Shown piece after piece: positions 1 to 64,000 of a stretch of 64,000 bases of DNA. The notes beneath the pieces are model-generated. The model did no database searches and was not told the DNA's origin. It saw only the letters and a list, made by a program, of their open reading frames with translations. Position numbers and translations under genes: made by a program. This DNA comes from an uncultured Gemmatimonadales bacterium (GTDB lineage Bacteria > Gemmatimonadota > Gemmatimonadetes > Gemmatimonadales > GWC2-71-9): NCBI GenBank assembly GCA_963771275.1, contig CAVYSW010000010.1:512001-576000 (forward strand). The letters run 5' to 3'. Position 1 is the first letter of the stretch. Each line of letters opens with the position of its first letter.

Positions 1-1379
<1,379 letters not shown>

Positions 1380-1510
1380 AGTTGACTTAGCTCGTCGAAC
1401 GACCGAAGTCGTCCGAATCACGTCAGAGTTTCAATCCCTCGCGACCATCGTCTGACCGATCGTCGCTATTAACGGGACCGCACTCCATCCAACCATCCCA
1501 CGTCAATCGG

Positions 1511-1522
1511 TTGTCAAAGATC
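1511..1522 (-). promoter_or_regulatory. rrn boxA-like antitermination element
   Basis: GATCTTTGACAA on the minus strand in the rRNA leader, close to the boxA consensus GCTCTTTAACAA. Confidence 0.7.
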
Positions 1523-1563
1523 AAGGCCGGGAGCACCGGAACGGCGTTCCCGGCAAGCATAGA

Positions 1564-1592
1564 AGAGTAGAGAACGTATGGTGATGCGTCAA
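1564..1592 (-). promoter_or_regulatory. sigma70-type rRNA operon promoter
   Basis: TTGACG-17 bp-TACTCT upstream of boxA and 16S. Confidence 0.75.
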
Positions 1593-1639
1593 GGGCTACG
1601 CGTACTCGGTGGGGAGCTTCACGCGCTGGCGCGCGCAGA

Positions 1640-3466
1640 TCACGCCGCCGGGTCGAGCCCCAGCGCGCCGCGCACGGCCTGCAGCAGCGCGAGCGGGTGA
1701 ATCGGCGGCCTCAGGCAGCCCGCGAGCGCCAGGTCGTGCACCCGCGCCGCCACCAACGCGGGGTCATCCGCCGTGGCCAGCACGACGCGCAGCCCCGGGG
1801 ACACGGCGCTGAGGTCCCGCGCCACGTCCTCCGGCGTCCCGTCCGGCACCGCGCCGACCACCGCGACGGTGACCTCGCGACCCCGGGCCCGGAGCGCCTG
1901 CAGCGCCGCGGGTGCCGCCGCGGCGGTGACCACGGTGAGGCCCGCCCGCCCGAGCGCCACTTCTGCGCCCGCCCGCACGTCGGGATCGGCCTCCACGACC
2001 AGCGCCGTTCCGGTGAGCCTGCCGGTGGCGCCGGCGCCGTCCGCCTGGAGCCGGTCCTCGAGCGATCGCACGATCCACTGGTATCCCAGCATGCGGCCCT
2101 GCGCGTCCTTCCGCCGCACGGCCGACACGAGACCCGGGAACGCCGAGCCGTCCTGCCGCTGCAACTCGGCCTCGAGCCGCGCGACGGCCCCGTGCTCCGC
2201 CATCTGTCGCTGGAACCGGCGCACGTCCTCGACACGCGGCATGATCGCGCGCGCGTCGAGCCCGACGAACTCACCGCGCCGATAGCCGAACAGCTCCAGC
2301 GCCGCCGCGTTGGCCTCGACGATCTCCCCGGCGCGCGTCGTGAGGTAGATGGCGTCGAGAGCCTGCTCGAGCAACGCCGCATAGCGCGCTTCGCTCTCGG
2401 CGAGCGCGTCGGCGGCGTGCCGGCGCCCCTTGACGTCCCGCACCACTGCGAGCACGTACTCGGTACCGACCACGTCGTGCGAGGCGACGGCCACCTCCAC
2501 CGGGAAGGTCGAGCCATCGAGCCGCCGGTGAAGACCCTCGAACACCAGCGGCCGGCGACTGTCCCGGGTCTCCGTGAACTGGACGTCGAACGCGAGTGGC
2601 GGCACCACCGGAAACTCGAGCCCGAGCGTCCGCACGTTCTGCCCCACCAGCTCGGCACGCGGCCGGCGCAGCCAGCGGCAGGCCGTCTCGTTCAGGTCGA
2701 TGAGCGCATCCGTGGCCGGATCGGTCACGAAGACCGCCTCGCCCGCCGCGTCCAACAGGGTTCGGAACCGCTCGAGCCCGTGCTGGACCGCGCCCCGCTC
2801 CGTCTCTTCACGACTCAAGTCTGCCCGCGCCTGGGCGAGGTCGGCATTGCGCTCGTCCAGCAGCCGGCGGAGGTCCGCGTGCTCGGCCTCGAGTGCCCGC
2901 TGCGCCCGCTTGTAGCGGGTCACGTCGCGCGCGATGATCGTCGCAGACACGACCTTGCCGTCCCGCACGTTGGGCGCGATGCGGCACTCGTACGAGGCGT
3001 CGGCGTCGTGCTGTTGGATGCCGTTCAGTTCGAGGCCGTCGGCACGGCCTGCGGCGAACACGCGATCCATCGCTTCGCGCACGAGCAGGTGCTGTTCCGG
3101 GAAGATCCAGTCGTACAGGTCCGAACCGATGACGTCTTCTTCGCCGCGCTTGCCCAGCGGCCGGTTCACGTAGAGCACCGTGCCGTCGGCACGCACGATG
3201 AAGACGAGATCGGGTGGATACTCGGTGCCGGACACCTCGCCCCCGTCCGCGTCCTCCCCGGGCCGCTGGGCCAGCGAGGGGATTGCGCGGGTCGTCCGGG
3301 TTGCCGCGGTCCCCCGCTCCGTGGCAGGCGGATGATGTTCCGCGAATAGGCGAGGAGAGGTCGGACGTCCAAGACGCACCGGCCGCTCCGCGGACCCGGC
3401 AACGGCGTTGGGGCCGGCAGCGGGCCTGCCAACCTCAGGCTCGAGCGGATCAGGTGGACTCGTCAT
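1640..3466 (-). CDS. Multi-PAS domain protein with C-terminal degenerate receiver-like domain (start uncertain)
   Basis: Three PAS/PAC repeats (IVRADGTVLYVN...IARDVT; VFVTDP...N..AC...VVRDV; IYLTTRAGEIVEAN..A..LFGY), a coiled coil and a REC-like tail (ALVVEADPDVR). Confidence 0.8.
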   Translation of the reverse strand: MTSPPDPLEPEVGRPAAGPNAVAGSAERPVRLGRPTSPRLFAEHHPPATERGTAATRTTRAIPSLAQRPGEDADGGEVSGTEYPPDLVFIVRADGTVLYVNRPLGKRGEEDVIGSDLYDWIFPEQHLLVREAMDRVFAAGRADGLELNGIQQHDADASYECRIAPNVRDGKVVSATIIARDVTRYKRAQRALEAEHADLRRLLDERNADLAQARADLSREETERGAVQHGLERFRTLLDAAGEAVFVTDPATDALIDLNETACRWLRRPRAELVGQNVRTLGLEFPVVPPLAFDVQFTETRDSRRPLVFEGLHRRLDGSTFPVEVAVASHDVVGTEYVLAVVRDVKGRRHAADALAESEARYAALLEQALDAIYLTTRAGEIVEANAAALELFGYRRGEFVGLDARAIMPRVEDVRRFQRQMAEHGAVARLEAELQRQDGSAFPGLVSAVRRKDAQGRMLGYQWIVRSLEDRLQADGAGATGRLTGTALVVEADPDVRAGAEVALGRAGLTVVTAAAAPAALQALRARGREVTVAVVGAVPDGTPEDVARDLSAVSPGLRVVLATADDPALVAARVHDLALAGCLRPPIHPLALLQAVRGALGLDPAA

Positions 3467-3795
3467 CGTTCGCCGCGCTCCTAGGCTATTCTGCCCCGTC
3501 GCCGGGTGCGCCGCCAGGGTGTCGGTCGCCGTGTCGGTCATCGACGTGGAATCAGGCAAGACACGTGCCGAGTGGCTGGCGGCTAACTGATGTGATTTAA
3601 ATAGGTTACACACCAGGGCCGAGAACCAACATCATCGAAATGGCCAAAGTGGTTCATAGCGCGAGAGATACAGCACTGTGCTGACTCGGCGTGGAGGCGT
3701 AGATTCCGGCCCGCCGCCCCAGTCCCTGACGGACGACGCGCCGCCGGCCGGATGTGGGGTGGTCTGGGAGAACGCAAATCGCGCATGAGTCCACC

Positions 3796-5127
3796 GTGAC
3801 GCAGGGCACAGGGCGGGACACGCTCGGAACCGTGGTAGAGGCCCGGTGGGTGGTCCCCGTCGAGCCCTTTGGAGTCGTCCTGCGTGACCACGCTGTGGTG
3901 GTGCACGACGGGCGGGTGCTTGCGGTGCTGCCTTCTGATGACGCCCGAACCCGCTATCCGGCGCTCTCTCGGGTGGTGCTCCCGACGCACCTGCTGATCC
4001 CGGGGCTGATCAACCTCCACACCCATGCCGCCATGGTGCTGATGCGGGGGATCGCGGACGACCTCCCGCTCAGGCAATGGCTCGAGCAACACATCTGGCC
4101 GGCCGAGTCGCAGCACGTCTCGCCGGAGTTCGTGTACGACGGCACCCTGGTCGCAGCCGCGGAGATGCTGCGCGGCGGAGTCACGTGCTTCCAGGACATG
4201 TACTTCTTCCCGGAGTCGGTCGCCCGCGCCGCGCGCGACGCCCGCATTCGCGCCGTCGTGGGATTGATCACGCTGGAGTTCCCGACCCCGTACGCGCGCG
4301 GGCCGGCGCAATACCTGGCGCGCGGCCTCGACGTGCGCGCGCGCTTCGCGCAGGACCCGTGGGTGTCGTTCGCGATCGCCCCGCATGCCCCCTACACCGT
4401 GAGCGACGCCACCTTCAGGGGCGCGGTGCGCGCCGCCGAGGACCACGATCTCCGGGTGCACCTGCACGTGCACGAGACGGCCGGAGAGATCGTCGAGAGT
4501 CAGAGGCAGCACGGGTGCCGCCCGCTTGAGCGACTGGGGGCGCTCGGAGTCGTGAGTCCGCGTCTGGTCGCGGCGCACTGCGTCCATCTGACCGATGCGG
4601 AGATCACGCTGCTCGCGGAGCGCGGGGCCCACGTGGCCCACTGCCCCGCCGCGAACCTCAAGCTGGCCAGTGGGATCGCGCCGGTCGCGGCCCTGGTGGA
4701 TCGCGGGGTGAACGTGGGTGTGGGCACCGACGGTGCCGCCAGCAACAACCGGCTCGACATGCTGGCGGAGCTGCGGCTCACGGCGCTGCTTGGCAAGGCG
4801 GCCGCGGGTCGCGCCGACGCGCTTCCCGCGCACCAGGTCCTGGCCATGGGAACCATCAACGCGGCCCGCGCGCTCGGGCTGGAGACGCGCATCGGGTCGA
4901 TCGTTCCGGGCAAGGAAGCCGACCTGGTCGCCCTGGATTTCAGCGCGCTCGAGCTGCAGCCGGTGTTCGATCCCGTCTCCCACACCGTCTACGCCGCGGG
5001 TCGGGAGGCCGTGACGCACGTGTGGGTGCGAGGGGAGCCCGTCGTGGTCAACGGAGCGTTGCGCACGGTTGACATCGACGCAGCTTGCGCGCGGGCCGCC
5101 GCCTGGGGCGCGCGGCTCGCCGGGTAG
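3796..5127 (+). CDS. mtaD: TRZ/ATZ amidohydrolase, MTA/SAH/5'-deoxyadenosine deaminase-like
   Basis: PGLINLHTH, APHAPY, HLHVHET, AAHCVH, GTDGAASNN motifs; adjacent to mtnA. Confidence 0.85.
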   Translation: MTQGTGRDTLGTVVEARWVVPVEPFGVVLRDHAVVVHDGRVLAVLPSDDARTRYPALSRVVLPTHLLIPGLINLHTHAAMVLMRGIADDLPLRQWLEQHIWPAESQHVSPEFVYDGTLVAAAEMLRGGVTCFQDMYFFPESVARAARDARIRAVVGLITLEFPTPYARGPAQYLARGLDVRARFAQDPWVSFAIAPHAPYTVSDATFRGAVRAAEDHDLRVHLHVHETAGEIVESQRQHGCRPLERLGALGVVSPRLVAAHCVHLTDAEITLLAERGAHVAHCPAANLKLASGIAPVAALVDRGVNVGVGTDGAASNNRLDMLAELRLTALLGKAAAGRADALPAHQVLAMGTINAARALGLETRIGSIVPGKEADLVALDFSALELQPVFDPVSHTVYAAGREAVTHVWVRGEPVVVNGALRTVDIDAACARAAAWGARLAG

Positions 5128-5135
5128 GCTGGACG

Positions 5136-6173
5136 GTGCGCGTCGCGGGGGTGCCGTATCGTTCCATCGCGCTGTCTGCCGACGGCTGGGCGGTCGATAT
5201 CGTCGACCAGGCGGCTCTGCCCCACGCGTTTCGCCTGGTGAGGCTGGAGAGCCTCGCGGCGGTGGCCGAGGCCATTCGCACGATGCGGCTGCGCGGCGCG
5301 CCGTTGATCGGCGCGGGGGCGGCGTACGGCTTGGCCCTGGCGATGCGCGCCGACGCATCGGACCGCGCGCTCGACGACGCGGTCCGCGCGCTGTTGCGCA
5401 CGCGGCCGACGGCGGTCAATCTGCGCGGGGCCGTGGATGACATGGAGATGCGGCTCCGTCCGTTGCGGCCGGGGGAGCGGGTGCGCGCCGCGTACGCCCG
5501 CGCGGCCGCGTTGTGCGATGAGGACGTGGAGATCAACGCGCAGATTGGGTACCATGGTGTGACCGTGATCCGCGACCGCTGGCTGCGCCTCCAGCGCCCG
5601 ATCAACGTGATGACCCACTGCAACGCGGGCTGGCTGGCCACGGTCGACGGGGGCACCGCGTTGGCGCCGGTCTACCTCGCGCACGCCGACGGGATCCCGC
5701 TGCATGTGTGGGTGAGCGAGACCCGGCCCCGCAACCAGGGTGCGCTCACGGCGTGGGAGCTGGCGCAGGAGGGGGTGCCGCACACGGTGTTCGTGGACAG
5801 CGCCGCCGGCCATCTGATGCAGCGGGGCCTGGTGGATCTCTGCCTCGTGGGAACCGACCGCACGACGGCACGGGGCGACGTCGCCAACAAGATCGGCACA
5901 TATCCCAAGGCGCTCGCCGCGCGCGAGCACGGCGTGCCGTTCTACGTCGTGGTGCCGAGCCCGTCGATCGACTGGACGCTGGAAAGCGGGACGGACATCC
6001 CGATTGAAGAGCGCGACCCGGCGGAGCTCTCAACCATGACCGGCGTCCCGGTGCTGAACGTGGCGTTCGATGTGACACCCGCCGACCTGGTGACCGGCCT
6101 GATTACCGAGCGCGGGATCTGCCCCGCCACCCACGAGGGGCTGGCCCGGCTGTTCCCCGATCGGGGGGCGTGA
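5136..6173 (+). CDS. mtnA: S-methyl-5-thioribose-1-phosphate isomerase
   Basis: RGAPLIG, TRPTAVNL, THCNAGWLAT, ETRPRNQG, ANKIGTY, AFDVTP motifs. Confidence 0.95.
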   Translation: MRVAGVPYRSIALSADGWAVDIVDQAALPHAFRLVRLESLAAVAEAIRTMRLRGAPLIGAGAAYGLALAMRADASDRALDDAVRALLRTRPTAVNLRGAVDDMEMRLRPLRPGERVRAAYARAAALCDEDVEINAQIGYHGVTVIRDRWLRLQRPINVMTHCNAGWLATVDGGTALAPVYLAHADGIPLHVWVSETRPRNQGALTAWELAQEGVPHTVFVDSAAGHLMQRGLVDLCLVGTDRTTARGDVANKIGTYPKALAAREHGVPFYVVVPSPSIDWTLESGTDIPIEERDPAELSTMTGVPVLNVAFDVTPADLVTGLITERGICPATHEGLARLFPDRGA

Positions 6174-6856
6174 TGCGTGGTGCCCGGGGTGACCTCGCCG
6201 TGCGGCGGGCGGTGATCGCCGCGGCCCGGCGGATGAACGCGCTGGGGATCAATTGCGGGACATCAGGCAATGTGAGCGCCCGCGTGGACCAGGGGTTCCT
6301 GATTACGCCGTCCGCCCGCCCGTACGACGCGATGCGGCCGCAAGACGTGGTCGCGCTCGCGCCCGACGGGACGCAGCGCGCCGCGCCGCGCCGCCGCCCG
6401 TCCACCGAGTGGCGGCTTCACGCGGCCGTGTACGCCGGCCGGCCCGACGTTGGGGCGATCGTGCATGCGCACCCAACCTACGCCACCGCGCTCGCCTGTC
6501 TGCGGCGCGGCATTCCCCCATTTCACTACATGGTAGCTGTCGCGGGCGGGCCCGATATCCGCTGCAGCGGGTATGCTACGTTCGGGACGCAGGCGCTTGC
6601 CGAGGCCGCAGTCGTCGCGTTGCGGGACCGGCGGGCCTGCCTACTCGCGAACCACGGCCTCGTGGCGTGCGGCGTCACGCCGGAGGACGCGCTGGCGCTG
6701 GCGGTCGAAGTGGAAGCGCTGGCGGCGCAGTACTCGCACGCGCTGCAGATTGGCGAGCCCGTGCTGCTCGATGACGACGAGATGCGGCGGGTAGAGGAGC
6801 GGTTTCGCGACTACTATGCCGGGCGACGCAACCCCGGGAGGCATGCGGATGACTGA
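6173..6856 (+). CDS. Class II aldolase, FucA/Ald2-like
   Basis: GTSGNVS, PSTEWRLH, HAHP, HYMVAVAGG, YATFGT, LANHG; TGATG overlap with mtnA. Confidence 0.9.
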   Translation: MRGARGDLAVRRAVIAAARRMNALGINCGTSGNVSARVDQGFLITPSARPYDAMRPQDVVALAPDGTQRAAPRRRPSTEWRLHAAVYAGRPDVGAIVHAHPTYATALACLRRGIPPFHYMVAVAGGPDIRCSGYATFGTQALAEAAVVALRDRRACLLANHGLVACGVTPEDALALAVEVEALAAQYSHALQIGEPVLLDDDEMRRVEERFRDYYAGRRNPGRHADD

Positions 6857-7070
6857 GCAACGGTCTCTCTTGGTACTTCGCTGGGCGTGGTTTGTCCTGG
6901 CGTTCCTGTCCCTGCTCGTGCTGGCCCGAATGACCCGCTACGCGCCGGAAGGCGATGGGTATTTCTGGGATCGATGGAAGCACCGGGAATGCGAGGCGAT
7001 CGAGGGCGGCCTGGATTGCTCGGTCGTGGACGAGCGCGCGGTGCAGACGGCGAGGGTCGGGGGCGTCTAG
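6849..7070 (+). CDS. Small single-TM hypothetical protein
   Basis: Overlaps the aldolase stop; hydrophobic segment followed by a short two-Cys tail. Confidence 0.55.
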   Translation: MTEQRSLLVLRWAWFVLAFLSLLVLARMTRYAPEGDGYFWDRWKHRECEAIEGGLDCSVVDERAVQTARVGGV

Positions 7071-7123
7071 CCTCACTGCCGCGGCCTGCGGGAACCCGGT
7101 CGGCCGGCGTCGGGCCGGTCGCG

Positions 7124-8500
7124 TCAGGGCGGCGTCGCGGGAATGGGGGCGGCGAGGTCGCGCGCCGAGAGAATCTGCGTCATCCAGTCGCGCCGCCCGA
7201 ACACCACGAAGCGCTCTTCCCGGTCGCCGTTCAGCACGACCGCCAGCCCATCGCCCACGATGCTGATGCCGCGCCGCGGCTCGACGGCGGTGATCTCCGC
7301 GAGCGGGTAGGACTCCTCGTGCACCTGGATGTTGAAGCGGTGGGACTTGAAAACGAGTCGCCGGTCCGTGAGGAACAGCTTGCCGCCAACGGCCTCCATG
7401 CCCTTGAAATGACTCGCCCCGCCCTGCTTGAGGACCGTCTCCGGAGCATGACTGGTTGACACCATCGCGTTCCTCGCCGAGCCGAGTGTCTCCCACAATG
7501 TACACCGCTGGTGAAGGGAAGCTGAAGCGGCGATGAAAAGCGTGCCGGGACGGACTGGAATCAGCACGCGGAGCGCGGCGGGCGCGATGCGGATGGCCAG
7601 CCGATGCCGGAGCCCGAGCCATTCTCCGTCTCCGAACGCTCCCACCAGCCGATCTGCGCGGAACGTGAGGTGGGTCAGGTGCGCGAGCCGGCGGGCGTGG
7701 CGACGGAGTGGCCGCCCCGCGCGAACGCGCAGCAGCGTATCGAGAATGGCGGGCCGTGTGGTGGCGGTCACCAGCAGGGCGGCGAACGTCCCCGACCGGA
7801 GCTGGGACGCGGGCACCAGCTCGAGACCGCCGCCGAAGCGATCCACCGTGCCGACCAAGAGGGCCGATACCCGGCTCGGCGCTGCGGGCTCGGTGCCCAG
7901 TCCGATGCGGCAGGTCGCCGGCTCGGGCCCATATTGCAGAATCCGATGTGCTGCGGCGAGCGTATAGATCGCCTTTCCGAGAGCCTGTGCCGGACGACCG
8001 ATCCATGGCCGCGCCTTCAATCGGTTGCATGTGCGGGCCACGTGCGCGGGAAAGCCGAGGCCGCCGACCGTGGCCACCCAGTCGTGTCCCATTCGCAGCA
8101 GGTCGATCGCGCTGGTCTCCGCCGTCTCGATTTCCGCCAGCGCGGGACCGAGCGCGGTCGACATGCCGAGTCGGCGCGCGAGATCGTTGGAGGTCCCGAG
8201 CGGCAGGACACCCAAGGCCGTTCCGGTGCCGGCGAGTGCCTGGATTGCCTGGTGCAGGGTGCCGTCACCGCCGGCCACGAGCAACAGCTGGACGCGGTCG
8301 TTCACCGCGCGAGCCGCCAGCTCCTGCGCCGACCCGTCCCGGCCGACTTCGAGGATCGCCGCGTCCTCGACGCCGAGCCGGTGGGCGATGTGCTCGACGG
8401 CCGGCCGCCGGACCCCACCGGCAAACGGGTTCACGATCAGGACCGCGTGTCGCGCGGGGGCGTCGAGGCTGAGGGGTCGGAGGATTGGTGAGCCGCTCAT
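7124..8500 (-). CDS. YegS/diacylglycerol kinase-family lipid kinase read in-frame into a GRAM/PH-like domain (probable separate start at 7465)
   Basis: IVNPFAG, AGGDGT, LPLGTSND, DGE motifs; C-terminal GGKLFLTDRRLVFKSH. Confidence 0.8.
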   Translation of the reverse strand: MSGSPILRPLSLDAPARHAVLIVNPFAGGVRRPAVEHIAHRLGVEDAAILEVGRDGSAQELAARAVNDRVQLLLVAGGDGTLHQAIQALAGTGTALGVLPLGTSNDLARRLGMSTALGPALAEIETAETSAIDLLRMGHDWVATVGGLGFPAHVARTCNRLKARPWIGRPAQALGKAIYTLAAAHRILQYGPEPATCRIGLGTEPAAPSRVSALLVGTVDRFGGGLELVPASQLRSGTFAALLVTATTRPAILDTLLRVRAGRPLRRHARRLAHLTHLTFRADRLVGAFGDGEWLGLRHRLAIRIAPAALRVLIPVRPGTLFIAASASLHQRCTLWETLGSARNAMVSTSHAPETVLKQGGASHFKGMEAVGGKLFLTDRRLVFKSHRFNIQVHEESYPLAEITAVEPRRGISIVGDGLAVVLNGDREERFVVFGRRDWMTQILSARDLAAPIPATPP

Positions 8501-8647
8501 GCGAGGGATCCCCGTGGGTGTTGCGGAGAACCTCGGGGACGCCCGTCAAGCGGGTGTCAAGGCAGCGGACGAGATCTCACCTGGAAGTTGAAGCGGATCG
8601 TGAAACGCGTTGCTCGGAAATGACTTGGGACATCTGATGCAGTATTA

Positions 8648-8722
8648 TGCGCCCGGGAGGATTCGAACCTCCGACCCTCGGCTTAGAAGGCCGATGCTCT
8701 GTCCGGGCTGAGCTACGGGCGC
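8648..8722 (-). tRNA. tRNA-Arg(TCT)
   Basis: Cloverleaf GCGCCCGTAGCTCAG...CTTCTAA...GGTTCGAATCC..GGGCGCA; CCA not encoded. Confidence 0.95.
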
Positions 8723-8797
8723 CCGGTCCGGAGTCGAATCTAACGATGTCAGCCAGGGCCCCCAAGACGCCCCGCACGGTCCGGCTCGCGACGGAGT

Positions 8798-8813
8798 TGG
8801 CGCACCGCTTGCA
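8798..8813 (+). promoter_or_regulatory. Putative sigma54 (-24/-12) promoter
   Basis: TGGCGCA-CCGC-TTGCA with exact GG-N10-GC spacing, ending 33 nt before the kinase ATG. Confidence 0.65.
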
Positions 8814-8846
8814 ATCTTCGGGACGACGACGGAATGTTGGCGATAG

Positions 8847-11045
8847 ATGACTGACGTGCGTCTCTGCCCTGCCTGCGGCCACCGGATCGAGGCCAGCGAT
8901 CAGTTCTGCCCGGACTGTGGCGCGGTGCTGTCCCGCACGTCGGTCGAGGCGCATACCGTGCTCGGCGCCGAGCCCGGCCCGGCGGAGAGCCCCTGGGAGG
9001 CCGTCCTGACGCAGCTGCGGGAGGTGACGCGGGGGCGGTTCGAGATCGAGAAGGAGCTGGGTGAGGGCGGCATGGCGGCCGTGTACCTGGCGTATGAGCC
9101 CGCCCTCGATCGCCGCGTCGCGATCAAGGTCATGTCCCCCGCGCTGCTCATGGAGAAGGGCATGGTGGGCCGCTTCAAGCAGGAAGCGGTCACCATCGCC
9201 GCGCTCAAGCACCCCAATATCGTGACCGTGCACGGAGTCGAGCACCACGACCAGCTCCACTTTTTCGTGCTCGATTTCGTGGAGCGGGGCTCGCTCGACG
9301 CAGTGATGCGGCGCTTCGGCCCGCTGCCGGTTTCGGTCGTCGGGGCGTGGCTGGCGCAGATCGCGAGCGCCCTCGAATACGCGCACCGCCGCGGCGTGGT
9401 GCACCGGGACATCAAGCCGGCGAACGTGCTGCTCGACGCCGAGGGGAACGCGATCGTCACCGACTTCGGCATCGCCAAGGTGACGGAGCGGGTCGGCTTC
9501 ACGATGACGGGCGCCACGGTGGGCACGCCATCATACATGAGTCCCGAGCAGTGCCTCGCCCAGCCCGTGACCGGGGCCTCGGACCAGTACTCGCTGGGCA
9601 TCGTCGCCTACGCGATGCTCACCGGTGCGCCGCCGTTCCGCGGCTCGACGCTCGAGGTCATGCGGGCGCACACCGAGGTTGCCCCGGTGCCGGTCACGAC
9701 GGCGCGACCGGACTGCCCGCCCGCGCTCGCACAGGTCGTGATGCGGATGCTCGAGAAGGACGCCGCGCGCCGCTGGCCGAATCTCGCGGCGGCGGTGACG
9801 GCGTATCGCGGCGCGCCGCCGGGACTGCACGACCCGGTGCATGAGCAGATGGCGGCGTTGGCGCGGGGCGAACGCTTGAGCGGGATCGCGCCCACGGATA
9901 CGCCGACCACTCCCCTGCCCGACCTGAACGCCGTGCCGAAGCGGGCCCGCCCGCTCGTGCTCACGCTGGGACTCGGGATCGCGGGGGCCGTCGCCACGGT
10001 CGGTGTGCTGTTCGTGGTGTTGCGGGGACCAGCGCCGCAGCCGACCTCCGCCCCGCCCCCGACCTCAACTGCCGAGCCCGTCGCAGCCGCGCCCGCCCCC
10101 GCCGATACGGTGCGTCCCCCGGTCGTGGCTCCGGCGCCGCCGAGCGCCGTGCTCGCCGCGGTGCGGGTCTCCCCGGCGGCAGTCTCGCTGGGAGTCGGCG
10201 AGACGCGACAGCTGCGGGCGCTCCCGCTCGACGCGTCCGGGCGGTCCCTGAGTGTGCGTCGGGTAACGTGGTCGGCGCGGGATCCCGGCATTGCGTCGGT
10301 CGCGAGCGACGGGCAGGTCACCGGAGCGGCGGCCGGGACGACCGAGGTACTGGCCACCGTCGAGGGAAAGACCGGGAGCGCCACCGTGACCGTCGCGTCC
10401 GAGGCGGTCGCCTCTGTCGCGGTGACTCCGGCGGGCGTCGAGCTGCAGGCGGGTCAGACGGCGCAACTCGCCGCCCATGTGCTGGGTGCCCGAGGGGCGC
10501 GACTCGACCGACCCGTCGAGTGGCGCTCGGCCAATCCCGCCGTGGCCACCGTCTCGGCCGGCGGCGCGGTCACGGCGGCGGGAACGGGAGTCGCCGTCAT
10601 TTCCGCCACGGCCGAAGGTCGCCTCGGGCAAGCGACGGTCACGGTCACCGCCCCCACGGCGCCGGTCAGCGCGGCTCCGCTGAGCGAAGCCGAGGCGACG
10701 CGGCAGATCGACCGATGGATCCAGGGGTTCGTAACGGCGTTGGATGCGGCGCTTCAGCGCCGGGATCTGGCGGCGGTGCGCGCCGCGTATCAGGTCACGA
10801 TGCCGGAAGACGATCAGACCGAATGGCGGAACCGCCTCTCGGTGGACGCCCACTGGCGCGCGCGCCCCTCGCCGACCAACCTGCCGCCCAAGCGGGTCGG
10901 CGGCGTGTGGGTCAGCGAGTTCGAGGTCGAGTTCGAGGTCGAGGCGTCGGGGCGCACGCAGCGCCCGAAGAACAGCTTCTTCGCGGAGTTCGAGCCCGGC
11001 CCGGGTGGGTTGAAGCTCTCGTCGCTCAACCTGCGGTTGCGCTAG
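8847..11045 (+). CDS. Hanks-type Ser/Thr protein kinase: zinc ribbon, kinase, TM, two Big_2-like Ig domains, C-terminal domain
   Basis: CPACG..CPDCG; LGEGGMAAVY, VAIK, HRDIKPAN, DFGIA, GTPSYMSPE; WS..P.(I/V)A.V Ig repeats. Confidence 0.95.
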   Translation: MTDVRLCPACGHRIEASDQFCPDCGAVLSRTSVEAHTVLGAEPGPAESPWEAVLTQLREVTRGRFEIEKELGEGGMAAVYLAYEPALDRRVAIKVMSPALLMEKGMVGRFKQEAVTIAALKHPNIVTVHGVEHHDQLHFFVLDFVERGSLDAVMRRFGPLPVSVVGAWLAQIASALEYAHRRGVVHRDIKPANVLLDAEGNAIVTDFGIAKVTERVGFTMTGATVGTPSYMSPEQCLAQPVTGASDQYSLGIVAYAMLTGAPPFRGSTLEVMRAHTEVAPVPVTTARPDCPPALAQVVMRMLEKDAARRWPNLAAAVTAYRGAPPGLHDPVHEQMAALARGERLSGIAPTDTPTTPLPDLNAVPKRARPLVLTLGLGIAGAVATVGVLFVVLRGPAPQPTSAPPPTSTAEPVAAAPAPADTVRPPVVAPAPPSAVLAAVRVSPAAVSLGVGETRQLRALPLDASGRSLSVRRVTWSARDPGIASVASDGQVTGAAAGTTEVLATVEGKTGSATVTVASEAVASVAVTPAGVELQAGQTAQLAAHVLGARGARLDRPVEWRSANPAVATVSAGGAVTAAGTGVAVISATAEGRLGQATVTVTAPTAPVSAAPLSEAEATRQIDRWIQGFVTALDAALQRRDLAAVRAAYQVTMPEDDQTEWRNRLSVDAHWRARPSPTNLPPKRVGGVWVSEFEVEFEVEASGRTQRPKNSFFAEFEPGPGGLKLSSLNLRLR

Positions 11046-11057
11046 CCCCGAGATCCC

Positions 11058-14000
11058 TCACCGCAGCGTGACCGTGATCAATCGCGGTTGCGCTCCCTGT
11101 CCCGTGATTTCGAGTACCGCCACGCTGTTGGCCGGCTCGTCCGCCGCCTTGGCGGGATCGATGGCGACCGTCAGCGTCGCCGGCGCGATCCGGCTGTCGA
11201 ACAGCACGAAGAGCCAGTCCACCCCCGTGGTGTCCCGCACGCTCAGCTCCCGCAGCGTGCCACTGCCGCCGTTGGTGATCCTCACGGTCTGGGCCGGCGG
11301 GTTCGGCCGATCGAACGTCAGGGAATCGCGCGACAGCACGATCGCGGGTGACCGCCCGAGATCGACGTAGTACTTCACGGTGGCGATCAGCGTATCCGGG
11401 GCCAGGCTGCCGACGATCCGGATGGTCGCGAGGTAGGCCGTGTCGCGCGCGGGCGGGACGGCGATCGGCCACACGCGTATCGTCGCGGGCGCGGCGCCGA
11501 GGGCGGAGCTTCGACGTGGAGCCAGGCGGAGTCGTCCGGCGGGGCTCAGGCGTGAGGCTTCCTGTCGGGCGGCCGGCCGGATCGAACACGGTGAATGCCT
11601 GCGTGTCGGCCGGCACCGGATCGCCCGCGAGCACGTGGAACGCGAGCACGGCAGGCGAGCGCTGGATGCGCGGGGGAGGCACCACCTCGAAAGTGACCCG
11701 CACGGTGTCGGGCTGCGCGATCGATTGGGTCGAAAGGACCGCAACGGTCCCGGTCCGCGTGCCCGGCGCAAGGCCGATGGGGTTGGCTTCGATGACCACG
11801 CGCGGCGGGCTGGTGGCGCTGTCCACCCGCGCCTGCAGCCAGGACTGGCTCGTGACGGGCTGCTGCAGACTGCCGGGAGCGCCGTTCCCTGCGTTGAGCA
11901 CGACGATCGTATCCGCGTCCGCGGCGGCGGTCCCTGCCACAGCCGCGAGCTTCAGGCGATCAGGTGACGCGGCGATGACGGGACCGGGATCGATCACCGC
12001 GAACACGCGCACCGTGTCTTTGCCGACTCCGGCGATCTGCGACGACACGACGAGCATGGCCTGGTAACTCCCCGGAACGGCGAGGAGCTGGTGAGGTTGC
12101 AGGCTGAGCCCGGTGGGCGCCGTGGTTGCATCGAGTGTCGCATCGAGCCACGCCGGCACCGTGCCTTCGATCCGGAGCTGCTTGAGCGTGTCGGCGCCGC
12201 CGTTGGTGATCTGCAGCCGTTGGACCGCGGGCCAGGGCGACTGGCCCTGATACGCCCGAAACCGCACCGTATCGGAGGCGAGCACCGTCGTCGGGCCGGT
12301 GACGGTGAGCCGCACGTCCACCGTGTCGGCGCTGTTGCGTGGATCGTCCACCACGATTCTGCCGGTCAGGACGGTGCCGGGACGCGAGCCGGTGGGGATG
12401 CCATTCACCGCGATGGTCAGGGCCGAGTCGCCATCCACGCGGGTCGCCGTGATCCAGCTCGGATGCGTCACCACGGAGGGGCGTCCCGTCCCAGCATACG
12501 TGATGCCCAGGACCGCGCTCGGCAGCTCCGATCCATCGAGCGGTGCGACCAGCGCGACCCCGTCAGGCGAGAGCCAGATGCTGTCGCGCGGCAGCGTGTC
12601 GCTGAGCACGTACCGGATGGTGATAGTCTGCGGTGTGTTGCCGGCCGTCGCCGACGCGATGCGCAGTGTGGCCTCGTACGTTGAATCGCGCTTGAGCCCC
12701 GCGGTGGTGTTGGGTCGCAGGGTGACGCGGGCGGGTACGAGCGTGGTGTCGAGCGCCCAGAACAGCCACGGTGCGGGCGCTGCGAGTGCGCTGCCCCAGC
12801 CGCGCAGCTCGCCCGGCCCGGCGTTGGCGGCAAGCAGCTCGACGACGTGGGGCACGACGCCGGCGGAATCGGCCCGGAACGTCACGGAATCGGATGAGAG
12901 TGCGAGGCTCGGGCCCGCCAGCACCGCAAGCCGTACGCTCACGGTATCCCAGCGTGGGGAGTCACTGCGGACCACGAGGCTGCCGCTGTATTGGCCGACC
13001 GCGAGCCCGGTGGAGTCGACCTGGAGCGAGAGGGCCGCGGGGGCCGTGGGCGCACCGATGCCTGCCCGGAGCCAGGTGGGCAAGCCGGGCATGGTGTCGA
13101 GCCCCGTGAGTGTGCCCTGCCCGTCGTTGGTGAGGCTCACCACCTGCGGGGCGGGAACGGGACCCGCGCGGTACATCGTGAAGGCCACGGCGCCCGGTGA
13201 CGCGCGCACGGTCGGTCCCCGCCGCACGCGCAGCACCACCACCATCGTCTGGGAGCCGCCTCCGCCCGATGAGACCGTGACGCGTGCCGTGTCGGTCACG
13301 ACGCGCGCCGTGTCGGCGGTCGTGTACAGCGACGCCGGCGTGGCGGTGAGCGTGAGCGTGTCGGGGCTGCTCCCCGTCGAGAGCGATGCGGTGAGCCACG
13401 GGCGAGTCGGGGCGGATGCGGCCAGGCCCGCCAGCGGGCGGAGCTTCGCTTCACGGACCCGCACGCCGCGTGTGATCGGGCCATCCCCTTCGACGGCCTC
13501 CAGCACGACGGTGTCGGCGGCGAGTGCGAGCGTCGGCGGATCGGCAACCACGAACGTCACGAGGATCGTGTCGGCTTCCGGGTCCGCGATCCGCGACGAC
13601 ACCACCACCATCGCCTGATACGAGCCGGGCGCGCCCGGGAATGCGTCCGGCACGATGTCGACGTGGGCAGGCGCGGTGGGCGAGCCGAGGGTGGCGGACA
13701 GCCAGCCCGCCGACACGCTTGGGTCGCGCAGCTCGCTCAGGATGCCCGTTCCGCCGTTGGTCACCGTGATCGTCTGCCTGGGCGGGAGTGCCCCGCCGGC
13801 AATGGCGCCGAACGTGAGCGCCGTGTCCGATAGGGCAATCTGCTGGGTCTGTCCCACCTCGAAGGTGACCGTGATGGTCCGCGGGCTGCTGTCCGCCGCC
13901 GGCAGCACGACGCCGAGCGTCGCCGTGTAGGTGGTGTCGACCGTGAGATGCTCGGCGCTCGCGGCCAGGATGATCGTCGTGTCCTGGAGCGTCGCCGTCA

Positions 14001-14247
14001 GCCATCCCGTGGCGGCATCCTGATAGGCGGGCTGGGTGAGCGTGAGGCCGGCCAGCGTGCCCCGCCCGTTGTTCGACACGACGACCCGCGCGCTGTCGGG
14101 CGTGGTACTGCCCTTGGGGGCGAACATCGCGACCTCGCGCGCCGAGAGCGCCAGCACCGGCACGTCGGCGGGCGGCGTGATGCCCGTGTCGCAGGCCGCG
14201 GCGCCGGCAGCGACCAGCAGCACCCGGAAACGCGCCCCGGCCGTCAT
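11058..14247 (-). CDS. Large lipoprotein with about 10 tandem Ig/BACON-like repeats; frameshifted at about 11500-11550
   Basis: Lipobox AAAC; about 100-aa repeats with N.G.GTL and WL motifs; the last repeat lies in the 11058..11771 frame; TGATG coupling to the upstream gene. Confidence 0.8.
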
Positions 14248-15593
14248 CAGAACTTGTACTGCAGGCCGGCCGACCAGATGATGCCGGGCCGCAGGCCGCC
14301 GCTGTTGAGGGGAATCACGGTGCTCGTGATGACCGTCATGCCGACACCCCGTTCCGCGCCCGTGGCGCAGAGGTGCGGCCACCGGTCCGTGCAGGGGACC
14401 GACCACTTCAAGCCGAACGTTGCGTCCACCCGGTTGTCGCGGATGTCCGGGATGGTGGTGGCGGGCACCGAGCGGGTGAACGGCTCGGTGTACTGGATGT
14501 CCGCCGGCACCCGAAGGGCGCTGCGGTCGATCTCCGTTTCCGCGAGGACGTCTACCGCGAGCGTGACGCCGTCGGTGATCACGTGGTCGAATCCCGCCGC
14601 CGCGACCAACGAGTGGTTCTGCAGTGAGTCGGCGCGGCCGCGGTACAGGTACCCGAGGTTGACGTGCGGCGTGAACCGGCCGAACTCGGCGGAGACGACG
14701 CCCAGGCCGCGCGCGGCGACCGTGCCGAGGCCGAGCAGGTTGTCCACGCTCCCCGTCGGCAATCGTAGGTCGCCCTGCAGCGCCAGCCCGAGCTTGTCGC
14801 CCTGATGGAGATTGAGCTTGAAGCGGACGCCGAGGTCGCCAATCCCGATGGCCGATCCCTCCTGGTAGCTCGTCTCGCTGACCTTGGGGTCTTCCGCCGG
14901 ACCGCCAAAGCTGTAGACGGAGGTCGCGCCGAACGGGATGATGCTGGCGTCGCTCCGGCCCGTGATGGCGGTGTACACCACCGGCAGCGCCACGCCGATG
15001 TCGAGGCGGTTGGTGACGCCGTACGTGGCGAAGAACGACGCGGCGAATGTGCGGATGGACAGCTGCGTGCGGACCTGGAGGATGTTGTTTTCCTGGATCG
15101 GGTTGCCGAAGCCGGGTGTGCCCGGGATGTCGACGTGCCGGAAGTTGAACAGCAGGTCGTTGATCGGGATCCCGCGGAGGTTCCGGAAGCCCATCTGGGT
15201 GAACAGCACGCCGAGCAGCAGCTTGTTCCGTCCCAGGGACGGCGCGCGCTCGGCATAGATCGGTCCGCCCGAGACGAGTCGGGTCTGGATCCGGCCGCCG
15301 GGGGTGAACTCGACGACGCTGCCGGCGCTCGTGGCGGGGGTCGGGATGTTGGCGACGCTCAGGCTGATGGCGTCACTCACGAATCCGATGAGGAGGCTAT
15401 TGCCCGATTCGAGCGCGTCGGAGAACGCGAGGGCCGCGTCCTGCCCACTGGTGTTCTGGAGGCAGAGGAGCACGTCGGCGCCGCAATCGCCGAAGCGGAA
15501 CAGTGCCAGCACTCGCTGGCGAAGGGTCTGCGCGCGCAGGGGCGCGGCCGGGAGGAGGAGCAGGATCAGGCAGAGCAGTGTTCGCGGGGCCAT
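14247..15593 (-). CDS. Outer-membrane beta-barrel 'transporter'-family protein
   Basis: Signal peptide (LRAQ), GIGDL..R.K and LPTG motifs, amphipathic strands, C-terminal GLQYKF beta signal. Confidence 0.75.
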   Translation of the reverse strand: MAPRTLLCLILLLLPAAPLRAQTLRQRVLALFRFGDCGADVLLCLQNTSGQDAALAFSDALESGNSLLIGFVSDAISLSVANIPTPATSAGSVVEFTPGGRIQTRLVSGGPIYAERAPSLGRNKLLLGVLFTQMGFRNLRGIPINDLLFNFRHVDIPGTPGFGNPIQENNILQVRTQLSIRTFAASFFATYGVTNRLDIGVALPVVYTAITGRSDASIIPFGATSVYSFGGPAEDPKVSETSYQEGSAIGIGDLGVRFKLNLHQGDKLGLALQGDLRLPTGSVDNLLGLGTVAARGLGVVSAEFGRFTPHVNLGYLYRGRADSLQNHSLVAAAGFDHVITDGVTLAVDVLAETEIDRSALRVPADIQYTEPFTRSVPATTIPDIRDNRVDATFGLKWSVPCTDRWPHLCATGAERGVGMTVITSTVIPLNSGGLRPGIIWSAGLQYKF

Positions 15594-15618
15594 GACTCCC
15601 TTGCCTGCCGGGCGCCGC

Positions 15619-16497
15619 TCAGGGCGCGAGCACGATGCGGTTGCCGCCCTGGGCCTTGGCCTGCCGGAGTCCCTGCTCTGCGGCCTGCACCAGCAGCTCG
15701 TGCGACTCACCCCGCTGGGGCACGCGCGCCGCGACGCCGCCGCTCACGGTCACCCGCTGGAGGTCGCCGTGCTCCCCGGGGTAGTCAATGCCGAGGGCCG
15801 CGACAGCCTGCCGGAGCCGTTCGCAGTGCGCCCGCGCCGCGGCCGCATCGAGCCCGCCCGCGAACAGCACGCCGAACGTCCCGCGATCGTACCGCGCGAC
15901 GAGGTCGCCCTCCCGGCGAAGGTCCGTGGCAAGGGCCGTCGCGACGCGCCGCAGTCCCCGGTCTCCCTCGAGGTGCCCCACGCCGTGGTTGTATGCGCGA
16001 AACGCGTCGATGTCAAGCAGCCCGAGCGCGACCGGCACCCTGAGGCGGATGGAGCGCTTCCACTCTCCCAGCAGGGCCTCGTCCCAGACGGTGCGGTTGG
16101 GGATGCCGGTGATGCCGTCGAGCCGGCTCTGCCGCAGCCGCTCCTCGGTGACGTCGCGCGCGACCGCGTACAGCAGACCGCTCGCGGCATCGGGGTAGCA
16201 GGTCCAGGACAGGTGCCTGTAGCTCCCGTCCTTCGCGCGGTAGCGGTTCTCGAATGCCAGGCACAGCTGGCCGCTCGCCAGCTGCCGCGTCTGAGCCACG
16301 GTTTCGAGACGGTCCTCCGCGTGGACGAACTCGAGGAACGGCCGCGCCAGCAGCTCGTCGCTCGAATAGCCCAGCACGCGTTCGAACGAGTGGTTGACCC
16401 GGCGGAAATACCCGGTCACGTCCGCAATGCAGAGCATGTCGACGGCGTAATCGAAGAACCGATCCAGGTCCAACGACTGCGACGGGCGCTGAGGCAC
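15619..16497 (-). CDS. PAS plus degenerate GGDEF domain protein
   Basis: PAS; D..TG.PNR, LLDID.F..YN...GH..GD, SGGVA, AK..GGN; active-site motif reads YDRGTF. Confidence 0.85.
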
Positions 16498-16636
16498 GGG
16501 GCGCTCACCTCGGTGGCGGGGGACGATGCTGATGTATCGACAGTCGGCGAGACGCCGTCAAGGGCGCGCGGGCTGGCGTCGGTTGGTACGGGCGGCGATA
16601 CTGCCCTGCACACCACCTGCACCGTTCGGGGATCCC

Positions 16637-17881
16637 ATGCACGTCCTCGTGCTGAATTGCGGTTCGGCGACGCTCAAGTTCCAGATCATCGAGACCGACC
16701 AGCAGCTGATCGAGCGTGACGCCGATCGCCAGCTCGCGAGCGGCGTGCTCGAGCGGGTCGGCGGGCAGTCGCTCGTGACCCTGGAAGCGACGGGCCAACC
16801 CAAGGAGCGGCACGCGGAGCCGATCCGCGACCATCGCACGGCCATCGACTACGTCCTCAAGTGGATCGTCTCCAGCGATTCGCACATCGACTCGATCAAC
16901 TCGCTCGCCGATCTCCACGCCGTGGGCCATCGGGTGGTGCACGGGGGCGAGCGGTTCCGCAAATCGGTGCGGATCGACGCGGCGGTGATCGACGGGATCG
17001 CCGAGTGCATCGAGCTCGCGCCGCTCCACAACCCCGCGAATCTCAACGGCATCAAAGCGGCGGTCGCGCTGCTGGGCGAGGGGATGCCGCAGGTCGCCGT
17101 GTTCGACACCTCGTTTCACGCGACCATGCCGGAGGCCTCGTACCTCTACGGCCTGCCCTACCAGCTCTACCGGCGGCACAAGATCCGCCGCTACGGCTTC
17201 CACGGCACCTCGCACCGCTACATCGCGTACCGCTACCGCCGGATGCTCGGGCTCTCCCCGGAGCAGGTGAACATCGTCACGCTCCATCTGGGCAACGGGT
17301 CCTCGGCGTGCGCCATCAAAGGAGGCAAGTCGTTTGACACCTCCATGGGCTTCACGCCGCTCGAGGGCCTGATCATGGGGACGCGGGCGGGCGACGTCGA
17401 CGCGTCGCTGGTCGGCTACCTCGCGGCCAAGGAGGGCATGCGCCTGCATGAGATCGACGTGCTGCTCAACAAGCAGTCGGGTCTGTTGGGCATCTCCGGG
17501 CTGACCGGGGATATGCGGGAGCTGCTCGAGGAGGAGGCCGAGAACAAGGACCGCCGCGCCGGCCTCGCGATCGACATGTTCTGCGGCCGGGTGAAACGCT
17601 ACATCGGCGCGTACCTGGCCGAGATGGGCGGCGCCGACGCGATCGTGTTCAGCGGCGGGATCGGACAGAACTCGCCCCCCGTGCGCGAGCGGATCTGCGC
17701 GGGGCTCGAGCCGCTGGGCCTGGTGCTCGATCCGGCGCGCAACACCGGGCTTGCGAACGGCGAGGGGGAGATCTCGCGGACCGAGAGCCGACTCAAGGCC
17801 TACGTGATTCCCACCAACGAGGAGCTGCTGATCGCACGAGACACGTACCGGGTCGTGGCGGACCTGCCGAGGCGGTGGTAG
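16637..17881 (+). CDS. ackA: Acetate kinase
   Basis: [53 protein letters not shown]. Confidence 0.97.
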
Positions 17882-17915
17882 CGGAGCCAGCCGGGCTGAG
17901 GACTGGGAAAAGCGA

Positions 17916-17937
17916 CGCCCCGCCGCATGGCGGGGCG
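17916..17937. terminator. GC hairpin between convergent ackA and tRNA-Pro
   Basis: CGCCCCGCC-gcat-GGCGGGGCG with an A-run upstream on the plus strand (a U-tract for the minus strand). Confidence 0.55.
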
Positions 17938-17939
17938 AG

Positions 17940-18013
17940 TCGGGGCGGCCGGATTCGAACCGGCGACCCCCTGCTCCCAAAGCAGGTGCGCTACCGGACT
18001 GCGCTACGCCCCG
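17940..18013 (-). tRNA. tRNA-Pro(TGG)
   Basis: CGGGGCGTAGCGCAG...TTTGGGA...GGTTCGAATCC..CCCCGA. Confidence 0.95.
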
Positions 18014-18099
18014 AGCTCAGGCAAACCTAACAGCACGCGAACGCCGACGCACCCGCTGCCCTCTTGCGCCGTCGCGCGGGGGCGTGGAGCATTGGAGCC

Positions 18100-19242
18100 A
18101 TGTCCCAGCCGCCGTTCTCACCTCCCGGGTCCCCTGATCCGGCGAGGCCGCTTGCCCCGCCCGACTTGCCTCCCCAGGACCTCGAGTGCGTCCCGGTCGA
18201 GCGCGCCGAGACGATCCCCGCCCGATGGTACCGCGACCCGGGGTTCCACGATCTCGAGCGTGACGCAGTGTTCGCGCGCAGCTGGCAGCACGTCGGGCAC
18301 ACGAGCCAGCTTCCCGAGGTCGGCGACCATCTCATCGCCATGGTGGCGCGCCGGCCGGTCCTCCTCGTGCGGGCGGCCGACGGCGCGATCCACGCGTTCT
18401 ACAACGTCTGCCGCCATCGCGGCGGGCCGCTCGCCCTGAAGGACGGGCACGCGCACATGCTGCAGTGCCGCTACCACGGCTGGACCTATCGGCTGGACGG
18501 CATGCTGCGCGGCGTCCCGCACTTCAACCGCACCGAGCTGTTCGACAAGGAGGACTACGGACTCGTCCCGGTCCGGCTCGCGGAGTGGCAGGGGCTCCTC
18601 TTCGTCCATCTCGAGCCCCACCCCGCGCCGCTCGACGGCTTCGTCGCCGGGATCGGCGAGCGGCTGGCGCCGGCGCGGCTCGACGCGCTGCGTTTCGCGA
18701 GACGGGTGGACTACGAGGCGCGCTGCAATTGGAAGGTGTACGTGGACAACTACCTGGAAGGCTATCACGTGCCGCACGTGCACCCGGAGCTCTGCGCGCT
18801 GTACGACTTCCAGGCCTACCGCACCGAGCTCTCCACGTGGTACTCCTTGCAGGTCGGCCCGCTGTCCGGCAAGGACACGCCCTACGGCGTGTCCTTGGGT
18901 GAGGCGCTGTACTACTGGGTGTTCCCCAATCTGATGCTGAACATCCTGCCCGGCCGCCTGCAGACCAACGTCGTGGTCCCGCTGGCGCCGGACCGGTGTG
19001 GGGTGATGTTCCGGTACTACTACGCCGACGTGGAGTCTGCGGCGGGCCGGAGCGTGATCGAGAGCGACCTCGCGTTCTCCGACGCGGTGCAGCGGGAAGA
19101 CATCGAGATCTGCGAGCGCGTGCAGGAAGGACTGGAGTCGGGAGTGTACGACCGCGGCCGGTTCTCGGCCGACATGGAGGCTGGCGTGCACCACTTCCAG
19201 TCACTCGTGAAACAGGCGTTTCGGCGGCACCTCGCCCGCTGA
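18100..19242 (+). CDS. Rieske non-heme iron oxygenase alpha subunit (choline monooxygenase-like)
   Basis: NVCRHRG...CRYHGW Rieske motif; NWK...DNYLEGYH.P.VH iron site; QREDI.ICE.VQ.G. Confidence 0.92.
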   Translation: MSQPPFSPPGSPDPARPLAPPDLPPQDLECVPVERAETIPARWYRDPGFHDLERDAVFARSWQHVGHTSQLPEVGDHLIAMVARRPVLLVRAADGAIHAFYNVCRHRGGPLALKDGHAHMLQCRYHGWTYRLDGMLRGVPHFNRTELFDKEDYGLVPVRLAEWQGLLFVHLEPHPAPLDGFVAGIGERLAPARLDALRFARRVDYEARCNWKVYVDNYLEGYHVPHVHPELCALYDFQAYRTELSTWYSLQVGPLSGKDTPYGVSLGEALYYWVFPNLMLNILPGRLQTNVVVPLAPDRCGVMFRYYYADVESAAGRSVIESDLAFSDAVQREDIEICERVQEGLESGVYDRGRFSADMEAGVHHFQSLVKQAFRRHLAR

Positions 19243-19338
19243 GCGCCGGGCCGCGGGGGGCCCCGGAGGCTCAGCGGGGATCGGCAGGGCTTCCGGAACT
19301 CTGCGACACCACCGGTGGTTATTAGGGGGCGGGAGTTC

Positions 19339-19455
19339 ATGATGTGCCAGCGAGGTCACTTGCTCTGCATCCAACGGCTCGCCTGCGCGTGTGGCTGCGC
19401 GCGGGACGGGTCGAGGTGTCGCGACGGCTCGGCTGGCGTCGCTCCCGACGGCTGA
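19339..19455 (+). CDS. Putative Cys-rich leader peptide (38 aa) of cysE-cysK
   Basis: GGGAG-ttc-ATG; MMCQRGHLLCIQRLACACGCARDGSRCRDGSAGVAPDG*, six Cys; below the ORF-track cutoff. Confidence 0.65.
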   Translation: MMCQRGHLLCIQRLACACGCARDGSRCRDGSAGVAPDG

Positions 19456-19484
19456 GCGCTGTCGGCAGCCGGCAGCGAGCATCT

Positions 19485-19520
19485 GGACCGCGGCGCCTGT
19501 TGGTCGCGGTCCCTTCGTTC
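19485..19520 (+). terminator. Attenuator-like hairpin upstream of cysE
   Basis: GGACCGCGGC-N8-GTCGCGGTCC followed by CTTCGTTC. Confidence 0.55.
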
Positions 19521-19542
19521 GAGGAGGGATCGAGGATCGGGC

Positions 19543-20244
19543 ATGCTGGAGAATTTGGGCGAGGACATTCGGGTGGTGAAAGAGCGTGACCCGGCCGCGC
19601 GGACCACGCTCGAGATCCTGCTGTGCTACCCGGGCCTCCACGCGGTGTGGTTCCACCGCGCGGCGCACGCGCTGTGGGGCGCCGGTCTCAAGACGGCCGG
19701 CCGGTGGCTGTCGCACGTGGGGCGGTTTCTCACGGGCATCGAGATCCACCCCGCGGCGGTGATCGGCCGGCGGTTCTTCATCGACCACGGCATGGGCGTC
19801 GTGATCGGTGAGACGACGGAGATCGGCCACGACGTGCTGCTGTATCAGGGGGTCACACTTGGCGGCGTCTCCCTGGAGCGTACCAAGCGCCACCCAACCC
19901 TCGGCAACAACATTGTGGTCGGTGCCGGGGCGAGGATCCTCGGGCCCGTGCGGATTGGCGACGGGGCGCGGGTCGGCGCCTCGTCGGTGGTCGTGACCGA
20001 CGTGCCGGCCGGGACCACCGTGGTGGGGATTCCCGCGCGCCCGGTGAAGCCGCGCGCGGGGGAGACGGAGCAGCAGATCACCCTGCACCACGAGCGCATC
20101 GCGGACCCGGTAGACCATGTGCTCGCGGCGATCGAGTCGCGGCTCGGCGCCGTGGAGCGTACGCTGCGGCGCCACGCCGAGCGCGAGCGCGGCGCAGACG
20201 AGGCCCTGTCGCGCGCGGTCGGCGCGCGGGATTACGAGATCTGA
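19543..20244 (+). CDS. cysE: Serine O-acetyltransferase
   Basis: RDPAA, YPGLHA, GIEIHP.A.IG..FFIDHG.GVVIGET, KRHPT. Confidence 0.97.
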
Positions 20245-20290
20245 ATCACCTGTCCGCCCGCCTGGGCGGCGCCGGAGACGGGAGAACAGC

Positions 20291-21271
20291 ATGGCGCGCA
20301 TCTTCGAGGACATCACCGAGACCATCGGCAACACCCCGCTCGTCCGCCTACGGCGCCTGACCGACGGAGTCACCGCGGACGTGCTGGCCAAGCTCGAGTT
20401 CTTCAATCCGCTCTCGAGCGTGAAGGACCGCATCGGCGTGGCGATGATCCAGGCAGCCGAGCGGGCCGGGACGATCAAGCCCGGCGACACGCTGATCGAG
20501 CCGACGAGCGGGAACACCGGGATCGCGCTGGCGTTCGTGGCGGCGGCGCGCGGCTACCGCCTGATCCTCACGATGCCGGACACGATGAGCGTCGAGCGGC
20601 GGGCACTGCTGCGCGCGCTCGGGGCGGAGATCGTGCTCACGCCGGGGAGCAAGGGGATGAAAGGCGCGATCGCCATGGCCGGCGAATTGCTGCGTCGGCA
20701 TCCCGGCGCGTTCATGCCGCAGCAGTTCGAGAACCCCGCCAATCCGCAGATCCACCGCGAAACCACGGCGGAGGAGATCTGGCGGGACACCGATGGCGCG
20801 GCCGACATCCTGGTCGCCGGGGTCGGCACCGGCGGCACGCTCACCGGTGTCGCCTCCGTGCTCAAGCGACGCAAGCCGGCGTTCCGTGCCGTCGCCGTCG
20901 AGCCCACCGCGTCGGCGGTGCTCTCCGGCGGGCAGCCCGGCGCTCACAAGATCCAGGGGATCGGCGCCGGCTTCGTGCCCGACATCCTCGATGTCTCGTT
21001 GATCGACGAGGTGGTCGCGATCGACGACGACACGGCGTTCGCGACGGCGCGCCGGCTGGCGCGGGAGGAAGGCATCCTCGCCGGGATCTCGTCGGGTGCG
21101 GCCGTTGCGGCGGCGCTCCGGGTGGCCGCCCGCCCGGAGAGCACCGGCAAGACGATTGTCGTGATCCTGCCGTCGAGCGGCGAGCGCTACCTCACGACGG
21201 CCCTCTACCGGGACATCCTCGACGAGGTGGCGGCCATGCGGGCGGTGGAGGAGGCGCCGGCCACCGTCTAG
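20291..21271 (+). CDS. cysK: Cysteine synthase A
   Basis: [45 protein letters not shown]. Confidence 0.97.
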
Positions 21272-21305
21272 GACCGGCGGCGTCGGCCCGCGGTCGCGAC
21301 GGTGC

Positions 21306-21938
21306 CTAGCGGAGCCCGCCCGTCGCGAGCCAGGCCGCGAATGCGGCGATCGCGCGACCGCGATGGCTCACGCCCGCCTTCTCCTCCGGCGTGGCGTCGC
21401 CGAAGCTCTTTGCCAGATCGTCGGACAAGAACAGCGGGTCGTAGCCGAACCCGCCAGTCCCCTGCGGCGCCTCGAGGATGCGACCGGTACAGGTGCCCTC
21501 GAACGCCCGGGGAATCGCGTCGTGCCGGGCGAGGAACACGGCCACGCAGCGGTAGCGCGCGCGCCGCCGCTCGGGCGACGCGCCCGCGAGGCGCCGCAAC
21601 AGTTCCGCGTTGTTCGCGGCGTCCTGCTCGCGCGGGTCAGGCGTGGGAAGGGCGAAGCGGCGCGAGCGCACACCCGGCGCCCCGCCCAGCGCGAACACCT
21701 CGATGCCGGAGTCCTCGGCAAGCGTCGGCATGCGCGCGAGCTTGGCGAAGTACTCGGCCTTGCGCCGGGCGTTGCCCTCGAACGACCCGACATCCTCGAT
21801 CCCGGCCTCCTCGGGGCGCTCCCACAGGCCGCGATCGTCCGGGAAGACGGGCTCACAGGCGGCGTCCGCGAGCAGTTGACGGATCTCGCGCTGCTTGCCG
21901 GGGTTCCGCGTCGCCACCAGGAGCTTGGGATGACTCAT
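21306..21938 (-). CDS. rdgB: Non-canonical purine NTP pyrophosphatase
   Basis: ATRNPGK, EDSG, GFGYDPLF, SHRG; follows rph. Confidence 0.93.
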   Translation of the reverse strand: MSHPKLLVATRNPGKQREIRQLLADAACEPVFPDDRGLWERPEEAGIEDVGSFEGNARRKAEYFAKLARMPTLAEDSGIEVFALGGAPGVRSRRFALPTPDPREQDAANNAELLRRLAGASPERRRARYRCVAVFLARHDAIPRAFEGTCTGRILEAPQGTGGFGYDPLFLSDDLAKSFGDATPEEKAGVSHRGRAIAAFAAWLATGGLR

Positions 21939-22657
21939 GCGAGCGCCTGCCGCTGCAACGCGAACAGCTGAGCGATCCCCCGGTCGGCCAGCGCCAGCAT
22001 GCGATCCAGATCCCCGCGCCCGAAATGGCCGCCCTCCCCGGTCGCCTGCACCTCCACGTAGCGATCCGGCTCCAGCACCACCACGTTGGCGTCCACCTCG
22101 GCGACGCGGTCTTCCGCATAGCAGAGGTCGAGCAGCGGCGTGCCCTCCACGATGCCGACGGACACGGCGGCGACGAGCCGCGTGAACGGGTTCGCGACGC
22201 CGCGGCGGTCCGCCAGCCACGCGCACGCATCCGCCACCGCCACGGCGGCCCCCGTGATGGCGGCCGTGCGGGTGCCGCCGTCCGCCTGGAGCACGTCGCA
22301 ATCGACCTGGATCGTCCGCTCGCCGAAGGCGAATGACGCCAGCGCGCCGCGCAGGCTCCGCCCGATGAGCCGCTGGATCTCCTGCGTCCGTCCGCCCGGG
22401 CCGGCGCGCTCGCGGGGTGTGCGCTCGGTCGTCGCGCGCGGCAGCATGGCGTACTCCGCCGTGAGCCAGCCGAGACCGCTGCCGCGGCGCCAGGCCGGCA
22501 CCGATTCGAGAACGGTCGCCGTGCAGAGCACGAGGCTCGCGCCGAACCGGACCAGGCACGAGCCCTCGGCGTAGGGGTTGGCGCCGCGCTCGAGCGTCAC
22601 AGGGCGCAGGGCGTCGGCTGCGCGATCGTCGGGTCGTGCCACGGATCGCTCCGGCAT
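21935..22657 (-). CDS. rph: Ribonuclease PH
   Basis: GWLTAEYAMLP, GRTQEIQRLIGRSLR, DCDVLQADGGTR. Confidence 0.97.
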   Translation of the reverse strand: MPERSVARPDDRAADALRPVTLERGANPYAEGSCLVRFGASLVLCTATVLESVPAWRRGSGLGWLTAEYAMLPRATTERTPRERAGPGGRTQEIQRLIGRSLRGALASFAFGERTIQVDCDVLQADGGTRTAAITGAAVAVADACAWLADRRGVANPFTRLVAAVSVGIVEGTPLLDLCYAEDRVAEVDANVVVLEPDRYVEVQATGEGGHFGRGDLDRMLALADRGIAQLFALQRQALA

Positions 22658-22707
22658 GCGAAGGTTGAATGCCCCGGGGCCGGCGGCCCCACGAGCGGCA
22701 CGTGGTG

Positions 22708-23088
22708 CTAGAGCTGCTGGCGGACCTGTGGCCTGAACGTCAGGGGCACGCGGGTCACCAGGAGGTCGAGCGTCACCTGCCACGCGGTCGCGATGACGAT
22801 CTCGCGGGGTCGGGTGCGCCGGCGGATCGTCACCCGTCGCGCTTCGGGAGGGAGCTGGAGCTCGTCGGCCTTGGCGCGGAGGCGTCGGCGGATGGACTCG
22901 TCATCGAGATTGTTCGCGAACTGAGCCTGCGTCCGCATCTCGTCTCTCATGGCCCAGTAGTTGATGTAGGAGCGCACGTTCGTGATGGTCAAATAGGTCG
23001 CGGCGCCGAGCAGCGCGAGCGTCAACAGGCAGCCGAGCTTGACCTTCCCCCGGCGATTCCCGATCCGGCGACGCAGCGTGCTCACCAT
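22708..23088 (-). CDS. Hypothetical protein with N-terminal TM (pilin-like leader, DUF4845-like)
   Basis: RRG-KVKLGCLL hydrophobic stretch; overlaps the lptE stop. Confidence 0.7.
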   Translation of the reverse strand: MVSTLRRRIGNRRGKVKLGCLLTLALLGAATYLTITNVRSYINYWAMRDEMRTQAQFANNLDDESIRRRLRAKADELQLPPEARRVTIRRRTRPREIVIATAWQVTLDLLVTRVPLTFRPQVRQQL

Positions 23089-23606
23089 TGCGACTGGGCT
23101 CCGTCCACGATGTCGGTCACGAGCTTGGCCAGGGCTGTCTGGCGTCCCTGCCGTTCCTGCCCGGGCTGGTACTCCCCGTCCACCATCATGCTCTGGCGTT
23201 GCCACAGGGGTTTTCCTTCCCGCTGATCGATGATCTCCACCCGCAACGTGAGCTGAACCCGGCGCGCCGTGACCTCCACGCGCCCTCCTTCCCGCTGGCT
23301 GGGCTGGAATGACAGCGGGATATCCGCCTCGTAGCGCAGAATCGCGCCGCGCACGACGGCGTCGGCGTTCGCTTCGGAGGCCGAGCGCAGCCCCAGACGG
23401 TCCTGCATGGCCTCGCGCAGCGCGTCGGCCACCTCCTGCGTGAGCAACGGCTCGGCCGTCTGGTTGTCGAAGGGAAGAATGGCGACGGTGCGGATCTGCG
23501 GTGGCAGGCCCCCGCCGGCGAACCCGTAGCAGCCCGCGGACGCGAGCAGCAGGCTCAGCGCGACCGCGCTACGAGCGGTTCCACGTGTCCGGAGGGAATG
23601 CCGCAA
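23082..23606 (-). CDS. lptE: LPS assembly lipoprotein LptE family
   Basis: Lipobox SAGC-YGF, LP..IRTVAI.PF.N.T; start (TTG) uncertain. Confidence 0.8.
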   Translation of the reverse strand: MRHSLRTRGTARSAVALSLLLASAGCYGFAGGGLPPQIRTVAILPFDNQTAEPLLTQEVADALREAMQDRLGLRSASEANADAVVRGAILRYEADIPLSFQPSQREGGRVEVTARRVQLTLRVEIIDQREGKPLWQRQSMMVDGEYQPGQERQGRQTALAKLVTDIVDGAQSQW

Positions 23607-24291
23607 CGCTGTCGAGGGCCTGCACGGTGAACGTGAGCCTGGAGCCGCCGCCAGGGAACCGCATGACGGCCCGGGTCGGCCGCGGGGCATCCGGCGCGAG
23701 CTCCACCACCACCACGCCCGCGACCCGTTCGCTGTGCCGGACCTCCGCCTGCAGGCGCGGTGTCGATCCCCGCTGATAGATGAAGTCAATTGCCTCCTCG
23801 CCATTCACGTACCGCCAGGCGCGCCATCGCGCCTCTTGCCGCCCCGCGGTCGTGGCGCCCCCGCCCGGCGGGACCACGATGCCCAGCGCGGCCCAGAGAA
23901 TCGGCGCCACGGGCACGAGGCCCTGGAAGTCCCCCTCCGGGTCCGCCCAGAGCGGGTCGTTCGCCACGATCACCGCGCTGCCCGACTTCCCGAACGGCCC
24001 GCGATAGTCGAACCGCAGCGTGTCGGGCGGCGCGTAGCGCACGGCGGCCCGGCCGGCGGAGCTCCCCTGGTTGTTCTCGAACCGCCAGCGCAGCTCGTAC
24101 TGCAGCGGCACCCGCGGCTGGAATTCCGCGGCCCACATGCTGACCGTGTCCGCGGACGTGGGCAGCAAGTTGGCGGGTGCGATGCTCTTGAGGCCCCGTA
24201 CGCACCCCGCGCCCGCCGCCACCAGCCCGACCGCCACGAGGGCATGATAAGGTAGCCCGCCGAGCCGGTCAAGCAGAAGTGCTTGTCGCAT
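23569..24291 (-). CDS. Hypothetical lipoprotein
   Basis: Lipobox GAGC, beta-rich body; coupled to the Omp85 gene. Confidence 0.7.
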   Translation of the reverse strand: MRQALLLDRLGGLPYHALVAVGLVAAGAGCVRGLKSIAPANLLPTSADTVSMWAAEFQPRVPLQYELRWRFENNQGSSAGRAAVRYAPPDTLRFDYRGPFGKSGSAVIVANDPLWADPEGDFQGLVPVAPILWAALGIVVPPGGGATTAGRQEARWRAWRYVNGEEAIDFIYQRGSTPRLQAEVRHSERVAGVVVVELAPDAPRPTRAVMRFPGGGSRLTFTVQALDSVAAFPPDTWNRS

Positions 24292-27119
24292 CAGTAGTTA
24301 AAGCCGAAGAAGAAGTCAACGAAGTTGCGGTTCCCTTGCAGCTGTGGCAGCGAGTAGGCGGCGTAGTTGCCCATGCTGAACCGCCATCCGATGTCGAGCC
24401 GCAGGACCAGCGCGTAGAACACCGGCATGCGGAGACCAAACCCCGCGCTCCCCAGCAGGCCGCGGGCCGTGGACTCCTTGGTCCACGCGCCACCCACATC
24501 CGTGAACAGCGCTCCCTGGACGCCGGGCAGCCGAATCTCGCCGAACGGAAAGCCGATCGCGAGGAAGTTCGACAGCGGGAACCGCAGCTCCTGATTCAGC
24601 ATCACGGCGCGCGTGCCGCCCACGTTGCCCAGGACGGGATAGCCGCGCAGCCCCCACGACCCGCCGATCGCGACCCGTCGGGGCCGACTGCCTTCCGAGA
24701 AGTAGCCGAACGCCCGCACCGCATATGCCGCCTGCGGGGCGATCCGGAGGTAGCGGCGCTCGTCGAGCATCACGAGCCAGGAATCGAACCGGCCGTTCGA
24801 CAGGTCGTTGGTGAGCCCCACGGTGACGTTGCGGCGCTCACCGTCGATTGGACCGGTGGGCAGCCACAGCGAGTTGTCCCGCACGAGACTCACGTACTGC
24901 GACGCGAGCCACCCGACGCGGCGGGGCTCCACGGGGTCGCCACCGACGAGATCGAACCGGTTCGAGTGCTCGAGCCGGAACTGGCCTTCCACCCTGGAGA
25001 AGCGCGAGAACGGCCAGCGCACCTCGGCGAAGCCCCCGCCCGCGGTCTCCTCGTAGACCGTTTCGAAGTCGCCCTCGTAGAACACGCCCCGGAACCGGAA
25101 CGCCCCCGCCCCCCAGTTGAGCCGCCGTTTCTGGTTCAGGTAGAAGGCGGTCCCGCTGAAGTTCTCGAGCAGGCTGCCGTACCCCGACTGCTGGAAGGAC
25201 GTGATGCTGAGAAACAGCAGGTGATCGTTGAGCAGGTCGGAGAACAGCAGCAGGGCTCCGGCGGCCGATCCCATGCCCGGCGCCAACGCGGCTTCGCCGC
25301 TTGCGAAATCGAGCGAGAACTTGCGCTCATACGGCGCGGGATCGGCGTGGGCGTAGCGATCCACGGCGAGCTCCGTCCAGCCCCATCCCGGGGGCAGCCG
25401 GTCGGGGGCGAGCGCAAACGTCGCGCCGTTCGGCACGCCCGGTTGGCGGGCGCGGAAGATGCCGAACGACAGCTCGTGGAAGCCCCCGTAGACCAGCGCA
25501 TGGTCGGACTCGATCCACTCCGGATCGAACGCACCGCTCAGGGTCTCCGTCTCCTGGCGCCCGACCCCGGTGGCATCCGCCGAGTAGATGTCGAACACGC
25601 CGCTGCGGTCGGACGAGAAGTAGATGCGGCCGTTCGACGCCCAGCGCGGCGTCTCGTCGCGCCAGCGCCCGTACGTCAGGTAGCTGATGCTGTCCGTCGC
25701 CACGTCGAGCAGGAAGAGGTTCAGCGCCCCGTCGGGGCCGAACGGTGTGCGATCGGACGCGAACACGAGCGTGCGGCCGTCGGGGCTGAACGACGGGTCG
25801 ACGTCCTGGAAGCGGTCTCGCGTGAGCGGCTCGAGTCGGCCGTCCGGCAGGCGCAACCGATAGAGGTCCGACACGCCGGACACGGTGAGGCCGCTGAACA
25901 CGATGCTCCGGCCGTCGGGGGCCCAGGTCGGCGACAGGATCGAGATCAAGTCGGGGAACTGGTAGCGACCCACGACGCGGCCACGGGGGAGGTCCCAGAT
26001 GAACAGCGCGTCGCGCTCGAGGTACTTGCTGGTGAACGCGGCCACCGTGTCGTGGACGTCGATGCGCGAGGCGAACGGGTGGAACGACTCGAACTGGGCG
26101 GAGCGCTCGCCTTTCACCACGGGATGGGCGGAGCCCGGGCGGTCGAGCGGCATGCCGTAAATCGCCATGTATCCGCTGCGCGGCGACAGGTACAGCAGCT
26201 GCGTCGCCGAGTCGCGCACCGTGCGATACGCCACCGGCTTGATGGCGAGCTCGGCGAGCTGCCACGCGGTCACCCCCATCGGCTCGCGCTCGCTCACCGC
26301 GGGGAAGTAGCGCTGGCGGAAGTAGTGCTGGTATCGCTCGTTCAGCTCGGCGATCGGCACGCCGTACACGCCCTCGAGGACTTCCGTGAAGCTCCCGTAT
26401 TTCCACAGCGTTCGGTAGAGCACCTGCACGCGCCAGTCGCCGAACTCGGTGGCCAGCCAGTGGTGGATGGCGCCGCCCAGGGGGTAGACGACGGAGCCGT
26501 AGATGAAGTTGAGCTGCTCCAGGGTCGGCAGGACCCCCGAGATGGTCAGCTCGCGGAGGATCATCTCGTCACGGGTATCCTCCCCACCCGACCACAGCTC
26601 CGCGAGCCCCTCGGTCCACCACAGCGGCAGGGCCGGGCGAAACCCACGCGGGTAGCGCTCGAACGCTTCGACCGCGACGCTCAGCTGGAAGGCGTGCACC
26701 ATCTCGTGTCGCAGGGTGTGCCGGAACTCGGCGTAATCGCCCTGGAACGGGATCATCACCCGCGAGCGCATGAACTCGGTGACGCCGAGGATGCCCTCCG
26801 GGGGCACGAACGGCAGCACGTTGGTCTGCTCGAAGTCCGTGTGGGACGCGTAGATGATCAGCGGGATGCGGCGCGGTGGTGTGTGGCCGAACTTCCGCTC
26901 GAGCACGTCGAAGCTCTCTTCGGCGTACGCGAGCCCGACGCGCGCGATCTGGTCCTCTTCGGGATAGAAATACAGATCGACGTGCTCGCCGCGGAGCACC
27001 TGCCAGGCGAAGTCCTTGAACTGGATCTTGTTCTGCCCGAAGTAGTTCAGCTGTGCGGGCGACGTTCGCGGAGCCAGGGCCGCGAGCGTCGCGAGCAGCA
27101 CCAGGGCGGCGTGGCGCAT
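24291..27119 (-). CDS. Omp85/BamA-family protein with N-terminal HExxH metallopeptidase and PD40/TolB-like propeller
   Basis: FGQNKIQ, HEMVH...EGLAE, PTWAPDG/PSFSPDG repeats, GG...LRGY, C-terminal FFFGFNY. Confidence 0.88.
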   Translation of the reverse strand: MRHAALVLLATLAALAPRTSPAQLNYFGQNKIQFKDFAWQVLRGEHVDLYFYPEEDQIARVGLAYAEESFDVLERKFGHTPPRRIPLIIYASHTDFEQTNVLPFVPPEGILGVTEFMRSRVMIPFQGDYAEFRHTLRHEMVHAFQLSVAVEAFERYPRGFRPALPLWWTEGLAELWSGGEDTRDEMILRELTISGVLPTLEQLNFIYGSVVYPLGGAIHHWLATEFGDWRVQVLYRTLWKYGSFTEVLEGVYGVPIAELNERYQHYFRQRYFPAVSEREPMGVTAWQLAELAIKPVAYRTVRDSATQLLYLSPRSGYMAIYGMPLDRPGSAHPVVKGERSAQFESFHPFASRIDVHDTVAAFTSKYLERDALFIWDLPRGRVVGRYQFPDLISILSPTWAPDGRSIVFSGLTVSGVSDLYRLRLPDGRLEPLTRDRFQDVDPSFSPDGRTLVFASDRTPFGPDGALNLFLLDVATDSISYLTYGRWRDETPRWASNGRIYFSSDRSGVFDIYSADATGVGRQETETLSGAFDPEWIESDHALVYGGFHELSFGIFRARQPGVPNGATFALAPDRLPPGWGWTELAVDRYAHADPAPYERKFSLDFASGEAALAPGMGSAAGALLLFSDLLNDHLLFLSITSFQQSGYGSLLENFSGTAFYLNQKRRLNWGAGAFRFRGVFYEGDFETVYEETAGGGFAEVRWPFSRFSRVEGQFRLEHSNRFDLVGGDPVEPRRVGWLASQYVSLVRDNSLWLPTGPIDGERRNVTVGLTNDLSNGRFDSWLVMLDERRYLRIAPQAAYAVRAFGYFSEGSRPRRVAIGGSWGLRGYPVLGNVGGTRAVMLNQELRFPLSNFLAIGFPFGEIRLPGVQGALFTDVGGAWTKESTARGLLGSAGFGLRMPVFYALVLRLDIGWRFSMGNYAAYSLPQLQGNRNFVDFFFGFNY

Positions 27120-27125
27120 GGTCCC

Positions 27126-29156
27126 TTAGGGCCGGCGGATGGTCCGGATCCGGTCGCCCTGCGTGATCAGGTCGACCACCTCCATGCCGGAGATTACCCG
27201 CCCAATGACCGTAAAGGTTCCGTCGAGGTGGGGCTGCGGGCTCAGCGTGACGAAGAACTGGCTCCCGCCGGTGTCCGGTCCGGACAGGGCGATGCCGACC
27301 GAGCCCTGCTGAAACCGGTTGCGATTGACCTCGTCGCGCAGGGTGAAGCCCGGCCCGCCCCAGCCGTCGCCGCGCGGGTCGCCGTCCTGAATCACGAAGT
27401 TCGGCACGACGCGGTGCCAGGTGCCCCCGTCGAACACCCGCTGATCCACCAGTTGGAGGAACGCGCTCACCGTGAGCGGCGCGTCGGCGGCGAACAGATC
27501 GATCGTCAGCCGTCCCCGGTCGGTGTCCACGATGATGCTCTGCGTGCCCCCGCCGGCGAGATAGCGCCGGGCAATGCCGCGGTAGTCCTCGAAGCCGCGT
27601 CCGGTTGCGATCGGCGTGGGAGGGCCCCAGCGTCGCGCGGCCGCGGGGAACCGCTCCTGCGCCGCGCGTTTCACCAGGTAGTCGGTGCTCGCCGGGACCC
27701 GCGTCAGGAACCGGTCCTCGACCGCGATGCGCTCGGCGAAGCCCTGCTCGGAGATGCGCCCCAGCGCCGCCACGATGGCGATGCGGGCGTCCGGGATCGA
27801 GTCGCGCAGCGCGAGGCGGTAGCCGGCCACCAGCCGGTCGATGTCGGCCGGGTTGGCCGCGGCACCGAGCCGCTCCGCCGCCAGGGCGCGGACCACGGCG
27901 TCCGCGCGCGTGATGAGCTGACGGGACCAGACGGTGGCGGAATCGGGGCCCACGGCCGTGAGGCTGGTGAGGGCCACGGCCGCGACGCGGGGATCCTGGT
28001 CCTGGGTGAGGTACGTGAGCCACGGGATGACCGTGTCGCGGGCGATGTAGCCCAGCGCTTCGGCGCCCGCGGCGCGCTCCCGCCATTCCGGGTTGCTCAG
28101 CCACTCGGCGATCACGTCGAGCGCCGCGACGCCGGCGGTGCGGGCCAGACCGATCAGGGCCGCCCGGCGCACGGCGTAGGGCCTGCCGCCCACCAGATCC
28201 CGCAGTGCCGCGATCGCTGCGCCCCCGCCCAGCTCGCCGAGCGCCGTGACGGCCTGCACCCGCACGTTGAGGTCCTCGTCGGCGAGCCGATCGCGAACGG
28301 CGGGGACCAGGCTGCTGTCCCGGTAGCTGCCGAGCGCGCGGAGCGCGTTGATCCTGACGTGCGCGTTGTCGTCGCCGACCAGGCGACGCACGCGGGCCGC
28401 GAGCGCGGTGCGCTCCAGTCCCGCCGTGTCGGCGTACGGAGCCGTCAGGGCGCGGACGGCGTAGCCGCGCGCGTCCTCGTCGGGGTCACCGGTCGCGCCA
28501 AGCAGGACGTCCGCCGCGCGCGGCGCGCGCAGCCGGGCGAGCGAGTAGATGGCGCCGATCTTCGCGTGTCGCACGGGAGAAACGGCGAAGTCGAGCATCT
28601 GTTCCACGGGCGCGTCGGCGCCAAGCCGCCAGGCCTCGTTCAGGGCGACGTCCACCGCCAGCGGGGGCGCGGCACTTGCGGCGCGCGCGGCCCACGGCCC
28701 GAGCAGCTCGCGGAACACGGCGGCTGCCTCCGCGCCGCCCAGCTTGGCGATCGCGGTCACCGCCTCGGCGTGCACGTCGTTTTGCCGTTCGGCTGCCGTA
28801 TTGACGACGAGCTCCCGCAGCGCCGGGAGCGCCCGCGGATCCCGCAGCAGGCCGAGCGCGAACGCGGCCTCCCGCTGCACCGTGCTGTCGGGATCCTGCA
28901 GCAGCTCGAGCAGCAGGTCGGTCCCCTGGAAGTCCCCGATGTGACCGACGGCCCGCGCCGTCACGCGGCGCACCAGCGGGTCGGGATGCCGGGCCGCACC
29001 GTCGAGGACCGCGGCATTGAACTGCCTCGCGTCTTCCGCTTGGAGGATCGACGCCAGCACCTCGACGATCGCCGGGTCTTGCGCGGCCGCGACGCGGGGC
29101 GGCAGCGCCAGCGCCACCAGCACGGCGATGCGCCTACAGCCGGACGGGATCCGCAA
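27126..29156 (-). CDS. Secreted HEAT-repeat protein with C-terminal cyclophilin PPIase
   Basis: Signal AAAQ, HEAT repeats, HRVVPNFVIQDGDP, DTGGSQFF, PHLDG. Confidence 0.9.
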   Translation of the reverse strand: MRIPSGCRRIAVLVALALPPRVAAAQDPAIVEVLASILQAEDARQFNAAVLDGAARHPDPLVRRVTARAVGHIGDFQGTDLLLELLQDPDSTVQREAAFALGLLRDPRALPALRELVVNTAAERQNDVHAEAVTAIAKLGGAEAAAVFRELLGPWAARAASAAPPLAVDVALNEAWRLGADAPVEQMLDFAVSPVRHAKIGAIYSLARLRAPRAADVLLGATGDPDEDARGYAVRALTAPYADTAGLERTALAARVRRLVGDDNAHVRINALRALGSYRDSSLVPAVRDRLADEDLNVRVQAVTALGELGGGAAIAALRDLVGGRPYAVRRAALIGLARTAGVAALDVIAEWLSNPEWRERAAGAEALGYIARDTVIPWLTYLTQDQDPRVAAVALTSLTAVGPDSATVWSRQLITRADAVVRALAAERLGAAANPADIDRLVAGYRLALRDSIPDARIAIVAALGRISEQGFAERIAVEDRFLTRVPASTDYLVKRAAQERFPAAARRWGPPTPIATGRGFEDYRGIARRYLAGGGTQSIIVDTDRGRLTIDLFAADAPLTVSAFLQLVDQRVFDGGTWHRVVPNFVIQDGDPRGDGWGGPGFTLRDEVNRNRFQQGSVGIALSGPDTGGSQFFVTLSPQPHLDGTFTVIGRVISGMEVVDLITQGDRIRTIRRP

Positions 29157-29556
29157 CTTTCCTGAGTACCGACCGGATATCCGCAGGAATCGTGGTGATC
29201 GCATGGTTCTCGTCCAAGGCGATGAGCGCGGTGCGTGCCGTCGCGACCGTGCGGGCCTCCTCCGGCCGCTCCATCAGGTACCCGAACTCCACACCGCGGC
29301 TCGAGACGTCGCGCACCCAGCAGCGAATGCGCACGCGGTCGTCGTACCGCGCGGGTGACCGGTAGCGGACCTGAGCCTCCACGACCACCAGGCGGAAGCC
29401 GCGTTCCTCGAGGCCCCGGTAGCTCACCGAGCGCTCGCGCAGGTACTCGGTGCGCGCGACGTCACACCAGACGAGGTAGTTGGCGTGGTACGCCACACCC
29501 ATCTGGTCGGTTTCCGCGTACCGGACCGTGATCTCGGAGGTGGAGAATGGGTTCAC
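29134..29556 (-). CDS. Acyl-CoA thioesterase (YbgC/4HBT family)
   Basis: VRYAETDQMGVAYHANYL.W...AR. Confidence 0.92.
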   Translation of the reverse strand: MNPFSTSEITVRYAETDQMGVAYHANYLVWCDVARTEYLRERSVSYRGLEERGFRLVVVEAQVRYRSPARYDDRVRIRCWVRDVSSRGVEFGYLMERPEEARTVATARTALIALDENHAITTIPADIRSVLRKVADPVRL

Positions 29557-29599
29557 GGGGCGCGTGGCGTCGGTCGGGTCCTCACAATATACTGCGCCC

Positions 29600-30331
29600 G
29601 TGCCGCACGACACGGTGGTGGTCGTTTCCGACGCGCATTTGGGCCCCGACGCCGCGGCCGCGACGGCCGCGTTCCTGCGGTTTCTCGACGCGGTGCCCGA
29701 CCTGGGGCGTCATCTCGTGATCAACGGGGACCTGTTCGAGTTCTGGTTCGAATATGCGACGGTGATTCCGCGCCATGCCTTCCCGGTGCTCGCGGCGCTG
29801 GAGCGGGTCCGGCGCGCGGGGGTCGCGCTCACCCTGACCGGCGGGAATCACGATCGCTGGGGCGGCGCGTTCTGGGGCACGCAGCTCGGGGCCGCGTTCC
29901 ATCCCGCCGGGGCGTCGCTGACCCTCGCCGGCCGCCGGGCGCTCGTGATCCACGGCGACGGCGTTGCCGAGCAGCGCCGCGCCGCGCGCGCGTTACACGC
30001 CGTCACCCGATGGGCGCCGACGGCGACCCTGTTCCGGTGGCTGCATCCCGACCTCGGCATCCGGCTGGTCGGCGTGATGTCGGGCGTCCTGGCCGCGGAC
30101 ACCGGGGATCCCGCGACGATCGACCGCGCCGCGGGCGCGCAGGCCGCCTGGGCGCGGGACTATCTCGCCGCCCATCCCGACATCGAGCTGCTGGTGCTGG
30201 GGCACACGCACCGGCCCGCGCTCGAGGCGGCGGGACCCGGGCGCTGGTATCTCAATCCGGGCGCCTGGTTCGACGGCGGTCGCCATGCCGTGATCACCGC
30301 CGACGGGCCGGAGCTCCGCAGGTTCGGCTAG
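29600..30331 (+). CDS. lpxH: UDP-2,3-diacylglucosamine diphosphatase
   Basis: SDAHLG, GDLFEFW, GNHD, HGD, GHTH metallophosphoesterase motifs. Confidence 0.85.
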   Translation: MPHDTVVVVSDAHLGPDAAAATAAFLRFLDAVPDLGRHLVINGDLFEFWFEYATVIPRHAFPVLAALERVRRAGVALTLTGGNHDRWGGAFWGTQLGAAFHPAGASLTLAGRRALVIHGDGVAEQRRAARALHAVTRWAPTATLFRWLHPDLGIRLVGVMSGVLAADTGDPATIDRAAGAQAAWARDYLAAHPDIELLVLGHTHRPALEAAGPGRWYLNPGAWFDGGRHAVITADGPELRRFG

Positions 30332-30423
30332 GGCCGTTCCAACTCGTTGGAGCCGTTCCTCGAGAGGAACCAGGCCAGCAATCCGGCGGCCCGATCCACT
30401 GGGTGCGCGAGGTTGGAACGGTC

Positions 30424-30912
30424 CTAGGGCGGGATCCGGACCCGGAGCCCGATGCCGACTGCCCCAGACGGCAGCGGGCGGGTGTCGAGCTCCACCGGAA
30501 AATCCCACAGATACGCGGACACGTACGCTTCGGCGCCCGCGACCAGGTGGTTGAACGCGAGGAGCACGGCCCAGTCCTGGACCTCCTGCTTCTTGGCGCG
30601 GAGCCGCGCCGAGTCGCCGATGGCCTCGATGTAGTGGACCTGGTGGGCCGCTTTGAGGGTCATCGTCAGCGTGACGCCCTCCCACACCACGAAGAACGCG
30701 CCGGTCGCGCGCCGGCCCAGGACGGCCTGACCCCACCCCGGGAGAACCAACGAGCGCGCGAACGCACCGAGCGGCGAGATCGGCGGAGCGATGCGGAACG
30801 GGGGGATCTTGACGGTATCAGCGGCCCGTGTCGTATCCGACGGCCTGCGACTGATCGGGACGGGGACCTGGGCCTGCGCCGCGCCGGCCACGAGCACGAG
30901 GCTGGCGAGCAC
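30424..30912 (-). CDS. Hypothetical membrane/secreted protein (DUF5683-like)
   Basis: Signal AQAQ; SP.GA..RSLVLPGWGQ motif; start uncertain. Confidence 0.7.
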   Translation of the reverse strand: MLASLVLVAGAAQAQVPVPISRRPSDTTRAADTVKIPPFRIAPPISPLGAFARSLVLPGWGQAVLGRRATGAFFVVWEGVTLTMTLKAAHQVHYIEAIGDSARLRAKKQEVQDWAVLLAFNHLVAGAEAYVSAYLWDFPVELDTRPLPSGAVGIGLRVRIPP

Positions 30913-30959
30913 CGCTGCTAATGGCGGGGCCGCGCCTGATCGCGGAGCGCGCCGGGGGG

Positions 30960-31056
30960 TGGCGGGAGCGTGTGGGAATCGAACCCACCGGAGCCGCCAA
31001 TGGCGCCTCCCAACGGTTTTGAAGACCGCGCGGGACACCAGCCCCAATCCACCCCC
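30960..31056 (-). tRNA. selC: tRNA-Sec(TCA)
   Basis: About 97 nt, anticodon loop CTTCAAA, long variable arm, GGTTCGATTCC T-loop, encoded GCCA end. Confidence 0.92.
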
Positions 31057-31064
31057 CCGAGGCG

Positions 31065-31457
31065 TCACACCAGCGCCACGAGATCGATTTCGACCCGCGC
31101 GTTCTTGGGCAGAGTCTTCACCGCCACCGTGGAACGGGCCGGCCGGTGCGCCCCGAACTCGCGCGCGTACACCTCGTTCATGGCGGGGAAATCCGCCATC
31201 TCCGCCAGATACACCGTGGCCTTCACGACGCGGTCCAGGCTCGAGCCGGCGGCGGTGAGAATCGCGCGCAGATTCCCGAACACGCGCGCGGTCTGCGCAC
31301 CGATGTCCCCGTCGACCAGCTCCATCGTCTTGGGGTCCAGGGCCACCTGTCCGGCGGTGTAGACGAATCCGCCGGCGATGATACCCTGGCTGTACGGCCC
31401 GATCGCGGACGGTGCGCCCGGGGTCGCGACGGTCTGCATGCTTGCGGCCTTCATCAT
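31065..31457 (-). CDS. ridA: RidA family enamine/imine deaminase
   Basis: AP.AIGPYSQ, GQV, PARSTV.V..LP....VEI. Confidence 0.93.
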   Translation of the reverse strand: MMKAASMQTVATPGAPSAIGPYSQGIIAGGFVYTAGQVALDPKTMELVDGDIGAQTARVFGNLRAILTAAGSSLDRVVKATVYLAEMADFPAMNEVYAREFGAHRPARSTVAVKTLPKNARVEIDLVALV

Positions 31458-33130
31458 CAGAAGAGTCCCTCGATGGTGCCGTCCCCGTGCAGCCGGATCC
31501 GCTCCGCGGCGGGCGACTTGCTGAGGCCCGGCATGGTCATGATGTCGCCGGCGAGCGCTACGACGAAGCCGGCCCCTGCCGACGGGTACATGTCGCGGAT
31601 CGTGATGCGGAATCCGCGCGGCGCCGCCAGCAGCGCAGGGTTGTCACTGAACGAATACTGGGTCTTGGCGATGCACACCGGTGTCTCCCCCAGCCCGAAG
31701 TCGGCCAGCTGCTTCATGGCGCGCTCCGCCGGCGGCATGAAATCGACGCCATCGGCGCGGTAGATCCGCTGCGCGACGATCTCGATCTTCTCCCGGATGG
31801 GGAGCTTCACGTCGTACAACGGGGTGAACTTCGCCCCGCCCCGCTTGAGGGTGGCGAGCAGCAGGTCCGCCAGCTCCACGCCCCCGGCCCCGCCCTTTTC
31901 CCAGACCTCCGTCAGGGCGACCGGCACCTTGAGTGCCGCGCAGCCGTGACGGACGACGTCGAGCTCCGCGTCGCCATCGGTTACGAACCGGTTGAGCGAC
32001 ACGATGGTCGGCACGCCGAAGAGCGCCAGGTTCTCGAGATGCTGGCGCAGGTTGGCGAAGCCCTGCTCCACCGCCTTGGCGTTGGGGGGGGCCAGCTGGT
32101 CCTTCTGCAGCCCGCCGTGGAGCTTGAGCGCCCGGATGGTGGCGACGATGATGATGGCCTCCGGCGCCAGGCCGCCGAACCGGCACTTGATGTCGAGGAA
32201 CTTCTCGGCCCCGAGGTCGGCGCCGAACCCGGCTTCCGTGATCACGAGGTCCGCGAGGCGGAGCGCCGTGTCGGTCGCGATGATCGAGTTGCAGCCGTGG
32301 GCGATGTTGCCGAACGGGCCGCAGTGGACGAACGCGGGGCCGCCCTCGAGCGTCTGCACCAGGTTCGGCTGGATCGCGTCCTTCAGCAGCAGCGTCATCG
32401 ATCCCTGGGCCTTGAGGTCGGCCGCGCGCACCGGCTGCCTGGCCGTGGTCGATCCGACGATGATCCGTCCGAGGCGCTCCTCGAGGTCCGCCGGGCTGGA
32501 GGCGAGCGCCATGATCGCCTGGATCTCGCTCGCCGGCGTGATCACGAAGCGGTCCTGCCGCGGGACGCCGCCGCTGATCCCTCCCAGGCCGATGATGATG
32601 TCGCGCAGGGCACGATCGTTCATGTCCATCGTGCGCGGCCACGTGATGCGCCGGGGATCGATCGTGAGCGCGTTGCCGTGATGCAGGTGATTGTCGAGCA
32701 TCGCGGAGAGCAGGTTGTGCGCGGAGGAAATCGCGTGGAAGTCCCCGGTGAAGTGGAGGTTGATGTCCTCCATCGGGACCACCTGCGCGTAGCCGCCGCC
32801 CGCGGCGCCGCCCTTGATCCCGAACACGGGGCCCAGGCTCGGTTCGCGGATACAGCACACCGCCCGGTGCCCCTGGTGCTGCAGCGCCTGCGTGAGCCCG
32901 ATCGTGACGGTGGACTTCCCTTCGCCGGCTGCGGTGGGATTGATCCCGGTGACCAGGACGAGCTTGCCGCGCCTCGGCTTGCCGCCAACGGCGGCGAGCC
33001 GGATCTTGGCCTTGGTGTGGCCGTACGGAATGAGATCGTCGGCCGTGAGACCCAGTGCCCGCGCCACCTCCGTGATCGGACGCAATTTGGCGGCCTGCGC
33101 AATGGCGATATCGGACGGAACGTTGGTCAT
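31457..33130 (-). CDS. fhs: Formate--tetrahydrofolate ligase
   Basis: PTAAGEGKST, REPSLGPVFGIKGGAAGGG, HFTGDFHAI, GPFGNIAHG, IMTMPGL. Confidence 0.97.
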   Translation of the reverse strand: MTNVPSDIAIAQAAKLRPITEVARALGLTADDLIPYGHTKAKIRLAAVGGKPRRGKLVLVTGINPTAAGEGKSTVTIGLTQALQHQGHRAVCCIREPSLGPVFGIKGGAAGGGYAQVVPMEDINLHFTGDFHAISSAHNLLSAMLDNHLHHGNALTIDPRRITWPRTMDMNDRALRDIIIGLGGISGGVPRQDRFVITPASEIQAIMALASSPADLEERLGRIIVGSTTARQPVRAADLKAQGSMTLLLKDAIQPNLVQTLEGGPAFVHCGPFGNIAHGCNSIIATDTALRLADLVITEAGFGADLGAEKFLDIKCRFGGLAPEAIIIVATIRALKLHGGLQKDQLAPPNAKAVEQGFANLRQHLENLALFGVPTIVSLNRFVTDGDAELDVVRHGCAALKVPVALTEVWEKGGAGGVELADLLLATLKRGGAKFTPLYDVKLPIREKIEIVAQRIYRADGVDFMPPAERAMKQLADFGLGETPVCIAKTQYSFSDNPALLAAPRGFRITIRDMYPSAGAGFVVALAGDIMTMPGLSKSPAAERIRLHGDGTIEGLF

Positions 33131-33914
33131 AGGTCGGCAGACATGGGTTGGGCAACGCGCTCGCCGAAGCAGCGCGCCGCGTTCGTCGTCGTGAGGGCCG
33201 CGAGCGCGGCAGGGTCGAGCCCGCGTAGCTGCGCGAGGCGCTCGGCGACCTGCCGGACGTAGGCGGGCTCGTTCCGCTTGCCGCGGTACGGGACCGGGGC
33301 CAGGTACGGCGCATCGGTCTCGACCAACAGCCGGTCCGCCGGGCACGCGGCCACGACGTCCACCTGGCGCCAGGTGCGGAAGGTGATCATCCCGCTGAAG
33401 GAAAAATACGCACCGATCGCGAGCCCCGCTTCGAGCAGCATGGGGCCGCCGCTGAACGAGTGCAGCACGACCGGCGGGCCTCCCGGGCCCGCGGTCCGCA
33501 GCGCCGCGGCGACGTCCTGATCGGCATCGCGGGCGTGGACGACCACCGGTTTGCCGCAGTCGGCTGCGATGATCAGCTGGGCCTCGAAGGCCCGGCGCTG
33601 CAGGTCCCGGGGGAAAAGTCGTAGTGGTAGTCGAGCCCGGTCTCGCCGACCGCGACGACATGCGGGTCCGCCACCGCATCCTCGAGGGCATCCCGCACGG
33701 CGGGGCTCCAGACCCTGGCCTCGTGCGGGTGCACGCCGGCTGTCGCCGAGCAGCGGTAGGTTGCCGCCAGCGCGCGCACGCGGGCACTCGCAGGGATCGA
33801 GTCGGCGACGATCACGACGTGGCCCACGTCCGCGGCGCGGGCGTGGGCCATGACCGTGGCGTGATCCTCGTCGAACGCCGCGTCGCCCAGATGGCAGTGC
33901 GTGTCGACGAGCAC
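33127..33914 (-). CDS. tatD: TatD family nuclease, frameshifted at about 33610
   Basis: VDTHCHL, GVHPH, VGETGLDYHY in one frame; HAR, HSF, ETDAPYL.P.P.RG.RNEP in another. Confidence 0.9.
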
Positions 33915-33925
33915 CGCGCGGGCCG

Positions 33926-34897
33926 TCAGCTGGCCTGGGGTGCGCTGCGGCCGGCCGGCGCCACCGCCCGTGTGCCGTGCACGTCTTCACCCGGCCAGCG
34001 GCGCTCGATCCACAGCAGCACCGGCGAGGCAATGAACCAGGAGGAGAACGTCCCCACCACGATGCCGAAGGTCATCACCCAGGCGAAGCTCCGGATGACC
34101 GCGCCCCCGAAGATGAGCAGCGCCAGCACCGCGGCCAGGGTGGTGCCCCCGGTGAGCACCGTCCGCGGCAGCACTTCGTTGACGCTGCGGTTGAGGATGT
34201 CGTGAATCTGGCCCCGCTTGTACTTTCGCAGATTCTCGCGCACCCGGTCGAACACGATGATCGTGTCGTTCATCGAGTAGCCGACGATCGTCAGCACGGC
34301 CGCTACCACGACCAGGCTCACCTCGAGGTTCATCAGGGCCAGGAACGAGATCGTGACGACGACGTCGTGAGCGGTTGCCGCGATCGCCGCGATGGCGAAG
34401 CGCCACTCGAACCGGACCGTGAGGTAGATGAGCGTGGCGCCGAACGACAGCAGGATGGCGAGCAGCGCCTTGCTCCGGAGCTCCCCGCCGACCTTGGGGC
34501 TGATCGCCTCCGCGCGCTCGATCGTGTAGCTTCCGGCGCCGAACGCGCCGGCCAGGGTCGAGTCGACGTTGCGGGCCGTCTCCTGGACGCCGGCGTCCTG
34601 ACCCGCCCCCGCCACGATTGGTGCGCGCAGCTCGAAGTCGCTCTCCGTCCCAAACGTGTTCAGCTCGATGCCGGTGATGCCGTTGGTGGCGAGCGCGCCG
34701 CGGATCCGGCCGATCGTGATGGCCGGGTCGGTGGCGTGGATCTGGAGCAACGCTCCGCCGGTGAACTCGATGCTCTCGTTGAGACCGCGCACACCCAGGT
34801 CCGCAAGGCCCGCGATGGCGATGACGGCGGTGACGGCGTAAGCGTACTTGCGGACGCGCAGGAAGTCGTAGTCGGCCTTGTCGAAGAACCTGAACAT
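33926..34897 (-). CDS. secF: Protein translocase subunit SecF
   Basis: IEFTGG, HDV, GYSMNDTIIVFDRVRE. Confidence 0.96.
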   Translation of the reverse strand: MFRFFDKADYDFLRVRKYAYAVTAVIAIAGLADLGVRGLNESIEFTGGALLQIHATDPAITIGRIRGALATNGITGIELNTFGTESDFELRAPIVAGAGQDAGVQETARNVDSTLAGAFGAGSYTIERAEAISPKVGGELRSKALLAILLSFGATLIYLTVRFEWRFAIAAIAATAHDVVVTISFLALMNLEVSLVVVAAVLTIVGYSMNDTIIVFDRVRENLRKYKRGQIHDILNRSVNEVLPRTVLTGGTTLAAVLALLIFGGAVIRSFAWVMTFGIVVGTFSSWFIASPVLLWIERRWPGEDVHGTRAVAPAGRSAPQAS

Positions 34898-36564
34898 CAG
34901 ATCGCGAACTCCCGGGTGGTCGTCCGCCGGTCGAGCCAGATCAGGAAGAACGTCTTGGTCACGAACACGGCCGTGATGAACGAGGCGAAGATGCCGATGA
35001 TGAGCGTCACGGCGAACCCCTTGACGGGTCCCGTGCCGAACTGGAAGAGGAACAGGGCCGTGAGCACGGTCGTCAGGTTGGAGTCCACGATCGCCGGCAT
35101 CGCATGCTCGAAGCCGAGCTCCGTGGCGACGCGGGCCGTCTTGCCGGCCTCGAGCTCCTCGCGAATGCGCTCGAAGATCAGCACGTTCGCGTCGACGGCC
35201 ATCCCGATCGAGAGGACCAGCCCGGCAAGCCCCGGCAGCGTCAGCGTTCCCCCGAAGGCGGCGAGCCCGCCCATCGTGAAGATCAGATACAACGTCAGGG
35301 CGGTGATCGCGAGCAGGCCGGCGAAGCGGTAGTAGACCGCCATGATGAGGATGACCGCCACCGTCCCCACGATGATCGCTGTGATGCCCTTGTGAATCGA
35401 ATCCTCGCCGAGCGTCGCGCCGACGGTCCGCTCCTCGACGATGTGGAGCGGCGCGGGCAACGCGCCGGCGCGCAGCACCAGGGCCAGATCCTGGGCCTCC
35501 CGCAGGTCCGCGTTGCCCATCTCGATCTGGCCGTCGCGCCCGATCTGGGAGCGAATCACTGGGGGCTGACTCTGGACCCGGCCGTCCAGGATGATCGCCA
35601 TGTGATCGCCGATGTGCCGGCCCGTCTCGCGGCTGAAGATGCGGCCGCCCGCCCGCGTGAGCTGGAACCGCACGATCGCCCCGCCGGCGGTCTGGTCGAT
35701 GGTCGCCGACGCGTCGGCCAGCTGGTCGCCGGTGATGATCGGCCGGCGGTCCACCGCGTAGATCGGCCGGTACGAGCGTCCGCCCAGGGACCGCGCCTGG
35801 GCACCCCAGATCAGCTCGAGGCCGCGCGGGACCTCCCGCACGGCTTCCGGCAGGTGGATGATGCTGTCGACGCGCGCGTAGCTCTCCTCCGGGACGAGAA
35901 ACTCGCCGGGCAGCTGCCCCTCGAACATCAGGCTCGAGAGCGGCCCGCCCGTGGCGCTCGTGTCCGCGGCGCTCGTGTCCGCCGCCGTTGTGTCGGCCCG
36001 CGTCGAGTCGGAGGTGGTATCCCGGGTCGAATCAGTCTTGAGCAGCTGCTCGATGGCGGCCGGCGATCGCTGGGGTGCGGCGCCGCCGGTGACGCCGGCC
36101 AGCCGGAGCGCCCGATCGATCCGCGGCAGTGCCTCGCGAAACTGGTTCTGCATGTCGGTGATGCGGAACTCGAGGAACGCCGAACGCAGCACGATCGCTT
36201 TGGCCCGCGCCGGGTCGCGCTCCCCCGGCAGCTCGATGATGATCCGGTCGGTCCCGGCCTTCTGGACCAGCGGCTCGCTCACACCGAACTGGTCGATCCG
36301 GGTGCGGATCACGGTGAGCGCACGGTCGATGGCGTCGGACGGGTTCGCCACGGCGCCCTTGCTCTGGTCGACTTCGAGCGCGAGGTGAATGCCACCCTGC
36401 AGGTCGAGCCCGAATTTCAGGGGCGTCCGGTCCATGACCGTGTCCTGCATAACGCCCTGGGCGTTCAGCTGGCGCATGGTGACCTGGCGCGGCCACAGCG
36501 ACCACCCGGCCAGGGCGAGGAGCAGGCCGATCAAAATCAGCCGGTTTCGAATGGAGCTCAGCAT
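34897..36564 (-). CDS. secD: Protein translocase subunit SecD
   Basis: GLDLQGG, LRAGALP, GMAVDANVLIFERIREE, GTGPVKGFA. Confidence 0.97.
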   Translation of the reverse strand: MLSSIRNRLILIGLLLALAGWSLWPRQVTMRQLNAQGVMQDTVMDRTPLKFGLDLQGGIHLALEVDQSKGAVANPSDAIDRALTVIRTRIDQFGVSEPLVQKAGTDRIIIELPGERDPARAKAIVLRSAFLEFRITDMQNQFREALPRIDRALRLAGVTGGAAPQRSPAAIEQLLKTDSTRDTTSDSTRADTTAADTSAADTSATGGPLSSLMFEGQLPGEFLVPEESYARVDSIIHLPEAVREVPRGLELIWGAQARSLGGRSYRPIYAVDRRPIITGDQLADASATIDQTAGGAIVRFQLTRAGGRIFSRETGRHIGDHMAIILDGRVQSQPPVIRSQIGRDGQIEMGNADLREAQDLALVLRAGALPAPLHIVEERTVGATLGEDSIHKGITAIIVGTVAVILIMAVYYRFAGLLAITALTLYLIFTMGGLAAFGGTLTLPGLAGLVLSIGMAVDANVLIFERIREELEAGKTARVATELGFEHAMPAIVDSNLTTVLTALFLFQFGTGPVKGFAVTLIIGIFASFITAVFVTKTFFLIWLDRRTTTREFAI

Positions 36565-36590
36565 AGGCTAGGGTTCAAAGCCTCAAGAAG

Positions 36591-37502
36591 TTAACCAGGG
36601 GTCCCGCCCGGTGGCACTCCCAGGGCGCGCCGCGCCGCCGCGGCATCGCGCCCGAGCTGGCGGCGCAGCGCCTCCGGAGAGCCGAAGTCTAACACGTCCC
36701 GGAGCCGGGCCAGCCAGGTGATCTTGACCGGCTCACCGTACAGGTCTTCCCCGTGGTCGAACAGGTGGGCTTCCAGGTGCCGCCCCGTTTCAGCGAACGT
36801 GGGCCGGGGCCCGATGTGCATCATCGCGCCGGCGGCGCCGTCGGCCCATTCTACCCGCGCGGCATAGACGCCGTCGGGCGGGAGCAGCTTGCGGGGGTCC
36901 GGCACGGCCACGTTGATCGTCGGGTATCCCAGCCCGCGTCCCCGCGCCGCGCCGCGCATCACGGTGCCCGTCATGGAATAGCGCCGCCCGAGGTGGTGCG
37001 CCGCCGTGGCGAGATCGCCGCCGGCGATGGCGCGCCGGATCAGGGTCGACGAGACTTCCCGGCCGTCGACCGACACGGCCTGCACGACGTCCACCGCGAA
37101 GCCGAGCTGCGCGCCGAGCTGCTGCAGCAGCCGCATGTCACCCGCCCGCCCGCGGCCGAACCCATGATCGTGGCCGATCACCAGCTCGGCGAGGGTGAAC
37201 CGGTCCAGCAGCAGCCGGACGAACGCTTCCGGCGGGTACTGCGACAGCTCCCGGGTGAACGGGATGAAGGCGACGCCGTCCACCGGGCTCTGGGCGAACA
37301 GCTCCCGCCGCTCGTCGTCGAGCGTCAGCAGCGGTGGGGCGGCCTGGGGGTTGACGATCTCCAGCGGATGCGGCGTGAAGGTCACGGCGAGACTGCGGCG
37401 GCCGGTCCGCCGGGCGCGCGCGGCGATCTCGGCGAGCACCGCGCGGTGCCCGAGATGGAGCCCGTCGAAGCTCCCGACCGTGACGACCGTCTGCCCGTTC
37501 AT
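36591..37502 (-). CDS. ribF: Bifunctional riboflavin kinase/FAD synthetase
   Basis: GSFDGLHLGH, VSST.IR, G.GLGYPTIN, GPRPTF, EAHL. Confidence 0.96.
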   Translation of the reverse strand: MNGQTVVTVGSFDGLHLGHRAVLAEIAARARRTGRRSLAVTFTPHPLEIVNPQAAPPLLTLDDERRELFAQSPVDGVAFIPFTRELSQYPPEAFVRLLLDRFTLAELVIGHDHGFGRGRAGDMRLLQQLGAQLGFAVDVVQAVSVDGREVSSTLIRRAIAGGDLATAAHHLGRRYSMTGTVMRGAARGRGLGYPTINVAVPDPRKLLPPDGVYAARVEWADGAAGAMMHIGPRPTFAETGRHLEAHLFDHGEDLYGEPVKITWLARLRDVLDFGSPEALRRQLGRDAAAARRALGVPPGGTPG

Positions 37503-38356
37503 TCCTCCAGCACCACCTTCGGGGCCAGCGCGCCGTCCCGCGGCACGGCGATCGCGACCAAGTGGCCGTCCGCCAGTAACGCCACCGGCCCGGCGCCTGC
37601 GGCCTCCGCGGGGACCGGCCGGCCGTGTCGTACCAGCGCGTGCTCCTCCGCCGTGAGCGGCCGCGCGGGCAGGTGGGAAACGGCGGCGGTCATGTCACGG
37701 AGCGGGACGTCGCCGGCGGCCAGCGCCACCAGCGGGGTGGCGTCCTCCACCCGCCACGGACCGACCCGCGTGCGGCGCAGGGTGAGCAGGTGCGCGCCGC
37801 AGCCGAGCGCCTCGCCCAGATCGCGGGCCAAGGCGCGCACATACGTGCCGCTCCCCACCTCGGCCTCGAACGCGACGGTGGCGCCGTCGCGGCCCGTGAG
37901 GTCGAACCGGTGCACCACGACGCGCGCGGGCGCCAGGGCGACGGTCTCGCCGCGCCGCGCCCGCCGATGAGCCGGCGTGCCGCCGAGCTTCTTCGCCGAG
38001 AACGCCGGTGGTACCTGGTCCAATGTGCCCGTCAGATCCAGCATGGCCTCCCGCAGGCGCTCGTCCGATACCTGACGCCAGGACTCGTTGGTTGCGGTCA
38101 CGGTTCCGGTCGCATCGTCGGTGGCGGTGCGGATGCCCAACCGGAGCGTGCCGGTGTAGCACTTGCCGAGCCCCGCGAGGAACGGCATCAGGCGCGTCGC
38201 CCGGCCCGTGAGCAGCGGGAGCAGACCCGACGCGGCCGGGTCGAGGGTCCCCGCGTGGCCTACGCGGCGGGTGCCGAGCATCCGGCGGGCCAGCGCGACG
38301 ACGTCGTGCGACGTCGGCCCGGCGGGCTTGTCGACCAGCAGGAATCCGTCGTTCAG
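37499..38356 (-). CDS. truB: tRNA pseudouridine(55) synthase (probable CTG start)
   Basis: GFLLVDKPAGPTSHDVV, VGHAGTLDP, PP.FSA.K, GTYVRALARD. Confidence 0.95.
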   Translation of the reverse strand: MNDGFLLVDKPAGPTSHDVVALARRMLGTRRVGHAGTLDPAASGLLPLLTGRATRLMPFLAGLGKCYTGTLRLGIRTATDDATGTVTATNESWRQVSDERLREAMLDLTGTLDQVPPAFSAKKLGGTPAHRRARRGETVALAPARVVVHRFDLTGRDGATVAFEAEVGSGTYVRALARDLGEALGCGAHLLTLRRTRVGPWRVEDATPLVALAAGDVPLRDMTAAVSHLPARPLTAEEHALVRHGRPVPAEAAGAGPVALLADGHLVAIAVPRDGALAPKVVLEE

Positions 38357-38718
38357 GAGTCGCCGCTGCCCCGTCGCAGGTCCTCGAGAATCCGGTCGAT
38401 CCGCTGGGCATGCTCGATACCCCGGTCGAGCACGAAGTGCAGCTCCGGCGTCACACGCATTGCCAGGCGCTGCGCGAGGTGGCTCCGCAGGAACCCCCGG
38501 GCGTGCTCGAGGCCCTCGAGCGCGCGCGTCTTCTCCTCCTCGGTCCCCATGACGCTGACCCGCACGGTGGCGTGGGCGCCATCCGGGGTCACGGTGGCGC
38601 CAATCAGCGTCACGAAGCCGACGCGCGGGTCCTTGATCTGCTGGGTCAGGGCCTGGGCCAGCGTCTCGTGAATCAGCGCGGCCAGGCGCTCCGGCCGATG
38701 GCGGCTCGCCCGTCTCAC
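38353..38718 (-). CDS. rbfA: Ribosome-binding factor A
   Basis: IKDPR, GFLRS.L, R.TPEL.F..D. Confidence 0.95.
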   Translation of the reverse strand: MRRASRHRPERLAALIHETLAQALTQQIKDPRVGFVTLIGATVTPDGAHATVRVSVMGTEEEKTRALEGLEHARGFLRSHLAQRLAMRVTPELHFVLDRGIEHAQRIDRILEDLRRGSGDS

Positions 38719-38996
38719 AGGAAGCTCATGGTCGAATCAATGATGCGCGCCAGGCCGTCACCCGCGACGAGTCGATCCGCGGAGCCGAGCACCGCCTCCG
38801 CGTGATGCCGGTCGGTCGCGACCACCGAGCATGTCAACTCGCCCCGCTGCCACAGGTCGTGATGCGCCGTCTCGGCGACCGACACGTTGAACCGGTGATG
38901 CAGCCGGTCCTTCAGGCTCTTGAGGATCCGGCGCTTGTCCTTGAGCGAGGCGCACCCCTCGAAGTGCAGATCCCAGGTCACGACGCCCACGACCAT
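38715..38996 (-). CDS. DUF503/YlxP family protein
   Basis: SLKDKR, FNVSVAE...HDLWQR; typical position between infB and rbfA. Confidence 0.9.
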   Translation of the reverse strand: MVVGVVTWDLHFEGCASLKDKRRILKSLKDRLHHRFNVSVAETAHHDLWQRGELTCSVVATDRHHAEAVLGSADRLVAGDGLARIIDSTMSFL

Positions 38997-39019
38997 GGCG
39001 GCTCCCGCGACCGGGCCCC

Positions 39020-41728
39020 TCAGCCTCGGTCCGCGGGCCCGGCCCGGACCTTCGCGTCCTCGGTCAGCGCAGCCGAGTCGAGCGTGCGCGCGATCTGCTC
39101 GACGTGATACGACTCGAGCACGTCGCCCACCTTCACATCGTTGAAGTTCTCGATGCCGATGCCGCACTCGAGGCCTTCCTTGACGTCGCGCACGTCATCC
39201 TTGAACCGCTTGAGGCTCGCGACCTGCCCGTCGTACACCTCCACGGCGTCGCGCACCAGCCGGATCCGCGCGTTGCGCCGGATCAGGCCGTGGCGCACGA
39301 AGCACCCGGCGATCGTCCCGACCCCGGAGATCTTGAACGTCTGCCGGACCTCCGCTTCGCCGAGCACGGTCTCGCGCTCCTCCGGGGCCAGCAGACCCTG
39401 CAGCGCCTGCTTCATCTCGTCGAGGGCGTCGTAGATCACGCGATACGTGCGCAGATCGACCTTCTCGCGCTCCGCAGTGGCGCGCGCGTTGGCATCGGGA
39501 CGGACGTGGAAACCCACCACGATCGCGTCGGACGCCTTCGCCAGGAGGACGTCGCTCTCGGTGATCGCGCCGACCCCGCGGTGGATCACTTCCACTTTCA
39601 CTTCCGCCGTCGACAGCTGGGCGAACGCGTCCGCCAGCGCCTCGGCGGGGCCCGCCTGGTCCGCCTTGATGATGATGCGGAGCGCTTTGACGGTGCCCTC
39701 CTCGATCTGCCTCGACAGGTCCTCGAGCGTAATGCCGCGCGAGCTGCGCCGGTGCTGGGCCTCGCGGTCGAGCCGCTGCCGCTTCTGCGCGATGTCGCGT
39801 GCCTGGGCCGCGTCTTCCACCACCATGAAGTGGTCGCCGGCCTGGGGCACGCCGTCCAGACCGAGCACCTGCACCGGGATGGACGGTCCGGCGGCGGCGA
39901 CGCGGTTGCCGCGCTCGTCGAACAACGCGCGGACGCGTCCGGCCAGATTGCCGCAGATGAAGTCCTGGCCCACGGTGAGCGTGCCGTTCTGCACGAGCAC
40001 CGTGGCCACCGGTCCCTTGCCGGGGTCCAGCATGCTCTCGACGACGGTGCCGCGCGCCGCCCGATTGGGATTGGCCTTCCGGTCGAGCAGCTCGGCCTGC
40101 AGCAGGATCTTGTCCAGCAGGTCGTCCACGCCGATGCCCTGCTTGGCCGAGATCGCCGACGACAGGGTGTCCCCGCCGAACTCCTCGAGCACCACGCCGT
40201 GGGCGAGCAGATCCTGACGCACCTTGGCCACGTTCGCGGTGGGGAGATCGATCTTGTTGATGGCGACGATCAAGGGCACGCCGGCATTCTTCGCGTGGCT
40301 GATCGCTTCCACGGTTTGCGGCATGACCTGATCGTCCGCCGCGACCACCAGCACCACCAGGTCGGTGACCTGCGCGCCACGGGCGCGCATGGCGGTGAAC
40401 GCCTCGTGCCCCGGCGTATCGAGGAACGTGATGCCCTTCCCCGGTGCCACTTCGACGTAGTAGGCGCCGATGTGCTGCGTGATGCCGCCGGCCTCGCCGG
40501 CGATCACGTTGGACTTGCGGATGTGGTCGAGCAGCGACGTCTTCCCATGGTCGACGTGTCCCATCACCGTTACGATCGGCGGCCGGCTCACGAGGTTCTC
40601 GGGCTCGTCCTCCGCCGGCACGACCGCGTCGCTCGGAGCGTACTCCTCCTCCTGCACTGCCTGGAAGCCGAACGCACCGGCAATCAGCTCGATCTGGTCG
40701 AAGTCGAGCCGCTGATTCACGGTGACCATCATCCCGAGCTCCTTGAAGCAGAACGAGACGATGTCGGTGCGATTGACGCTCAGAATGTCGGCGAGCTCGC
40801 TCACCGTGATGAACTCGTTGACGCGGACGATGGTCTTCTCGCGCTCCCGCTCCTCGATCCGGCGCTGCTCCTCCCGCTCCCGGAACGACGGCTCTTCATC
40901 GCGCCGCCGCACTCCCTTGCGCGCGGCGGGCGCCTTGAGCGACGCCAGCGTGCGGCTGATGTTGGCTGCGACCGCTTCCTGATCGACCTCGGAGCGCCGG
41001 CCCTTCTTGCGCTTCTTTCCCTTCTCGCGACGCCGGTCGTCGACCGCTTCACCGGGCGCTGCGGACGCCACCGGACGAGGGGCGGCCGAGGCGACCGGCT
41101 TGAGGCGCGGGACACCGGTCGCGGGGCGCTGAATCCGCAGCGGCTTGACGGTCTCGGGTCGCTCGGGCTCGGCGCTGGCCGGCGTCGCCGCCGTGCCTTC
41201 CACCTCTTCCCCGGCCTGCTCGACGGTCTCGCCGACCTCTGGGACCTCAGGCTCCTCCTCGGTGGTCTCCTCGACCGGCCCGACGTCGGGCGCGGCCGGG
41301 AGATCACGGAACAGCGCCGCGGCCCGCTCCTCGAGCGACGGCTTGATCTCAGGCTCGAACTGGCGCTCGGCCTCGGCCGCCGCCAGCGCGGCCGCCTCGC
41401 GAACGCGCAGCTCCTCTTCCTCCACGGCGGCTTTCTCCGCCATCTCCGCCGCCGTGCGCCGGCGTCGCTTCGGACGCGCGGCTGGCTCCGGCTCGACCGG
41501 CTGCACCTTGGCGCGCACCCGTCGCCGCGCCGGCTTCGACGCCTCGGGCGCGGCCTTGCGGCGCTTTTCGCGCTCCCACCGGGCGCGCACAATCGCGACC
41601 TGCCCCGGATCGAGCGACGAGAGATGACTGCGGACGTGAATATCGAGCTCGGCCAGCAGCTTCATCAGCTGCTCGCTCTCGACCCCGAACTCCGCCGCCA
41701 GATCGTGGACCCGCGTCTTCGTCCCCAC
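39020..41728 (-). CDS. infB: Translation initiation factor IF-2
   Basis: [29 protein letters not shown]. Confidence 0.98.
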
Positions 41729-41729
41729 G

Positions 41730-42050
41730 CTATCCTCCTGCCGACCTGCCGCCTGCCTTCGCCAAGAACCCCTCTGCCAGCGAGAGATCCATAATCCCGA
41801 CGGCCTGCACCGCTGCCTGCCCGATCCGCCGCCCCAGCTCCGCCGCCGGCGGACCGAGGATCACCGGAACCGCCTTGGCCCGTGCGAGCCGCTCGACCTT
41901 GTCCTGCGTTCGTGGGCTGCGGTCGCCGGCCAGCACGACCACCCGCACTCGCCCCTGCTGCACACCGTCCCGCACCGCCGCCGTGCCGACCAGCAGGCCC
42001 CGCGCGCGCGCCGCGAGGCCGAGCAGCCCCAGTGCGCCGTCCGGAATCAC
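41730..42050 (-). CDS. L7Ae/YlxQ family RNA-binding protein
   Basis: LGLA.RA..L..G, LG..IG motifs; lies between nusA and infB. Confidence 0.85.
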   Translation of the reverse strand: MIPDGALGLLGLAARARGLLVGTAAVRDGVQQGRVRVVVLAGDRSPRTQDKVERLARAKAVPVILGPPAAELGRRIGQAAVQAVGIMDLSLAEGFLAKAGGRSAGG

Positions 42051-43414
42051 GCGGCCGGCGGGTCGGCCGCGGCCTCCCCCTCGACCTCGGGGGCCTTGGC
42101 CTGGTGGTCGCCCGGCTCCTCGGTGAGCTCCGCGATGAACGACTGCACCACTTCTAGGTGCTCGGGGGAAAGCCCCGGCACGTTGCGCAGCTCCTCGGAC
42201 TCGAGATCCAGCAGATCGCTCAGCTCCACCAGCCCGTTCGCCTCGAGCGTCGCCACCAGCTCCGGGGGCAGGCCCTTGAGGTCCTTGATCTGCACGTGCG
42301 CGACCCGCTCCTCCTCCTCGGTCGCCGGGGGCAGCGGCGCGAACAGCGGACCCTCGCCGCCGCGCTCGAGCCATTCGCGACTCGAGTACAAGTCGATCTT
42401 CCAGCCGGTGAGCTCGGAGGCGAGCCGCACATTCTGGCCGTTCTTCCCGATCGCGAGCGACAGCTGGTCCTCGTCCACGATCGCCTGGATCGTGCGGGTC
42501 TCCGGATCGCTGAAGACGCGGGCCACCCGGGCCGGCGCCAACGCGAGCTTGGCGAACCGCTCGGGATCGGGTGACCAGGGCACGATGTCGATCCGCTCTC
42601 CACCCAGCTCGTTCACCACGGCCTGGACGCGGCTGCCCTTGAGTCCCACGCAGGCACCCACCGGATCGATGGCGTCGTCCCGACTGACCACCGCGATCTT
42701 GGTCCGATTCCCGACCTCGCGCGCCGCCAGACGGACCGACACGATGCCCTGCTGGATCTCCGGCACCTCGAGCTTGAACAGCGCCTGCACGAACAGCGGG
42801 TCGCCGCGGGTGAGAATCAGCCGGGGTCCCTTGGGCGTCTCCTCCAGCCGCTTCAGCACGGCGCGGATCGTGTCGCCCTGATGGAAATGCTCCCGATGGT
42901 TCTGTTCCCGATACGGGATGATGGCTTCAGCCTCGCGGAACTTGTTCAGCATGATGACCAGCTTGCCCCGCTCGATCTGCTGGATCTCGCCGGACAGCAG
43001 CTCGCCCACCTTGTCGCTGAATTCCTCGCGAATCCGGGTCCGCTCCCCTTCCCGCACCCGCTGGATGATGCGCTGCTTCGCGGCCTGCACCGCGATCCGG
43101 CCGAACTCCTGGAACGGGACCTCCTCCTCGAGGACGTCGCCCGGTTCGAAGTCGGGGTCCTCCCAGCGCGCCTCTTCGAGCGAAACCTGGCAGACCGGAT
43201 CCTCGACCTCCTCGACGACGGTCCGCAGGATCGCCACCCGGATCTCGCCCTTCATCTCGTCGATGCCGATCTCGGACCGCACGGTCGGTCCGTATTTCTT
43301 GACCAGGGCGGCGTGAATGCCGTCCCGCAAGAGATCGAGGAGGCTCTCGCGATCGAGCTGCTTGGAGTGAGCCAGCTCGCGGATTGCCGCCAGCACTTCG
43401 GCCGAACTCGCCAT
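42047..43414 (-). CDS. nusA: Transcription termination factor NusA
   Basis: FGRIA.Q.AKQ, EVPEI, DPVGACVG.KG.RV, AIGKNGQNVRLA. Confidence 0.98.
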   Translation of the reverse strand: MASSAEVLAAIRELAHSKQLDRESLLDLLRDGIHAALVKKYGPTVRSEIGIDEMKGEIRVAILRTVVEEVEDPVCQVSLEEARWEDPDFEPGDVLEEEVPFQEFGRIAVQAAKQRIIQRVREGERTRIREEFSDKVGELLSGEIQQIERGKLVIMLNKFREAEAIIPYREQNHREHFHQGDTIRAVLKRLEETPKGPRLILTRGDPLFVQALFKLEVPEIQQGIVSVRLAAREVGNRTKIAVVSRDDAIDPVGACVGLKGSRVQAVVNELGGERIDIVPWSPDPERFAKLALAPARVARVFSDPETRTIQAIVDEDQLSLAIGKNGQNVRLASELTGWKIDLYSSREWLERGGEGPLFAPLPPATEEEERVAHVQIKDLKGLPPELVATLEANGLVELSDLLDLESEELRNVPGLSPEHLEVVQSFIAELTEEPGDHQAKAPEVEGEAAADPPAA

Positions 43415-43445
43415 GCCGTCTCCTTAGCCTATCGGTCCTGCGTCC

Positions 43446-43976
43446 CTACGATGTCCCGCGGTCGCCCGACGACGGGTCGCTCCGGGGGGGCAGCCCTGAC
43501 GTGTCCCAATCCACCGCCAGGGTGGCGTCCCGCGCATCCGCGAGCGGGAGCGTCACCAGCTCGCCTGTCCCGCGGAGCCGCAGCGTCACGACGTCCCGCG
43601 CGGGGCCGAGCCCGTCGATCGTGGCGCGCACGCGCCCGCGACCGGGAATCCGCACGTGCACGTCCCGGCCCGTGAACCGCTCCCAATGCTCCGGCCAGCG
43701 CACGGGCCGCTCGATGCCTGGGGACGACACCTCGAGCACGTAGCGCCGGCCCAGCGCCGCCGAGGCGTCGAGCCACGCTTCCAGCGCCCGGCTCACGGTC
43801 GCGCATTCGTCGATCGTGATGCCGTGGCCCGCGACGGCGTCGGCGCGATCCACCCGCACCTGCAAACGGGCGCGGGCCCCGGCCCCTCCCACCCGGAGGT
43901 CCACCAGCTCGAAGCCGAGCGCGGCCACTCGCGCGCGAATCTCGGCGGTCAACGCATCAGCCGTGGGCGGCATCAC
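43446..43976 (-). CDS. rimP: Ribosome maturation factor RimP
   Basis: GIT..EC..VSR, Y.LEVSSPGIERP. Confidence 0.95.
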   Translation of the reverse strand: MMPPTADALTAEIRARVAALGFELVDLRVGGAGARARLQVRVDRADAVAGHGITIDECATVSRALEAWLDASAALGRRYVLEVSSPGIERPVRWPEHWERFTGRDVHVRIPGRGRVRATIDGLGPARDVVTLRLRGTGELVTLPLADARDATLAVDWDTSGLPPRSDPSSGDRGTS

Positions 43977-43988
43977 AGAACCGGACGG

Positions 43989-44017
43989 AAAAAAAAGCGC
44001 GGGCCAACTGCGCCCGC
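43989..44017 (-). terminator. rimP-leader attenuator/terminator hairpin
   Basis: GCGGGC-gcagttg-GCCCGC-gc-T8 between the promoter and rimP. Confidence 0.75.
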
Positions 44018-44030
44018 CGACTCAGGTGAC

Positions 44031-44059
44031 AAGATATCCCCCGGTTCGGCGAGGGTCAA
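44031..44059 (-). promoter_or_regulatory. sigma70 promoter of rimP-nusA-infB
   Basis: TTGACC-17 bp-TATCTT. Confidence 0.7.
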
Positions 44060-44817
44060 GCGAGCGGAATGCCGAGGTAGGCCGCCATGCGGCCATCCGC
44101 GCCACCGGAGCGGCGGTGGGAGAAGAACCGCTCGGCGTGGTGCGCCGTGCACCAGCCGCTCTGGGTGACCGCCCGCACTCCGAGCCGGGCGGCGCGGCCC
44201 GCCAGCTCCGCACGCAGGTCGATCGGGTGCGGGCCCGCAGTCGGCCGGCCGTGGACGGCCTGATGCACCTCAGGGCCAACTTCATAACAAGCACCACAAA
44301 TGCTTACGCCACAGTGCATTATGATGTCAGCGACGGTCCCGTGTCCCACCGTGGCCAGGGCCTGAAGGCCGGACTCCAGCATGCCCGCCGCCGTCCCCCG
44401 CCAGCCCGCATGGAGGAGCGCCACCACCCGGGACGGCGGATGCAGCAGGTAGACGGGGACGCAGTCCGCCACCGTGACCAGGAGCAGGTTGCCCGGCCGT
44501 GCCGTCAAGTGGCCGTCGACGCCGTCTTGCACGAGCCACCCGGCGAGGACCGCGTCGTGCGGCGTGATCTGCGTGCCGTGCACCTGTCGGCCGAGCGCGA
44601 ACCCGCAGAACTGCGGCGCGAGGTCGGCGAACAGGCTGTGCCAGCGGTCGAGCACCAGCCCGGTCCGGTCCGCCGAGTGGAGGCCGAGGTCGAAGCCGTC
44701 GCCGCGCAGCGTGATGCCGGCCACCACGCCGTAGCGCTCGCGCCACGCGGCGAGCTCGAGCCGCCGGACGGTGCCGCTGACCGGCGCCTCGTCGACGCGG
44801 CGGGAGACCGCCGTCAC
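44056..44817 (-). CDS. pgeF: PgeF/YfiH laccase-domain protein
   Basis: QVHG, ADCVPV, HAGWRG, CYEVG, FFSHR; GTGA overlap with murA. Confidence 0.9.
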   Translation of the reverse strand: MTAVSRRVDEAPVSGTVRRLELAAWRERYGVVAGITLRGDGFDLGLHSADRTGLVLDRWHSLFADLAPQFCGFALGRQVHGTQITPHDAVLAGWLVQDGVDGHLTARPGNLLLVTVADCVPVYLLHPPSRVVALLHAGWRGTAAGMLESGLQALATVGHGTVADIIMHCGVSICGACYEVGPEVHQAVHGRPTAGPHPIDLRAELAGRAARLGVRAVTQSGWCTAHHAERFFSHRRSGGADGRMAAYLGIPLA

Positions 44818-46091
44818 ACCCGCTCGATCCGGGCGCCCAGGGCGCAGAGGCGCTCGTCGATGCGTTCGTAGCCGCGGTCGATCTGCCCGATGTTGTGGAT
44901 GGTGGTCTGGCCTTCGGCGGCGAGCGCCGCGATTAGCATCGCCATGCCGGCCCGGATGTCGGGGCTCTCTACGACCCCGCCGTGCAGCCTGCTGGGTCCG
45001 GCGACGACGACCCGGTGCGGGTCGCAGAGGACGGCCCGCGCCCCGAGGCCGACGAGCTTGTCCACGAAGTACAGACGGGATTCGAACATCTTCTCGAAGA
45101 TCAGCACCAGCCCCTCGCATTGCGTGGCCACGACCACCGCGATCGACGTGAGGTCGGCCGGGAACGCCGGCCAGGGGCCGTCTTCGATCTTCGGCACGTG
45201 ACCGCCGAGGTCGGGGCGCACGCGCCGCTCCTGCGAGGGCGGCACGTGCAGCACGTCGCCATCGAGGCGGGGCCGCACCCCGAGCCGATCGAACGGCAGC
45301 AGGATCGGCGGCAGGTCGTCCCCGCGGACGCCCTCGATCCGGATGTCGCCGTCGGTGACGGCGGCGAGCCCGAGGAAGCTCCCGATCTCGATGTGATCGG
45401 GGCCCACCACGGTGTCGGCGCCGTGCAGCGCTGGCACCCCGTCCACCGTGAGCACGTTGGTGCCGACCCCGCTAATCCGGGCGCCCATGGCCGCGAGCCC
45501 GCGGGCCAGGTCCTGCACGTGCGGCTCCGATGCGGCGTTGCGCAGCACCGTGCGTCCCTCGGCGAGCACGGCGGCCATGAGCGCGTTCTCCGTGCCGGTG
45601 ACGCTCGGCTCGTCGAGGAACACGTCGGCGCCGACCAGGTGGCGGGCGGTGACCTGGTACTCCCCGCCGACGTCCACTTCGGCCCCGAGCCGCTCGAACG
45701 CCAAGAAGTGCGTGTCGAGGCGGCGCCGGCCGATGACGTCGCCGCCCGGTGGGGGCAGCGTCACGTGCCCGAAGCGCCCGAGCAGGGGACCGGCCAGCAG
45801 GACCGACGCGCGGAGCCGCGCGCACAGGGCCGGATCGAGCGGCTTGGCCGTGACGCCGGCCGGGTCCACGCGTACGGCGTTGGGTGCGATCCAGGTGGCG
45901 GCGGCGCCCACGTCCGCGAGCAGCTCCAGCATGACGTCGACGTCGCGGATCCGGGGGACGTTGGCGATCACCGAGGGGCCGTCGGCGAGCAGCGTCGCCG
46001 CGAGCATGGGGAGCGCGGCGTTCTTGTTCCCGGCGGGCCGCACCGCCCCGCGGAGGGGATGGCCGCCTTCGACCACGAAGCGTTGCGACAT
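44814..46091 (-). CDS. murA: UDP-N-acetylglucosamine 1-carboxyvinyltransferase (Asp-type)
   Basis: G.KNAALP, RAS.L..GPLL, PGGD.IG.R, NAA.EP, FE.R, DIRAG, RGYE. Confidence 0.96.
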   Translation of the reverse strand: MSQRFVVEGGHPLRGAVRPAGNKNAALPMLAATLLADGPSVIANVPRIRDVDVMLELLADVGAAATWIAPNAVRVDPAGVTAKPLDPALCARLRASVLLAGPLLGRFGHVTLPPPGGDVIGRRRLDTHFLAFERLGAEVDVGGEYQVTARHLVGADVFLDEPSVTGTENALMAAVLAEGRTVLRNAASEPHVQDLARGLAAMGARISGVGTNVLTVDGVPALHGADTVVGPDHIEIGSFLGLAAVTDGDIRIEGVRGDDLPPILLPFDRLGVRPRLDGDVLHVPPSQERRVRPDLGGHVPKIEDGPWPAFPADLTSIAVVVATQCEGLVLIFEKMFESRLYFVDKLVGLGARAVLCDPHRVVVAGPSRLHGGVVESPDIRAGMAMLIAALAAEGQTTIHNIGQIDRGYERIDERLCALGARIERV

Positions 46092-46217
46092 GCAGCAACC
46101 ATACCGGTCGGCGCGGCACAGCGTCAAGCGGACGCCGTTGACACTGGGGCCGCATGGCGGGAGTTTTCGCGGAGGCGCGCAACGCAGCGCGTCGGAGCGC
46201 TTTCCCCGGAGGTGTGC

Positions 46218-46667
46218 GTGACGGGCTGGCCGGCGGTGCTGACGGCGGTATCCACGTTCGTGATCGCGGCCGCGGTGTTGGTGCTCATGGTGGCCCTGGT
46301 GGTCGTCCTGCGTCGCCTGACCACGCTGTCGGCGAGCGTGACGCGCCTGGTGGAGACGGTGGACCGCGACGCGCGTCCGGCCATCGAGTCCGTGCGGCGC
46401 ACGGCCGAGGAGGCCAACCGGCTGGGAATGGCGATCCGGAGTGAGGTGGAGGGGTTCGCCGCAACGTCGAAACGGCTGCGGGATCGCGTGGAGCGCACGT
46501 CGCGCGCGCTGGAGGAGCGGTTCACCGAGCTCGAGACGCTGCTCGACATTCTCCAGGACGAGCTCGAGGATACCGTGCTCGACCTCGCGGCCGTGATGCG
46601 GACCACCCGGCGGGGCGCAGGGCTCTTTCAGGCGGCCAGGCGGGTGATCCTGGGGCGGAACCGCTGA
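46218..46667 (+). CDS. TM-anchored coiled-coil protein (DUF948-like)
   Basis: GGAGG RBS, N-terminal TM, long amphipathic helix. Confidence 0.75.
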   Translation: MTGWPAVLTAVSTFVIAAAVLVLMVALVVVLRRLTTLSASVTRLVETVDRDARPAIESVRRTAEEANRLGMAIRSEVEGFAATSKRLRDRVERTSRALEERFTELETLLDILQDELEDTVLDLAAVMRTTRRGAGLFQAARRVILGRNR

Positions 46668-46677
46668 GCCCGTCCGC

Positions 46678-47625
46678 ATGACGTGGCGCACGCTCGCGAC
46701 GGGCGCCCTGCTCGCCGCGGCCGCGCTCGTGCTGCTCCCCCACGCGGCACACGCATGGACTCCCGGGACCCACATCTATCTCGGGGAAACGGTCCTCGCC
46801 AATCTCGCGCAGCTGCCGTCGGCGATCGCCACCCTGCTCCGCGCCTACCCCTACGATTTCCTCTACGGCAGCATCGCCGCGGACACGTCCACGGCGAAGA
46901 AGTACGCCCCCGTCGGGCGCCACTGCCACGCGTGGCACGTCGGGCAGGAGATCCACGACCGCGCCGACACGGACGCGCTGCGCGCCTTCGGCCTGGGATA
47001 CCTGTCGCACCTCGCCGCCGACACGGTGGCGCACAATTTCTTCGTGCCGCGCCAGCTGGTGGTCACGTCGACGACCATCGCGATCGGGCACTCCTATTGG
47101 GAAAGCCGCTTCGAGACACACCTGGGCGAGCACTTCGCGCGCAGCGCGATGGACGTGATCCGCATGGAGCACGGCGCCTCCGACGCGCACCTCGACCGGA
47201 TCCTGTCGCCCACGATCTTCTCCGTGCGCACCAGTCGTCGCCTGTTCCGCGGCATGGTCGGCCTCGCGGAGACGCAGAGCTGGCAGCGCGCGTTCCGCGC
47301 GGTGGCGGACCGCAGCCGGTGGGATCTGACCGACGATCTGGTCGAGCGGCAGATGTCCGTGGCGTTCCAGTGCGTCATGGACCAGTTGGCGCAGGGGACC
47401 GATGGACAGGCGCGCCGGCTCGACCCGTCCGGCGAGGCCTCGCTGCGCATGGCGAGACGGATGCGGCTGGAGGTGATGCGGAACCGGCTGCCCGGTGACC
47501 CCTATCGGCTGGCCCAGTTTGCCGACGAGCACTTCGGCCTGCCGCGCTGGTCGCTGGACTTCTGGGAGAACTCCGCCTCGCAGCGACCGTGGCGCGATCG
47601 CGCGCGCCGCAACGGCGACGGCTGA
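46678..47625 (+). CDS. Zinc-dependent phospholipase C family protein
   Basis: Signal AHA-WTPGTH, G.IAAD, GYLSHLAAD..AHN, HSYWE. Confidence 0.85.
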   Translation: MTWRTLATGALLAAAALVLLPHAAHAWTPGTHIYLGETVLANLAQLPSAIATLLRAYPYDFLYGSIAADTSTAKKYAPVGRHCHAWHVGQEIHDRADTDALRAFGLGYLSHLAADTVAHNFFVPRQLVVTSTTIAIGHSYWESRFETHLGEHFARSAMDVIRMEHGASDAHLDRILSPTIFSVRTSRRLFRGMVGLAETQSWQRAFRAVADRSRWDLTDDLVERQMSVAFQCVMDQLAQGTDGQARRLDPSGEASLRMARRMRLEVMRNRLPGDPYRLAQFADEHFGLPRWSLDFWENSASQRPWRDRARRNGDG

Positions 47626-47635
47626 CGCCGCCGGC

Positions 47636-49870
47636 TCAGGAGCCTTCCCACCCCCGCTCCAGTCCGGCGTACGCCACCAGCAGGAGCTTGGTCCCGACTT
47701 CGGCGTCGTCGAACTCCACTTCCACCTTGAGGTCGCGCCCGCGGCCGTCGAGGCCACGGATCGTGCCGGTCCCGAATCGCCGGTGGCGGACGCGCTCACC
47801 CTTCACGAAGCGTGGCGCGTCCTGCGACTCCTCCTCCACTTCGAAGGTCGTCGTGCCCGGTGGGTGGGCGGTGCCATCGAGCCACAGCGGGTGACCGGCG
47901 CGCGCCGCGAGGCGGCCATATCCCCCGAACACCCCGCTGCTGCGCCGCTCTTCGGCCACGCCCGGGGGGATCGCATCGAGAAAGCGCGACGCCGTGCCGG
48001 GAAGCAGCTGCCCGCCGCGACGCCGGGCCCGCGCCCACGTGAGGTACAGCCGGTCCCGCGCCCGGGTGATCGCGACGTACGCCAGCCGGCGCTCCTCCTC
48101 GGCACCCTCGACGGTCTCCAGGGCCCGGCTCAACGGAAAGAGGCCGTCCTCCAGGCCGGCCACCCCGACCACCGGCCACTCCAGCCCCTTGGCCGTGTGG
48201 ACCGTCATCAGGGTGATGCCCTCGGTGTCGCCCCCGGGCTGCTCCAGCGACGTACTGAGCGCTGCCGTGGCGAGGAACCGCTCGAGCGAGCTGCCCTGCT
48301 CCTCCGGATCTGGCTCCTCCGACCACTCCGCCGCCGCGGCCAGCAGCTCCCGGACGTTCTCGATGCGCTCCAAGCCCTCCGCCCCTTCGGCCTCGAGAAA
48401 CGTCTCGTATTCCACGGACGCGATCACGCGCTCCAGCAGACCGGCGGGCGTGGCGCCGCCGGCGTCACGGCGCAGCTGGGCGAGTAGGGCGGCGAAGTCC
48501 TGCAGGGCGCGGCGCGCCTGGGGTCGGAGCCCCGGAATGCGGTCCGCGATGGACGCCGTCTCCAGTAGCGGGCGCCGCCACTGGTGCGCCGCGTCCCGCC
48601 ACACCCGCAGGCTTCCCAGGCCGAGCCCCCGCTTGGGCACCTGGACCGCCCGGAGACAGGCTTCGTCGTCCGCCGGGTTGACCACGAGCCGGAGGTAGGC
48701 GATCAGGTCCTTCACTTCGCGGCGATCGTAGAAGCTGATCGCGCCCACGATCTGGTAGGGCAGCTCGGCACGCCGCAGGGCGTCCTCGAGGGCGCGCGAC
48801 TGCGCGTTGGTGCGGTACAGGATGGCACAGTCCCGATGGGCGTAGTGATCCTCCGCCACGCGGGCGGCCAGCTCGCGGGCCAGCCACTCCGCCTCGTCGC
48901 GCTCGTCCGCCGTGGCGACGATCGTGACGGGCACCCCCCCGCGCCGGACCGTGTAGAGCGTCTTGCCCAGGCGCTGCGTGTTCTCGGCGATCACCGCGTT
49001 GGCGGCGTCGAGGATGGTCTGCGTGGAGCGGTAGTTCTCCTCGAGGCGCACGAGCAGCGCGTCCGGAAAGTCACGCTGGAAGTCGAGCATGTTGCGCAGA
49101 TCGGCGCCGCGCCAGCTGTAGATCGACTGGTCGTCGTCTCCCACGGCGGTGATGTTGCCGTGCGCACCGGCGAGCGCCCGCACGATGAGGTACTGCGCCC
49201 GGTTGGTGTCCTGGAATTCGTCCACGAGGATCGCCTGGAACCGCTCCTGGTAGTACGCCAGCCGCTCCGGCTGCTCGCGGAACAGCGTCAGCGGGTGCAG
49301 CAGCAGATCGTCGAAGTCCATCGCGTTGGCGGCGCGCAGCGCGCGGTCGAGCGCGACATGGATGTCCGCCGCGACGCGCTCGATCCGTTCCGTGCCGGAC
49401 GCGGCCAGCTCCTCCGGCGGCACGAGCCGGTTCTTGGCGCCCGAGATGATCGACTGGATCACCTTCGGCGGGAAGGCCTTGATCGCGAATCCCCCTTGTT
49501 CCATCAGGCGCTTGATCAGGGCGAGGCGATCGTCCTCGTCGTAGATCGTGAACTGCGGGGTGAATCCGAGCAGGTGGGCCTCGCGCCGCAACAGGCGCGC
49601 GGCCAGCGAGTGGAACGTCCCGATCCACAGGCCCGTCGGCTCCCGCCCCAGCTGCGCCGCCACGCGATGGCGCATCTCCCGCGCGGCCCGGTTGGTGAAC
49701 GTCGTGGCAAAGAGCCGGTCGGGCCGGATGCCGCGGGCGGCGACGAGATGGGCGAGGCGGGCGGTGAGAACGCGGGTCTTGCCGGAGCCGGCGCCGGCAA
49801 GCACCAGAAGCGGCCCGTTGCCGTGCTCGACCGCGGCGCGCTGGGGCGCGTTGAGGGCAAGCGTGGTCAT
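47636..49870 (-). CDS. uvrD: UvrD/PcrA ATP-dependent DNA helicase
   Basis: AGAGSGKT, VDEFQDTN, GDDDQSIY, NYRS, TVH.AKGLE, EERRLAYVAITRA. Confidence 0.96.
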   Translation of the reverse strand: MTTLALNAPQRAAVEHGNGPLLVLAGAGSGKTRVLTARLAHLVAARGIRPDRLFATTFTNRAAREMRHRVAAQLGREPTGLWIGTFHSLAARLLRREAHLLGFTPQFTIYDEDDRLALIKRLMEQGGFAIKAFPPKVIQSIISGAKNRLVPPEELAASGTERIERVAADIHVALDRALRAANAMDFDDLLLHPLTLFREQPERLAYYQERFQAILVDEFQDTNRAQYLIVRALAGAHGNITAVGDDDQSIYSWRGADLRNMLDFQRDFPDALLVRLEENYRSTQTILDAANAVIAENTQRLGKTLYTVRRGGVPVTIVATADERDEAEWLARELAARVAEDHYAHRDCAILYRTNAQSRALEDALRRAELPYQIVGAISFYDRREVKDLIAYLRLVVNPADDEACLRAVQVPKRGLGLGSLRVWRDAAHQWRRPLLETASIADRIPGLRPQARRALQDFAALLAQLRRDAGGATPAGLLERVIASVEYETFLEAEGAEGLERIENVRELLAAAAEWSEEPDPEEQGSSLERFLATAALSTSLEQPGGDTEGITLMTVHTAKGLEWPVVGVAGLEDGLFPLSRALETVEGAEEERRLAYVAITRARDRLYLTWARARRRGGQLLPGTASRFLDAIPPGVAEERRSSGVFGGYGRLAARAGHPLWLDGTAHPPGTTTFEVEEESQDAPRFVKGERVRHRRFGTGTIRGLDGRGRDLKVEVEFDDAEVGTKLLLVAYAGLERGWEGS

Positions 49871-51033
49871 GCCGCGTGGAGCGGAATCTCGATCTCGAAC
49901 TCCGTCCCGGCGGAGGGCGCGCCCAGGGTCAGCCGACCATGGTGGATGTCTTCGACGATGCGCCGGGCGAGCGCCAGGCCGATGCCCCACCCGCCCTGCT
50001 TGGTCGTCACCCCGGGCTCGAACAGCCGGCCGCGGACCTCGGGGGCGATGCCCGGACCATCATCGTGCACCGCCACCCGGGCACACCGGTGGTCGCCGCT
50101 CACCCGGATGGCGATCGTCCCGCCGCGGCCACTCAGCGCGTCGATGGCGTTGCGGACCAGCGCCTCGAGCGCCCATTCGAGCAGCACCGGGTCGCCCGCG
50201 ACGAACGGCCCGGCGCTCGGCGCCCGGACGTCGATCGTCACCTGGTGCGCGTGCCGCGGCAGCCGCGGCCGGAAGTACGCCACCACGCGCTCGACCACGG
50301 CGCCCAGCGCGACTTGCTCGGGCCGCGTGGGCCGGCCGATGCGCTCGAATCGCTGCGCCACCCGGTGCAACCGGTCGAGGTCGGCGAGCAGGTGCCCCGC
50401 GATCTCCCCCGTGTGTCCCTCGCGCTCGAGCAGGCGATCGACCCAGGCGTTGGCGCTCATCAGGGGCGTGCCGAGCTGGTGGGCCGATTCCCGCGCCATC
50501 GCCACCCACAGCCGGTCGCGGTCCCGGTGCACGGCGGTGCGATACGCCCACAGACCGGCCGCCACCGCGCTCATGAGCAGGGCGAGCTGCAGGATGCCGA
50601 GGAGCTTGAGGCGCTGACCGATGGGCAGCGGGCCGTAGTGGATGCTGCCGAGGCCCGGCACGACGATCGGCGGGTTGACCCGATCCAGCTCGGCGACGAA
50701 CGCGGCGATGCGCGGGTCGTCGGGTGGCGCGGTGAACGGCAGGTTGGCGGTGTGGGCCGGCTGGCCGGCGCTGTCGGTGATCACGGCGGGGAGCCCCGTT
50801 TGCCTGATCTCCTGCACCACCTGCAGCAGGGCCTCGGTCTGGGCGCCGGCGGCCGTGTCGCCGAGGGCGGCGATCACCCGCCCGTAGATGCGGGAGGCCT
50901 GCGCCGCCTGCGTGCGCAGGTAGCGCGACAGGTTCCACGCCTGCCACAGCGAGACGCCGCTCAGGAGGATCACCAGTCCGAGCACGACCTCGGGGCCCAG
51001 CCGCCGCAGCCCCCACAGGGCGTTCAGCCTCAA
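49867..51033 (-). CDS. Membrane sensor histidine kinase
   Basis: Two TMs, ARESAHQLGTP H-box, NAIDA, DDGPG, GWGIGL; TTGA overlap with serS. Confidence 0.92.
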   Translation of the reverse strand: MRLNALWGLRRLGPEVVLGLVILLSGVSLWQAWNLSRYLRTQAAQASRIYGRVIAALGDTAAGAQTEALLQVVQEIRQTGLPAVITDSAGQPAHTANLPFTAPPDDPRIAAFVAELDRVNPPIVVPGLGSIHYGPLPIGQRLKLLGILQLALLMSAVAAGLWAYRTAVHRDRDRLWVAMARESAHQLGTPLMSANAWVDRLLEREGHTGEIAGHLLADLDRLHRVAQRFERIGRPTRPEQVALGAVVERVVAYFRPRLPRHAHQVTIDVRAPSAGPFVAGDPVLLEWALEALVRNAIDALSGRGGTIAIRVSGDHRCARVAVHDDGPGIAPEVRGRLFEPGVTTKQGGWGIGLALARRIVEDIHHGRLTLGAPSAGTEFEIEIPLHAA

Positions 51034-52304
51034 CCGGCGACCAGACGTTCGGTGCCCAGATAGGGGACGAGCGCCTCCGGGATGTGCACCGAACCGTCCT
51101 CCTGCTGGTTGTTCTCGAGCAGCGCGATGATCGTGCGCGGAAACGCTACGCCCGACGCGTTCAGCGTATGCACGAAATCTGGCTTGGCCCCCGGGCCGGG
51201 GCGGTACCGAATGTTTGCGCGGCGTGCCTGAAAGTCCGTGAACGTGCTGGCGCTCGAGACCTCGAGCCACGTTCCCACGCCGCCCGCCCATGCCTCCAGG
51301 TCGTAGGTCTTGGCGCTGGCGAACCCGATGTCGCCGCTCGCCAGCAGCACCACGCGGTAGGGGATCTGCAGGCGCTGCAGCACCGCCTCGGCGTGGCCCA
51401 GCAGCTTCTCGTGCTCGGCGGGTGAGTCCTCCGGACGGGTGAACCGTACCAGCTCGACCTTGTCGAACTGGTGCACGCGAATCAGGCCACGCGTGTCCTT
51501 GCCGTGCGCCCCCGCCTCGCGCCGAAAGCAGGGCGTGTAGGCGGCGTAGCCGATCGGCAGGCGATCCCCGGCGAGGATCTCGTCGCGGTGGATGTTGGTG
51601 ACGGGGACCTCGGCCGTCGGGATCAGGTAGAGCCCGTCGGTCGTGACGTACATGTTGCTTTCCTTGTCCGGCAGCTGCCCCGTCCCCCGGGCGGCATCGG
51701 CGTTTACCAGCAGCGGCGGCGCGATCTCGACGTAGCCGTGCTCCCGGGTGTGCAGGTCGAGCATGAAGTTGACGAGCGCGCGGACGAGACGCGCCCCGCG
51801 CCCCGTGAATAGCGGGAATCCGGAGCCCGTGATCTTGGCCCCCGCCGGCAGGTCGAGCAATCCGAGCGCCGCGCCCAGCTCCCAGTGGGGCTTCGGCGCG
51901 AAGGCGAACGCCGGCGGCTCCCCCCACGAGCGCACCACACGGTTGGCGGACGCGTCGCCGGTCGGGATCTCGGCCTGCGGCAAATTGGGGATCTGCAGCA
52001 GCAGATCCGCGAGGGCGTGCTCCGCGGCGGCGAGCTGTTCGTCGTCCTGCTGCACCCGATCGGCTAGCAGCTTGAGCTGCTCCAGCAGCGCGGTCGGATG
52101 CTCGCCCGCCTTCTTGCGGAGGCCCACCTCGTGGGACTGCTGATTGCGCTGCGCTTTCAGCTGCTCCACGGTCCGCAACAGCTCGCGCCGGCGCCGGTCG
52201 AGGGCGACAATGGCGTCGATCGCTGCGCCGGCGTCCGGCGCGCGACGCGCGAGCGCCGCCCGCACGGCCTCAGGCGCTTCGCGAATCTGGCGAATGTCGA
52301 TCAC
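51030..52304 (-). CDS. serS: Serine--tRNA ligase
   Basis: LIPTAEVP, FRREAG, HQFDKVE, TLNASG.A..R. Confidence 0.97.
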   Translation of the reverse strand: MIDIRQIREAPEAVRAALARRAPDAGAAIDAIVALDRRRRELLRTVEQLKAQRNQQSHEVGLRKKAGEHPTALLEQLKLLADRVQQDDEQLAAAEHALADLLLQIPNLPQAEIPTGDASANRVVRSWGEPPAFAFAPKPHWELGAALGLLDLPAGAKITGSGFPLFTGRGARLVRALVNFMLDLHTREHGYVEIAPPLLVNADAARGTGQLPDKESNMYVTTDGLYLIPTAEVPVTNIHRDEILAGDRLPIGYAAYTPCFRREAGAHGKDTRGLIRVHQFDKVELVRFTRPEDSPAEHEKLLGHAEAVLQRLQIPYRVVLLASGDIGFASAKTYDLEAWAGGVGTWLEVSSASTFTDFQARRANIRYRPGPGAKPDFVHTLNASGVAFPRTIIALLENNQQEDGSVHIPEALVPYLGTERLVAG

Positions 52305-52306
52305 GG

Positions 52307-52885
52307 CTACTGAGTGGGCAGCCCCGGTTCGAGTCCCCGGTACCCGCAATTCTCATCCACCAGAAACTCGAGCGTGACCGACCGCTCCTGACGGTCAATC
52401 GCGAGCACGTGGAATTTCCCGTAGCGGGGCAGCGAGCTGGAGAGGGTGCAGAGCGACGAGCTCGGGCGCGACCGGGCGACGAACACGGTGCCCTCGTCGA
52501 AGGTGAGCAGGCTGTCCGTCACGTAGCCGTCAAGCGGCGCGGACAGCACGTCGCCGAATGCCTGGTTCGAGCGCAGCAGACCGGGCGTCCCACTGAGGCC
52601 GAGCATGCCGGCCGGCCAGATGGCCGCCGCGCCGGTGGTGTCGAGGTCGAACGCAAAATCCAGCGGGTAGTCTCGATCGGTGCGCACCGCCGTCCCGCCC
52701 ACGACGTCGAAACCGCTCGGCAGATGGATCGACGTGCCGCTGAGCGCGTAGAGGGTGGTGGTGTCCACCAGATTCTCGATCCGCGAGGGCGGCAACGTCG
52801 TGCCGGTTCCGCACGCCGCCAGGGCCGGCACGGTGAGCAGCGCGACACGCGAGAAGAGTCGATATACCAATGAGATAGCCCGCAT
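52307..52885 (-). CDS. Hypothetical lipoprotein
   Basis: Lipobox LAAC; C-terminal NCGYR.L.PG.P. Confidence 0.75.
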   Translation of the reverse strand: MRAISLVYRLFSRVALLTVPALAACGTGTTLPPSRIENLVDTTTLYALSGTSIHLPSGFDVVGGTAVRTDRDYPLDFAFDLDTTGAAAIWPAGMLGLSGTPGLLRSNQAFGDVLSAPLDGYVTDSLLTFDEGTVFVARSRPSSSLCTLSSSLPRYGKFHVLAIDRQERSVTLEFLVDENCGYRGLEPGLPTQ

Positions 52886-52898
52886 TCGGCGTGGCAGA

Positions 52899-52970
52899 AG
52901 CTTAGCCGTCGCCGGAGGGGCGGTCAACCTCCGGGATTCGCTTGACTTCGCTCGGGGCGCCGTCTAGCTT
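52899..52970. promoter_or_regulatory. Back-to-back divergent sigma70 promoters
   Basis: Minus strand TTGACC-17-TAAGCT (52899-52927); plus strand TTGACT-17-TAGCTT (52942-52970). Confidence 0.65.
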
Positions 52971-52977
52971 GGCGCGC

Positions 52978-53331
52978 ATGCCGACCATTCGTGACGTCGT
53001 TCAGGCGCTGGCCCGTCGCCCGGGCATCAAGGCCGCGATCGTGCTCGGTCGAGATGGCCTGCCGATCGACTCGGCGGTCCGCAACGGCCTGGATTCGGAC
53101 GGCGTCGCGGCGCTGATCCCGCCAATCGTGTCGGCATGCATGCGGTTGGGCGGCGCGACTGACTGCGGCGACTTCGGAGCGGGCGCCTTCGAGTTCGCCG
53201 GCGGCATGGCCGTTGTGACGACGATTACTCCCGATACCCTGCTCGCGCTGGTCGCCGAGCCCGAGACCAACCTCGGCGGCCTGCTGTACGAGCTGCGCAA
53301 GCACCGCGCCGCCATCGCCGGACTGTTGTGA
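52978..53331 (+). CDS. Roadblock/LC7 domain protein
   Basis: G...A....RDGL.I, NLG.L pattern; about 117 aa. Confidence 0.88.
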   Translation: MPTIRDVVQALARRPGIKAAIVLGRDGLPIDSAVRNGLDSDGVAALIPPIVSACMRLGGATDCGDFGAGAFEFAGGMAVVTTITPDTLLALVAEPETNLGGLLYELRKHRAAIAGLL

Positions 53332-53355
53332 GGCGTCCCTGGGGGGCGTGAGACG

Positions 53356-54387
53356 GTGAGTCGCTGGGCGGCCGTCCTCGCGGGCGGATCGGGCACGAGG
53401 TTCTGGCCGCTCTCTTCCCCGTCGCGTCCCAAGCAGCTGCTGCCCCTGGCGGGCAGCACTCCCCTGCTGCTCGAGGCCGTGCGCCGCCTCGATGGCCTGA
53501 TCCCGGCCGATCACATCGTCGTGGTGACCGGCGAGGCCCTGCTCGCCGCGACCAGACGGCTGCTCACCGACCTTCCAGAGCACCGCGTGCTGGCCGAGCC
53601 ACGCGCCGCCTCCACGGGACCCGCGCTGACCTGGGCCACCGCGGTGGTGCAACAGGAGGACCCGGCCGCGGTCGTGCTCGCGCTGCACGCCGACTGGTGG
53701 GTCGGTGACGCGGTCGCGTTCCGGCGGACCGCAGGGCGCGCGCTGGATGCCGCGGTGCACCACGACGCGCTGGTCACGGTCGGCATCGAGCCGACCCGGC
53801 CGGACGTGGGATACGGCTACATCGAGCGCGGAGCGCAGCTCGCGGACGACGTCTGGGCGGTGGCTCGTTTCACCGAGAAGCCCGATGCGCGGCGGGCCGC
53901 CGAGCTGATCGCGGGGGGCGCGCTGTGGAACAGCGGCTTGTTCGCGTGGAGCGCGGCGCGGTTCTTCGCGGAAGCCGAGGCGCATGCCCCGGAGATCGCG
54001 CGGCATCTCCCGCTGCTCGCCGCCGGCGACGTCGCGGGCTTCTTCCGCGCCGTGCGCCCCGTGGCCGTGGACGTTTCGCACTTCGAGCGCAGCCGGCGGG
54101 TGGTGGTCGTGCCGGGGCGTTTCCCGTGGGACGATGTCGGTACCTGGGCGGCCCTCGCGCGCGTGCGTGCCGCGCCGGACGGCAATGTCGTCGTCGGCGA
54201 GGCCATCGTGCGCGACAGCGCCGGGTGCGTCGTCTGGGGCGAGGAAGGACCGGTGGTCGTGGACGGCGTGCGCGATCTCGTCGTCGTGCGGGCTAATGGT
54301 CGGGTGCTGGTCACGACACGCGAACGGGCGGGGCGGCTCAAGGAGCTGCTCGAGTCGCTCCCCCCGGCCGTGCGCGAGCTGCCATAG
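53356..54387 (+). CDS. manC: Mannose-1-phosphate guanylyltransferase
   Basis: LAGGSGTRFWPLS...PKQ, GYGYI, F.EKP, WNSG.F, W.DVGTW. Confidence 0.93.
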   Translation: MSRWAAVLAGGSGTRFWPLSSPSRPKQLLPLAGSTPLLLEAVRRLDGLIPADHIVVVTGEALLAATRRLLTDLPEHRVLAEPRAASTGPALTWATAVVQQEDPAAVVLALHADWWVGDAVAFRRTAGRALDAAVHHDALVTVGIEPTRPDVGYGYIERGAQLADDVWAVARFTEKPDARRAAELIAGGALWNSGLFAWSAARFFAEAEAHAPEIARHLPLLAAGDVAGFFRAVRPVAVDVSHFERSRRVVVVPGRFPWDDVGTWAALARVRAAPDGNVVVGEAIVRDSAGCVVWGEEGPVVVDGVRDLVVVRANGRVLVTTRERAGRLKELLESLPPAVRELP

Positions 54388-54398
54388 GAAGGGAGACG

Positions 54399-55568
54399 AT
54401 GTCCGATCTCTATCTGATCGAGCCGGCGCTGTCCCACGCGTGGGCCCCGTTCCAGGTGAGCCGCCCGGTCGCGGAGCTGCGGGCGGGTGCCTGGTTGATC
54501 CGCGAGCGCTGGGAGGCCGTCGCCGGGGGCGAAACCCGCGCCGTGTTCGGGCCGGCACACCTCACGGCCTTCGTGGAGGACGGTGCCGCCCCGGTGCGTC
54601 CTGAGGCCCCGGTGGTGGGACCTGCGCTGGTCGGCCGGTCGGACTTCGCGCCCTCCGGGGTCGCCCCCGAGCTGCCGGCGGGGCCCGCCCGATTGATCAA
54701 CGACGAGGTGGTCGTGGGGTGGTGGGTGCCCCCGGGGGTGACGTGGCCTGCAGACGCCGCGTTCCCCGACGCGGTCGACGTGGAGGGCTCGCTGCTCCAT
54801 GGCGCGTTCGATCTCGTGACGGCGCTGGAGGATCTCCTGGCGGGCGACGTCGCCGATTTTCTGCGCGAGCGGAGCGACGCCGTGCCGGACGCTTCGGTCG
54901 TGATCGGGGATCCGGAGGACGTCATCCTCCTGGGAGGGGTCGTCGAGCCCGGGGTGGTGTTCGACGTTCGGGCCGGCGCGGTGGTGATCGAGCAGCATGC
55001 CTCCGTGCGGCACGGCACGCGCCTGGAGGGCCCGGTCTACGTGGGGGCCGGCACCGAGATTCTGGGCGGCGCGATCCGCGGGTCGGCGTTTGGGCCACGC
55101 TGCAAGGTACGCGGGGAGATCAGCACGTCGGTGTTCGTCGGGTACGGCAACAAGGCGCACGACGGATTCCTCGGCCATTCGGTGGTGGGGCGCTGGGCCA
55201 ACCTCGGCGCCGGCACGACCACCTCCGACCTCAAGAACACGTACGGGCCCGTACGCCTCGAGATCGGCGGCGGGCGGATCGAGACCGGCCGCCAGTTCCT
55301 CGGCGCGCTGATCGGGGATCACGCCAAGACGGCGATCGGCACGCTGCTCCCGACGGGAGCCGTGATCGGCGTCGCGGCGAACGTCTTCGGGGCGGCCAAT
55401 GCGGCGAAGACCACGGCTCCGTTCGCCTGGGGGACCGGTGGCGAGCGGATGACGCTCGACGGGTTCCTGACCGTGGCACGGCGGGTCATGCCACGGCGGG
55501 CGGTCGAGGTGACGGACGAGGTCGTCGCGATGCTCACCGCGGTCTATCGGCACGCGACCGGCACGTGA
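54399..55568 (+). CDS. GlmU-like sugar nucleotidyl/acetyltransferase (hexapeptide repeats)
   Basis: RPVAELR.G, NKAHDGFLGHS, NLGAGT..S.LKN.Y, GDH.KT.I. Confidence 0.85.
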   Translation: MSDLYLIEPALSHAWAPFQVSRPVAELRAGAWLIRERWEAVAGGETRAVFGPAHLTAFVEDGAAPVRPEAPVVGPALVGRSDFAPSGVAPELPAGPARLINDEVVVGWWVPPGVTWPADAAFPDAVDVEGSLLHGAFDLVTALEDLLAGDVADFLRERSDAVPDASVVIGDPEDVILLGGVVEPGVVFDVRAGAVVIEQHASVRHGTRLEGPVYVGAGTEILGGAIRGSAFGPRCKVRGEISTSVFVGYGNKAHDGFLGHSVVGRWANLGAGTTTSDLKNTYGPVRLEIGGGRIETGRQFLGALIGDHAKTAIGTLLPTGAVIGVAANVFGAANAAKTTAPFAWGTGGERMTLDGFLTVARRVMPRRAVEVTDEVVAMLTAVYRHATGT

Positions 55569-56425
55569 AGCTCGCGGTGCTGGGCTCGGGCAGTCGGGGC
55601 AACGCGATCGCGTTGTGTGCCGGAGGCCAGACGCTGCTGATCGACGCCGGGTTCGGTCCGCGGTCCCTCGCGCGCCGGGCCGAGCTCGCCGGCGTGCTCC
55701 TCGCGCCGCTCGCCGGCATCGTCCTCACACACGAGCACGGCGACCATGCGCGCGGCGCCGCCCCCCTCGCCCTGGCGACCGGTGCGCCGCTGATCGCGTC
55801 GCCGGGGACCCTCGCGGCGTTGACCGCGCGTGGCGCGGCGACCATCCCGCTGCCACCGTACGGCGGTGACCTCACCCGCGGTCCGTTCACGATCCGCGCG
55901 GCGCTCACGGCGCACGACGCGCGCGAGCCGATCGCGGTCGTCGTCGCGGACCCGACCGGGCGCTCCGTCGGTGTCGCGTACGATCTGGGGCGCCCCACCG
56001 CTGGCGTGCGGCACCTGCTGCGTGGCTGCTCGGTGCTGTTGCTCGAAGCGAATCACGACGAGGTGATGCTGCAGACGGGGCCGTACCCCGCCACGGTGCG
56101 CCAGCGGATCGGCGGCGCCGCCGGCCATCTCTCGAATCGGGCGGCCGCCGAGCTGGCCGCCGAGCTGTGCGGTCCCCGGCTGGAGGCCGTGGTGCTGCTG
56201 CATCTCAGTGAGCGGTGCAACGACGCACAGCTCGCGCGGCAAACCGTGGGGCGGGCCCTGCGGGCGCGTGGGTTTCGCGGGCGCATCCTGGTGGCGCCCC
56301 AGAACGAGCCGCTTGCCGCATTCACCCTGCGGCGGGAGGATCAGCTGGTGCTCAGCCTTCGGGGACCGGCTGCTGCTCCGTCAGGTCCGCCAGGTTCGGC
56401 TCCCATTCCCGGACCATGTGCGTGA
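55565..56425 (+). CDS. MBL-fold metallo-hydrolase (YycJ/WalJ-like)
   Basis: LGSGS.GN, LIDAG, THEHGDH, HDA.EP, EANHD, GHLSN, HLS..CN. Confidence 0.9.
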   Translation: MKLAVLGSGSRGNAIALCAGGQTLLIDAGFGPRSLARRAELAGVLLAPLAGIVLTHEHGDHARGAAPLALATGAPLIASPGTLAALTARGAATIPLPPYGGDLTRGPFTIRAALTAHDAREPIAVVVADPTGRSVGVAYDLGRPTAGVRHLLRGCSVLLLEANHDEVMLQTGPYPATVRQRIGGAAGHLSNRAAAELAAELCGPRLEAVVLLHLSERCNDAQLARQTVGRALRARGFRGRILVAPQNEPLAAFTLRREDQLVLSLRGPAAAPSGPPGSAPIPGPCA

Positions 56426-57521
56426 ACGCGTGGGCGATCTCGCCGTCGAATTCACTGCCGGAGCGCTCCTCGATATACGACAGGATCTTGTCCGCGGGCC
56501 AGGCGTCGCGATAGGGCCGATTGGTCCGCAGGGCGTCGTACACGTCACACACATGAACGAGCCGGCTGGCCTGATGGCAGCCTCGCGGGTAGGTGAGGGG
56601 CGGGTAGCCGCCGCCGTTGATCATGATGTGATGCTCGTAGGCCACGACGGCTGCGAGATCGAGGTCCGGCTCCGAGGTGATGATGATCTTCGCCCCTTCC
56701 CGTGGATGGGCGTTCATGATCGCCCGCTCGTCCGGCTCCAGCTTCCCCGCCTTGTTGAGAATCTCCTTGGGGATGCGGACCTTCCCGAGATCGTGCAGGA
56801 GGCCCGCCACGCCGAACGCCCGCACGTCCCGCGTGCCCATCCCGAGCCACTCGGCGAGGGCCATGGTGAGGACGGAGACGTTGATCGAGTGGGTGGTGGT
56901 GTACTCGTCGAACTCCCGCAGCCGCAGCAGCGGCAGCATGAGCTGCCGATCGCCGTGCATCGCGACCGACAAACCGCGCACCACGGCCTCGGCCTCGGCG
57001 AGCGGCAGGTCTCCCGACTGCATGGTCTCCTGGTGGATCCACCGCACCGTCTCGGCTTCGTCGGCCAGGGTGAAGCGGATCGTGGCCACCGGGGTCTCGC
57101 CGGGCGAAAGCTCCTGCTCACCCTCGATGCCGACGAGACCATAGCGAATCCCGCTCGGCCGCATTTGCCGGGCTTCTGAGGTGTCGATCGCCTTGACCGT
57201 GAGGCGCGCGAGCACGAGGTCGAGGAACTCCTCCAATTCATCGCGCGTGGCGGTGCGATCGAACCGCAGCCGCTGGATGCCGATTTCCGCCAACCGGGGG
57301 CTCCAGCTCCAGCCGCGCATCTCGCGGAGCGGCAGGTCTGCGTAGATCACCTCCTCGCCCAGGAACGAGAAGGTCGGCCGGGGAACCTCGGCCAGCAGAT
57401 CCTGCAACCGCTCGAACACCTGATCGAGCGCGCGCTCCCGCGAGGTGTGCCCCTCGGGATACAGCGCCAGGGCCGAGAGCGACTGTGCCAGACCGTGGAG
57501 AAACGCGATGGCCGCGCTCAT
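56352..57521 (-). CDS. HD-GYP domain phosphodiesterase
   Basis: T..HS.NV, LHDLGK, IL.K.GKL...E...M..HP..G, EHH....GGYP, DVYDAL...RPY. Confidence 0.93.
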   Translation of the reverse strand: MSAAIAFLHGLAQSLSALALYPEGHTSRERALDQVFERLQDLLAEVPRPTFSFLGEEVIYADLPLREMRGWSWSPRLAEIGIQRLRFDRTATRDELEEFLDLVLARLTVKAIDTSEARQMRPSGIRYGLVGIEGEQELSPGETPVATIRFTLADEAETVRWIHQETMQSGDLPLAEAEAVVRGLSVAMHGDRQLMLPLLRLREFDEYTTTHSINVSVLTMALAEWLGMGTRDVRAFGVAGLLHDLGKVRIPKEILNKAGKLEPDERAIMNAHPREGAKIIITSEPDLDLAAVVAYEHHIMINGGGYPPLTYPRGCHQASRLVHVCDVYDALRTNRPYRDAWPADKILSYIEERSGSEFDGEIAHAFTHMVREWEPNLADLTEQQPVPEG

Positions 57522-59635
57522 CCCGTCTCTCCCTCCCGCGCCGAGCGCACCGCCGCCTGGGCGATCTCGCTGTCCCGTGACCGCGCCGCGACGGCCAGCG
57601 CCTCGCGGGCCCGGGGATCGCTGGCGAACCGGCTCAGCGCAGTGAGCGCGGTGAGATACTCCTTGCTCTTCGGCGGCGTCGTCATGCGCAGCAAGCGCCG
57701 GCGCGGCGCCGCGATCTGCAGCAGCGTCTCGAGCGCCGCCGGATGGCCGGTGCCACCGGCCACCCGAATGGCCGCCACGCGCTGATCGACGTTCGAGCCG
57801 GTCTTGGACCGGGCCAGCAGCAGCGGAATGGCCGCCTCGGGGCAGCCGCGGGCGGCGCCCGTGAGTGCCAGCCGCACGCAATGATCGTCGCTGTCGGCGA
57901 GCCCGAGGCAGATGGCACGGTCGCGCGTCGCGTCGCCCCGCAGCAGGACCCGCAGCGCCTCGCGTCGCACGCGACCATCCTCGTGGGTCACGTACTTCGT
58001 GGGGTCGAACCCGGGCGGCAGGACCGGCATCTCGCCGAGCAGCGCGAGCATATTGCGAATTACGAACCAGCGCTCGTCGTCCAGCCGGCGAATCACGGCG
58101 GGCGCCGCGTCGGGGCCCAGCCGAATGAGGCGCTCGATCACGACGCGCCGCGTCTGGCTGTTCTCGGCGCGGATCAAGGCGTCGAGCAGCACATCCGCGG
58201 CCGCGGCCCCAATCACCGACAGCAGCTTGTCCAGCAGCGCGATGTTGAGGGGCTCCTGCGCGAGCAACAGCTCCACCTGGTTGGGCGTCGCGATGCGCGC
58301 CCGCAGCGCGGCCGCCGCCGTGGGCGCGGGCGCCGCGGCCAGGGCGTCCAGCATCCACTTGAGCTCGCCCTTGTCGACCAGCTCGGTGACCGCACGGTCG
58401 ACGGCGTCCCCCACGACGTCGAGCTCGAGCGCCATCTCGAAAACGCGACGCGGCTCCGGGACGTAGCGTGCCTCCTCGGGAACCGCGAACAAGGGCGTCG
58501 AGGTGGACATGCGCTGCAGGGCCATGCGATACGCGTCGGGGTTGGGATCGTTGAGCGCCCAGTCCCGGATCAGTCCCAGCACCTGCTCCCGCACCGAGGC
58601 TTCCGCCGTCACCTTGCGCTTGCCGCGGTCGGCGTCGGCATGCCGCGCCAGCTTATGGAGCATGCGGAGCAGTGAATGCGAGATCGTCTGCCGCTCACTG
58701 CTGGCCGCCGCCTGGACGAGCTCCAGCACAGCGTCGAGCGTCATGCCCTCGGCGGCGTTGAGCAGGAACCGGCGTCGCTGCGCGGCGTCGCCCCCCATCT
58801 CCAGCAGCTGACTCATGCTGGTGCGGTCGAGCGAGGCAATCAGCTTCGAGATCCGCTTGCGCAACGCGCCCGATTCCGGCGTCTGCCCGCCCTTGAGCTC
58901 GTCCGCGATCTGCAGCAGGTAGCCGACGATCACCTGGTCGTAGGCGGAATCCCGCTCGTGGCTCGCGATCGCGTCGGCGAGCTGTGCGGGATCGACCCGC
59001 TCCAGCGCCTCCAGCTCGTCCTCGGAGGCGGCCGCCTCGCCGGTCGCGGCCCCGGTGGCGAGCGCCGATCGCGCGAGGCCGAGCCAGAGCTGCGCCGAGC
59101 GCGTGCGGCTGGTGCGGGCCTGAGCGCTCTCGTCCGGAGGCGGCTCGTCGATGCTGGAGAAGCGCAAGCGCTCGTAGTTGAGCGGGAACGGCCGGACGTG
59201 GGGCCACACCTCCTGGCGGAACCGCGGGTTGAGTCCGATCGGGTTGCCGGTCCGGTCCGGATCCTGGGCAACTTCCCCCAGGAATTCGTGCAGCTCGTCG
59301 CTCAGCATCCCACGCCGGAACGTCACCGCGCCGATATGGTGGCGGTGCATCCGCGCCGCGAGCTCGAGCAGCACGGGGTTCTTGGGATCGGTCGCGATGC
59401 CCTCGATCACCAGCTGGCTCCGCGCCACGCCAATCGACAGGGTTGCCCGGGTGGCGAGGACCTCCTCCAGGAGCCCGTGCACGTTCTCGAGGGTCGGCCC
59501 CAGCGACGGATGCCCCTCGGGATACATCCCGTAGCGGTGGATCGTGATGGAGAGCTGGATCAGAAAGTCCCGCAGCTCGCGCGAGAGCGCACCGGACTGG
59601 CTCTGCGCCGGGGCAGAGGTCGAGTCCCGGGTCAC
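57518..59635 (-). CDS. HEAT-repeat protein with N-terminal YPEGH domain
   Basis: C-terminal HEAT repeats (LDDERWFVIRN, HEDGRVRREAL); ATGA coupling to the HD-GYP gene. Confidence 0.8.
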   Translation of the reverse strand: MTRDSTSAPAQSQSGALSRELRDFLIQLSITIHRYGMYPEGHPSLGPTLENVHGLLEEVLATRATLSIGVARSQLVIEGIATDPKNPVLLELAARMHRHHIGAVTFRRGMLSDELHEFLGEVAQDPDRTGNPIGLNPRFRQEVWPHVRPFPLNYERLRFSSIDEPPPDESAQARTSRTRSAQLWLGLARSALATGAATGEAAASEDELEALERVDPAQLADAIASHERDSAYDQVIVGYLLQIADELKGGQTPESGALRKRISKLIASLDRTSMSQLLEMGGDAAQRRRFLLNAAEGMTLDAVLELVQAAASSERQTISHSLLRMLHKLARHADADRGKRKVTAEASVREQVLGLIRDWALNDPNPDAYRMALQRMSTSTPLFAVPEEARYVPEPRRVFEMALELDVVGDAVDRAVTELVDKGELKWMLDALAAAPAPTAAAALRARIATPNQVELLLAQEPLNIALLDKLLSVIGAAAADVLLDALIRAENSQTRRVVIERLIRLGPDAAPAVIRRLDDERWFVIRNMLALLGEMPVLPPGFDPTKYVTHEDGRVRREALRVLLRGDATRDRAICLGLADSDDHCVRLALTGAARGCPEAAIPLLLARSKTGSNVDQRVAAIRVAGGTGHPAALETLLQIAAPRRRLLRMTTPPKSKEYLTALTALSRFASDPRAREALAVAARSRDSEIAQAAVRSAREGETG

Positions 59636-59669
59636 GCGCGCGTGGACCGTGCGACGCCGGGCATCCGGC

Positions 59670-60065
59670 TCACCGGTGGGGCGGCGCGCCCTGGGCGCGG
59701 CTCGTACTGGGCGGCGCCGGTGGGACCGCCACGCTGTCCGGTCGCGGTGTCGCCGGACCGACGCGTTCGAGCAGGATCGGTTCCTCCAGGTCGCCGCCGG
59801 AGAGCGTGAGGCGCCGGCCGGCCAGCTTGAAGTTGTAGACCATCCACTCGTCGCCCATGGCGATAAAGATCGAGTCCGCCACGATGCGCCAGCGCACCGT
59901 CTCGTCCCCCCAGCTCGCGGACGAATCGGCCCGGACGATCACGGCCTGCGGACCGTCGGGGGTCTTCGCACGCCACGTCCCGTCGAGGCGTGGCGCTCGC
60001 TGTCCGGTCGCAATCCCAACCGGTGACGCGATGAGCAGGATCCCCAAGAGCGCACCCGCATGCAT
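59670..60065 (-). CDS. Secreted hypothetical protein
   Basis: Signal peptide, LDGTW, L.LSGGDL..P. Confidence 0.65.
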   Translation of the reverse strand: MHAGALLGILLIASPVGIATGQRAPRLDGTWRAKTPDGPQAVIVRADSSASWGDETVRWRIVADSIFIAMGDEWMVYNFKLAGRRLTLSGGDLEEPILLERVGPATPRPDSVAVPPAPPSTSRAQGAPPHR

Positions 60066-60167
60066 AGGCATAAGTTACGTTGGTCGTGAAGGCGATGCCA
60101 CGGAGGCCGCGGCGCCGGTGATGCGCGTCACACGAGCGGCCGAGCCTACCCCCTCCCGGAGACGGTC

Positions 60168-61169
60168 ATGCGGACCCGATCAGCTCCCATTGCGCTCGCG
60201 CTGAGTGCCCTCGTCACGATGCCGGTCGCCGCACAACAGGTGCCACGCCGCCCGGCGCACACGTTCTCCATCGTCGCGCTGGACAGCGTCACCGGTGACA
60301 TCGGCGTCGCCGTCCAGTCGCACTGGTTCAGTGTGGGGAGTGGCGTGGTCTGGGCGGAGCCGGGGGTGGGTGCCGTGGCGACGCAGTCGTTCATTGATCC
60401 GAGCTACGGCCCGCGCGGGCTCTACCTCATGGGCACCGGGGTTTCCGCTCCCGAAGCCCTCGCGGCATTGCTGCGGGCAGATGCCGACAGCGCCGTCCGC
60501 CAGGTCGCCATGATCGACGCGCGCGGGCGCGTGGCCGCGTACACCGGCTCGCGCGACATCCCAGCCGCCGGCCAGCACGTGGGCCGGTGGTATTCAGTGC
60601 AGGCCAACTTGATGCGCAGCGACGCGGTGTGGCCCGCCATGGCCCGTGCCTTCGAGGCGACGCGGGGCGACCTCGCCGACCGGCTGCTCGCCGCGCTCGA
60701 TGCAGCCCAGGCGGCGGGGGGCGACATCCGCGGCCAGCAGTCGGCGGCCCTGATCGTCGTGGGGGGGACGCGCGGCGCCCGGCCCTGGGAGCGGAAGTTC
60801 GATCTCCGCGTGGAGGACAGTCCCCGACCGCTGGCCGAGCTGCGGCGTCTGGTGACGCTGCAGCGTGCCTACCGGGCCGCGACCGACGGCGACAACTTCG
60901 TGGCCGCCGGTCAGGTGGATTCCGCGCTCGCGAGCTATCGCCGCGCGTCGGAGTTCGTGCCCGATTCGGCGACGAACGGCGAGCTGATCTACTGGGTCGC
61001 CGTGACGCTGGCGGACATCGGGCGCGTGGACGAGTCCATTCCCCTGTTCCGGCGGGCCTTTCGCCAGGACCCGAGCTGGGTTGTCCTGCTGCCGAGGCTT
61101 CCGGCGGTGGGACTGCTGCACGCCGATAGCACGACGGTCCAGCGCATCATCCGCGACGCGAGCCGGTGA
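60168..61169 (+). CDS. DUF1028 (Ntn-hydrolase-like) protein with C-terminal TPR-like region
   Basis: HTFSIVA.D...G.IGVAVQS, GAVATQS, GGD.RG.QSA, DLRVED. Confidence 0.9.
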   Translation: MRTRSAPIALALSALVTMPVAAQQVPRRPAHTFSIVALDSVTGDIGVAVQSHWFSVGSGVVWAEPGVGAVATQSFIDPSYGPRGLYLMGTGVSAPEALAALLRADADSAVRQVAMIDARGRVAAYTGSRDIPAAGQHVGRWYSVQANLMRSDAVWPAMARAFEATRGDLADRLLAALDAAQAAGGDIRGQQSAALIVVGGTRGARPWERKFDLRVEDSPRPLAELRRLVTLQRAYRAATDGDNFVAAGQVDSALASYRRASEFVPDSATNGELIYWVAVTLADIGRVDESIPLFRRAFRQDPSWVVLLPRLPAVGLLHADSTTVQRIIRDASR

Positions 61170-61355
61170 GGCGCGCGCGAGGCGTCGCGAGGCACGACGC
61201 CGCCGCATGGCCGTTGCGTCTCTGCAACACGGCCTGAGCGCTCCGCTGTTTGGCGGGGCGCTTTCTGCTTGTGCCACATGCCGTTACGGACGCCACAGGT
61301 TTGGCGGTGCGGATCCTGTATCCCAATGATCCGACTGCCGGACGGAGCTTGAGCT

Positions 61356-61748
61356 GTGGCAAAGCGGACGATTGTTCTCGGACTTGGTCTCGCGCTGGCG
61401 GCTTGTGCCTCCCCCACGGAAGCCGGGCGGCTGGACCTGCAGGGTGCGTGGACCGGGAGCGTGGATCAGCCCGACGTGCATCTGGAGGTCACCCTCGCGC
61501 GGCGATCGGCAGGCGGGGGTAACGGCACGTTCGAGGGGACTGGCACGCTGTGGGGCGCCGGTCCTCGCGTGGATCTCGTCGTGACCGGCACGTCTGTGGG
61601 CGACAGCGTCACCCTCATGCTCGAGCCCCCGGGCTACGTGCCGATCAGGTTCGATGCCGCCGCCTCGCCGGATGCGCTGCGGCTGGTGGGGACGCTGGAC
61701 GGCTCCGGCATCCGCGCCCTGCCCTTCGTCCTCGAGCGCCAGCCATAG
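61356..61748 (+). CDS. Hypothetical lipoprotein
   Basis: Lipobox LAAC, G.W.G beta-rich body. Confidence 0.7.
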   Translation: MAKRTIVLGLGLALAACASPTEAGRLDLQGAWTGSVDQPDVHLEVTLARRSAGGGNGTFEGTGTLWGAGPRVDLVVTGTSVGDSVTLMLEPPGYVPIRFDAAASPDALRLVGTLDGSGIRALPFVLERQP

Positions 61749-61772
61749 CGGCGAGGTTGCGTCGAGGGCTCG

Positions 61773-61816
61773 AAACGAAGACGCCCCGGGGGTTGCACCC
61801 CGGGGCGTCTTCGTTT
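61773..61816. terminator. Bidirectional intrinsic terminator after groL
   Basis: AAACGAAGACGCCCCGGGG...CCCCGGGGCGTCTTCGTTT perfect inverted repeat between convergent genes. Confidence 0.88.
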
Positions 61817-61829
61817 GCGTGCTGCCGTG

Positions 61830-63795
<1,966 letters not shown>

Positions 63796-63847
63796 CTCCA
63801 ATGCCTCCGTGACACTAAGATGTTGAAAATAAATACCTTAAATGCGC

Positions 63848-63874
63848 CTAGCACTCGGTGCCAGTGAGTGCTAA
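63848..63874 (-). promoter_or_regulatory. CIRCE element (HrcA operator)
   Basis: TTAGCACTC-N9-GAGTGCTAG. Confidence 0.93.
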
Positions 63875-63883
63875 CGAGAGGGA

Positions 63884-63911
63884 AGTATACCCCAGGGACC
63901 GGGGGTGTCAA
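63884..63911 (-). promoter_or_regulatory. sigma70 promoter of groESL
   Basis: TTGACA-16 bp-TATACT immediately upstream of CIRCE. Confidence 0.8.
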
Positions 63912-64000
63912 GGGAGGTCTGCTACTCCACGATCCTGCGCGCCAGCACCCAGCGCTGCTGCCACCAGCGGCTGTCACCGTCGGGCGCCGAGAGGCTCGAC

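Follow-up and report, generated by a model that had tools for sequence, protein, structure and literature searches.

A candidate cysteine-sensing leader-peptide attenuator upstream of cysE–cysK in a Gemmatimonadales bacterium

The genes for serine O-acetyltransferase (cysE) and cysteine synthase A (cysK) lie side by side on the forward strand of the window, by which we mean the whole 64,000-nt stretch of DNA analysed here, from an uncultured Gemmatimonadales bacterium. A Rieske oxygenase gene lies upstream on the same strand and ends at 19242, leaving a 300-nt gap (19243–19542) before cysE. This gap contains a small open reading frame (ORF) with a Shine–Dalgarno-like motif, followed by two overlapping hairpins (Table 1). 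The ORF has two candidate ATG codons, and, judging from the sequence, the second (19342) is the better spaced start relative to the GGGAG motif. Its six Cys codons begin at 19345, 19366, 19384, 19390, 19396 and 19417, and no two of them are adjacent. An earlier note on this DNA had described the ORF with its GGGAG ribosome-binding site and Cys-Ala-Cys-Gly-Cys cluster, the hairpin with its pyrimidine tail, a 10-bp helix with two G-U pairs between the ORF and that hairpin, and a further hairpin at 19510–19529; our analysis reproduced all of these features together with their coordinates. The leader peptide matched no NCBIfam family, and contigs covering the leader from four of 18 sequencing runs were all identical to the window, giving no variation to analyse.

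Table 1 Features of the cysE–cysK leader region in the window (strands and hairpins numbered as in the text).
Feature	Position	Strand	Basis or remark
Shine–Dalgarno-like GGGAG of the leader ORF	19331..19335	+	Sequence; 3 nt to ATG 19339, 6 nt to ATG 19342
Leader ORF (38 codons; codons 3, 10, 16, 18, 20 and 27 encode Cys)	19339..19455	+	
1:2 pause/protector hairpin (predicted) over the Cys cluster, −28.3 kcal/mol	19375..19413	+	Folding only
Control-codon cluster Cys16-Ala-Cys18-Gly-Cys20	19384..19398	+	Sequence; Cys16 and Cys18 conserved in G437
Strand 2a, predicted antiterminator	19410..19423	+	Two registers
Strand 2b, second predicted antiterminator, starting six codons after Cys27	19435..19445	+	Prediction only
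3:4 terminator-type hairpin, 10 bp, −20.3 kcal/mol	19485..19512	+	All pairs conserved in G437
4:5 hairpin, an alternative that excludes 3:4; −16.1 for the core, −22.3 when extended	19507..19532	+	Immediately 5′ of the ribosome site of cysE
Pyrimidine tail CTTCGTTC, 4 T of 8	19513..19520	+	
Likely Shine–Dalgarno of cysE, GAGGA, 6 nt before ATG	19532..19536	+	Sequence; spacing inferred
cysE, serine O-acetyltransferase	19543..20244	+	TIGR01172, 238 bits (cut-off 210.65)
cysK, cysteine synthase A	20291..21271	+	TIGR01139, 470 bits (cut-off 350.95)

Two segments of the ORF are predicted to compete for strand 3 of the 3:4 hairpin. Strand 2a may pair in either of two registers: the one proposed earlier joins 19414–19423 with 19489–19498 (10 bp, two G-U, −16.9), and a homologous register joins 19410–19417 with 19487–19494 (−7.4). 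This strand lies about six codons 3′ of the last clustered Cys codon, a placement common to the relatives described below. Strand 2b could pair with 19485–19497 over 11 bp with a 2-nt bulge (−17.2); no counterpart was seen in G437, the ortholog described below. In folding, the predicted 1:2 hairpin overlaps strand 2a at its 5′ part but not beyond. The alternative 4:5 hairpin, within whose span lies the 19510–19529 hairpin of the earlier note, is as strong as 3:4. Between strand 3 and the 3′ half of the ORF, the best duplex scores −19.2, a value that 69% of 2000 shuffles equalled or exceeded; for RNA this rich in G+C, the strength of the window’s antiterminator thus does not go beyond chance. 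We also observed an 8-bp perfect complement of strand 2a at 19302–19310, upstream of the leader start, which could act as a protector if transcribed; the candidate helix, 19303–19310 with 19415–19422, has a predicted energy of −15.6 and was set aside. A 38-nt look-alike of the hairpin elsewhere in the same genome lies within the lpxB coding sequence and was dismissed as a chance match.

We found no sigma-70-type promoter in the window’s gap, and no curated RNA family in Rfam reached its gathering score in 19000–19800 (best E 0.15), so we make no T-box or riboswitch assignment. The U-tail is weak, as the earlier note had remarked: it holds 4 T in 8 nt, and a standard terminator scan of the gap returned no hit, the 3:4 hairpin failing it. 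For this genome, so few U are not out of the ordinary: of 216 strong post-gene hairpins, 49 have at least 4 T among the 8 nt that follow (20 have at least 5), compared with 5 of 216 for the 8 nt before the stem.

The cysteine content of the ORF is unusual for DNA of this composition. Among 5000 dinucleotide shuffles of the 300-nt gap, an ORF with at least six Cys codons arose once, and at least four Cys within 11 codons arose eight times. Genome-wide, with our own gene calls (3266 genes), the ORF ranks sixth for Cys among 2170 upstream ORFs, with p 2e-3 when it is read from an in-frame GTG at 19315. Five upstream ORFs are equally Cys-rich or richer, and for the four of these that were inspected the next genes are, as far as recognisable, unrelated to sulfur. 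Cys richness alone is therefore significant only because the locus is cysE–cysK.

Stronger evidence comes from an ortholog in another genus of the window’s family (G437), in which CysE is 72% and CysK 81% identical and the gene order is the same. Here, a 33-codon leader ORF starts 205 nt upstream of cysE, compared with 204 nt in the window, and is colinear with the window’s ORF; its Cys codons, at positions 6, 10, 16 and 18, are likewise not consecutive. In an ungapped comparison the two leader peptides agree at five of 32 residues, three of which are Cys10, Cys16 and Cys18, encoded by identical codons. Apart from Cys, they share two of 32 residues, and the nucleotide identity of the leaders is 43%. 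At least three aligned Cys residues occurred in 1.5% of 100,000 codon permutations. All ten pairs of the 3:4 hairpin are kept, with two compensatory changes and one one-sided change in this comparison of two sequences only, and the G437 hairpin is followed by T7. Thus, the Cys-rich upstream ORF and the covarying stem that the earlier note suggested seeking in orthologous loci both occur in this second genus. A weaker 1:2 hairpin (−15.6) is predicted by folding over the same codons of G437, and its 4:5 counterpart is weak (−7.1), with five pairs kept and one compensatory change. About 45 nt upstream of the G437 leader lies a promoter-like site, TTGACG-17-TAACGT; the window has no promoter-like site at that place.

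On sequence comparison, the G437 leader is the only one shown to be homologous to that of the window. When the leader DNA was searched against 401 genomes of the phylum, all matches were short and scattered (best E 3e-5 outside G000, the window’s own genome), and G437 was not among the matches listed. A pattern scan of metagenomes found two loci, each with a leader that matches that of G437 exactly; being the same leader, they add nothing independent. At one locus (L145:290–900) the leader and 5′ part of cysE are identical to those of G437, but the neighbouring genes are a universal stress gene and one resembling iscR, and the 3′ half of cysE is different. This sequence is probably a chimeric assembly, and we left it out as an independent case because of its foreign flanks.

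We extended the comparison to the wider phylum. A cysE of the window’s type is present in 5 of 400 genomes of the family at E 1e-45, in 1 of 400 of an order sample, in 1 of 231 of another order and in 3 of 13 of another class; a CysK search of the family matched 37 of 400 genomes, and 30 loci were examined. A Cys-cluster upstream ORF was defined as one with at least three Cys within 11 codons, located within 330 nt upstream, and 3 of 113 loci were left out as too short. By this rule, the six adjacent cysE/cysK operons that we detected in the phylum each have a Cys-cluster ORF, and the five besides the window’s all have a hairpin with a U-tract. Two of them (G428 and G524) have the order cysK–cysE and Cys-run leaders starting with TTG and CTG, followed by a hairpin and T6 or T8, respectively; one from Gemmatimonadetes (L095) has six consecutive Cys in its leader, and one from the same class but another order (G149) has a Cys-Phe-Cys-Cys-Ser-Cys cluster, each with a terminator. 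Consecutive Cys codons are present in the leaders of all four of these cysK–cysE relatives. Among lone cysK loci of the family, including two from the unpublished genomes G100 and G531, none of 26 had a Cys-cluster ORF (one more was too short), nor did any of eight adjacent cysE/cysK operons from other phyla. In all, 9 of 97 single-gene loci had such an ORF, and none of the 97 had it together with a terminator. Inspection by eye of three cysE-only loci from the other class revealed no Cys leader near the gene.

A CysE tree of 112 sequences (FastTree, N-terminal 185–190 residues) places the six operons in three lineages, and we therefore count them as about three independent observations. The window and G437 fall in a 22-member clade (support 0.99), to which about 20 metagenome CysE proteins belong (P0002–P0021, CysE identity 64–92%, with P0002–P0009 at 82–92%); G428, G524 and L095 group together (0.99), and G149 stands apart. 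The leaders of the six operons vary in length and sequence, yet the distance from Cys cluster to strand 2 and the terminator recur. Because cysE is rare in the family, yet every adjacent pair has a leader and the pairs span three CysE lineages, the control would seem to have been either carried along with the genes or gained repeatedly. Together, the G437 leader and hairpin and the four further operons of the phylum with Cys leaders support the earlier note’s interpretation of the locus as a cysteine-sensing attenuator.

Several other loci in the survey have features of their own. Short ORFs with three consecutive Cys lie upstream of cysE in an Acidobacteriia locus (L092, −201 to −144 of cysE) and a Gammaproteobacteria locus (L069, −177 to −90), both with no U-tract terminator by our rule. 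In G149 (L192:245–379) the Cys leader is followed by two hairpins before the U-tract, an arrangement that suggests a cascade and not a direct 2:3 switch. In many genomes of one genus (L166–L187), a recurring TTAT(T/C)CTTG, resembling an extended −10 element, lies 25–60 nt upstream of a lone cysK. The gene neighbourhood of cysE in G023 (L002) is trmJ-cysE-iscR-iscS-like and differs from that of the other Gemmatimonadota loci, which may reflect transfer or mis-binning.

On the basis of the comparative and folding data, we consider it very likely that the cysE–cysK leader exerts some form of Cys-sensing control, and probable, with somewhat less assurance, that it is a trp-type ribosome-mediated transcription attenuator sensing charged tRNA-Cys. 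In the proposed mechanism, the leader ORF would be translated while it is being transcribed. With Cys-tRNA in short supply, the ribosome would wait at Cys10, 16, 18 or 20 (or at Cys27), so that strand 2a (or 2b) stays available to pair with newly emerging strand 3; 3:4 could then not form, and RNA polymerase would read into cysE–cysK, with the freed strand 4 pairing with the purine stretch that follows it. With ample cysteine, the ribosome would run on to the stop codon and, during synthesis of strand 3, would cover 2a first and 2b next, so that 3:4 would form before the pyrimidine tail and transcription would end near 19520. In this genome, such termination would probably be of modest efficiency.

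We examined this switch in a capture model, in which a mask covers the RNA as far as 13 nt beyond the A-site and folding extends to the end of strand 3. In the window, with each of three ribosome footprints, strand 3 is captured by strand 2a until the ribosome is at about codon 23 and by strand 2b from codon 24 to about codon 30, and from codons 32–34 on there is no capture from within the ORF. Under this model a ribosome at Cys16, 18, 20 or 27 would thus give antitermination, and only one near the stop codon would permit 3:4, in line with the earlier proposal that stalling at codons 16–20 leaves 19414–19423 free. In G437, G428, G524 and L095, modelled capture holds on the Cys cluster and collapses three to five codons after it; G149 showed no switch in this model.

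Equilibrium folding gives a different picture. In the window, the finished 3:4 hairpin stands at 0.79–0.99 at every ribosome position; in G437 it falls to 0.03–0.14 at codons 13–16, and when the 5′ RNA is free to fold it stands at 0.95–1.00 in both. A two-sided ribosome mask yields a small, noisy contrast in both, with 0.47–0.58 at Cys16–20 against 0.32 at the stop in the window and, in G437, values of 0.00 at Cys16, 0.64 at Cys18 and 0.19 at the stop. Because the completed 3:4 hairpin wins at equilibrium in the window, the switch has to operate kinetically, which is the accepted view of the classical attenuators. The folding models speak for the plausibility of the switch and are not proof of it.

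We weighed four other accounts of the locus. The same Cys sensor might act on translation, with 4:5 hiding the cysE initiation region and 3:4 serving as an anti-sequestrator. The weak U-tail fits this account, as does the strength of 4:5 (−22.3, far above the −7.1 of its G437 counterpart), which in the model dominates folding once the RNA reaches cysE and raises the cost of opening −20 to +13 from 8.5 to 14.7–16.1 kcal/mol, an addition of 6–8 kcal/mol; moreover, translational Cys attenuation has been demonstrated in mycobacteria (10.1101/834739). Against it, Cys stalls in the model favour 2a:3 or 2b:3 and with them a free strand 4 and the 4:5 hairpin, so that cysE would be off just when cysteine is scarce; nor do they open the cysE Shine–Dalgarno and AUG. 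The likely Shine–Dalgarno and AUG are, in addition, about equally accessible in all three modelled states (7.3–8.4 kcal/mol to open 19532–19536 through +13), and all five relatives have U-tract terminators. Since 4:5 has the wrong sign as an off switch in this simple model, which also weakens the translational fall-back offered by the earlier note, we read it as a lock on, or damper of, read-through, and regard translational output as unlikely. The note’s other fall-back, coupling of the Cys sensor to Rho-dependent termination in a tna-like manner with the hairpin as a pause site, appears very improbable. The tail is weak, rho is encoded in all five genomes tested, and a Rho mechanism has been proposed for actinobacterial cys leaders (PMC1262725), but the 87 nt from the ORF stop to cysE contain 26 C and 36 G and are predicted to fold into stems, unlike a rut site, and the relatives have intrinsic terminators.

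The locus could instead be a decaying relic of an ancestral attenuator like that of G437, having lost its promoter and tail, with cysE–cysK constitutive or read from the upstream Rieske gene. The missing promoter-like site, the replacement of the G437 T7 by CTTCGTTC, the noisy switching under the two-sided mask and the upstream gene on the same strand all suit such decay. It fits poorly with an ORF that is open, has a good Shine–Dalgarno and carries six Cys against four in G437, with the retention of all ten stem pairs despite 43% leader identity, and with U-poor tails being the norm in this genome; we consider it improbable, slightly more so than translational output. There is, finally, a very slim chance that the ORF is a chance frame, or that its product is a small peptide, rich in Cys and of a metal- or redox-binding kind, that acts in trans. 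The equally Cys-rich ORFs elsewhere in the genome, none of the four inspected preceding a recognisable sulfur gene, show that such frames occur, and the spaced cysteines (C-x5-C-x-C) could bind metal. A functional peptide would sit uneasily with the two non-Cys residues of 32 shared with G437 and with the lack of an NCBIfam match, and neither form of this account explains why six operons whose leaders differ in length and sequence keep the same spacing and terminator.

A more elaborate reading is conceivable, although we hold it to be fairly unlikely. The window may contain a two-stage sensor in transition, in which an ancestral stage (Cys16–20 with strand 2a) has been joined by an added one (Cys27 with strand 2b), both at a six-codon distance. 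Jointly with this, and no likelier, the ancestral U-tract would have been rewritten into a strong hairpin by the cysE ribosome site, so that the leader tunes both read-through and initiation. If true, this would provide a worked example of an attenuator gaining sensing codons and shifting its output.

The genomic setting bears on the supply of sulfide and on possible related leaders. No CysD or CysH was shown in G000, which is 97% complete, or in G437; in both, cysE–cysK would thus draw sulfide from elsewhere. G000 contains a dsrAB-type cluster (C3:1364000–1382000; L153, L154) with dsrD, dsrL/dsrN-like, dsrMKJOP, dsrC, sat and qmo-like genes, names that reflect our reading of the translations, with NIR_SIR as the only tool match. 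From its gene content, this cluster appears to serve dissimilatory sulfur metabolism and could feed sulfide to CysK. Upstream regions of the other cysK-like genes of G000 and G437, read by eye, show no evident Cys leader, and trpE in these two genomes has no leader, its neighbouring genes abutting. In G000, a trpE match at C3:1855854–1857246 (−) is split between two frames, owing to a frameshift or an assembly error. This genome also has two rho-like genes (C3:302065–303171 and C3:448546–449784), the second copy being found in four other tested genomes as well, and the window itself carries a tRNA-SeC gene at 30960–31056 (−).

The control principle itself is old and a textbook matter; for cysteine genes in this bacterial group we found no published case. 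Our literature search, by title and abstract and largely within non-subscription papers, returned no terminator-type Cys attenuator and no paper that joins Gemmatimonadota with leader-peptide attenuation. The locus would therefore add a terminator-type cysteine attenuator to a phylum for which that search found no leader-peptide attenuation. It further suggests that a sensor of this kind can be marked by Cys codons that are spaced and not in tandem, a point of weight for genome searches that use a poly-Cys rule. G437, with its strong tail, and the window, with its weak one, form a natural pair for testing the need for a U-tract in a G+C-rich bacterium.

Classical leader-peptide transcription attenuators include trpL, hisL, thrL, leuL, pheL and ilvL. 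Like these, the window’s leader has a short, Shine–Dalgarno-led ORF enriched for codons of the operon’s product, an antiterminator strand predicted just 3′ of the control codons, and a G+C hairpin with a pyrimidine tail before the first gene. Unlike them, it would sense cysteine, its control codons (10, 16, 18, 20 and 27) are spaced and not in a run, and it has a U-poor tail, two candidate antiterminator strands and a strong 4:5 hairpin thereafter. In Firmicutes, cysteine genes are controlled by the Cys T-box and the S-box. The proposed mechanism resembles these in controlling termination at cysteine genes by end-product status; it differs in that sensing would be by a translated ORF, with no Rfam match at gathering score. 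Attenuation has reportedly been surveyed comparatively by Lopatovskaya et al. in 2010. In the available portion of Naville and Gautheret (PMC2965389), cysteine occurs only in a reference and Gemmatimonas is absent. Seliverstov et al. 2005 (PMC1262725), who treat trp attenuators of Actinobacteria, also predicted cys/cbs leader peptides in Mycobacterium, Propionibacterium acnes and Bifidobacterium longum. Those leaders share with ours a Cys-codon ORF upstream of a cys operon, but, in the text available to us, are described as having Cys runs near the stop codon and as lacking conserved terminator hairpins, whereas in the window the Cys codons lie mid-ORF and the hairpin is conserved. Closest in what they sense are the mycobacterial polycysteine leaderless small ORFs of the Ms5788A class, treated by Canestrari et al. 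(10.1101/834739), who showed translational Cys attenuation in mycobacteria. In that class, as we propose here, charged tRNA-Cys is gauged by Cys codons in a short ORF upstream of cysteine-related operons; members of the class are, according to the same source, leaderless with consecutive Cys codons, and the dissected case hides a ribosome-binding site. Going by these features, the window’s leader does not look like a member of the class: its ORF has no consecutive Cys and follows a Shine–Dalgarno-like motif, its terminator-type hairpin is conserved, with a U-tract in relatives, and stalling is predicted not to free the downstream ribosome-binding site.
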